Virus record (IMG/VR): IMGVR_UViG_3300010366_000009
Coordinates: 1 to 36,761 of that record
Source: a virus
Taxonomy: Duplodnaviria; Caudoviricetes
Length of the DNA stretch: 36,761 nucleotides
Reading direction: 5' to 3' (one strand)
The number at the start of each line of letters is the position of its first letter. The first letter of the stretch is position 1. Shown piece by piece: positions 1-36,761 of this stretch. The notes beneath the pieces were generated by a model. That model saw nothing but the letters and a program-made list of their open reading frames with translations, was not told the DNA's origin and ran no database searches. The translations under genes were made by a program, and so were the position numbers.

Positions 1-123
1 CGTATGGATGACAACGGTATCGCCGACGGAGAACAGGGGCGCCGTCGAGCGGGGGCGATATTCGACGCGGAAGTTTCCAGAACTGGCGCCCAGGGGCGGA
101 ACCGTGAAATCTTCGGATAACAC
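1..123. repeat. Terminal direct repeat (assembly overlap of a circular genome), left copy
   Basis: 1-123 is identical to 36639-36761, and a reading frame runs through the join. Confidence 0.97.
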
Positions 124-777
124 CGCGACCCCCGGCGTCACGATTTCGAGTCCATCGATCGCGCGTTCGTAGTCGGTCACGAATGACGTGACGTGCATTT
201 CGCGCGACCAGAACGTTTGTGTTTCGGCGTTGCCGCCCGCGTCGACGATCCAGCCGGCGGTCCGCGATGCCCAATTCGTCGCGCCGATCGACGCCAGTCG
301 CGGATTCCCTGAGAATGCGGGTTGTGATCCCGTCCCCGTCGACGTCAAGACTTGCCCGGTTGCGACCGCCGGCAGGCCGACCAGGGACGTCGCGCCCGCG
401 GCGACGACCAGATCACCCGGCGTCCAGGACGCCCGGCCGGTTCCGCCCGATCCGACGGGTAACGGCGTCGACAGGAGCAGCGCCCCGCCGATCGTCACAC
501 TGCCGTTGAACGTCTGATTCGCGGTAAACGTGTTGGTATCCTCCGCGCGAATCAGCAGCGTCCAGGCGCCCCCGTTGCGGCGCGTATAGACTTCGCCGGT
601 CGCCGTGTCCAGGTACGTGTCGCACTGGACGCCGCCCGTCGGCGCCCCGTTGCCACTGGAAATCGTGCACGGGCCGGTATTCAACGTCAGACGATCCACA
701 TAGACGGACTGCGCCCCGCCGCGGAGTCCCGCCAGGACGATCAGGATCGCGACGGCGGGGCGTCGTCTATTCCACAT
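1..777 (-). CDS. 5' part of ~1053-aa tail fibre/receptor-binding-like protein with N-terminal signal peptide (continues at 36638-34254)
   Basis: Manual translation from ATG 777: MWNRRRPAVAILIVLAGLRGGAQSVYVDRLTLNTGPC...TPGVAVLSEDF, open and in frame with the 835-aa ORF; the ATG overlaps the upstream stop (ATGTGGAATAG); GGGG 7 nt upstream. Confidence 0.85.
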   Translation of the reverse strand, partial: MWNRRRPAVAILIVLAGLRGGAQSVYVDRLTLNTGPCTISSGNGAPTGGVQCDTYLDTATGEVYTRRNGGAWTLLIRAEDTNTFTANQTFNGSVTIGGALLLSTPLPVGSGGTGRASWTPGDLVVAAGATSLVGLPAVATGQVLTSTGTGSQPAFSGNPRLASIGATNWASRTAGWIVDAGGNAETQTFWSREMHVTSFVTDYERAIDGLEIVTPGVAVLSEDFTVPPLGASSGNFRVEYRPRSTAPLFSVGDTVVIHT

Positions 778-2494
778 ACGCGACCCCGAAGACGTCGGCA
801 TTGGCGACACTGGGTTGTAACTGGAGTTCATAAAACTTCGCCCCCGCCGTCAGCGTCACGGTAAACACGACGGTTTGCCACGCGGTCCCTGTGACGGGCG
901 CCGACGTGCCGGGGGCGGCGATCCCGTCGGTGACGTTGTAGAGGCGCGCGACGACCGACGGGCCGGCGGTCGCGACGCGCAACCGCGCCGTCACCGTCGC
1001 GACCGTTGATCCGCGCGTCGTCGTGTCGATCTGGATCTGGATCGCCCCTTGCCCGATCGCCGCCCCGCCGGTCGCCGGGACCCAGGCGCCCGCCGTCGCC
1101 GTGCGTTTGGCTTCCAGGCCCGACCCCCCCAGGAAATACGACGTCCGGCCCGTCCCGCCGCCGCCGCCCGTCGGCCCGCCCGTGGCGGGGGCCGGCAAGA
1201 CCGCCGCCGCCGCGGTCCCCCCGATCCCGGACCACTGACGAAACAGCACGTCGGCCGGCGGACTCTGAAACGCCGTCCCCTCTAGCGCCGTGACCGTCCG
1301 CCGGAGCGATCGATCCAGTGTGTTGGTGATCTGGACGTCGGTAATCAGAAAGACCGCGGATAGGCCGCGGGTCGGCAGATTAAGATACTGGACTTGTCCC
1401 GGATGCAATCCCAGATCGTCCGTCTGGTACTGCACGCGTTTGGCGACGACGGTCCCCGTCGTCAGATACGCCTGTCCATAGGCGATCGCGTCGGCGCGCG
1501 TCCACACATCGGGTTGCGCGACCACCATGTCCCAGATCCCGCGCGCCGCTTGTTCCGTGGCGTTGTCGACGACGACGGACACGGGATACTGCGCGATGTA
1601 GTCGATCGCGATCGCGTCGCCCGCGGGAAACGGCGCGTCCCCGGTCCGTTGGTAGATCGTGTGGGTAACGGCGTCCCACTGGACGGCATACCCCGACGCG
1701 GGGGTCCCGGGTTCGTACGGTCCCAACGCCAGATTGACGCCGTTGTGCATGACAACCCCCGGCCAGTCATTGGTCGCGGGAAAGTCCGTCGTCCACTGCC
1801 GCGCGACCCCGTCGGCGGTCCACGCTTGATGCGTGCGCGCCGTGCCGGATCCGATCTGGACGATCACGCGATTGCAGTACTGGCCGGCGGTCCGTTGCGG
1901 GTCGACGGTGACGTCGCCGATCAGGTGCCCGTCGCCCGCCGCGATGTCGAACGGCGCCGCGCGCGTCCCCGCCTGGAACGCGCGCAGGACTTTGTTGTAG
2001 TCGATTTCCCAGAGATAGCCCGCCGCAGCCAACGCGCACGCTTCCCCCAGGGCGTCCCGGACGACCTTGTCGTACGCGTAGGGCACGGCGGGTAACGCCG
2101 GCCCGTCCGCCTGGGTGGGATCGAGCGTCACGCCCGGGAGATACGCCAGCATCGCCGTCAGAAAGGCTTTCAGACTGCCGGCGGGGACGGTCGTCGCGAC
2201 GTGTTGCCGTTCGGCCAGTCCGCTGTAGTCACTCGCCGTGATCGTCGTCACGATCGGCGGCAACCCCACGCCGCCGACGCCCGCTTCGGCCGCGCGATCG
2301 ATCGTCCCGCCGAAAATGCGGACGCCGTCTTCCGTGATCACGATGTCACTGTCCAGGGCGGGGCGATAGCTGCCGTTGGTCGACACGACGCCCAGGCGCA
2401 GCGTATTACGCGCGTTCTGGGTTTCCGTGATCTGTAGCGAATGCATCGTCCACCGTTGCACGACGCCGCCAATCGTCAGGACGTACGTCGCCAT
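767..2494 (-). CDS. Tail tip/baseplate hub-like minor tail protein (575 aa)
   Basis: Directly downstream of tape measure; Tal/hub-like pattern (FGGTID, WEIDYNKVL, NRVIV, LHPGQ, FLITDV); Gly-rich linker to a C-terminal beta domain. Confidence 0.7.
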   Translation of the reverse strand: MATYVLTIGGVVQRWTMHSLQITETQNARNTLRLGVVSTNGSYRPALDSDIVITEDGVRIFGGTIDRAAEAGVGGVGLPPIVTTITASDYSGLAERQHVATTVPAGSLKAFLTAMLAYLPGVTLDPTQADGPALPAVPYAYDKVVRDALGEACALAAAGYLWEIDYNKVLRAFQAGTRAAPFDIAAGDGHLIGDVTVDPQRTAGQYCNRVIVQIGSGTARTHQAWTADGVARQWTTDFPATNDWPGVVMHNGVNLALGPYEPGTPASGYAVQWDAVTHTIYQRTGDAPFPAGDAIAIDYIAQYPVSVVVDNATEQAARGIWDMVVAQPDVWTRADAIAYGQAYLTTGTVVAKRVQYQTDDLGLHPGQVQYLNLPTRGLSAVFLITDVQITNTLDRSLRRTVTALEGTAFQSPPADVLFRQWSGIGGTAAAAVLPAPATGGPTGGGGGTGRTSYFLGGSGLEAKRTATAGAWVPATGGAAIGQGAIQIQIDTTTRGSTVATVTARLRVATAGPSVVARLYNVTDGIAAPGTSAPVTGTAWQTVVFTVTLTAGAKFYELQLQPSVANADVFGVAYVE

Positions 2495-2506
2495 CGTTGA
2501 CCCCGA

Positions 2507-5113
2507 TTAGCGATTCAACCCGTTCGTGTACACGTAATCCGCCGTGGCGCGCGCGATTTCGCGGGAATCGACCTGGACACTGGTTTGCAGATTGATCGTC
2601 CCCGACCCGCCGGCCGGTTGGCGCAGCAGCGCCGTTCCCGTCCCACCGCCCAACGCGGGCCCGCCCGCGGTCGCGAGTCCCCCGGGCGCCCCCGGCATCG
2701 GCAGGTTGTAGACCGCTTGCGCGACGTCGTTCAGGAACCCCGTCACGGCGGTCGACCAGTCTTTCCAGGCCGACTGGTTGTCGGCCAGTTTACTGTTGAC
2801 TTGATCTAACGCCGCCGCCGCCGCGGTCGCGGTTTCCACCGTCGCTTGCGCCTGTTGTTCGTTCGACACGGTGACGACGTCGGCGGCGTTTTGTTGCGCC
2901 TGTTTCTGTTGGTCCAGGGCGTCGGTCACTTGCTGGATCGCCGCTTGCGCCGCGGCGGGGTCGTTGCGCCCGACGCCCTGGGTCAGCTTGATCCACAACT
3001 GTTCGCCGGACTCGCCCAGGTCGTCTAACTTTGCATGTAGGGCGTCAAACCCGCCCATGGAATTCGCAAACGATACGACGGCGTCCCGTCCCGCCGTGCC
3101 CATCCCAAACAGTTTCGAGATCAACCCGCCGATCGCTTTCCCCGCTTCGATCGCCGCCGACACCATCCCCATGATCCCCGACGAAAAATTCAGGATGCCC
3201 GACAGGCTGGACGCTGATCCCGCTTTCAGGTCCGCGAAACTGGTCCGCATGTCTTTTAGGGCGCCCGTCGCTTTCCCCATGTCGCCGATCATCTTGCCGA
3301 CGTCGCCGCCCACGGCGGTCGCTAGCGTGTTGAACCCGGTTTCCAGGTTTTGAATCGAGACGCCCATTTCCTTATTCTTCGCGATGATCGCGTCGGCGCC
3401 GGCTTTGAATCCGTCGCTGACTTTGAAGCCCAGGTTGTCGAAACTGGCGGACGCCTCAGCGAGTTTCCGCCCCAGGACGTCCAGTTCGGCGCCTAATTGG
3501 GCTTCCTGGGGAATCGCCAGCTTCACGGCGGTCCCGAACTTGTCCATGCCGTCGGTACTGACGGACAGATTCGGGATCATCTTGCCCGTGACGTCGACGA
3601 TCGCCAGTAACCGATCGGTCAGCCGGGCCCCTTCCCCCTGTAATTTCACGGCTTCGTCCGCGATGTTGTTCAGTTGCTGTTCGGTAATCTGCCCGCTGTC
3701 GGCGAGTTTCCGGAAGACAAGGTCCAGGATTTTCATTTGTTCGGTCGCCGCCCCGCCCGAATACTTTTTGAACGCGGCGTCGACGGCGTCGGCGAATCGC
3801 TTGGCTTCGTCTTCCGCTTTCTTCCACGCCGCCCGGGTCTTCTCGCCGAAATCCTCCGATTCCGCTTTCAGGTCTTTCAGACGTTGCGTGATATCGTCGG
3901 TAAACCCCTTGAACGGTGCGGGGTCCGGTGGTTTCATTTTCGCGATGTCTTGATTCAGATCCGTCACGGCTTTGTCGGCGGCATTCATCCAGCCGATCGC
4001 CAGGGACGTATTCCCCGACAGATCGACCAACGCGGCGGCATAGTCACTCAGCGATCTTTGATATTTCTCCGCGGATTCGCCGACGCCGGTAATGGATCGC
4101 TGCAACGCATCCAGGAGTTTCACGATCTGCGGATCGGTCACGATCGCTTTGCCGACCGCTTCTTTGAAATTGTCCCATTCGTTGGCGATCTGTTTGATGC
4201 GCCCCGCGTAGGTTTCCGCTTCCGCCGCCGCCTGTCCGCCAAACTTGCTGTTGATCGCGTCCAGGACTTCCGACATGTCCATGCCGGGCCGGTAAGCGTC
4301 GCCCAGGAGTTTCCCCAGCTTGCCGATCGACTCGCCCCCTTCGGCGAACGCTTTGGCGACCAGCATCGTCGCGTTCTTCAGATCGATCCCCAGGCCCGAC
4401 GCCAGATTCGTCGACGCCGTGAGCGCCGCGTCCATTTGGGCGGGGGCAACGTTGCCGACTTGCGTCAACAGCGATTCCATTTCGTTGATTAGGTCGTCGC
4501 TGTAGACCGTCGTGCGCTGGAACTGGGTCGCCAGATCGTTGAACGCGGCGATCGTTTGCGGCGTCGCGGTCCCTTGGGCCATCAGGGCGGTCGTCATTTT
4601 CTTGGCGGCGAGTTCGGCATTACCGTACGCGGTAATCGAGTCGCCGACGAACTCCGTCAGCACGCGAAACCCTTCTTTCGCTGTGTCCAGGATTGCCGTC
4701 CCACTGATCAGCCCCAGCATCGTCCCTTTGATTTCGGTGCCCAGATCGCCCATCGTCTTCGTCAGTTCGGTCGGTTCGGCCCGTTTCGTCGCGTCGCGCA
4801 GCGCGATCATATCGGCGGGCGCCTGTTCGCCCAGGGCGGCGTATTTCTTGATCGCGTCGTCCAGGAGTGCATTCAATTTCGCTTGTTCGGTTTCCGTCAG
4901 GGCGGTCGCCCCGCCGATCTTGCCGACCGCGACCACGGCGGTCTGCGCCTGATCGATCAAGCGTTGCCCGGAAAAGTTTGTCACCATGCGGGTCAACGCG
5001 CCTTCCGCTTTCGATGCGCCGCTGTCCAGCGTGGTCAGTGACGCCGCCGCTTTGGTGACGGCGTCATAGAAGCTTGAAAAGTCCGCCTGGAGTTTCCCGG
5101 TAACGGCCGCCAT
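2507..5113 (-). CDS. Tape measure protein (868 aa)
   Basis: Long Ala/Gly-rich helical protein after the frameshifting chaperone; KFGGQAAAEAETYAG..NEWDNFKEAVG motif; C-terminal VQVDSREIAR. Confidence 0.92.
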   Translation of the reverse strand: MAAVTGKLQADFSSFYDAVTKAAASLTTLDSGASKAEGALTRMVTNFSGQRLIDQAQTAVVAVGKIGGATALTETEQAKLNALLDDAIKKYAALGEQAPADMIALRDATKRAEPTELTKTMGDLGTEIKGTMLGLISGTAILDTAKEGFRVLTEFVGDSITAYGNAELAAKKMTTALMAQGTATPQTIAAFNDLATQFQRTTVYSDDLINEMESLLTQVGNVAPAQMDAALTASTNLASGLGIDLKNATMLVAKAFAEGGESIGKLGKLLGDAYRPGMDMSEVLDAINSKFGGQAAAEAETYAGRIKQIANEWDNFKEAVGKAIVTDPQIVKLLDALQRSITGVGESAEKYQRSLSDYAAALVDLSGNTSLAIGWMNAADKAVTDLNQDIAKMKPPDPAPFKGFTDDITQRLKDLKAESEDFGEKTRAAWKKAEDEAKRFADAVDAAFKKYSGGAATEQMKILDLVFRKLADSGQITEQQLNNIADEAVKLQGEGARLTDRLLAIVDVTGKMIPNLSVSTDGMDKFGTAVKLAIPQEAQLGAELDVLGRKLAEASASFDNLGFKVSDGFKAGADAIIAKNKEMGVSIQNLETGFNTLATAVGGDVGKMIGDMGKATGALKDMRTSFADLKAGSASSLSGILNFSSGIMGMVSAAIEAGKAIGGLISKLFGMGTAGRDAVVSFANSMGGFDALHAKLDDLGESGEQLWIKLTQGVGRNDPAAAQAAIQQVTDALDQQKQAQQNAADVVTVSNEQQAQATVETATAAAAALDQVNSKLADNQSAWKDWSTAVTGFLNDVAQAVYNLPMPGAPGGLATAGGPALGGGTGTALLRQPAGGSGTINLQTSVQVDSREIARATADYVYTNGLNR

Positions 5114-5116
5114 GGG

Positions 5117-5261
5117 TTATGACTCAATTTTCGCGAGTTCATCGATCAGTACGTCGTAGACATAATCGGGTAACGCCAGCACGTCGTCATACCTCCAGTG
5201 CATCGTCCGACAGATCGCTAGATCGCTGACGATCCGGTCGCGCCAATCAGGATTTTTTTTT
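5117..5261 (-). CDS. Tail assembly chaperone -1 frameshift extension (gpGT-like)
   Basis: The -1 frame after the GAAAAAAAAA run reads NPDWRDRIVSDLAICRTMHWRYDDVLALPDYVYDVLIDELAKIES*, ending 3 nt before the tape measure ATG. Confidence 0.82.
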
Positions 5262-5616
5262 CCAGATCCAGATCGGCGTCGACCGCGGCGACATGGGTTT
5301 CGATCGCGGTCTTGATTTCCACGAATGAATCCCAGTCGAGTCCATCGACGACGACGGCGAGCTCATCCCCCGTCAACCCGCGGATGGGTACGCGCGCGCC
5401 GTCGTCGTCGGTCAATGTCCAGTCGAGCAGATACGCGACGACGACCGCCAACCCGGTCGCCAGGGTGTCGACTTGCAACGGGGTCACGCCCGCTTTGTAC
5501 ATGCGCGCAAACATGGCGCGCCGTTCGCCATTGGTCAGCCGGCGGCGAATCATGATCGTGTCGCCGTCGGAAATTGGCAGCGTGACGGTTTCGGGGCGCA
5601 CAAAACGGGATCCCAT
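5218..5616 (-). CDS. Tail assembly chaperone (gpG-like)
   Basis: Between tail tube and tape measure; LLDWTLTDDDG motif; A9 slippery run at 5253-5261. Confidence 0.85.
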   Translation of the reverse strand: MGSRFVRPETVTLPISDGDTIMIRRRLTNGERRAMFARMYKAGVTPLQVDTLATGLAVVVAYLLDWTLTDDDGARVPIRGLTGDELAVVVDGLDWDSFVEIKTAIETHVAAVDADLDLEKKILIGATGSSAI

Positions 5617-5620
5617 AGGT

Positions 5621-5914
5621 TCAATACTCCGGGGCGCCCAGGGTCGCCAGGACCGCGGTCGCGCCCACTTCGATCGACGTCACAGGAAAACAAAATAGAC
5701 CGATGCCGCCCGGACGGGGCGCCGTGAACAGTAACGGCCGTTGCCGGATTTGGAACTTGTCGACGCGGGCGATCGTCGCCGTCAGCTTCCAGACGCCGTC
5801 GCCGCCGACCTGGGCGGATTCGCGACTAATCGCCCAGGTCGGGAGTTCGGCGGCGGTCCGATAGCCCCAGACGAGCGTCGCCCCGCGTCCGCGGAGCGTC
5901 AGCCGGGAGAGCAC
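5621..5914 (-). CDS. Small tail-region protein (97 aa)
   Basis: Fills the gap between tail tube and chaperone; beta-rich, N-terminus loosely resembles the tail tube start. Confidence 0.6.
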   Translation of the reverse strand: MLSRLTLRGRGATLVWGYRTAAELPTWAISRESAQVGGDGVWKLTATIARVDKFQIRQRPLLFTAPRPGGIGLFCFPVTSIEVGATAVLATLGAPEY

Positions 5915-5935
5915 GCCGATCCTTGCGCACGCGCG

Positions 5936-6346
5936 TCAGGGGCCGACGTGGAACGTCCACGGGCCGGCGGCTTTGAATTCGCCCGATACGGCGGGCGCCC
6001 CTTCGACGGTGCAGTCGATTTCGGCGTCCAGGTACGCCAGCCCGTCCCAGTAGAAGGGGGCTTCCGTCGAATTCGGGACCAACTTCAATAGGCCGGGGGT
6101 CGGCGCGTCGGCCGCGTCGAACAGGATTGGCGACGCCGCCGGATCCGAGTTCCAGAACCCCGACACGGTCCCTGATACGTCTTTCATGCCCGGGACATAC
6201 ACTTTGTTGGTGTCGCCGAAGCAGGTCACGTCCTGTTTGTCGGTCTTGAACGACGCCTTCCACTTGTTGAGCGAAATGATCTCGACTGGGGTCGTCCCCG
6301 CGGGGTCGTACATCACTTGCCCGTACCGCCCGCTTTTGATCGCCAT
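5936..6346 (-). CDS. Major tail tube protein
   Basis: DVTCFGDTNKVYVPGMKDVSGTVSGFWN is typical of siphophage tube proteins; GGAAGGGG SD; synteny. Confidence 0.88.
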   Translation of the reverse strand: MAIKSGRYGQVMYDPAGTTPVEIISLNKWKASFKTDKQDVTCFGDTNKVYVPGMKDVSGTVSGFWNSDPAASPILFDAADAPTPGLLKLVPNSTEAPFYWDGLAYLDAEIDCTVEGAPAVSGEFKAAGPWTFHVGP

Positions 6347-6376
6347 GATTTCGATCCCCTTCCTTACAACCCGGAG

Positions 6377-6838
6377 TTAGACCGCGCCCGTCGGCGCGAA
6401 CACCACGTGATAGGTTCCCCCGCGATAGCGCCATTCCAGATTTGGATTTTCCGGATCGGTCATCTTGTCGATGACTGGATTGACCCGGTGCGTAGTCATC
6501 CATTCGTATCCCGTGACCGCGATCGGTTGATCTTCTAGGAGTTCATCGATCCGATAGGCCGCCGCGCGCATGTCGTCGGGACCGATCATCGACGACAACG
6601 CGGTCGCCAGAATTTCATAGTGGGCGTCTTCGATCGCGCGTCGGCCGAATTCGGCCACGTCGGTCGCATCCTGGATCTTGACGCTGACAAACCGCGTCGC
6701 CCCGTTGGGACCGTTCAAGTAATAGACGCCGTTCGGCATGAGCGCCAAGAGAGTCGGATCGGCGCCGAGTACCGCAATGATCGCGTTGACGATCGCCGAC
6801 GTATCGCTGGGCGGCGTGCGGCGCGGGGCGGCGATCAT
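6377..6838 (-). CDS. Tail terminator/completion protein
   Basis: Synteny before tail tube; AIIAVLGADPTLLALMPNGVY pattern; ATGA overlap. Confidence 0.7.
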   Translation of the reverse strand: MIAAPRRTPPSDTSAIVNAIIAVLGADPTLLALMPNGVYYLNGPNGATRFVSVKIQDATDVAEFGRRAIEDAHYEILATALSSMIGPDDMRAAAYRIDELLEDQPIAVTGYEWMTTHRVNPVIDKMTDPENPNLEWRYRGGTYHVVFAPTGAV

Positions 6839-7266
6839 GATCCGTCCCCCGTGACGATCAACCCTGCGCGTTGCAGGACGCCGATCAGATCGATCCACAT
6901 GCCGCGGCGTTCGGTAATAATCTTGGCGCGCGCGCCGCGTCCCGGGGGGGCCGGCGGCATGACGCCGCGGTCCGCGCCCCGATAGGATCGATCCGTCGTC
7001 CCTTTTTCGTAGATTGTCGCGTGCGGGGCCTGTGATCGCACCTGGACGCCGGCATAGAATCGTCCCGTGCCGGGAAGCGTTTTAGCGACGACCCGCCCTT
7101 TCAAGGTGCCCGTTTTTTCGGGATAGCCCGCGACGATGGCACTGACGGCGCGGTCGCCATGCGCCAGGACAATCGCCCGCGCGTCGCCCGTCAGATCGTC
7201 GGGCAGCGATCGCAACGCCGCCCGGAGTTCCTCCAACCCCGTCCAAGCAAACGTCACCGTGTTCAT
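6835..7266 (-). CDS. HK97 gp10-like neck protein
   Basis: GLEELRAALRSL...PEKTGTLK...HATIYEKGT motifs. Confidence 0.78.
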   Translation of the reverse strand: MNTVTFAWTGLEELRAALRSLPDDLTGDARAIVLAHGDRAVSAIVAGYPEKTGTLKGRVVAKTLPGTGRFYAGVQVRSQAPHATIYEKGTTDRSYRGADRGVMPPAPPGRGARAKIITERRGMWIDLIGVLQRAGLIVTGDGS

Positions 7267-7622
7267 GTCGCCGCCACTTCCGAACACTGGACGACCAGTT
7301 CGAAGCGTCGCCGGCCGGGGTCGTCGACGCCGACGACATAGAGCACGCGCGCCCCGTCGACCAGCCGCGACGCCGTCGTCACGTCGGATCGATACGGGCC
7401 GGTGACGGTGACCGACGGTTGCGTCAGGACGCCGTCCCGTTTCGCCCGTTCTTGATCAATCCCCGTCAGTACGTCCATCGCGACGTACCAGTCCGGCGGG
7501 ACCGCATCGGTCCACGGTGTCATGACGACGTCGCCGTCGATCGCCTGGGCGGGCGCGGGATTCTGGACCGTGACGCGATGCCACGCGCGCAGGCCGGTCG
7601 GAATCGGGGATCGGATCGCCAT
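7263..7622 (-). CDS. Head closure/head-tail adaptor (SPP1 gp16-like)
   Basis: HRVTVQ...YRSDVTTASRL...LYVVGVDD...ELVVQCSE pattern; synteny. Confidence 0.78.
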   Translation of the reverse strand: MAIRSPIPTGLRAWHRVTVQNPAPAQAIDGDVVMTPWTDAVPPDWYVAMDVLTGIDQERAKRDGVLTQPSVTVTGPYRSDVTTASRLVDGARVLYVVGVDDPGRRRFELVVQCSEVAAT

Positions 7623-7625
7623 GGC

Positions 7626-8006
7626 TTACCCGGTCGGCGTCGGCGTCGGCGGGGCGGCGAGTGCGGGATCGCGATGCCGCCGCAACAGGTTGGTAATCGT
7701 CGGGGACAGTTGCCCGATTTCTAAATCGTGTTCCGGTCCTTCCTTGAATTGGTCGTCGCCGCGGAACCGCCACAGTTCGCCCAGTTCCAGCAGGACCGCC
7801 GCGCTAATAACCCAATCGGGCGTCACGGTTGGATCGACCATCAACGGGTTGACCGTCGGCTGTTTCAGATAGTCGACGATGATCGCTTCGGCCATCGTCA
7901 ATTTGTCAGTCACTTCCTGTTCAATGGGATCGATCGGCGTTTGCCCCAGCACGATCGGCAACCGCAAGTGTTGGACCGCCTGGGCGACCGTCACGTACAT
8001 CCCCAT
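7626..8006 (-). CDS. Head-tail connector (HK97 gp6-like)
   Basis: VTVAQAVQHLRL, AEAIIVDYL, AAVLLELGELWRFR, NLLRRHRDP. Confidence 0.82.
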   Translation of the reverse strand: MGMYVTVAQAVQHLRLPIVLGQTPIDPIEQEVTDKLTMAEAIIVDYLKQPTVNPLMVDPTVTPDWVISAAVLLELGELWRFRGDDQFKEGPEHDLEIGQLSPTITNLLRRHRDPALAAPPTPTPTG

Positions 8007-8007
8007 G

Positions 8008-8742
8008 TCAGCCGCGCCCCCGCGCCGCGTCGAAGACTTGATCCCAGTCGCGCCCCCGCGGGCCGGCCGGTCCGGTCGCGCCGTCTTTCCCGGGCCGGCC
8101 ACATTTGACCGCCAGGGTCCAGCCCGTCGTCCGGTCGTCGGGTTTGCTGGTCGTCGGCGCGTCGCAATGCCACATCGATCCGCCCCAGGTCACCACGTCG
8201 CCGCGCGCGTAGCTGGCGCCCGCCTGGAACACGCCGCGATAGCGCGTGACGGGCAACGCCACGGGAAACGCTTTGACGACATCCCCACGGGTAAAGCGGA
8301 TCGTGATCGTGCGGTCGCCGTCGTCGTCGACCGTCAGATCGTCGAATCCCAGCCCGTCCAGGCCGTCGCGGCCATCGGCGCCGGCCGCGCCCGTCGGACC
8401 CGGGACGGGCGGTCGGGCTTCCACGCCCGCGATCCGTTCGCGCACGGCGGCGATCGCGTCGGGGACGCCCGCCAGCACGCCCAGGCGGGCGTCCAGCGTG
8501 ACGACGCGTTCGGTCAGGGGCGCCAGGGCGCCCGCCACGACAGCGCCCACGTCGTCCCCGCGGGCGCCCAGGGCGACCGTCGTGTCGTGGTCGGCGGCGA
8601 CGGTCCGTGCCAGATCCGCGACGCGGCCCTGGACGACGTCGACCGCCCCTTCGATGCGCGTCAGCCGGTCGACCACGGGGCGCATCGCCCGATCGACGGC
8701 ATCTAGGACCGCGTCGGCGATCGCGTCGACGTCAGGCTGCAT
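8008..8742 (-). CDS. Portal-adjacent coiled-coil/collagen protein with small carbohydrate-binding-like domain
   Basis: Helical N-terminus, GPTGAAGADGRDG collagen triplets, YRGVF..YARGDVVTWGGSMWHC module. Confidence 0.65.
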   Translation of the reverse strand: MQPDVDAIADAVLDAVDRAMRPVVDRLTRIEGAVDVVQGRVADLARTVAADHDTTVALGARGDDVGAVVAGALAPLTERVVTLDARLGVLAGVPDAIAAVRERIAGVEARPPVPGPTGAAGADGRDGLDGLGFDDLTVDDDGDRTITIRFTRGDVVKAFPVALPVTRYRGVFQAGASYARGDVVTWGGSMWHCDAPTTSKPDDRTTGWTLAVKCGRPGKDGATGPAGPRGRDWDQVFDAARGRG

Positions 8743-10147
8743 GACGACTCCGGATCCCGCGCCGGATCGCCGCGGCGACGTCGGTCCCAAACGTCTTGCC
8801 GGCATCGGGAGGGCCGGCCGGCGGCGCGGGCGGCGTCGCGGGCGTCGGTTTCGCGAACGGATCCGCTTTGTCGCGTTTCGCTAGGGCGTTCAGGGAGTAG
8901 TACTGCTGTTGCACCATCGGCGAGTCCCCGCCCGTCGCCGGCCCGACGCCGTAGTACTTTTTCCGCGCTTCGTTGGGCGACAGCACGCCCGCCGACTTCG
9001 TCGCCGCATCCGCCCGCGTTTTCGTGTCCATCCAGATCAAATCGTCGATGTCGAATTCGGTCCCGTACTGCGTCCCGTCGATCGGCGTCAGCAGGCCCAA
9101 CCCGACGTCTAACGATCGTTCGATCGCCGTCAGGAGTGTCTGTAAACATTGCGAGTAGTACAACTGGACGAGCGGTTCAATGTTGGCGTAGGGCGGCGGG
9201 ACGCCGATCCCGATCATGTAGGGCGCGACGTGGAAACACGCGCACACGTCGTCGGCGGTCCATTTCAATTGGTCGATCAACTGCGCGTCGACCGCCGACA
9301 TGGCCATCGCGTCGTACTTCAACCCGTCGCCCAGGACGGCGATTTTCCCCATGTTGTCGCCGCTGAAATTGTCCCGCCAGTAGGCGGCGAGTCGTTGCGC
9401 CGTCTCGTTCGAAATCGCGCCCGGCGCCAGGAGCACGCCGCCCGGGTGGGATCCGTTGGCGAAAAACGCCGTGGAGTTCGCCTGGATCTTGAGGCCCTGA
9501 TACGCCGCCATGCCGCACGCGTAGATCAGCGACACGCCGACCAACGGGTGATATAGCGCGACCATGGGATCGTGGATGATGTCGTCGGCCGGGACCGTGA
9601 TCGGTTCCGGGAGTTCCGCCAGATAGTCCGTCTGGAGTTCGTAGTACACCGACCCGTCGGGCGCGACCAGACACCGCACGCGTTGCGGGGCCAGGACGTA
9701 GAGTTCGCGCACGACATTGCGATTGTCGCGCGCCTTCAACACGTACGCGTTGCCCCAAATTAATTTCGTGACGATCCACTGTTCGACAAATTTCTGGATC
9801 GTTTGATACGGATTCGGTTTGCGGAGCACGGCGGAAAACGCTGGCGTGGACGTTTCGGTCCAGATCCCGTCGCTCGTTTGCTGCACCAGCCGCAAGCACA
9901 ATTTCCCGATGTCGGACGCGATCAGAGTGATACAGGCGTAGACCGCGAAATACGACAGGACGGAATCGGCGCGGAGCACCATGTTTTGTTGCCACGCGCC
10001 CGTAAACGATTCGCGAATGACGGGCCACCAATACCCCGCCCAGCCGTACCCCGCTTGCCCGATCGGTTGCGCGTTCCCCGGCGGCGTGACGTTGTCGACG
10101 CCCGTCGCTTTCGTGCGCCGCGTAATCGATAGGCCGAACAGATCCAC
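8732..10147 (-). CDS. Portal protein (HK97 family)
   Basis: AVYACITLIASDIGKL, LRKPNPYQT, GNAYV, FFANGSHPGGVL, FHVAPYMIG, LSPNEAR. Confidence 0.95.
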   Translation of the reverse strand: MDLFGLSITRRTKATGVDNVTPPGNAQPIGQAGYGWAGYWWPVIRESFTGAWQQNMVLRADSVLSYFAVYACITLIASDIGKLCLRLVQQTSDGIWTETSTPAFSAVLRKPNPYQTIQKFVEQWIVTKLIWGNAYVLKARDNRNVVRELYVLAPQRVRCLVAPDGSVYYELQTDYLAELPEPITVPADDIIHDPMVALYHPLVGVSLIYACGMAAYQGLKIQANSTAFFANGSHPGGVLLAPGAISNETAQRLAAYWRDNFSGDNMGKIAVLGDGLKYDAMAMSAVDAQLIDQLKWTADDVCACFHVAPYMIGIGVPPPYANIEPLVQLYYSQCLQTLLTAIERSLDVGLGLLTPIDGTQYGTEFDIDDLIWMDTKTRADAATKSAGVLSPNEARKKYYGVGPATGGDSPMVQQQYYSLNALAKRDKADPFAKPTPATPPAPPAGPPDAGKTFGTDVAAAIRRGIRSRHAA

Positions 10148-10150
10148 GCG

Positions 10151-10426
10151 TCAACCCCGATGCGCTTTGCGTGGCTTGGTTTTCGCGGCGTCGACGGTGC
10201 GATCGTCCGACACGATTTTCGCGCGCCCCATCGCGACGATCGTTTCCAAAAACACCTTGTCGGCGTCCGTGCCCGTGATTTGATCGCCTTCATACCATTC
10301 GCCATGGGTCGCAAAGTCCGTCAAATAGGGGACGGTGACTTCGACGGTCAGGCTGGGGACGGGCGGCGGCGGATCGGCGGCGGGCGCGCGATCGGCGTCG
10401 TGGGCCTGGGTGTGATGATGCGTCAT
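10151..10426 (-). CDS. Small head-module protein (91 aa)
   Basis: Between capsid and portal; GGGGGG SD-like sequence; 'MGRAKIV' pattern. Confidence 0.6.
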   Translation of the reverse strand: MTHHHTQAHDADRAPAADPPPPVPSLTVEVTVPYLTDFATHGEWYEGDQITGTDADKVFLETIVAMGRAKIVSDDRTVDAAKTKPRKAHRG

Positions 10427-10450
10427 AGGTTCGCCCCCCTGTCCCGGCTG

Positions 10451-10488
10451 GACGCGCGCCCCCGGGCCTACCCGCCCGGACGCGCGTT
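10451..10488 (-). terminator. GC-rich stem-loop after the capsid gene (partial terminator or mRNA stabiliser)
   Basis: ACGCGCG-TCCGGG ... CCCGGG-GCGCGCGT inverted repeat; no clear U-tract. Confidence 0.45.
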
Positions 10489-10497
10489 CCTCACCCC

Positions 10498-12396
10498 TTA
10501 CGCGACGTAGGTCTGTTGCGTGTACTGGACCGTGCCCGCTCGGGCGCGTTTCCAGTTGATAAACCGATCGGCCCGCAGGCCGACCAGATTGTTCTGCCAG
10601 AGCGACGTCAGGATCGTCGTCGCCAACGCGGGATTGTCGGGCGCCGAATCCATTTGGACCGACGCTTCCCGCGACACGTCGATTTCGACGCCGCCGTCGT
10701 CGGCCATCAGGATCCCTTCGCCGTTGACCATGATCACGTTGTTGCCGACCGCCTGCGACGGAATCACCCGATACCCCATGACGATCCCGCCGGTCGGGGT
10801 CATGTCAGGGAACAACGGTTGCCCCAGGTTGTTCAGGGCGGACGTCAACGCGAGCGCGTTGGTTTCCGACATGATCAGCACGGCGCGCGCCGTCGAAATG
10901 TAATTCGGGGCGCCCAGCATCGCCGACGCCAACGCCTGGATGTCGGTCCGGGCGTTACTGGGCGTCGTGCCGGCCGACGTGATCGGCGTCAGGCCATTCG
11001 TGATCGACGCGGGCGACACGTTGGCGACCGCCGCTTTCGTCGGGTCGGTGAACGCGACGTCCAGGAATTGCGCGATCCCCGCGATCATGTCGGCGCGGAT
11101 GACTTCCTCCGCCGACGGCGTCGACACGCGCGCGAGTTCTTCGGAGATCACGATAATCCCCGTGCATTTGGCGATGCCCAGCGTCGTCGCCGAAAACGCC
11201 AGCTTCGACACGGGCTTCGGCGCCCCTTCCCCGACCCACGAATACGACCCGCCGCCCGTCTGTTGCGGGACCGACACGTTGAACGGGACTTGTCGCAGGG
11301 TGCCGATCTTGCCGATCACGGTCGCGGGGCGCAGTAACGCCATGAATTCCGACGCCAGGGGCGTCAGGGGCGCCAGCGGACCCGCCCAGGTCGCGTCGGT
11401 CGTCGTGCCGGCGGCGACCGCCGCTTTGATCGCTAGTTCGACTTCGGGGGTTGAGTCCCGCCACTGTTTGGCGATTTCTGCCGCCTGCATCAGATTGCCG
11501 CGCGCGATCGCGATGGCGCGGACGTAGCGAATGAACCCGGTCGCGGGCGGGACGGTCGATTTGACGCTAATCCGCGGCGACGCGCCGCGCGCGTTGGCGC
11601 CGTCGGTCGGGTCGGTGCCGGTGACGGGGACGGCGGCGGCGAGATTGGCCTGTTCGGTCGCGCGCAAGCGGACCAAATGCGCGTCGATCCCTTTGATGTC
11701 TGCCGCCAGGGTGTCGAATTCGTCCGCCTGGGCGCCGTCCAGGGTGACGCCCGCGTCGGTCGCGGTCGCCATCAAGTCGACTTGCCGTGCCGCTTTCGCG
11801 GCGCGCGTCGCTTCCCAGGTCTTGATCTGGTCGCCGTACTTGTTCACAGCCGTACTCCGAATCGCGCGCACGACGCGCGCCGACGGTCCTACATCGCTAG
11901 GAAGGGATTCACGGGCGCCCAACGCGGCGCGGTCCAGGGATTTGATCGTGTCGATCGTCGCGCCCGCGTTCGCCGGAATCGTCACCAACGACAATTCCAG
12001 GACTTCGGTTTTCAGGAACCGAAACGCTTGCGTGTCGGTCATGTAGGTTTCTTCGATCGCGCGGAACCCGATCGACACGGCGGCGAGTAACCCCGTAGTG
12101 ATCGATTGCCACGCTTCATCGATCCGGTCTTTCAGGGTGCCCGGGTCGTCGATCGACGGCAACGTCGCTTCGAAGTCCAGCCCGTCGGCGGTCGGCGGGA
12201 AGAACCGCACCGACCCGACGGGGCGTTTGGTGTCGTGGTAGAGCAGCAGCGGGACGGGATTTTTGAACGTGATCCCCAGGGGTTCGACGATGTCGCCCAG
12301 GCGGTCGGGTTCGGGCGTCGACGCTGTCCCCGTGATCGTCCGCGTGTCCGGGTCCGCACGTTTCACGCGCAACACCGAATAGGCGCGGGTCAGCAT
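10498..12396 (-). CDS. Fused prohead protease and HK97-fold major capsid protein (632 aa)
   Basis: Protease motifs DRLGDIV, LLYHD, VSIGF, ELSLVTIPAN, followed by a coiled-coil delta domain and capsid motifs WVGEGAPKP, ISEEL, LWQNNLVGLRA. Confidence 0.95.
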   Translation of the reverse strand: MLTRAYSVLRVKRADPDTRTITGTASTPEPDRLGDIVEPLGITFKNPVPLLLYHDTKRPVGSVRFFPPTADGLDFEATLPSIDDPGTLKDRIDEAWQSITTGLLAAVSIGFRAIEETYMTDTQAFRFLKTEVLELSLVTIPANAGATIDTIKSLDRAALGARESLPSDVGPSARVVRAIRSTAVNKYGDQIKTWEATRAAKAARQVDLMATATDAGVTLDGAQADEFDTLAADIKGIDAHLVRLRATEQANLAAAVPVTGTDPTDGANARGASPRISVKSTVPPATGFIRYVRAIAIARGNLMQAAEIAKQWRDSTPEVELAIKAAVAAGTTTDATWAGPLAPLTPLASEFMALLRPATVIGKIGTLRQVPFNVSVPQQTGGGSYSWVGEGAPKPVSKLAFSATTLGIAKCTGIIVISEELARVSTPSAEEVIRADMIAGIAQFLDVAFTDPTKAAVANVSPASITNGLTPITSAGTTPSNARTDIQALASAMLGAPNYISTARAVLIMSETNALALTSALNNLGQPLFPDMTPTGGIVMGYRVIPSQAVGNNVIMVNGEGILMADDGGVEIDVSREASVQMDSAPDNPALATTILTSLWQNNLVGLRADRFINWKRARAGTVQYTQQTYVA

Positions 12397-12463
12397 GGCG
12401 CGAGTATGCGCCCGGTCGATCGGTACTGTACGCCAAAGCCCCGATTCGGGGGGTTACGTTGAC

Positions 12464-12676
12464 CTATTTGCCGCCGCCATCGCCGTGCGGGACCACGCGC
12501 CGATCTTCGACGCGTTCGTCGATCAGTTCGCGGACGACGTCGGAAATCCCCGTCCCGTTGGCGTCGGCCACGCGGACCAGTTCCAAGCGTTGTGCGGGCG
12601 TGACGCGCACGACGAGGCGCGCCGACGCGGGTATCCCATAAATCGGTGGACGTCCCGGGGATCGTTTGTCGGTCAT
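12464..12676 (-). CDS. Ribbon-helix-helix (CopG/Arc-like) DNA-binding protein (70 aa)
   Basis: PGRPP, beta strand RLVVRVT, then helices ending ISDVVRELI; SD GGAAGGGGGAG; ATGA overlap with terL. Confidence 0.7.
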   Translation of the reverse strand: MTDKRSPGRPPIYGIPASARLVVRVTPAQRLELVRVADANGTGISDVVRELIDERVEDRRVVPHGDGGGK

Positions 12677-14463
12677 GGACTCCCCCTTCCGCCCCCAATC
12701 ACCACGATCTGATACTCCGGGTCGCGCGGTTTCGGGACCGCGTGCGCCCGTTCGCCCATGATCAACGCGACCGCGCCGTCGATCCGTTTCGCGGGGTTCT
12801 TCGGTTTGACCGGCCGGATCCGCCCCGCGTCGTCGGTCTTGATCGCAATGTGTTCCCAATTCCAGCGCAACACCCGATGCCCGTCATGGACGATCCGCCG
12901 CCCCTTGATCAACGCTTCGACGATCTGGGACGGTTCGGAAAACATTTTGTAATTCTGCAACACTTCGACGACCTGCAACCCGCCGCGGTCGCGTAAATTG
13001 GTCGCCAAGTCCGTCGCAAACGCGGGGTCGTACCCGATGGTCCCACGTTTCAGGGCGGGATAGCGCGGGACAATCTTCGTCGTGATGTCGTGATAGATGC
13101 GCGAGTAGTCGATCACGTCGCCGTCGGTCGCCGTAATCAACCCCTGTTCCGCCCAAATCGAGTAGGGGACGCCGTCGGTTTTCTCATGCTGGCGTAACGT
13201 GTTGGCGGGAATCCAGAAGAACGGTTTGACGATTAGATCGTAGTTCAGTTCGACGCGCGCGGACTCGAGTACGCCCGTCTCCGGGTTTTCGGTGACGACG
13301 TCGACCAGGAGCACACGTTCCAAGTAGCGGCGGAACACGACGACGAACGCCGCCAAGTCCCATTTTTGCGCCAAGTCCAACCCCGCCGCGGCGTCCAGGC
13401 CGACGACGTCGGCGTCGGCGATCGCGGGGACGGCGCACGCGTCCCACCAGTCGATCGGAATCCAGGCGGTCGCTTGATTGGTCCAGCGGTTCAAGTGGTA
13501 GCGTTCGAAATCGTTCCGCTTGCGGGGTTCGGCGCCGGCTTCCCGCGCTTCCTCCGCGATCGTGTCGTGTTTGATCGTGATCCCGTGTCCGGGGTTGACG
13601 CGCGCCCACACGGCCGGGTCGTCGAAGCGGTCCCCTTTCGTCGCTTCGAAGACGACGGGCAACGTCGCGTCCAGGTCGGCGACGTTGCCCGATAGGACCC
13701 GTTTGGCTAGTTCGTATTCTTCGAAACAAATCCCTTCGTCGTCGTCGCCCGCGTGCGTGATCATGATCAACAACGGTTGATCGCGTTTCGCCATCGATTT
13801 CCGCAACGCTTCATACAGGTCGCGATTCCGTTGGGCGTGGAGTTCGTCAAAAATGATCCCGTGCGGGCGGAACCCGTGCGCCGTCGACGCGTCCGACGAC
13901 AACGCCGTCAACGTCGAATGGATCGCCGGCCACGTGATCGCGTTCTTCACGATCGCGCACCCCTCCGACAGATCGGGCGACCCTTCGACCATGATTTTCG
14001 CGTTTTCGTGGACAATGCGCGCCTGATTCCGATCGGCGGCGACGGCGTAGACTTCGGCGGCGGGTTCGCCGTCGTAGCGCGCGAGATAGATCCCCAGGCC
14101 CGCGCCTAATGGCGATTTCCCGTACCCCTTCGGACAAAACGCAAACACTTTGCGAAACCGACGCAACCCGTCCGCCGCCCGCCGCCAACCAAACGTCGGC
14201 CGCACGATCAATAACGCTTGATCGTCGCGCAACTGAAACGGTCGGCCGGCAAACGCGCCGATATGGTGTCGCAGAAACAACGGGAAGAACGCTTCCGCGC
14301 GATCAGCTTTCGCGGCGTCGAAGTAGTACCGCCCCGCGTGCGTTTCCCAGCGGTCGCGCCGCGTCGACCACGTCGCGTCAAAGGGAATCGTGACTCCAGG
14401 CCACCGATCGACGGGCGCGCGTCCCGCCCCATACCACGGACGCGGGGCGCGGGACTTCGGCAT
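12673..14463 (-). CDS. terL: Terminase large subunit
   Basis: Walker A PKGYGKS, Walker B IIFDELH, WARVNPG, nuclease motifs GLDLA, GYDP, IDGAVA. Confidence 0.96.
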   Translation of the reverse strand: MPKSRAPRPWYGAGRAPVDRWPGVTIPFDATWSTRRDRWETHAGRYYFDAAKADRAEAFFPLFLRHHIGAFAGRPFQLRDDQALLIVRPTFGWRRAADGLRRFRKVFAFCPKGYGKSPLGAGLGIYLARYDGEPAAEVYAVAADRNQARIVHENAKIMVEGSPDLSEGCAIVKNAITWPAIHSTLTALSSDASTAHGFRPHGIIFDELHAQRNRDLYEALRKSMAKRDQPLLIMITHAGDDDEGICFEEYELAKRVLSGNVADLDATLPVVFEATKGDRFDDPAVWARVNPGHGITIKHDTIAEEAREAGAEPRKRNDFERYHLNRWTNQATAWIPIDWWDACAVPAIADADVVGLDAAAGLDLAQKWDLAAFVVVFRRYLERVLLVDVVTENPETGVLESARVELNYDLIVKPFFWIPANTLRQHEKTDGVPYSIWAEQGLITATDGDVIDYSRIYHDITTKIVPRYPALKRGTIGYDPAFATDLATNLRDRGGLQVVEVLQNYKMFSEPSQIVEALIKGRRIVHDGHRVLRWNWEHIAIKTDDAGRIRPVKPKNPAKRIDGAVALIMGERAHAVPKPRDPEYQIVVIGGGRGSP

Positions 14464-14468
14464 CGGCG

Positions 14469-14732
14469 TCAGTCAATCAATTCCGGTTCGATCGTGTACG
14501 CCGTCAGCGGACGATTCGGTTTCCCGTCCAGGCGCCACGGGCGGACCGTCGATCGCGCCTTCCAGGTTTCCATCAGCGACGCCAGATCCGGAAACACCAG
14601 GGCGTCGTCGGGATTGCGCGTCAACCGCGCCAACCCGATCCCGCCCGCGAAATCAACATCGATCGACAGGAGGTATTGCGGCGGATGGTAGAACCCGTGA
14701 CGGTCCGCGATGATCTTGATCCGGTACGGCAT
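14469..14732 (-). CDS. Hypothetical phage protein
   Basis: Tightly packed ORF; C-terminal DGKPNRPLTAY. Confidence 0.65.
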   Translation of the reverse strand: MPYRIKIIADRHGFYHPPQYLLSIDVDFAGGIGLARLTRNPDDALVFPDLASLMETWKARSTVRPWRLDGKPNRPLTAYTIEPELID

Positions 14733-14738
14733 CGGCGG

Positions 14739-15146
14739 TTACCCGTGGATTAAGGGACCCACCAGAATCGGCGGCGGCGTCGGAATCGGGATTGTGGTAT
14801 GCCGCCACAAATGCAGAACGTTTGGATGGACGTTCACGTACTCCGATCGACGCGGATGTAACTGCATGACGACGGCGTCCCCGTCCCAGAATTGATCCTT
14901 CACAAACGCCATTTCCCGCCACGTCGGGATCCGGGATTGCCGCCCGCGGTACGCCTGAACCGACACGTGTTCCCACCCCCGCGCGATCGCTAAATGGGTT
15001 CCATCGCTCGCAATGATCAACAAACGCCAGCCCGGTTCGACGCTGTCCAGATCAAACGCGCCGTTGTTGCCGTCCGCCGCCGACGATCCCATCGTCGGAT
15101 GATCGTGAATCCGATGGCGTTCGGGGACGTGGAACAAATCGCCCAT
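14739..15146 (-). CDS. Conserved hypothetical phage protein
   Basis: GWEHVSV...PTWREMAFVKDQFW...QLHP..SEYVNVHPNVLHLW motif set seen in phage proteins of unknown function. Confidence 0.75.
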   Translation of the reverse strand: MGDLFHVPERHRIHDHPTMGSSAADGNNGAFDLDSVEPGWRLLIIASDGTHLAIARGWEHVSVQAYRGRQSRIPTWREMAFVKDQFWDGDAVVMQLHPRRSEYVNVHPNVLHLWRHTTIPIPTPPPILVGPLIHG

Positions 15147-15148
15147 GG

Positions 15149-15552
15149 TTATGTCCTGACGTAACACTTCCGCGACGGGTCGTACTGCATCTTCAGCCTC
15201 CCTTTTCAATCACCGATCATCAGCAGGATCACCCGGCCGTGTCGTTCCTCCGCGGCGACGACGCCGGTCGTCCGATCGATGTACTTCCGCCCGTCGGCGT
15301 CGAGGCGGTACAGCCCGACGACGCCGCGGTCCGTGTCGACGTAGTAGCACCGCGACGTGACGTCGACGTCATCCAGGAACACCCGCGCCCGCGCAGCGCG
15401 CTCTTGATCCTGCTCAAAGCGAGCGTCGATGATCGTCATCGCGGTTCCATCGGTTCGGGCTTCCCAGTGCAAGTGATCGCGATTGATAAACCCATACACG
15501 CGCGCAGCATGTCCGCGATCCACTGTTGCCGTGTGTCGGCGAACCAGTTCAC
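15149..15552 (-). pseudogene. Remnant of a BrxR/CapW-type winged-HTH gene, frameshifted and interrupted
   Basis: GTG 15552 gives MNWFADTRQQWIADMLR, then after a 2-nt shift VYGFINRDHL; C-terminal piece MQYDPSRKCYVRT* at 15190-15149; the middle is occupied by another ORF. Confidence 0.55.
15206..15439 (-). CDS. Hypothetical protein (77 aa)
   Basis: RVFLDDVDVTSRCYYVDTDRGVV...GRV; coherent small beta protein. Confidence 0.6.
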   Translation of the reverse strand: MTIIDARFEQDQERAARARVFLDDVDVTSRCYYVDTDRGVVGLYRLDADGRKYIDRTTGVVAAEERHGRVILLMIGD

Positions 15553-16031
15553 CCGCGCCCCGTGTCGAAGAACTTCGCCCGCGCCGTGTCGACCGCCGCG
15601 CGCGTCGATCCCGGCCCATTGACGACGACCCGGGACCGTGACGTCGGCGAGAATCCCAATTGATCGTCGACACGCATCAACAACTGAAGGGTCTTGTTCG
15701 CCATGCCGCGGACGGGGTTAGGTTGCCGGTACCCCTTCCCCAGCCGGACGACATGCGTCCCGGCCGCGGCGTCCGCCAGTTGCGATCGCCACGTCGCCCA
15801 GAGTTCACAATGGGCGATCGCCAACGTCCGGTCGGCGATCGTGACGATCCCGATCTTGATCGCGGGCACGATCGCCCGCGTCCATTCCGCGCGCGCAACG
15901 GGGTCGGTGAGTTCATTGGGGATCGCCACGTCCAACGCGTCGGGCGTCGGTTCGCGCCGGTTCAACGGACGTTTGCCCGGGTTGCCTCTGAGAATCTTGA
16001 GCGCCGTAGGGGTCGGACGGGGGGACGGCAT
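15549..16031 (-). CDS. terS: Terminase small subunit, P27 family
   Basis: PRPTPTALKILRGNPGKR, ARAEW, NPVRGMAN, LGFSPTSRSR. Confidence 0.93.
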   Translation of the reverse strand: MPSPRPTPTALKILRGNPGKRPLNRREPTPDALDVAIPNELTDPVARAEWTRAIVPAIKIGIVTIADRTLAIAHCELWATWRSQLADAAAGTHVVRLGKGYRQPNPVRGMANKTLQLLMRVDDQLGFSPTSRSRVVVNGPGSTRAAVDTARAKFFDTGRG

Positions 16032-16179
16032 GGGGTGTCCTTACGGTTGCAACGACGTCGCGACCAGGACAACGCGCGGTCGCGATCCAGTGGATGGGAT
16101 GTTACCCAGACGACAGACTGCGGTCATGCACGGCAAGCGACCCATGCGGTTTGGGACGGCGATCGGATCAAACATTCGT
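16032..16179. other. Probable cos/packaging-initiation region
   Basis: Non-coding gap between the HNH gene and terS, where cos lies in HK97-like phages; exact cut site not identifiable. Confidence 0.45.
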
Positions 16180-16551
16180 CTACCCCCCAGACCCGCCGCC
16201 ACGGCGCCGCGCGTGTCGACGACGATGATCAATTGTCGACTTCGTTTGGTGACAGCGTCCGCACAACGCTTGTAAGTTCGACCACTGCAACCGCCTGGGG
16301 TCGGCGACCGATTCGAAGGGGACCACATGGTCCACATCGGTCGCCGCCGTGATACGACCGACCCGTCGGCAGTGTTCGCAGAGCGGATGCACCTGGAGAT
16401 AGCGTACGCGCAGTCGTTGCCACGGTTCGTCGTAGCCGCGGGCGGTCCGTGAGCCACGTTGGGCGTCCCGGACGCGGTCGCAGATCGGGCACGGACCACG
16501 CCCCGTTAGGACATGATTGCGGGCGCACAGACGGCGCGGGGCGGTCGGCAT
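16180..16551 (-). CDS. Packaging-associated HNH endonuclease (HK97 gp74-like)
   Basis: RGYDEPWQRLR..YLQVHPLCEHC...VDHVVP...NLQALCGRCH; upstream of terS. Confidence 0.9.
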   Translation of the reverse strand: MPTAPRRLCARNHVLTGRGPCPICDRVRDAQRGSRTARGYDEPWQRLRVRYLQVHPLCEHCRRVGRITAATDVDHVVPFESVADPRRLQWSNLQALCGRCHQTKSTIDHRRRHARRRGGGSGG

Positions 16552-16654
16552 GGCGAAATTATTGCCCCTGTCTCAGGACCCCTCCCCGGGGATCTGATTG
16601 ATATTTTGTGTTCCGCCGCGGGCGGGCGTCGCGGATCCAGCCCCCCGTCATTTC

Positions 16655-16984
16655 CTACCGCCACGGTTGCCAGACGGCGGCGAATCGTCCCGCCGCCCAA
16701 TCCGCCGACAGGCGCGACGCCGACGTCCAGACATAGCGGGCGACGTCGGGATTGTGCCCGGTCCGGACGACGTGCCACAGATCCAGATCGTCAGGCGAGA
16801 ACCCGTCAAACGATCCCGACTCGAATAGCAGTGTCACCCCCTGTCCGCCGCGGGCGTCAAACCCGCGGCGGTCGTAGACTTCGACGACGACGGCGATCGC
16901 GTGCGGGGCGTTGTCCAAGACCGCGCGCCCCACGGTCACGACGTCGCCGACGCGCAACGGACGGGACGGGGCGTTTGTGGTCAT
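16655..16984 (-). CDS. Hypothetical protein (109 aa)
   Basis: ATGA-coupled ORF; LRVGDVV..VVEVY..LLFESGSFDGFS. Confidence 0.65.
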   Translation of the reverse strand: MTTNAPSRPLRVGDVVTVGRAVLDNAPHAIAVVVEVYDRRGFDARGGQGVTLLFESGSFDGFSPDDLDLWHVVRTGHNPDVARYVWTSASRLSADWAAGRFAAVWQPWR

Positions 16985-17202
16985 ACGTCCTGCTGTCGAT
17001 TGTAGCGGTCGGCGCGGGCGACCGCGCGCAACACGATCGCGTCCAACGATGCCGCAATCTGCCGCGCCGTGGCAGACGTCACTTCCTGGGCGACGACGAT
17101 CAACGCCAGGACGACGACCAGGGCGACCCGTGATCCCGTGTAGACGGCGCCCAGCAAGACGACGATCACGACCAGTCGAACGCCATATAGGATCGCGATC
17201 AT
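16981..17202 (-). CDS. Small membrane protein (73 aa)
   Basis: MIAILYGVRLVVIVVLLGAVYTGSRVALVVVLALIVVA: two hydrophobic segments. Confidence 0.55.
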   Translation of the reverse strand: MIAILYGVRLVVIVVLLGAVYTGSRVALVVVLALIVVAQEVTSATARQIAASLDAIVLRAVARADRYNRQQDV

Positions 17203-17203
17203 G

Positions 17204-17443
17204 TTACGCCCGTTTTCCCAGGAAGCGGGCCGACAACCAATTGATCGTCGCTTCCTGCATTTTCGGATCGGCGTCGGCGAACACGTCGACGAAATCGCGC
17301 AACGCGCGCACGAACGGATCGTTGACACGCGGTCGCCGTCGTGGCCGACGGTCCGCGTCCAGGACGGCGCGGACCTGTTCGCAGTGATCCTCTAGCGTCG
17401 CATCGTCGACACCCCGTCGCGGGGCGTGGGGATCGTCCGTCAT
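17204..17443 (-). CDS. Hypothetical protein (79 aa)
   Basis: ATGA overlap, GGGG SD-like sequence. Confidence 0.5.
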   Translation of the reverse strand: MTDDPHAPRRGVDDATLEDHCEQVRAVLDADRRPRRRPRVNDPFVRALRDFVDVFADADPKMQEATINWLSARFLGKRA

Positions 17444-17664
17444 ACGATCCCCGCCGCGGGCGATGCGCCGATGTAGACATGGAACGAATAGCAGTCGTTC
17501 CGACACCCGACCAGATCGATCCCGCCCTGCGCATTCGCCTGAATCGGTTGATGGTTGTCGATCGCGGATTCCAGCCGGAGTCGGAGTTCCTCCAGCAGCG
17601 CGTCCACGACGGCGGGCGACAACGCGCGCCCGTTGAAATTGATCGTCCGGTCGTTGGTGTGCAT
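17440..17664 (-). CDS. Hypothetical protein (74 aa)
   Basis: AAAGGGA SD; tight packing. Confidence 0.55.
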   Translation of the reverse strand: MHTNDRTINFNGRALSPAVVDALLEELRLRLESAIDNHQPIQANAQGGIDLVGCRNDCYSFHVYIGASPAAGIV

Positions 17665-17682
17665 CAGTCACGTCCCTTTCTT

Positions 17683-18735
17683 CTAGATCGCTGTCCCGTC
17701 GGGCATGCGGACCCCGTCGCCTGATCCCCAGACGACCGCGCCTTTCGACGCGCGCGTACAACACGCCAGGAATCCCAACGCGTCATGCTGGTCTTCGTCG
17801 GGATAATCGCCAACAAACGACAGAATCGCGGAGAACTCGCACGCGCGGATCTTGTGTCGGTTGCCCTGTTCGCCGAATTGTTTCAGCGTGTCGACTAAGC
17901 GAGATTGAAACTCGCCGATGTCCCATCGCGATCCGTCGGGCGGAATCGGTTCGTTGAATGTCACTGGGACCGCTTGATAGTCGATCCCGTCGACGTCGCC
18001 GCCCAGGTCATCCCAGAACCCATAGCGCCCGCGGGGATCGCCATCAGCAAACCAGGACGTCACTTCGGTCGAAAAATGCGCCCAACACGACGCGCCCGCG
18101 CCGTGCGCCTGTTGTCCCACCCACTTGAAAAAATCGATCGTCGGCCGACCTGGAACGTTGCCCAAGTTCCATTCGCCGCCCGGGGTGAATTCGTCGACGG
18201 CGTTGGCGCGACAGAGTTTCCCGACGATCGATTCGAATCGCCGTTTCAGATCGTCGGCGGACAGATCGTGCGGGTCGGCGTCTTTCGCCCACAGCCAGAC
18301 TTTGACGTACGGGACGCCCAGGGATTTCAAGTACAGGCAGTCGTCCACGAATTGTTCTTCACTGTTCCCGCCGTCGACACGGGCGTTCCCCCACCAGCGC
18401 AGCCAGTGGGTATAGCCGCGCGCGGCATTTTCAGCGACCATCCGCGGCCACCACTCCCGCCGGTCGTACTTGTAATCGAGTCCTTGGACCAACCGTTCGG
18501 GATGCTCCAACGATCCGCCCGACCACGGGACATTCCCGGGCACGAACGGCAACCCGGGCACAACGACCGACCAGAACGATCCCCGTAAGAAATCGCGCGC
18601 CAGCGACGGCGACGCGGGGAGCGTTTGATCGTAGCTGGTCGGCGTCGGACACGTATAGCAGGTCGGAAAGACCAGCGGCGCGCGCGTGACGGCGTCGCCA
18701 TACACGCGATGATGCGCGAACGTGATCGGGGTCAT
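17683..18735 (-). CDS. Putative TIM-barrel glycoside hydrolase (clan GH-A-like); candidate endolysin catalytic subunit
   Basis: Alternating beta/alpha pattern: RGYTHW, VKVWL, GGEWN (possible acid/base Glu), WAHF, DGIDYQ, ACEF (possible nucleophile); Trp-rich; ATGA overlap. Confidence 0.5.
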   Translation of the reverse strand: MTPITFAHHRVYGDAVTRAPLVFPTCYTCPTPTSYDQTLPASPSLARDFLRGSFWSVVVPGLPFVPGNVPWSGGSLEHPERLVQGLDYKYDRREWWPRMVAENAARGYTHWLRWWGNARVDGGNSEEQFVDDCLYLKSLGVPYVKVWLWAKDADPHDLSADDLKRRFESIVGKLCRANAVDEFTPGGEWNLGNVPGRPTIDFFKWVGQQAHGAGASCWAHFSTEVTSWFADGDPRGRYGFWDDLGGDVDGIDYQAVPVTFNEPIPPDGSRWDIGEFQSRLVDTLKQFGEQGNRHKIRACEFSAILSFVGDYPDEDQHDALGFLACCTRASKGAVVWGSGDGVRMPDGTAI

Positions 18736-19142
18736 GAAATCACATCCATGACAAACGCGCACGACACAAACTTCCCGACGCTCGGATCGCTGTACTCCAC
18801 TTGCCCCGTCAACGCGCCGAATTGATTCCCGTCATAGATCGACGGCGATTCGTACCCCGCGCGTCCCTCCGCGGCGGGTTTCAGGTAGAACTGTGCGCCG
18901 ATGTCGCCCGAAAATTGCGTCGCATCGATGCCGAACAGATCCCCGGTTTGCACGTGAACCAGTTGAAAGTACGCGTCGGGTTTCGTCAGTTGAAACTGAT
19001 ATCGCGCGTCGTTCCGGTCGGCGCCGTCCCAAATCAGACCGCGCCATCCCCGATTGAGACTCCCGAACGGGCCTGTGTTGGGTTCGTCGGCGCGGGCATA
19101 TTTGCCGGCCGGTCCCTTAATCGCCACCAGTTTGCTATCCAT
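18732..19142 (-). CDS. Small all-beta protein, possibly fascin/beta-trefoil-like (136 aa)
   Basis: VAIKGPAGKYARAD, FQLTK, FQLVHVQTGDLFGID; strong SD GGAAGGAAGGGAAG. Confidence 0.5.
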   Translation of the reverse strand: MDSKLVAIKGPAGKYARADEPNTGPFGSLNRGWRGLIWDGADRNDARYQFQLTKPDAYFQLVHVQTGDLFGIDATQFSGDIGAQFYLKPAAEGRAGYESPSIYDGNQFGALTGQVEYSDPSVGKFVSCAFVMDVIS

Positions 19143-19186
19143 ACGCTTCCCTTCCTTCCGTCGATACGGACCGCGTCGTGCCGCGG

Positions 19187-19327
19187 TCACGGGAGCAACC
19201 ACGCCAGGACGACCAGCGCGAACGCCGCGCGCGTCAGCTTGTCGGGCACATTACCGGACAGATACGCGGCGACGCCGAACAGGACGAACGCCAGCACGAT
19301 CACGAGTAGTCGCAGGGTCGGAGTCAT
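19187..19327 (-). CDS. 46-aa two-TM membrane protein (holin-like)
   Basis: MTPTLRLLVIVLAFVLFGVAAYLSGNVPDKLTRAAFALVVLAWLLP; AAAGGGGGG SD. Confidence 0.6.
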   Translation of the reverse strand: MTPTLRLLVIVLAFVLFGVAAYLSGNVPDKLTRAAFALVVLAWLLP

Positions 19328-19541
19328 GCGCCCCCCTTTGCTGCCCCAGAAGTTCGTCGACCACGGGCACGATCCAAAAGTCCCGCCAGTAGTGCGCCGC
19401 GGCGATGCGATCCCGTTCAGCCGGCGTCCAGGTCCGCGGTCCGCCGTGTCGGCCGGTGACGATCCAGACCCACCCTTGTCCGGGTCCGGCCTGGACGAAC
19501 GCACGGATCGCGCGCAACCGGCGGACGTCGTCGCGTGTCAT
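19251..19541 (-). CDS. Hypothetical protein
   Basis: ATGA-coupled start; 3' end overlaps the next gene by 77 nt. Confidence 0.4.
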   Translation of the reverse strand: MTRDDVRRLRAIRAFVQAGPGQGWVWIVTGRHGGPRTWTPAERDRIAAAHYWRDFWIVPVVDELLGQQRGAHDSDPATTRDRAGVRPVRRRRVSVR

Positions 19542-19654
19542 ACGTCATCCCGGAATACCCAGTCGGCGACGACTAGGGCACCGAGCACCACGACGCCGAC
19601 GACGACGCCCGCGCCAACAACGACGGTCCGCGCGAGTCGAGTAATCGCACACAT
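19538..19654 (-). CDS. 38-aa single-TM micro-protein
   Basis: Manual translation MCAITRLARTVVVGAGVVVGVVVLGALVVADWVFRDDV*; fills the gap exactly and ends in an ATGA overlap. Confidence 0.5.
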   Translation of the reverse strand: MCAITRLARTVVVGAGVVVGVVVLGALVVADWVFRDDV

Positions 19655-19658
19655 GGGG

Positions 19659-20042
19659 TTAGTCGCCGCTGTCGACCGCCGCGCGTCGTTCGGCGCCGAA
19701 TTCGCCGGCATCGATCGACGCGCCGTCGTCGGCGGGGGTGTCGTCGTCGTCGTCAGCTTTTTTCACTTTGACTTTCACGTCGTCTTCCCCGGGGATCACG
19801 GTGATTTCGATCCCGTCGTGGCGGTAGACGACTTTGTCGTACTTTTTCATCAGCGACAGCGCATGGATTTTCAACGCGTGTTCCCGCGCCGTCAGTTCGA
19901 TCCGGGTGTCGCGAATGTTGGCGTACTCTTCGGCGACGTCGTCCAACGCTTTGATCGTCCGCCCTTCCAACCCGGGCAACGTCCGCGTGTGCGCCCGCTT
20001 CGGGATCGTCACCGTCGCTGTCCGCTTGCGTTTCTTCGCCAT
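19659..20042 (-). CDS. Hypothetical protein (basic N-terminus, coiled coil, acidic tail)
   Basis: AGGGGGA SD; YANIRDTRIELTARE...VKVKVKK. Confidence 0.7.
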   Translation of the reverse strand: MAKKRKRTATVTIPKRAHTRTLPGLEGRTIKALDDVAEEYANIRDTRIELTAREHALKIHALSLMKKYDKVVYRHDGIEITVIPGEDDVKVKVKKADDDDDTPADDGASIDAGEFGAERRAAVDSGD

Positions 20043-20182
20043 GCCCGTCCCCCTGTTCGTGTAAATAGCGTTCGACGTAGTCGTCGACGATCGACTGTTC
20101 GATCAGGTCGATCGCCAACTGCCGCACGTCGTCGAACGTGCGCGCCCGGGTCGGAAACCGTGCGATCTTCGCCATGCCCGTC

Positions 20183-20668
20183 TCACGCGACCGTGTCGAT
20201 CCAATTCGGTTGATCGGGCGCCGCGTCGGCCGCCGCTTCGACGGCAATCCAGGCGCCCGGACGGGTCACGGCGTACCGCTTGCGCGTATGCAGGTCGACG
20301 ACCTGGGCGTCGTCGGCATACAGCACGCCCGTCAGGGCGTCCAGGACGGCGCGCGCCAGCTTGTCGACGTCGGGGCGCGTCGTGGGCGCCCGCCGCCGGA
20401 CCGATGCCGGCCGCGGCAACGCGAACGTGATCGCCAGAGCGACCGGTCCGACAAACGCCCCGCCGCCGGCCGCCACGACCGCCTGGGCGCGTCGCGCGAC
20501 CCGCGCTTCCCAGTCCTTCGACCGCGGGTTGTCCGTGGTGACGACCGCCCGCGGCGCGCGCCCCTGTCGGACGGCGGCGCGCGCCCAGGCGAGCGGGACG
20601 AACGCGCGCGCCGACCCTTTAGGTTGCGCCGTCCCATTCACGACGAATGCCACGCGCCGCGGCGTCAT
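20183..20668 (-). CDS. rusA: RusA-family Holliday junction resolvase
   Basis: GTAQPKGS, RPDVDKLARAVLDAL, YADDAQVV catalytic Asp motifs. Confidence 0.92.
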   Translation of the reverse strand: MTPRRVAFVVNGTAQPKGSARAFVPLAWARAAVRQGRAPRAVVTTDNPRSKDWEARVARRAQAVVAAGGGAFVGPVALAITFALPRPASVRRRAPTTRPDVDKLARAVLDALTGVLYADDAQVVDLHTRKRYAVTRPGAWIAVEAAADAAPDQPNWIDTVA

Positions 20669-21402
20669 GCCGCCCCTTTCCGCCGCGTCGCCCGGTCGAC
20701 CGCCTGGATCGCCGCGTCCAGGCGGGCGCCGTCGGGATACGCGAACCCTTGCCGCGCGCAGCGCCGTTTGACCCCTTCGATCGCGTTCGCCAGGGACGAC
20801 GGGTCGGCGGCGAATTCAGCCCGGAGCATCGCGCACACGATCCGATGCGTCGGCGTTTTGGGCGGTATGGAAATCCCGCGAACGGAGTGAGCGGTTAGTA
20901 CACGGACGGTACTCGAACCCGTACCTGTCGATCGTGGCTTTGTACCTGTACTAGTGGTTGTGGTTGTGGTTGTGGATCGCGCGCGCGCGCGCGAGTCTCG
21001 GACGCGGTCCCGGGGAGACATCCCGCGAGACTTCCCGGTAAATCGACCGTTGGGTTTTTTTCGCTGTCGCCGTTTCTTCTCCCTCCACTTGCGCCGTTCG
21101 TGCTTGATTTCCGCGCGAGATTTGTTCCAATCAAAATAGTCGTGAAAGCGATAACCGCCGGTCGTTTTATGCCATAACCGCACGTCCGTCAGGGCGGCGG
21201 CCACCTGGGTCGGATTCCGAACCAAGGGTGTGCCCGTCACGAAACTACTGGGAACAAAGCCATTTGTCAGGTACGTTCGCGTGTAGGTCAACGCGTCGAC
21301 AAACAACGCCAGAGCCCGCCCGGGTCCGTCGCTGTCCCCCAGGAGTTCCCCCGCTTTCAGGATCTTCGGATGGCGCGATAATTTGTCGTCCAGATAAAGC
21401 AC
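20665..21402 (-). CDS. Putative phage replication initiator protein
   Basis: LDDKLSRHPKI, TNGFVP, FHDYFDWN, basic helix, then Thr/Ser-rich linker with DNA repeats; lies between exonuclease and RusA. Confidence 0.7.
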   Translation of the reverse strand: MLYLDDKLSRHPKILKAGELLGDSDGPGRALALFVDALTYTRTYLTNGFVPSSFVTGTPLVRNPTQVAAALTDVRLWHKTTGGYRFHDYFDWNKSRAEIKHERRKWREKKRRQRKKPNGRFTGKSRGMSPRDRVRDSRARARSTTTTTTTSTGTKPRSTGTGSSTVRVLTAHSVRGISIPPKTPTHRIVCAMLRAEFAADPSSLANAIEGVKRRCARQGFAYPDGARLDAAIQAVDRATRRKGAA

Positions 21403-21406
21403 AGGG

Positions 21407-22405
21407 TCACCCGATTTTTTGAATGTCCAACGTAAACCGGCCGTGCGGGTCGGTCGTCGTGTACTGCCGTTTCAGATCGGGCGGCAGATCGACGCGCGAC
21501 TGGTTGCCCCAGCGTCCGGCAATCGCAAACTTGCCGACGACCGCCGCGGTCACGCCGCGCAATCGCGCTTTGACGTCGGCGTCCAGGTCCGCGTATTCCT
21601 TCCCGATCGCTTTGATCGCGTCGCGCCGTTCTAACGCCGCTTCCAGATCGGGATCCGTGAGAACAGCAGCGCCGGCGTACTCGAGCGGGGGATTACAGAC
21701 GGCGCCGTACCACGGGCAGCGCCGGCATTCCGTCGGGTCGTCGGCGAGAAACGGCGGCAACGTGCCGGCGTCGACGGCGTCCAACACGCGTTCCGCTTTC
21801 GTCAGGAAGGTTTCGACGCGATCTAGGTTCGGTTCCAGTTCGACGGGCAGTAACTTCGGGAGTCCCGATCGATCCAGCAGTAAGAACCCGAAGGGTTCGC
21901 CCGCGCCGAACAGATACGACAGCAATTGGTGGGCGCCCGACTGCGTCCAGGGATTCGCGAACAGGTCGGCGAACGTTTGGATCCGATCGACGATCAGGGG
22001 CGACCATGCTTTAATTTCCAGGGGCGCGCGGACGCCGCCGCCCAGGTCCAGTCGCGCGTCCACCTTGCCGACGATCGCCGGGCGCGATTTGCGGTCGCGC
22101 AGGACGAAGCGTTCTTGCTGGGCGGTCACTTTGAACGGCGGATCGGCATCGCGCCCGATCCGCGTCAGGTCCGCCAGGAGATCCCGTTCTCTGTCCTCGC
22201 CGCGCCGAAACTTCGCTAGCGTGTCGGCCGGGAACGCCGGCAGCGTGTCGGGTTGCGTCAATTCGAACGCCATGCGGCGATCGCACACGCGAAACGCCGA
22301 CGCGTAAATCGATCCGTGCGGCGACGTCGCGCGCGCGCCCCGTTCCAGGAACGCGCGCCACGCGTCGTTGATACTGGCGGCGTAATCGGCGGCGGCGGTC
22401 GTCAT
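21407..22405 (-). CDS. Cas4/AddB-like PD-(D/E)XK exonuclease with probable Fe-S cluster
   Basis: YASAFRVCDRR, GKVDA, LEIKA, HQLLSY, CRRCPWYGAVC (1+3 Cys staple). Confidence 0.85.
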   Translation of the reverse strand: MTTAAADYAASINDAWRAFLERGARATSPHGSIYASAFRVCDRRMAFELTQPDTLPAFPADTLAKFRRGEDRERDLLADLTRIGRDADPPFKVTAQQERFVLRDRKSRPAIVGKVDARLDLGGGVRAPLEIKAWSPLIVDRIQTFADLFANPWTQSGAHQLLSYLFGAGEPFGFLLLDRSGLPKLLPVELEPNLDRVETFLTKAERVLDAVDAGTLPPFLADDPTECRRCPWYGAVCNPPLEYAGAAVLTDPDLEAALERRDAIKAIGKEYADLDADVKARLRGVTAAVVGKFAIAGRWGNQSRVDLPPDLKRQYTTTDPHGRFTLDIQKIG

Positions 22406-22409
22406 GGGT

Positions 22410-22973
22410 TTAGACTGCCGCGTCGTGTGGTTGCTGATTGATCCGTAACAACCGATTACCGTATGACCGTGATTTCTTTTTGAACACGCGGGGAATGCGT
22501 CGCCCACCCGTGGATCTTGACAATGGTCCTTCGCCAGCGATTGCCCGGGCTTCGCGGTATGCCGCCGTGACCGCTTCCTTCGGCGTCGCTTCAGCGGCGC
22601 CCAGGGGCGCCGCTAGTGGACGTGTCCGTTGCGCTTTGTTTGTGGCGCGTCGCACTTCCTTGCCCGCCGCCGTTCTCAGTCGTCGCGCCACTTTTGGGAT
22701 TGGATTTCGCAATTGGAACGAAAACGGTTCAATTGGATCGCCGGCGTCGAATGCGATTACGTATCCCTGAACTGCGTACGGCGTCAGATAGACCAACCGT
22801 CGGTCACCACGGGTAAAACGGATCGTCTGGGTGTCAACTTCGATCCGCGTCGCGTCCCTGACGGTCCGCGCGATCGCCTGGGCAACGACGCATTGATACG
22901 AATTACTTCGTTGCGCCCGTTCGATGTCACGCTCTGTTACCGCGACTTTGATTTGTGTCGTTTCTCTCGCCAT
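22410..22973 (-). CDS. Hypothetical protein with basic C-terminal tail
   Basis: Strong SD AAAAGGGGGA; VTERDIERA..CVVAQAI..FDAGDPIEPFSF; visibly lower GC. Confidence 0.7.
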   Translation of the reverse strand: MARETTQIKVAVTERDIERAQRSNSYQCVVAQAIARTVRDATRIEVDTQTIRFTRGDRRLVYLTPYAVQGYVIAFDAGDPIEPFSFQLRNPIPKVARRLRTAAGKEVRRATNKAQRTRPLAAPLGAAEATPKEAVTAAYREARAIAGEGPLSRSTGGRRIPRVFKKKSRSYGNRLLRINQQPHDAAV

Positions 22974-22989
22974 TTTGAATCCCCCTTTT

Positions 22990-23538
22990 TTAGAGTCGCA
23001 ACGCCGCTTGCCGTCCGGGGCACACGATCCGCGTCAGGCGCGCGTCGCCGTCGTACGCGTCGGTGATCCAGGCGCGCCCGTCCGAACTGCGGAGTAACGC
23101 GCGCGCGTCGTGGAGTTCGCCGATCCTGACGGTGACGAACGCGCAGTCGCCGAAGCGATGGATCGGCCGCGCGCGCAACGCGGGCGCGATCCGCGCCGCC
23201 ATGTGATAGACGTCGATCAGGCGCGCGGCTTGGACGCGGAACCCGTGAAACCAGACGAACAACGCCAGGGGCGCGTACGTCGCGGCGTCGATCATGGCGG
23301 GTTCCGTCTCGCGGAACGTGACGTCGATATCGGGCGCCCAGTCGGGCCGATCGAAGCGGGCGCGGATCGCCAGCTTCGCGTAGTGGTTGATGACCGCGAC
23401 GACGTCGACGCCGCCGACATCTTCCGCGGTCGACGTGAACAGGAAGTCCAGGCCCGGAAACAACCCGCGGCACAACGCGCAGAGTTCGTCGTACACCCAG
23501 GGCGCGTATCGATATCCCCGCATGGCGTGATCGCGCAT
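22990..23538 (-). CDS. Hypothetical protein, possibly restriction-endonuclease-like fold
   Basis: EDVGGVDVV..LAIRAR..DVTFR spacing resembles divergent PD-(D/E)XK nucleases; start uncertain (23538 or 23523). Confidence 0.45.
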   Translation of the reverse strand: MRDHAMRGYRYAPWVYDELCALCRGLFPGLDFLFTSTAEDVGGVDVVAVINHYAKLAIRARFDRPDWAPDIDVTFRETEPAMIDAATYAPLALFVWFHGFRVQAARLIDVYHMAARIAPALRARPIHRFGDCAFVTVRIGELHDARALLRSSDGRAWITDAYDGDARLTRIVCPGRQAALRL

Positions 23539-23551
23539 TTGTTTTGCTCTT

Positions 23552-24013
23552 TTACGTGTTCGCGGTCCAACGATTTCGACGGGACGGCGGTAACGGCATT
23601 TCCCAACCCTGCCGGTAATAGACGCCGTAACAGCGACTACATAAACCGCGCGCCCTATGCCTCCTGCCGCATTCGAAACACTGTTCGGCGACAAGCACGG
23701 TTAACCGCGCGTGCGCCGCATGGGTGAGTAATTCCAGGTTGGCCGGGTCGTTGTCGCCTTTGTCGCCGTTCCGATGATGGACGTCTTCGTCCGGTCGCAG
23801 ACATCGACCGATGCGACGTTCGACGATTAACCGATGCTCCGCGATATAGCCTGTCGGATTCGCGCCAGCATGTTGCGGTTGATACACAAAGCGATAACCG
23901 GCGGCGGTTTTGGTATAACCCCGCTTGTTTGTCGGCGGGACGCCCCGCCGGTTGTGCCCCTTTGACCAATCGCCGGACACGGTTCGTCCGCATCCACACG
24001 CGCACTGATTCAT
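23552..24013 (-). CDS. HNH homing-type endonuclease
   Basis: CACGCG N-terminus, GYIAEHRLIVE, VHHRNGDKGDNDPANLEL, C-terminal CFECG..ARGLCSRCY. Confidence 0.9.
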   Translation of the reverse strand: MNQCACGCGRTVSGDWSKGHNRRGVPPTNKRGYTKTAAGYRFVYQPQHAGANPTGYIAEHRLIVERRIGRCLRPDEDVHHRNGDKGDNDPANLELLTHAAHARLTVLVAEQCFECGRRHRARGLCSRCYGVYYRQGWEMPLPPSRRNRWTANT

Positions 24014-24981
24014 TGGTCGTCCGATCCGGGTTCGCGGTCGGCGGGTTTCTTGCCGAACACTTCGTCGACGGTCGGCGCCGTCGTCTTCGGCGCGCCGTTC
24101 TTCGGCGGCGGCGGCGTCTTCGGCGCGGACTTCGTCGCGTGTTGCTGGACCCAGTCGTCGACCTTGACGGTCCATTTCTGATTCGGATGGTTCTGGTACT
24201 TGGGACAGCCGTAAAACGGCGGGCGTCCGTCTTTCCCGGGCCGATAGACGCCAGGGGCGCCACAGACCGCGCACACGGGCGGATCGATCGCCGGTCCTTT
24301 GTCGCCGAATCCGCCGACGCGTTCGTTCTGGGTGCCGAACCCGCGTCCCTTCCGGCAACGGTCGGTCGTCTTCGGCGTCCCCGCCCAGGCGCGTTCGAGT
24401 TCCTGGAGCGGTACGGACTTCATCCCCGCGAGTTCGCGCGTGATCCCGCCGTCCAGATTCGCGCGCGCCGCTTTGCGGACCGCCATGTCCAGCGCCGCGC
24501 CGGTCTTGCCTTTGCAGAAATCGTCTTTCGACGATCGGCCCCCTTCCATGTGTTCGACGATTTCATGGGTCAACGTACATTCGCCGTCGCCCGTGATCTC
24601 GTACATGAAATCGCCGGGATCGACGCCGACGATTTTTTCGGGGGCGCCGATGTTGTAGATCCGAATCCCCCACAACCCGCGGACGCGGTCGCAGCCGGCG
24701 TCTTCCAGGTAGGCGACGATCTGCCCGCCATCTTCGACGCGGGCGCGAAACAAGACCCAATCTTCGGGATGGGTCGCACGGATCGACGCGTAGCGGAGCG
24801 TATCGAGAATCTGGACGCGCGCCGTGATGATGTCGACCGCGTCCCCTTTCAGGGCGGCGAGTTCGCCCAGGGTTACCGGGACGTCGGGCCGACGTAGCGT
24901 CGACGTATCGGCGTGCGGACTGTCGGCGACGATCGGATCGTCGTCGACGTCATGGTCGCGGTCGCGGGAATCAACTGGCAT
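24010..24981 (-). CDS. Putative ssDNA-annealing protein with C-terminal zinc ribbon
   Basis: Rad52/Sak-like layout (YLEDAGCDRV..GI, EGGRSS, VRKAARAN..ELAG); CAVCG...FYGCPKY; upstream of exonuclease. Confidence 0.55.
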   Translation of the reverse strand: MPVDSRDRDHDVDDDPIVADSPHADTSTLRRPDVPVTLGELAALKGDAVDIITARVQILDTLRYASIRATHPEDWVLFRARVEDGGQIVAYLEDAGCDRVRGLWGIRIYNIGAPEKIVGVDPGDFMYEITGDGECTLTHEIVEHMEGGRSSKDDFCKGKTGAALDMAVRKAARANLDGGITRELAGMKSVPLQELERAWAGTPKTTDRCRKGRGFGTQNERVGGFGDKGPAIDPPVCAVCGAPGVYRPGKDGRPPFYGCPKYQNHPNQKWTVKVDDWVQQHATKSAPKTPPPPKNGAPKTTAPTVDEVFGKKPADREPGSDDQ

Positions 24982-24985
24982 CGGC

Positions 24986-25351
24986 TTACCCCCTTCGTCG
25001 TCGGAGATGTCGCCCGAATGGGCGTGGGGACATGGGTTCGGTCGCGCGGACCGCGGTCCCGAACTGTTCGGCGGTACAGCGATCACACAGGAGTTCGCCG
25101 CTGCCGGCCCGCCGGTAGAACGGCAACCCGCATGACCCACACGCGTCGACGCGGTCGTCGCCTGGACCGTCGACGACGATGCGATCCGGCCAGACCCAAT
25201 CGGGGCCGACGGCGCCAGGGGTCCGTTGCAAGCGGACTTTCCAGTACGACCCCGTCCCGTCGGAACGCTCGCAGCGTAGGAGCACACCGCGGCGTCCGTC
25301 GACGCGAACGCGCAACCCGTGGCGGAATCCTTCCGTAGATCGACACGCCAT
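24986..25351 (-). CDS. Hypothetical protein with C-terminal CxxC...CxxC
   Basis: CGSC...CDRC; packed directly after the cro-like gene. Confidence 0.6.
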   Translation of the reverse strand: MACRSTEGFRHGLRVRVDGRRGVLLRCERSDGTGSYWKVRLQRTPGAVGPDWVWPDRIVVDGPGDDRVDACGSCGLPFYRRAGSGELLCDRCTAEQFGTAVRATEPMSPRPFGRHLRRRRG

Positions 25352-25358
25352 GACGGGG

Positions 25359-25622
25359 TTACCGCGACGACGGCGTCGACTGTTCGTGGTACTTCGGAAA
25401 CCGGACGGGCGGGGCTTCGACGATCGTCAGCAGTTCGTCCGCCGTCAGGTTCAACGCCGCCGCCAGTCGGACGACAATCAGGAATTCAGATCGCCGGATG
25501 ATGCGGCGTTGCCGGGGATCGACGCTTTCCCAGCGGGTAATCAGGGACGGATCACACCCCGCGCGTTTAGCCAGGGTCCGTTTGTCGATCTGGGCAATCT
25601 TGCGGGCCAGTTTAAGCGACAT
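25359..25622 (-). CDS. Cro-like XRE HTH regulator
   Basis: LKLARKIAQIDKRTLAKRAGCDPSLITRWES...LAAALNLTADEL; divergent from the repressor. Confidence 0.8.
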   Translation of the reverse strand: MSLKLARKIAQIDKRTLAKRAGCDPSLITRWESVDPRQRRIIRRSEFLIVVRLAAALNLTADELLTIVEAPPVRFPKYHEQSTPSSR

Positions 25623-25653
25623 GATGCACCTTTGCCCCAACCCTGAAAAGGGG

Positions 25654-25698
25654 ACCATACACCCGTCGCTTGACATGAAACAAGATTTTTCTTACGGT
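25654..25698. promoter_or_regulatory. Divergent overlapping promoters of the genetic switch, with possible operator
   Basis: Plus strand TTGACA(25670)-17nt-TACGGT; minus strand TTGTTT-18nt-TATGGT; palindrome CTTG-N8-CAAG at 25669-25684 overlaps both -35 boxes. Confidence 0.65.
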
Positions 25699-25732
25699 TC
25701 AGACGGGAACCCGCCCACGCAAAGGGGAACTT

Positions 25733-26398
25733 ATGCCACGTCGTACCCGTCGCCCGCCTCTGCATTTGGATGCCACGACGTTAATGCGCGCGGGCGATCG
25801 CGTGACTGCGTATCGGTTGGCACATGGTGTGAAACGCGGTCACCGCACGTATCCGTTATCGCAAGAAATCTTAGCGCGGCGCGCAGGAGTATCGGCCGGA
25901 TGTATACGGGGCTTCGAAACGGGGACGCGTCGGACAACCGTGCCCAAGATGACACGGATCGCCGCCGCCTGCGAACTGACGTTCGACCAGTTGATCGCGC
26001 CGACCGCCGTCCCGATTCCGTCGCCCCCGCCCGACTTCGTCGTCACGGCGGTCGCCGACGTCGAAGCGATGGAACGCTTGACGTTGACCGACGAAGCGTT
26101 CGCGATCGCGCGCCTGTTCAGCGTCGCGCATACGGAAGTCCGGATCCACGTGAAACAACTGTTGCGCGATCACGTGACGCAGCGCACCGATTCGCGCGCG
26201 CGTCGCGTCGTGCAAACCATTCCCGTGACGGTTCTGGGGATCGTCACGCCCCCGTCGGCGATCGCCAGCGTCGCCGATGTCCCGTCCGCCCCTGTCACGC
26301 TGACGTCGTTCTTGTTGCGAGTGCTCCAAGCAACGCCGGAACAGGTCCAGGCCGCGGATGCTGCTATCACCCGGACGTCCGGCCGGGTGACCGCCTAA
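25733..26398 (+). CDS. CI-like XRE repressor
   Basis: LSQEILARRAGVSAGCIRGFETG..KMTRIAAACELTFDQL; SD AAGGGG; no recognisable S24 peptidase domain. Confidence 0.8.
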   Translation: MPRRTRRPPLHLDATTLMRAGDRVTAYRLAHGVKRGHRTYPLSQEILARRAGVSAGCIRGFETGTRRTTVPKMTRIAAACELTFDQLIAPTAVPIPSPPPDFVVTAVADVEAMERLTLTDEAFAIARLFSVAHTEVRIHVKQLLRDHVTQRTDSRARRVVQTIPVTVLGIVTPPSAIASVADVPSAPVTLTSFLLRVLQATPEQVQAADAAITRTSGRVTA

Positions 26399-26446
26399 CC
26401 CCGTTGGTGAATGTGTTGGCATGTGTAAGGGAGACAGGGTGTTGTT

Positions 26447-26659
26447 ATGAACGGCGTCCGTTTTGTCGATGCGATCGAATCGCGGTTACTGGCGTTGGTC
26501 CAGATCCACGCCGAATTGTTGTTGTACGACCCCACCGCGGCGTCGACGTTAGAAGGGTTAGAGCGTCAATGCCTGGACGAAGTCCGCGCCGCACGCTCTG
26601 CCCGGGCCGGCCGGCCCATCCCGTTACGCCTGATCGTGTCCAATCCCGCCCTATCATGA
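26447..26659 (+). CDS. Hypothetical helical protein (70 aa)
   Basis: Follows the repressor; amphipathic helices. Confidence 0.5.
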   Translation: MNGVRFVDAIESRLLALVQIHAELLLYDPTAASTLEGLERQCLDEVRAARSARAGRPIPLRLIVSNPALS

Positions 26660-26755
26660 CGGGTGCGTAAAATCCGACCACGTCGTACGTAATCGCACCA
26701 CGGGATTTCGGACGCCCGACCGCCGTGTCGGGGTTTGGGATAGGAGCGTTCGCGC

Positions 26756-27115
26756 ATGGCTGAGTCCGACGCCGACGAAGATTTCATTTGGTCGATCCCG
26801 TGGCGCGCGTGGTACCGTCCGCTGTCGCTGGGACTCACGCGCCACTTCGCCGAAGCGGGACGGTACCGCGGGGCCGACGCCGCGGCCGTGCTGGCGCGGG
26901 TCAATCAGAACGGCGTGGTCGCCGCGTGTCTGATTCCTGTCGCCTGTCTCGCACCGCTGAGCGATCCGCGCCCCAGCTTCGTCCCCGACATGGGACAGTG
27001 CCAATTCGTGACGGACGCGGTCCGGAAATTTGTGGCGAACGGCGCCCCGCATCGCTGCGACGAATGGATGGACGAAACCGGCCATTGCCGGTTGTGCGAT
27101 CGGGTCGTGCCATGA
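26756..27115 (+). CDS. Hypothetical Cys-rich protein
   Basis: AGGAG SD; C-terminal HRC...HCRLC. Confidence 0.6.
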   Translation: MAESDADEDFIWSIPWRAWYRPLSLGLTRHFAEAGRYRGADAAAVLARVNQNGVVAACLIPVACLAPLSDPRPSFVPDMGQCQFVTDAVRKFVANGAPHRCDEWMDETGHCRLCDRVVP

Positions 27116-27387
27116 CCGACGACGATCGCACGCGGACCCAACCCGGCCATTACTACGGCGACGATGGGCGCCGGCTGCATGACCTGGGGACGACGAATGC
27201 CGGCCGTCCGCCCGATGTGGTCATCTGTCGGCGCGTCGCCGACTGCCCCGCGGCGACGCCGCCGCCCGGGTCGAGTGTCGTTCCGTGTGCGACGTGCGGG
27301 GCGGCGGTCGTCACAAATGCCGCGAAATATCCGACGGTCCCGCGGACCTGTATGCAGTGCGCGCACATCCGACCGGAACCCCTATGA
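27112..27387 (+). CDS. Small zinc-finger-like protein
   Basis: ATGA overlap; CATC...CMQC. Confidence 0.65.
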   Translation: MTDDDRTRTQPGHYYGDDGRRLHDLGTTNAGRPPDVVICRRVADCPAATPPPGSSVVPCATCGAAVVTNAAKYPTVPRTCMQCAHIRPEPL

Positions 27388-27857
27388 AAATCGACCTAAC
27401 GTCCCAGACGATCGTTGCCGACTTTTTCTGGTCGTTTCGCCGCGACGTGATTTCGCCCGACGCGCCCGCCGTCCAAGTCAACGAAATGGGGAAAGCATTT
27501 TACGCGGGCGCGTCGGCCGTCCTGTTCGCGTTGATGGAAATAACCGACAAACCCGACGACGCGGGCGTCGACCTAATCGACCGTCTGTACCGCGAATGCC
27601 ACGCGTTTGCCCAGGCGCCCGACGTCGACGCGCCCGCGCCCGTGCCCGACATCAATTTCACGACGCCCGACCCCGACGACATCCGGACACTACTGAACGA
27701 TCTGGGCGGCAGGTTGAAGAACGATGTGCCCGCGGGATACGGGTTCGCGTTACTGATCTTCGAATTCGCTGGACCCAATCTGTTTTACCTGTCGTCGGCC
27801 GATCGCGCCGACATGATTAAGGCGATGCGCGAGTTCATTACGCGGGCGACGCAATAG
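27384..27857 (+). CDS. Hypothetical two-domain protein
   Basis: ATGA overlap; QVNEMGKAFYAGA domain plus GFALLIFEF..YLSSADRADMI domain. Confidence 0.7.
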   Translation: MKIDLTSQTIVADFFWSFRRDVISPDAPAVQVNEMGKAFYAGASAVLFALMEITDKPDDAGVDLIDRLYRECHAFAQAPDVDAPAPVPDINFTTPDPDDIRTLLNDLGGRLKNDVPAGYGFALLIFEFAGPNLFYLSSADRADMIKAMREFITRATQ

Positions 27858-27868
27858 AAAGGAACGCC

Positions 27869-28168
27869 ATGGCGATCCGCATTAATGCCGACGATACGAT
27901 CGTTGACGTCGCGCCCGCGAACGGGCGGGAGTTCACGTTACCGGAACTCCAGGCGGTCGTTGGCGGGTACATCGAAGCGGTCTATTTGCGCGACGGGCGG
28001 ATTCTGTTCTGTAACGAAGACGGCAAACGCGATCGGTTGCCGACGAATGTTGGGGCGACTGTGATCGCCCGCAATATCGGATTCTTACCCGATGACGACC
28101 ACATCGTCGGCGACGTGATTATCGGGACGCGTCGCGAAATGGGCGCGGACGATGCCGACGACGAATAA
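27869..28168 (+). CDS. DUF3846-like protein
   Basis: FTLPELQAVVGGYIEAV...CNEDGK...LPTN..AT...IVGDVII. Confidence 0.8.
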   Translation: MAIRINADDTIVDVAPANGREFTLPELQAVVGGYIEAVYLRDGRILFCNEDGKRDRLPTNVGATVIARNIGFLPDDDHIVGDVIIGTRREMGADDADDE

Positions 28169-28181
28169 CCGGGGGGACGCT

Positions 28182-28412
28182 ATGTCTGACGCCGTCGTAT
28201 TCGTCCTGGGCGCGTGCCTGTGCTGCGGGCGCCTGTTCACGTTCAATCCGTGGCGCGTCCCGTCGCACCAATGGCACGGGACGCGCGAACCCATTTGTCG
28301 CGACTGCGTTGACCGCATCAACCCGCGCCGCGTCGCCAACGGGTTGCCGCCGATCGTGCCGCTTCCCGGCGCGTACGACCCCGCCGACGACACCGACTGG
28401 ATCGACGGGTAG
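28182..28412 (+). CDS. Small zinc-finger-like protein
   Basis: CLCCGRLFTFNP..VPS...REPICRDC; GGGGGA SD. Confidence 0.7.
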   Translation: MSDAVVFVLGACLCCGRLFTFNPWRVPSHQWHGTREPICRDCVDRINPRRVANGLPPIVPLPGAYDPADDTDWIDG

Positions 28413-28414
28413 CG

Positions 28415-28822
28415 ATGCCGACGATCTATCCCTCCCGTTCCTGTTTCGACGATGCGATCGACTTCATCGAAACGCGCGTCCGCGAGAACCCCCAGATCGT
28501 CCACGGGACGTCATTGCTGCTGGTACACGGCATCGCGATCGCCCCGCCCGATCACGACGGGTCGATCGTGACGGGACAACCGTTCGCCCATGCCTGGGTC
28601 GACGAACACGACCGCGCCGACGGCGACGTCGCCTGGGCTAGTGGCATTCTGGACGGCAGTCGCGTCTATTACGCCGTTCGCCGTCGGGAGTTCTACCGCT
28701 ATTTGCGGATTCGGCGGTTTACGCGCTACACCTTGCGGGAAGTCTGGGAGCACAACCAACAATGGGGCACGTATGGCCCGTGGCGCGACGAATACCGCGC
28801 CCTGTGCAGGGGGGGACGATGA
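28415..28822 (+). CDS. Hypothetical protein with transglutaminase/papain-like motifs
   Basis: N-terminal CFDDA, VHG, HAWVD. Confidence 0.55.
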   Translation: MPTIYPSRSCFDDAIDFIETRVRENPQIVHGTSLLLVHGIAIAPPDHDGSIVTGQPFAHAWVDEHDRADGDVAWASGILDGSRVYYAVRRREFYRYLRIRRFTRYTLREVWEHNQQWGTYGPWRDEYRALCRGGR

Positions 28823-29019
28823 CCCGGATCGCGCCCGGGGTCTATGACGACGACCGCGGCGGGTTGCATATCTACCCGTCCGAACTGTTACGCGCCCACG
28901 GGTACGCCGATACGCCCGCCAATCGCGCCATGCTGGTCCGCACGTGGCAGGCGTACGCCCAGGCCCACGGCATCCCCTGCGACGTGTCCGACGACGACGG
29001 CGACTTAGGGGCGACTTAA
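28819..29019 (+). CDS. Hypothetical protein (66 aa)
   Basis: ATGA overlap; PGVYDDDRGGLHI..ELLRAHGYADTPAN. Confidence 0.6.
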   Translation: MTRIAPGVYDDDRGGLHIYPSELLRAHGYADTPANRAMLVRTWQAYAQAHGIPCDVSDDDGDLGAT

Positions 29020-29036
29020 GGTCGCTTTGCTATACT
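28999..29036 (+). promoter_or_regulatory. Extended -10 promoter with adjacent palindrome, upstream of the integrase operon
   Basis: TGc-TATACT at 29028-29036; GCGAC-TTAAG-GTCGC palindrome and GCGACTTA direct repeat immediately upstream. Confidence 0.6.
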
Positions 29037-29090
29037 GGACGGCGGTCCCCGTCAGGGTGACGGGTGACCATTCCGAAGGGGCGGGACGGT

Positions 29091-29420
29091 ATGACAGCAC
29101 AGGAAGTACGCGAATTGGCGGCGGCGGGGGCATTAGCCCGGGCGCGGGCGTTGGTGATTGAATTCCCGGAAATCTGGCCGGCGTTAACCCGACTAGCGAA
29201 CGGGTCGACGCCGCGGCGCGTCGGGCGTCCCCGGAAAGCGGACGTCGCCGTCACGCCCACCCTATTCGCGGGCGCGGAGTCCCCCGCCGACGTCGCGCCG
29301 ACCCGCCGCCCACGGCGGCGGAAGTCCCGCATTTCGCGCAAGGGGCGCAAAGCGATTTCCGACGCGATGAAACGCCGTTGGAAGAATGCCGCGACCGCGA
29401 CGACGACGGCGGGGAAGTAG
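29091..29420 (+). CDS. Small basic DNA-binding-like protein
   Basis: GRPRK AT-hook-like motif; ISRKGRKAISDAMKRRW; stop codon abuts the integrase ATG. Confidence 0.6.
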   Translation: MTAQEVRELAAAGALARARALVIEFPEIWPALTRLANGSTPRRVGRPRKADVAVTPTLFAGAESPADVAPTRRPRRRKSRISRKGRKAISDAMKRRWKNAATATTTAGK

Positions 29421-31226
29421 ATGGCGACCCGGGGCGACTTCGTCAGAGAGAACCGCATCGCAGCCACGATCGGCCGGGACACGACCGCGGCGATCTACGC
29501 GCGCAAGTCGAACGAACAACGCGGCGTCAGCGAAGAACAGAAATCCGTCGCGCGCCAGATCGACCACGGGACGAAGTTCGCGCAGGGACGGGGCTGGACG
29601 ATCCCGGCCGACTTCGTCTTTGTCGACGACGGCATTTCGGGCGCGGAGTTCGCCAAACGCCCAGGCGTGCAAGCGTTGCGGACCGCCGCGGGGAAGTACG
29701 CGCCGTTTTCGAAAGTGATCGTCCCCGACCTGGATCGCGTCGGGCGCGAATCGGTCGAAACGGCGATGCTCCTGAAAGACCTGGACGAAGCGGGCGTCGA
29801 AATCTGGACGTACCTGGACGGGCAACAGATCCGACTCGATTCCCCGACCGACGTCCTGTTGATGCAAGTCCGGAACTACGCGAACGCGATGCAATTGGCG
29901 GCGACGCGCAAGCATGTGTTAGACGCGTTGCATCGGAAGGGGGACGCGGGGTATTCGACGGGCGCCAAAACGTACGGGTATCGGTCGCAACGCGTCGACG
30001 GTCCCGACGGCAAGTACTCGCATGCGATCAAGGTGCCGATTGACGCGGAAGTGGCGATTGTCCGTCGGATTTTCGATCGCGCCCTGACGGGCGCGGGGTC
30101 GTCGCGCATCGCGCGCGAACTCAACACGGACGGCATCCCCGCCCCCAAGGGGGGCGAATTCGGCTGGAACCCCGCCACGGTGGACGACATCCTGGAACGC
30201 CCGTTGTACAAGGGGGTCGCCGTCTACGGCAAGACGCGCAAAAAAAACAAGTGGGGGGCGGAACACTACCACCGTTTACCGCGCGCCGACTGGCGATGGA
30301 TGCCCGGGTGCGCGCCCGCGATCGTCGACCCCGCCGTGTGGGACGCGGTCGCCGCGATGAAAAAAGTGCGGAGTGACCGCTTGAAAGCGAACGGCGGCGG
30401 GAAGGGGGGCATGTTGCGCGACGGCGAGTCGAAATACACGTTTTCAGGGTTCGCGCGGTGCGCGGAGTGTGGCGGGACGATGTTTGTCAAACCGCGCCGC
30501 AAGTCGATTCGCGACCCGGGCGGGTTGGTCTACGCGTGTTCGTCGTATCAACGGGGATGGGCGCGCGCGGGGCGCAAGTGTACGAATGCGACCCGCGTCC
30601 CGATCGGCGCCGTGGACGACGCGATCGTGTCGGCGATCCTGAACACCTTGCGCGTCCACTTCGACCCCGCCCACATTGCCGATCGGATTCTCGCCGACCT
30701 GGAACGCCGCCAATCCCAGGCCGGCGTCGCCCGCCTGAAAGCGGAGATCAAGCGGGTCGAGCGCGAACGGGACAATCTGGCGCGGGCGATTGCCCGGGCG
30801 AAGAACCCCGACGCCGTCGTCGACCAATTGAACGCCCGCGAAGACGACCTGTCGGGGTTGCGGACCGCCCTGGACGCGGCGACCCGCCAGACGGGGATCA
30901 CACTGCCGACCCGGGCGAAACTGGTCCGGGACATTGCCGGGAGCCTGGACGGGTTGACGACATCGCTGTCCACCCGGAACGTCCGGGCGATCCGGACCTT
31001 GCTACGTCAGGCGTTGGTCGGCGGGGCGTTCCAGTTCACGGTCGCGCCCGCCGTCACGAAGCGGACCCGCATCAACGGGACGAACACGGGCCGATTCGAG
31101 ATTACCGGGCAACTGGACGCCGCGCCCGTCTTGCACACCCTAGCGGGCATTGATCCACACAGTGGGGCGCGGGGCACCCCGCACACCAAAGTGTGGATCA
31201 TGCCGATTCGCACCATGGCGGCGTAA
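29421..31226 (+). CDS. int: Large serine recombinase (integrase)
   Basis: YARKS catalytic motif, FVDDGISG, DLDRVGR, recombinase domain (YGY, IARELN, LYKG), Zn ribbon CAECG...YAC...C, coiled coil. Confidence 0.96.
   Translation: MATRGDFVRENRIAATIGRDTTAAIYARKSNEQRGVSEEQKSVARQIDHGTKFAQGRGWTIPADFVFVDDGISGAEFAKRPGVQALRTAAGKYAPFSKVIVPDLDRVGRESVETAMLLKDLDEAGVEIWTYLDGQQIRLDSPTDVLLMQVRNYANAMQLAATRKHVLDALHRKGDAGYSTGAKTYGYRSQRVDGPDGKYSHAIKVPIDAEVAIVRRIFDRALTGAGSSRIARELNTDGIPAPKGGEFGWNPATVDDILERPLYKGVAVYGKTRKKNKWGAEHYHRLPRADWRWMPGCAPAIVDPAVWDAVAAMKKVRSDRLKANGGGKGGMLRDGESKYTFSGFARCAECGGTMFVKPRRKSIRDPGGLVYACSSYQRGWARAGRKCTNATRVPIGAVDDAIVSAILNTLRVHFDPAHIADRILADLERRQSQAGVARLKAEIKRVERERDNLARAIARAKNPDAVVDQLNAREDDLSGLRTALDAATRQTGITLPTRAKLVRDIAGSLDGLTTSLSTRNVRAIRTLLRQALVGGAFQFTVAPAVTKRTRINGTNTGRFEITGQLDAAPVLHTLAGIDPHSGARGTPHTKVWIMPIRTMAA
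31151..31200. other. Candidate attP site inside the integrase 3' end
   Basis: 24-bp arm + CA + 24-bp arm, with 20/24 inverted identity. Confidence 0.7.
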
Positions 31227-31248
31227 ATCGCGGGGCGTTCCCCGCCGC

Positions 31249-31315
31249 CGCCCCCCAGGTCGCCGCCGATCTGGGGGCACTGACGCCCCCCAGGTTCCCG
31301 CCGACTTGGGGGGCG
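31249..31315. repeat. Two tandem ~30-bp GC-rich hairpin units
   Basis: CGCCCCCCAGGTCGCCGCCGATCTGGGGGC and CGCCCCCCAGGTTCCCGCCGACTTGGGGGGCG. Confidence 0.7.
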
Positions 31316-31341
31316 TTGCTACGTACGGGTATAGTCCGCCG

Positions 31342-31735
31342 ATGCACGACCGTCTGTTCTATATTCCTCAACGCCGCGGGCGACCCCGAACCCGCCGCTG
31401 ACGTCGTCGCCTGGGGTGAATGGTTTGAAACCGCAAACCGTGTTGTCCGGTGTACGCGGATCGACGCCGCGGGACATGCGGTCGACGTCCCCCGCCGCGG
31501 CGAATCAATCCCCGGATGCGTATACGTGTCGACGGTGTTTCTGGGTCTGGATCACAACTGGACGGCGTCGGGTCCGCCCGTGCTTTGGGAAACCATGATT
31601 TTCGACGGTCCCCGGGACGGCGAAACGCACCGCTATCGATCGCGACAACTGGCGATGCTTGGACACGCCGCCGCCGTCGGCAAAGTCCAGCGCATCCCCG
31701 CCGTTGGGGATGACCCGCGAACCCCGACCGTATAA
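31342..31735 (+). pseudogene. Conserved phage protein with apparent 1-nt frameshift near the start
   Basis: MHDRLFYI, an extra C (ATTCCTC), then LNAAGDPEP...VSTVFLGLDH...PVLWETMIF; TATAGT lies 6 nt before the ATG. Confidence 0.55.
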
Positions 31736-31744
31736 ACGCCCCTA

Positions 31745-31774
31745 CAAACGCCCGGGAATCCCCCCGGGCGTTTG
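31745..31774. terminator. Bidirectional terminator-like hairpin between convergent transcripts
   Basis: CAAACGCCCGGG-6nt-CCCGGGCGTTTG perfect 12-bp stem. Confidence 0.75.
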
Positions 31775-31923
31775 CATGTCCGACGTCTGACGGACGCCAG
31801 GACGGGGGCGCCCCGCGCGACAGCGGGGGTCCCTAGTGTAATCGTCGACGGTCGGCGCGGACATCCCCTTCCGGGGCGGAATAGATGGGACGCCCGCCGC
31901 CGGGTCCGTCGACGAACCTGCGA

Positions 31924-32277
31924 TCACGGACCCGGGGCGATCGGCATGACGCCCGCGATCAGATTCCAGTCGGTCATCAACTGTGATTCGATGTCGGCGT
32001 CGCCCGCCGCTGTGACGACCGCACTGGCCGGGAAACTGTACGCCGTCGCAAACGCCAGCAGGTTCGGCCGTTCGACCAGCCAATAGCAGATCGGCGGCGT
32101 CGCGCCGATCAGGTTCTTGATTGTCTGGTTGGCGTAGTTCCAGCGGACGTCGTGATACGGCGTCGCGGGATCTTCCTGCAAGACTTGCCACGCGACGTTG
32201 GCTAGACACGAGCGGACGCGCGTCTGGAACGTCAGGTCCGCCGCTAACGCTTGTTGCGAGTACGAATCATTCGGCAT
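31924..32277 (-). CDS. Hypothetical protein at the end of the late operon
   Basis: SD GGAAGGGG; FQTRVRSCL...DADIESQL. Confidence 0.7.
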   Translation of the reverse strand: MPNDSYSQQALAADLTFQTRVRSCLANVAWQVLQEDPATPYHDVRWNYANQTIKNLIGATPPICYWLVERPNLLAFATAYSFPASAVVTAAGDADIESQLMTDWNLIAGVMPIAPGP

Positions 32278-32295
32278 CGCGATCCCCTTCCTGGA

Positions 32296-33267
32296 TTACC
32301 GCATCGCGTAGACGCGATGGTGCACGTACGGGGTTGACGGGGGTTTTGGCGGATCCGGTTTGGGCGGGGTCGGGTCCGGCGGCGTCGGGCCGGGATCGGG
32401 CGGGACGGGATCGGGCGGGACGGGGTCGGGCGGCGTCGGGCCGGGATCGGGCGGCGGAACGAGCGGCGACAAGGGGACCGCCGTCACGTCGTACGCTTGC
32501 CGGCGGATCTGGCCGGGTTGTTCCGCTTCCGACGACGACAGCGCAAACAGGACGACCGTCCCAAACGCGCGCGCCGTGTGCCACGCATCGACGCCGACGG
32601 GGACGACGACGATCCCGTCGGTCGACGCAAACGGATGCAGCACGATCCCGACGGCGTCACTGTAGTAGCTCACCCACCATGCCCCGTTGATGTAATGCGC
32701 CTGCGGACGCCACGCGCGCCCGACCTGTTGCGGGATCGGCAGACCCGCCACGCGCAGGTAATTCCCTTCCTGCCAAATCGCTTGCCGCCGGCCGACGATG
32801 TCCAGGTCATAGGCGTGTCCGGGGGTAATCTGCCATGCGGTCCCGTCGGGTTCGCGACAGATCGTCGGGCCGGTCGATTGGTACTGCGGTTTGTGGCCGA
32901 TCGCGCCTGTCGTCGCGCCGACGGCGAGTAACCCCGCGTCGGGCGCATGCCAGCCGTCCGACGTGAACAGGCCGCGTTGCGGACCCGTCCCCGCCAACCA
33001 CCCGGCCCACACGCCGCCGCCGGCATAGCCGCTGTTCCAGCCGGCGGCGTATTGAGGATTAGCCGGATTGAGAACGGCGCGACGGATCGCGCCGGAGGAT
33101 TGGACATAGACGGACGCGATCCAGTTATCGTCGCCATTGGCGAAAAACGCGCGATCGTCGTCGATCCAGCCGCCCCAGGCGCCGCGCGAGAACGCGACAT
33201 TGTCGATCGACGCGAATCCGCCGCCCGTCCCGTGCCCGACTTGTTGTCGCCCGTTAATCGTCGACAT
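32296..33267 (-). CDS. Trp/Gly-rich beta protein (propeller-like) with Pro-rich C-terminal stalk (323 aa)
   Basis: Start MSTINGR with SD AAAGGGG; repeated short beta strands; (PPDPG/V)n tail ending PYVHHRVYAMR. Confidence 0.65.
   Translation of the reverse strand: MSTINGRQQVGHGTGGGFASIDNVAFSRGAWGGWIDDDRAFFANGDDNWIASVYVQSSGAIRRAVLNPANPQYAAGWNSGYAGGGVWAGWLAGTGPQRGLFTSDGWHAPDAGLLAVGATTGAIGHKPQYQSTGPTICREPDGTAWQITPGHAYDLDIVGRRQAIWQEGNYLRVAGLPIPQQVGRAWRPQAHYINGAWWVSYYSDAVGIVLHPFASTDGIVVVPVGVDAWHTARAFGTVVLFALSSSEAEQPGQIRRQAYDVTAVPLSPLVPPPDPGPTPPDPVPPDPVPPDPGPTPPDPTPPKPDPPKPPSTPYVHHRVYAMR
32341..32460 (-). repeat. Coding 15-21 nt repeats (PPDPG/PPDPV/PPKP)
   Basis: Repeated GGATCGGGCGG / GGGTCGGGCGG units on the plus strand. 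Confidence 0.8.
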
Positions 33268-33529
33268 CGGTCGCCCCTTTCCACGTCCAGAACGGTCCGC
33301 CGAATAGGAGATGCCACAGCAGCGATCCGAAGATCGCCCCGCCCAGGATCCGCCAGACCCATCGATGCTTGATGTGTTTTTTGATCCACTGCGACAGATC
33401 GGGCCGATGCGTATGCAGCAAATACCAATCAATCGCCAACACGCCGACCGCCAGGGCGACCCAAATCCAGCCGGCGACGTTGGACGCCGCGGGGTCGTCG
33501 ACGGGCGGGACATCGGGACACTGGATCAT
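33254..33529 (-). CDS. Two-TM membrane protein (holin candidate)
   Basis: GWIWVALAVGVLAIDWYLL and WRILGGAIFGSLLWHLLF; ATGA overlap. Confidence 0.65.
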   Translation of the reverse strand: MIQCPDVPPVDDPAASNVAGWIWVALAVGVLAIDWYLLHTHRPDLSQWIKKHIKHRWVWRILGGAIFGSLLWHLLFGGPFWTWKGATDVDD

Positions 33530-33852
33530 TTCGGTTTGGGCACGTACGTCCAGGCGTCGACGTTCAGGTCGTAGCCGTCGCGTTCCAACGCTTTCAGTTT
33601 TTGCTGTAACGCCGCTTGGGTTTGCTGAAATTGGATCGTCAGCAATTGCACTTGCGCCTGAATCAACTGCAATTTTTGGACGTCGTTCTGGACCTGGGCA
33701 TGGGCGAGTTCGCCCGGCGGCGGCGGGATCGCGCCCGGCAACGCCGCGGCGATCGCCGACGGCGCCGCGCCATGGCGGGTCGTCGACGCATAGACGACGG
33801 CGACGACGCCCAGGAGTGCGATCCCGATCGCGACGACAAAACGATTGGTCAT
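33526..33852 (-). CDS. Signal/TM-anchored coiled-coil protein
   Basis: MTNRFVVAIGIALLGVVAVVYA, Pro linker, Gln/Leu heptads. Confidence 0.7.
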   Translation of the reverse strand: MTNRFVVAIGIALLGVVAVVYASTTRHGAAPSAIAAALPGAIPPPPGELAHAQVQNDVQKLQLIQAQVQLLTIQFQQTQAALQQKLKALERDGYDLNVDAWTYVPKPK

Positions 33853-34241
33853 GATTTCCCTTTCGTGGTCGGGACGATGCGGGCCGGCCCGATCTTCCCT
33901 TCGGTAATCAAATGTTGCAGAAGTCGCGCATCCAGAGACGTCGATCCTGGCGCGACGACCAATTCGCGAATCAACCGCGGCGCGTCGGTCCCTTCCGTGT
34001 GGACGTCGACATATTCCGTCCCGCGATTGTCGGCGTAGCGGATCGTCAGATTCCAGGACGACCGCACGGGCGGCGGCGATGCCAGCGTCGTCGACGGCGG
34101 CGTAAACAACGTCGCGGGGGTCGTGATGGACAGGCCGACGATTTCATAGGCCCGGATCGTCGCGTCCACCGTCCGCGGATGCGTCAATTCGGCCCGATCC
34201 TGGGTAAGCGCCAGCAGCACGACGACGACGAGCACGCGCAT
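33849..34241 (-). CDS. Protein with short signal-peptide-like N-terminus
   Basis: MRVLVVVVLLALTQ; SD GAGG; directly after the fibre gene. Confidence 0.65.
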   Translation of the reverse strand: MRVLVVVVLLALTQDRAELTHPRTVDATIRAYEIVGLSITTPATLFTPPSTTLASPPPVRSSWNLTIRYADNRGTEYVDVHTEGTDAPRLIRELVVAPGSTSLDARLLQHLITEGKIGPARIVPTTKGKS

Positions 34242-34253
34242 GTTACTTACCTC

Positions 34254-36761
34254 TCAAGCGCATTTGTAGAGCAGTCCGTCCGTACTCCCGATGCAGACGT
34301 GATTGCCGCCCGGCGTAGCGTACATGTTGGGCATATAGATGTACGTCCCGCTGAACCGCGTCGACCCATCGCTATTGAGATCAAGCGTCTGACTGTTCCC
34401 CGCCGCGCCGATATGGGTTTGCCCGTTCGTAATGTTGAACGCCCCGCCGTAACTGTTCGATTGAATCTGGATTTGATCCTGCGCGAAGAATTGGACGTTG
34501 CCCGCGACGTTGACGTTAGATCCGGCCGACGAAATTTGGACGTTGGCCCCGCTGAGCGTCATCCACGCGCCCCCGTCCCATTGCAGGCCGATCGACGACC
34601 CGTTCCACTTGTACCAATTGCATTGCCCCCCCGTCGGTCCGCTGAGGGAGATCCCGCTGGTATTCAGCGTCGCGCACCCGGCCGTCAGGGTGGAACTCGT
34701 AATCGTCGACGACGTGATCCCAACCGCCGACAGATTGCCGGCCGTAATCGTGCCCAGGTTCGCCGTGATCGCCGATAGCGTTGCGACACTTAATTTGTCC
34801 GCCGTGATCGTGCCGGCGGCAATGTTCCCCGCGGTGACGGTCCCGGCGGCGAGATTGCCGCCCGTGATCGTCGCGCCGGCAATGTTCCCGCCCGTGATCG
34901 TCCCGGCGGCAATTTGCGCCGATGTGATCGTCCCGGCGGCGAGATTCCCCGCCGTGATCGTCGTGCCGGCAATGTTCCCCCCGGTAATCGTGCCGGCGGC
35001 GATCTTCGCTCCTGTGATCGTCCCGCCGGCAATGTTCGCCGCCAGGATCGTATTCGCGGCGATTTCGGTCGTCGTGATTGTCCCGGCCTGGATCTGGCCG
35101 GCGGTAATCGTGTTGGCGACCAAGCGATCGCCCGTGAGACTGGCGGCGCGAATATGGCCCGATCCGATCTGGATCTGCATTTCGACATCGTCGAAGTAGA
35201 GCGTTTGACAGGTCGCGCCCGACGCCCGACACGTGTAGTTATACAAATCGATTGACAGCCAATGGACGTTCGCCGGAACCGTGTACGTAAACTCCCGATG
35301 ATTCCAGCCCGTCGACGCGACCGAACAATTCCCACAGACGTCGGTAATCGACGTGTAGGCGACGTCGGACCCGCTGGCGGCGGCTTCCCGGACGTAGCGG
35401 ACGTACCCCTGGGTCGACGTACTTTCATTCAGCCGGACGTACAACCCGGCCGACGTTTGTCCGTTGACGTCGAACGCGATCCGATAGGTTTGGCCGGCGG
35501 CGACGGGGATCGCGTAATAGATCAGACTGTTGAACCCGCCGGCCACGGTCGCGATCCCGGCCATCATCGGCCCTTCGGTGCCCAGCGTCGTCCACACGAT
35601 CGACGCGCTACCGCCCGCGGTATCGTCCTGGGACCAGCCAGCGAGTCCTTCGGTCGCCGTCCGCCCTTCGAACGCCGCATTTTTGATCATGTTGTCGCCA
35701 AACCCCGTCGCTTGCAGACTGCCGACCGTGATCGAATTCGCTTGGATGTTCCCGCCGTTAATGTTCGTGACCCCCGACCCTTCGCCGGCAAGTGTCAACG
35801 CCACGCCGTCCCAGGCGACGCGCGTCCCGCCCGGCGTCCCCAGGCGAAACTTGTACGTCCCGTCACTGTCGCGCCCGGCCCATAGGCCATTCGCGCCCGT
35901 GCCAAACCCCGTCGGGATCGGGTTGCCGATCGCCAGACTTGGCGCCGTCGGCGAGAGACTAATGGTTTTCGTCGCGCCGTCGTACAGGTCTAACGGTAGG
36001 CCGGCGATTTCCGCGTTTTGATCGGAGATCCGCACATAGTGACGTCCCGTGAAATCGCCGGCCAGGATCCCGTATTCGCCGACGCCCGTGAGTCCGCGCA
36101 GGTTCCCCCAGCGGGTCCGCGGCGTGACGCCATAGGTCGGCGATCCGGCCCACGTACTGACTTGGACATACGGCGTGTTGACGCCGTACGCGCCAACCGC
36201 CGCACACCCGTTCACACAGACCGCGGGCGTCGACGTCGCGCCCGACAGCGTGTAGGTAAACGTCGACGCGCCCGTGACCGTGACGACAAACGCGCCGTTG
36301 TACGGCGGTTGGGACGCGCCGGAAATCACGACCGTATCGCCCGTCAGAAATCCGTGCGGCGTGTTTGTCGTCGCGGTCGCGGTCGTCCCGGCCGACGTCA
36401 TGCTGACTAACTGGGTCGGCGCCGTCGCGTTGGTTTCGACGAATCCCTGTCCCGACACGCCGTAGTCCAGGACGATCGTTTTCGCCGGGACGATCGCCGC
36501 CCCCGCCATCGTCCCGCCCGTGTTGACGCCACTGCCCCGCGTAAAGGTCCACTGCTGATACGTCGGGTTCGTCGTGTCGGGTCCACTGACGGTCCCGATC
36601 GCGTCACTCACGGTTAACGCCCCGCCGCCGCGGGAATACGTATGGATGACAACGGTATCGCCGACGGAGAACAGGGGCGCCGTCGAGCGGGGGCGATATT
36701 CGACGCGGAAGTTTCCAGAACTGGCGCCCAGGGGCGGAACCGTGAAATCTTCGGATAACAC
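34254..36761 (-). CDS. 3' part of ~1053-aa tail fibre/receptor-binding-like protein
   Basis: PHGFLTGDTVVISGA..YNG module, CBM4/9-like domain (NMIKNAAFE...LYFDDVE), 10-aa repeats, beta-rich tip. Confidence 0.85.
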   Translation of the reverse strand: MLSEDFTVPPLGASSGNFRVEYRPRSTAPLFSVGDTVVIHTYSRGGGALTVSDAIGTVSGPDTTNPTYQQWTFTRGSGVNTGGTMAGAAIVPAKTIVLDYGVSGQGFVETNATAPTQLVSMTSAGTTATATTNTPHGFLTGDTVVISGASQPPYNGAFVVTVTGASTFTYTLSGATSTPAVCVNGCAAVGAYGVNTPYVQVSTWAGSPTYGVTPRTRWGNLRGLTGVGEYGILAGDFTGRHYVRISDQNAEIAGLPLDLYDGATKTISLSPTAPSLAIGNPIPTGFGTGANGLWAGRDSDGTYKFRLGTPGGTRVAWDGVALTLAGEGSGVTNINGGNIQANSITVGSLQATGFGDNMIKNAAFEGRTATEGLAGWSQDDTAGGSASIVWTTLGTEGPMMAGIATVAGGFNSLIYYAIPVAAGQTYRIAFDVNGQTSAGLYVRLNESTSTQGYVRYVREAAASGSDVAYTSITDVCGNCSVASTGWNHREFTYTVPANVHWLSIDLYNYTCRASGATCQTLYFDDVEMQIQIGSGHIRAASLTGDRLVANTITAGQIQAGTITTTEIAANTILAANIAGGTITGAKIAAGTITGGNIAGTTITAGNLAAGTITSAQIAAGTITGGNIAGATITGGNLAAGTVTAGNIAAGTITADKLSVATLSAITANLGTITAGNLSAVGITSSTITSSTLTAGCATLNTSGISLSGPTGGQCNWYKWNGSSIGLQWDGGAWMTLSGANVQISSAGSNVNVAGNVQFFAQDQIQIQSNSYGGAFNITNGQTHIGAAGNSQTLDLNSDGSTRFSGTYIYMPNMYATPGGNHVCIGSTDGLLYKCA
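34792..35151 (-). repeat. About twelve 30-nt coding repeats (AAGTITxxNI/L)
   Basis: Repeated CCGTGATCGTNCCGGCGGCAATGTT-like units on the plus strand. Confidence 0.9.
36639..36761. repeat. Terminal direct repeat, right copy
   Basis: Identical to 1-123. Confidence 0.97.

Follow-up and report, generated by a model that had tools for sequence, protein, structure and literature searches.

The window analysed here, i.e., the whole stretch of 36,761 nucleotides of viral DNA, is the complete circular genome of a temperate siphovirus from soil. Its bases 1-123 recur as bases 36639-36761, which yields a circle of 36,638 bp. The join of both ends is real, because an identical 1,053-aa fibre protein (P0001 in the protein collection) is encoded on a 36,779-bp contig and because a separately assembled contig of 36,660 bp, taken from a public run that is possibly the source run, spans the junction, with window bases 1-2600 lying internally at its positions 24130-26729; an assembly artefact as source of the joined reading frame is thereby excluded. 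Just inside the end repeat, at positions 124, 127 and 130, three third-codon-position differences towards another assembly were found, which leave the P0001 protein unchanged. Pfam and PHROG searches identified an HK97-type terminase, portal and protease-capsid together with a major tail protein and a serine integrase, and these head genes, tail protein and integrase reveal the temperate siphovirus. The coordinates of the features discussed are compiled in Table 1.

Table 1. Positions of the fibre locus features and of context genes within the window
Feature	Position	Strand	Remarks
Fibre gene, 5' part (residues 1-259)	1..777	-	bases 1-123 = end repeat
Predicted Sec/SPase I signal peptide (residues 1-22), cut GGA/Q	712..777	-	hydropathy, rule-based scan, alignment with AxA/Q leaders
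Mature fibre N-terminus (residues 23-75): Q-x-V-x-A-D-R-x-x-L strand and knob with Cys37/Cys52	553..711	-	
C-terminal jelly-roll of the tip protein (residues 450-575), after flexible linker	770..1147	-	
Tail-tip hub domain, Tal/T4 gp27/Mu gp44 fold (residues 1-410 of 575 aa), no leader	1265..2494	-	
Likely tape-measure gene, 868 aa (context)	2507..5113	-	upstream of hub, after major tail and chaperone genes
Serine integrase, temperate phage (context)	29421..31226	+	Resolvase, Recombinase, Zn ribbon; phrog_95
Family B accessory protein, 108 aa, coiled-coil, leader-bearing	33526..33852	-	11/27 leader-fibre loci, 0/11 others
Family A accessory protein, 130 aa, leader-bearing	33849..34241	-	9/27 leader-fibre loci, 0/11 others
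Fibre gene, 3' part (residues 260-1053)	34254..36638	-	PHROG tail-fibre matches phrog_892, 28766, 1101
Direct end repeat, 123 bp, copy of bases 1-123	36639..36761	.	assembly overlap, circular genome

Within this context the tape-measure candidate gave no confident family match, and the gene following the portal (8008-8805, minus strand) gave a match to the C-terminal extension that some portal families carry, besides weak matches to CBM_5_12 and collagen. No endolysin was recognisable in the window by Pfam; candidates for lysis functions are proteins of 350, 136, 323 and 91 aa encoded on the minus strand at 17683-19202 and 32296-33529, among which the 323-aa protein possesses a proline-rich linker and the 91-aa protein is a two-helix membrane protein. 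As to the host, homologues of the tip protein carry the names of a Luteitalea sp. genome (Acidobacteriota, Vicinamibacterales) and of a Gemmatimonadales bin, one each. Acidobacteriota and Gemmatimonadales are diderm groups and hence a periplasm is likely for the host. A genome search for hosts gave matches to the fibre core in 10 loci, all of them leaderless and none from Acidobacteriota.

The fibre gene is divided by the window ends and its joined minus-strand frame runs from the ATG at 777 through the junction to 34254, encoding 1,053 aa with one stop. The original prediction of a joined ORF of about this length which begins with a Sec-type leader cut at GGA/Q (the slash marking the predicted cut) was confirmed by the end repeat, P0001, hydropathy and the conserved motif. 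The N-terminus reads MWNRRR-PAVAILIVLAGL-RGGA/QSV, whereby the n-region carries a net charge of +3 and residues 9-15 form the most hydrophobic 7-mer of the entire fibre (KD 3.83). According to our own rule, the basic n-region, the hydrophobic h-region and the small residues at -3/-1 that characterize a Sec/SPase I leader are all present, at a position conserved in homologues. The leader is slightly atypical in having Arg at -4 and Gly at -3; the textbook AxA/Q leaders of relatives align at the same Gln, and genes behind tip homologues begin MKKLLFLLLFFPSFVQA/Q, MTTSRFLLLLALLLALEAPAAA/Q and similar. As a chance control, the rule was applied to 18 further proteins with head, tail or late functions that are encoded upstream of the fibre, of which it flagged one (weakly); it also flagged both genes directly behind the fibre. 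A Tat signal was rejected, as the consensus S/T-R-R-x-F-L-K is replaced here by NRRRPAV and many relatives start with MKK, MKT or MR, and so was a lipoprotein (SPase II) leader, since there is no lipobox, the +1 residue is Gln and the first Cys is residue 37.

The start of the fibre gene is embedded in the preceding gene, with the ATG located 11 nt inside the 3' end of the gene for the 575-aa tip protein (stop at 767-769), and in most loci the fibre start overlaps or abuts the hub stop. Thus the claim that the fibre follows the tail-tip gene was borne out, and the overlap is consistent with the translational coupling that had been claimed alongside. An alternative in-frame ATG is found at 831, 18 codons upstream, but the genes of relatives begin at the hub stop instead, and a mis-called start was rejected on these grounds. 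Downstream, an in-frame GTG occurs at fibre residue 27. Nevertheless, homologues were not found to start downstream, as internal start codons showed no conservation among the 22 of 27 entries covered, and 4 of these 22 are free of any internal start.

The question whether homologues keep the N-terminus was answered by two sets of proteins, in which leader and Gln at +1 are retained. Leaders were called by a rule considering charge, a hydrophobic 8-mer and small residues at -3/-1, which gives a Gln bonus when placing the cut site, makes a few false calls in both directions and missed two obvious leaders. In the first set, from which duplicates and 5'-truncated loci had been removed beforehand and in which near-duplicates remain, 37 of the 76 proteins in which the fibre core or knob is present possess a leader by this rule, with Gln at +1 in 36 of the 37. 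The second set derives from a core profile search which returned 2,543 clusters, and among the best 150 of these, 51 representatives are leader-bearing, 6 hub-fused and 93 otherwise leaderless; Gln at +1 is found in 46 of the 51 leader-bearing ones, about two of whose leaders look false. Leader-bearing proteins are richer in cysteine, with a median of 0.92 vs 0.22 Cys per 100 aa for leaderless members of the 76-protein set and 0.71 vs 0.23 within the best 150 of 2,543 clusters. Likewise, even Cys counts were found in 31/37 leader-bearing vs 19/39 other proteins and, among the best 150 clusters, in 40/51 vs 55/99. As the sets compared in this analysis hold relatives and near-duplicates, p-values overstate independence. 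P0001 possesses 12 Cys arranged in six close pairs, as expected for disulfides formed in an oxidising compartment. The Gln at +1 resembles the Bacteroidetes Q-rule, and the part of the Q-rule report that was accessible (PMC5837995) makes no mention of Acidobacteria.

Some members of the family depart from this pattern. L059:5999-9277, P0137 and P0174 are leader-bearing and Cys-poor, and as L059 belongs to a low-GC locus and a separate branch, its leader was probably gained independently. Several relatives encode, behind the main fibre, a second family of fibre-like proteins that bear leaders and have the start of the mature form in common (L022:12756-14024, L041:8909-10219, L061:9802-11682 and L099:7995-9377); these are possibly branch fibres.

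Downstream of the leader, conservation within the fibre is highest in the mature N-terminal strand, and C37 and C52 of the knob are invariant across 18 aligned fibres; within the best 150 of 2,543 clusters, the Cys knob was found in 37 of 51 leader-bearing vs 6 of 99 other representatives. This mature N-terminus is likely the docking end of the fibre. It is followed by a conserved core (residues 157-445), A-G-T-I-T repeats (approximately 760-905) and a Cys-paired C-terminus, and residues ~575-745 are likely to form a carbohydrate-binding module. CBM_4_9 was detected in 3 of 18 relatives and an S74 domain in 2 of 18, the 1,053-aa fibre itself being without S74 and without any Pfam match, as are the tip protein and the helpers. 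Scanning 18 fibre members with Pfam identified no membrane or wall anchor (YadA, lipobox, T9SS, wall), a PDB sequence search with the 18-fibre profile gave 0 matches, a locus search with fibre residues 1-259 yielded no match, and the ESM Atlas returned unnamed viral clusters only (best 0.85, a lead only). Fibre residues 90-570 share 57% identity with P0006, a hub-fibre fusion whose first 476 residues are a hub domain and which is placed as sister to the window fibre by a quick tree of the core (SH-aLRT 99). Further hub-fibre fusions (L018, L048, L063) reside directly behind the tape-measure gene. Among cultured phages, the core matched Salinibacter phages only, whereby the virion protein of M8CR30-2 was reached with E 6e-12 via the relative L003. 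Judged by sequence, i.e., by hub-fused homologues, PHROG matches and tail-operon position, the fibre body is a true tail fibre, and it deviates from the view of tail fibres as cytoplasmic proteins devoid of export signals by its conserved leader and paired Cys.

The tip protein combines two structural units. For the hub domain an AlphaFold2 model (pLDDT 83) was obtained, for which Foldseek identified 3cdd (E 1.7e-17) and Mu gp44 (1wru, E 9.7e-14), and the C-terminal jelly-roll was modelled with a pLDDT of 91.8, its nearest folds being those of CBMs and TNF-like lectins (Z 8-9) with no standout match. A search of cultured phages with the tip protein gave no match. The jelly-roll likely is the dock for the exported fibre; judged by its modelled fold, it could itself be a receptor binder. 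The former assignment derives from the genomic pairing of both elements, as a leader fibre is found next to or within three genes of the hub gene in 26/26 loci with jelly-roll vs 1/12 without, counted over 38 distinct loci in which the hub gene is complete, after removal of truncated and duplicate ones, leader calls being made by eye and by rule and some loci having been found via the fibre, which biases the set. Among loci outside profile building the pairing was 10/10 vs 1/12, and among those found by hub queries alone 13/13 vs 1/9 (hand tally). Hub-fibre fusions are devoid of the jelly-roll (0/4 loci, 0/6 cluster representatives). On a 45-row hub tree the jelly-roll/leader state changes 11 times, at least 8 of these changes being forced by well-supported branches, which documents repeated swapping rather than one inherited event. 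Moreover, the sequence of the jelly-roll co-varies with residues 1-14 of the mature fibre once the hub is allowed for (partial r 0.46, reached in 1 of 2,000 permutations, 26 phages), the value for hub with N-terminus being 0.03. Both co-occurrence and co-variation are also expected from physical linkage, as jelly-roll and leader are usually adjacent DNA.

The jelly-roll was also found apart from a hub. In the podovirus-like L078, whose genome encodes a giant ejection-type protein, it ends a 207-aa collagen protein encoded directly before a leader-plus-knob fibre. L078 was the only non-hub locus with a jelly-roll among the loci examined, and of the searches starting from the jelly-roll, one gave only collagen matches and another yielded no further context for P0195. 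Within the giant protein (L078:2-6310) one stretch resembles a GGDEF diguanylate-cyclase domain. P0195 and P0196 (261 and 276 aa) are short leaderless fibres ending in a jelly-roll without a hub domain and are candidate adaptors in another tail type. The sole exception to the pairing, L005:11165-12133, is a leader-bearing, Cys-containing fibre-like gene of a large phage beside a long hub protein without jelly-roll. Both designs coexist in L031 (3381-9304), L032 and L033, where hub, jelly-roll and a leaderless collagen fibre with coiled-coil end are followed two genes later by a Cys-rich fibre that has a leader and is accompanied by helpers A and B; owing to their own leaderless fibre, virions of these phages would not need the exported one.

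Two accessory genes accompany the fibre. The family A protein is likely part of the exported fibre module, and the family B protein is possibly a periplasmic fibre chaperone. Rz-type spanins possess an uncleaved membrane anchor, a coiled coil and a partner lipoprotein; matches of family B to these were weak and confined to single members (best E 0.0037), and many members carry a cleavable-looking A/Q leader. The leaderless family D (phrog_1401) shows the opposite distribution, being present in 5/11 other loci and 0/27 leader-fibre loci, so that the entire fibre module appears to change compartment together, as far as this distribution of predicted leaders indicates. Homology between helper B and family D was considered and rejected, as no similarity was found. 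The window further encodes a 117-aa leaderless protein (31924-32277, minus strand) whose homologues in L018, L055 and L031-L033 directly follow cytoplasmic fibres, and it is present though the window phage is without such a cytoplasmic fibre.

Tailed-phage assembly is taught as being wholly cytoplasmic, and late, separate fibre attachment is known for T4. For the phage described here it is suggested that a tail tipped by the jelly-roll is produced in the cytoplasm from the late operon, and that fibre and helpers are exported via Sec, whereby the motif points to leader cleavage before Gln23. In the periplasm the fibre would fold with disulfides, as its paired Cys suggest, with the products of the two leader-bearing genes behind it presumably acting as chaperones. 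The newly exposed N-terminal strand would then bind the hub jelly-roll when lysis mixes the compartments, binding and timing both being suppositions. That the fibre folds in the periplasm and docks on the tail tip at lysis is assigned a probability of roughly 60%; taken separately, export is very likely, given the predicted leaders, and docking to the virion likely, given the pairing of leader and jelly-roll. This reading corresponds to the first of two possibilities offered by the original prediction, namely that the fibre is exported and then joins the virion, which has gained good indirect support from the hub-fused homologues, the detection of a homologue in virions by MS and the co-varying tip domain, so that the original prediction is supported in part. 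Two interchangeable designs may hence be distinguished, i.e., the hub-fibre fusion, which would be cytoplasmic, Cys-poor and served by a leaderless helper, vs the two-part module with hub and dock in the cytoplasm and fibre and helpers in the periplasm. Extended to other phages, this would mean a widespread two-compartment assembly, in which virions bearing the jelly-roll are formed without fibres and an oxidised periplasmic fibre stock snaps on at lysis, the dock-plus-leader cassette being portable, swapping with fusions, working on long and short tails and allowing fibre exchange between co-infecting phages outside the cell; this wider picture is seen as somewhat better than an even bet.

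Among the rival explanations, an unlikely one assumes that the fibre is exported and freed at lysis without ever being on the particle, serving as a lectin-like decoy or blocking receptors so that progeny are shielded from cell debris, with the jelly-roll as the real receptor-binding head. The match of the jelly-roll to CBMs and TNF-like lectins, the lack of an anchor on the exported fibre and the additional cytoplasmic fibre of L031-L033 all fit this idea, and the co-variation may be explained by linkage. However, a free decoy would hardly be expected to have a body 57% identical to that of a hub-fused fibre, nor to be conserved best at its mature N-terminal strand, as an attachment end would be; furthermore, fused and split designs replace each other repeatedly on the hub tree, as alternatives for one job would, and the jelly-roll accompanies the leader fibre in another morphotype as well. 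That the fibre was repurposed as a lysogen product, i.e., a surface adhesin or superinfection block resembling Eib or Bdellovibrio MAT, is quite improbable. This was the second possibility of the original prediction, a lysogen surface or secreted protein, and it found weak support at best: the phage is temperate, exported phage-like fibres occur in bacteria according to the accessible part of one report (PMC10769870) and Porphyromonas prophage signal-peptide genes are read in this way in that of another (PMC10367356), yet in most loci the start of the fibre gene overlaps the hub stop or directly adjoins it, the position of the gene in the late tail operon is fixed, and none of the 18 members scanned has a YadA, lipobox, T9SS or wall anchor. 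A scan around the fibre start for promoter-like sites gave 0, a weak test as the chance expectation is also near 0-1. A shade less probable again is that the leader does not export the functional form, being either an uncleaved membrane tether or bypassed by an internal start that yields a cytoplasmic fibre. The atypical Arg at -4 and Gly at -3 and the GTG at residue 27 would allow for this, but the AxA/Q motif is conserved, paired Cys are restricted to leader-bearing members, internal starts are not conserved and in 4/22 loci missing altogether, and the two helper genes carry leaders as well.

What is new here is the pairing of a jelly-roll candidate dock with an exported fibre. If true, a fibre matured in the periplasm and attaching at lysis would constitute a new assembly route, by which fibres would gain disulfide bonds and envelope modifications, receptor-binding parts would be kept from cytoplasmic defence sensors and host range would hang on a non-covalent plug. 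It would also follow that signal-peptide genes in prophages from soil, which are frequently classed as host-benefit or auxiliary genes, can encode parts of the virion. With a well-folded candidate dock of 125 residues and a short peptide as its partner, the idea is testable in vitro without phage culture.

T4 long tail fibres, the TP901-1 BppU-RBP complex and branched tailspikes are made in a separate pathway and attached last, by the N-terminus, to a small tail domain. To our knowledge, all known steps of these systems are cytoplasmic and none of their components has a signal peptide, the window fibre differing from them in carrying a predicted one. The prophage-encoded Eib trimeric autotransporters are phage-borne, exported fibrous lysogen products that need a C-terminal membrane barrel, which the window fibre does not possess; a trimeric autotransporter (Eib/YadA) was rejected, as the Pfam scan of 18 members identified no anchor family and the C-terminus is a Cys-paired motif. 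The literature search returned no account of tail fibres that are exported and then join virions, most subscription journals lying outside the coverage and PMC13507307 being covered in part. According to the accessible part of the corresponding report, the Bdellovibrio MAT fibres (PMC10769870) are mosaic phage-like proteins of ~1,000 aa with a signal peptide followed by a conserved ~130-aa domain and with S74 or beta-sandwich tips, acting as chromosomal surface adhesins; they thus share size and signal peptide with the window fibre but are encoded outside a phage tail operon. No PDB sequence match links the window fibre to them, and S74 occurs in 2 of 18 relatives but not in the window fibre itself. 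Porphyromonas gingivalis phages encode five Q-rule signal-peptide genes, which the part of the work seen (PMC10367356) reads as host-envelope modifiers; these are alike in having Sec leaders that expose Gln and differ in that they are not described there as fibres or virion parts.

A distant hub-fused homologue is protein 22 of Salinibacter phage M8CR30-2 (M8CR30-2_22, AUO79030; 1,954 aa, leaderless, behind a minor tail gene), annotated as 'Long tail fiber // Structural protein (LC)' on the basis of LC-MS in the portion of the report at hand (PMC5776456). Together with the hub-fused P0006, L018, L048, L055 and L063 it shares the fibre core and the position following the tape-measure gene, and it differs as these do in being one leaderless, Cys-poor polypeptide with neither jelly-roll nor Cys knob. 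Cellulophaga phage phi10:1 (KC821618), a cultured siphovirus, resembles the window in its late genes after the tail module, whose leaders are cut before Gln: gp091-gp094 carry AxA/Q-type leaders and are recorded in GenBank as 'structural protein, experimental MS/MS'. No paper discussing these leaders was found, and the proteins differ in that they were not found as fibre-core homologues, are Cys-poor (0-2) and stem from a phage of a Bacteroidota host. Bearing in mind that secreted proteins which co-purify with virions may also be picked up by MS, gp091-gp094 represent a precedent for leader-bearing proteins in a virion.
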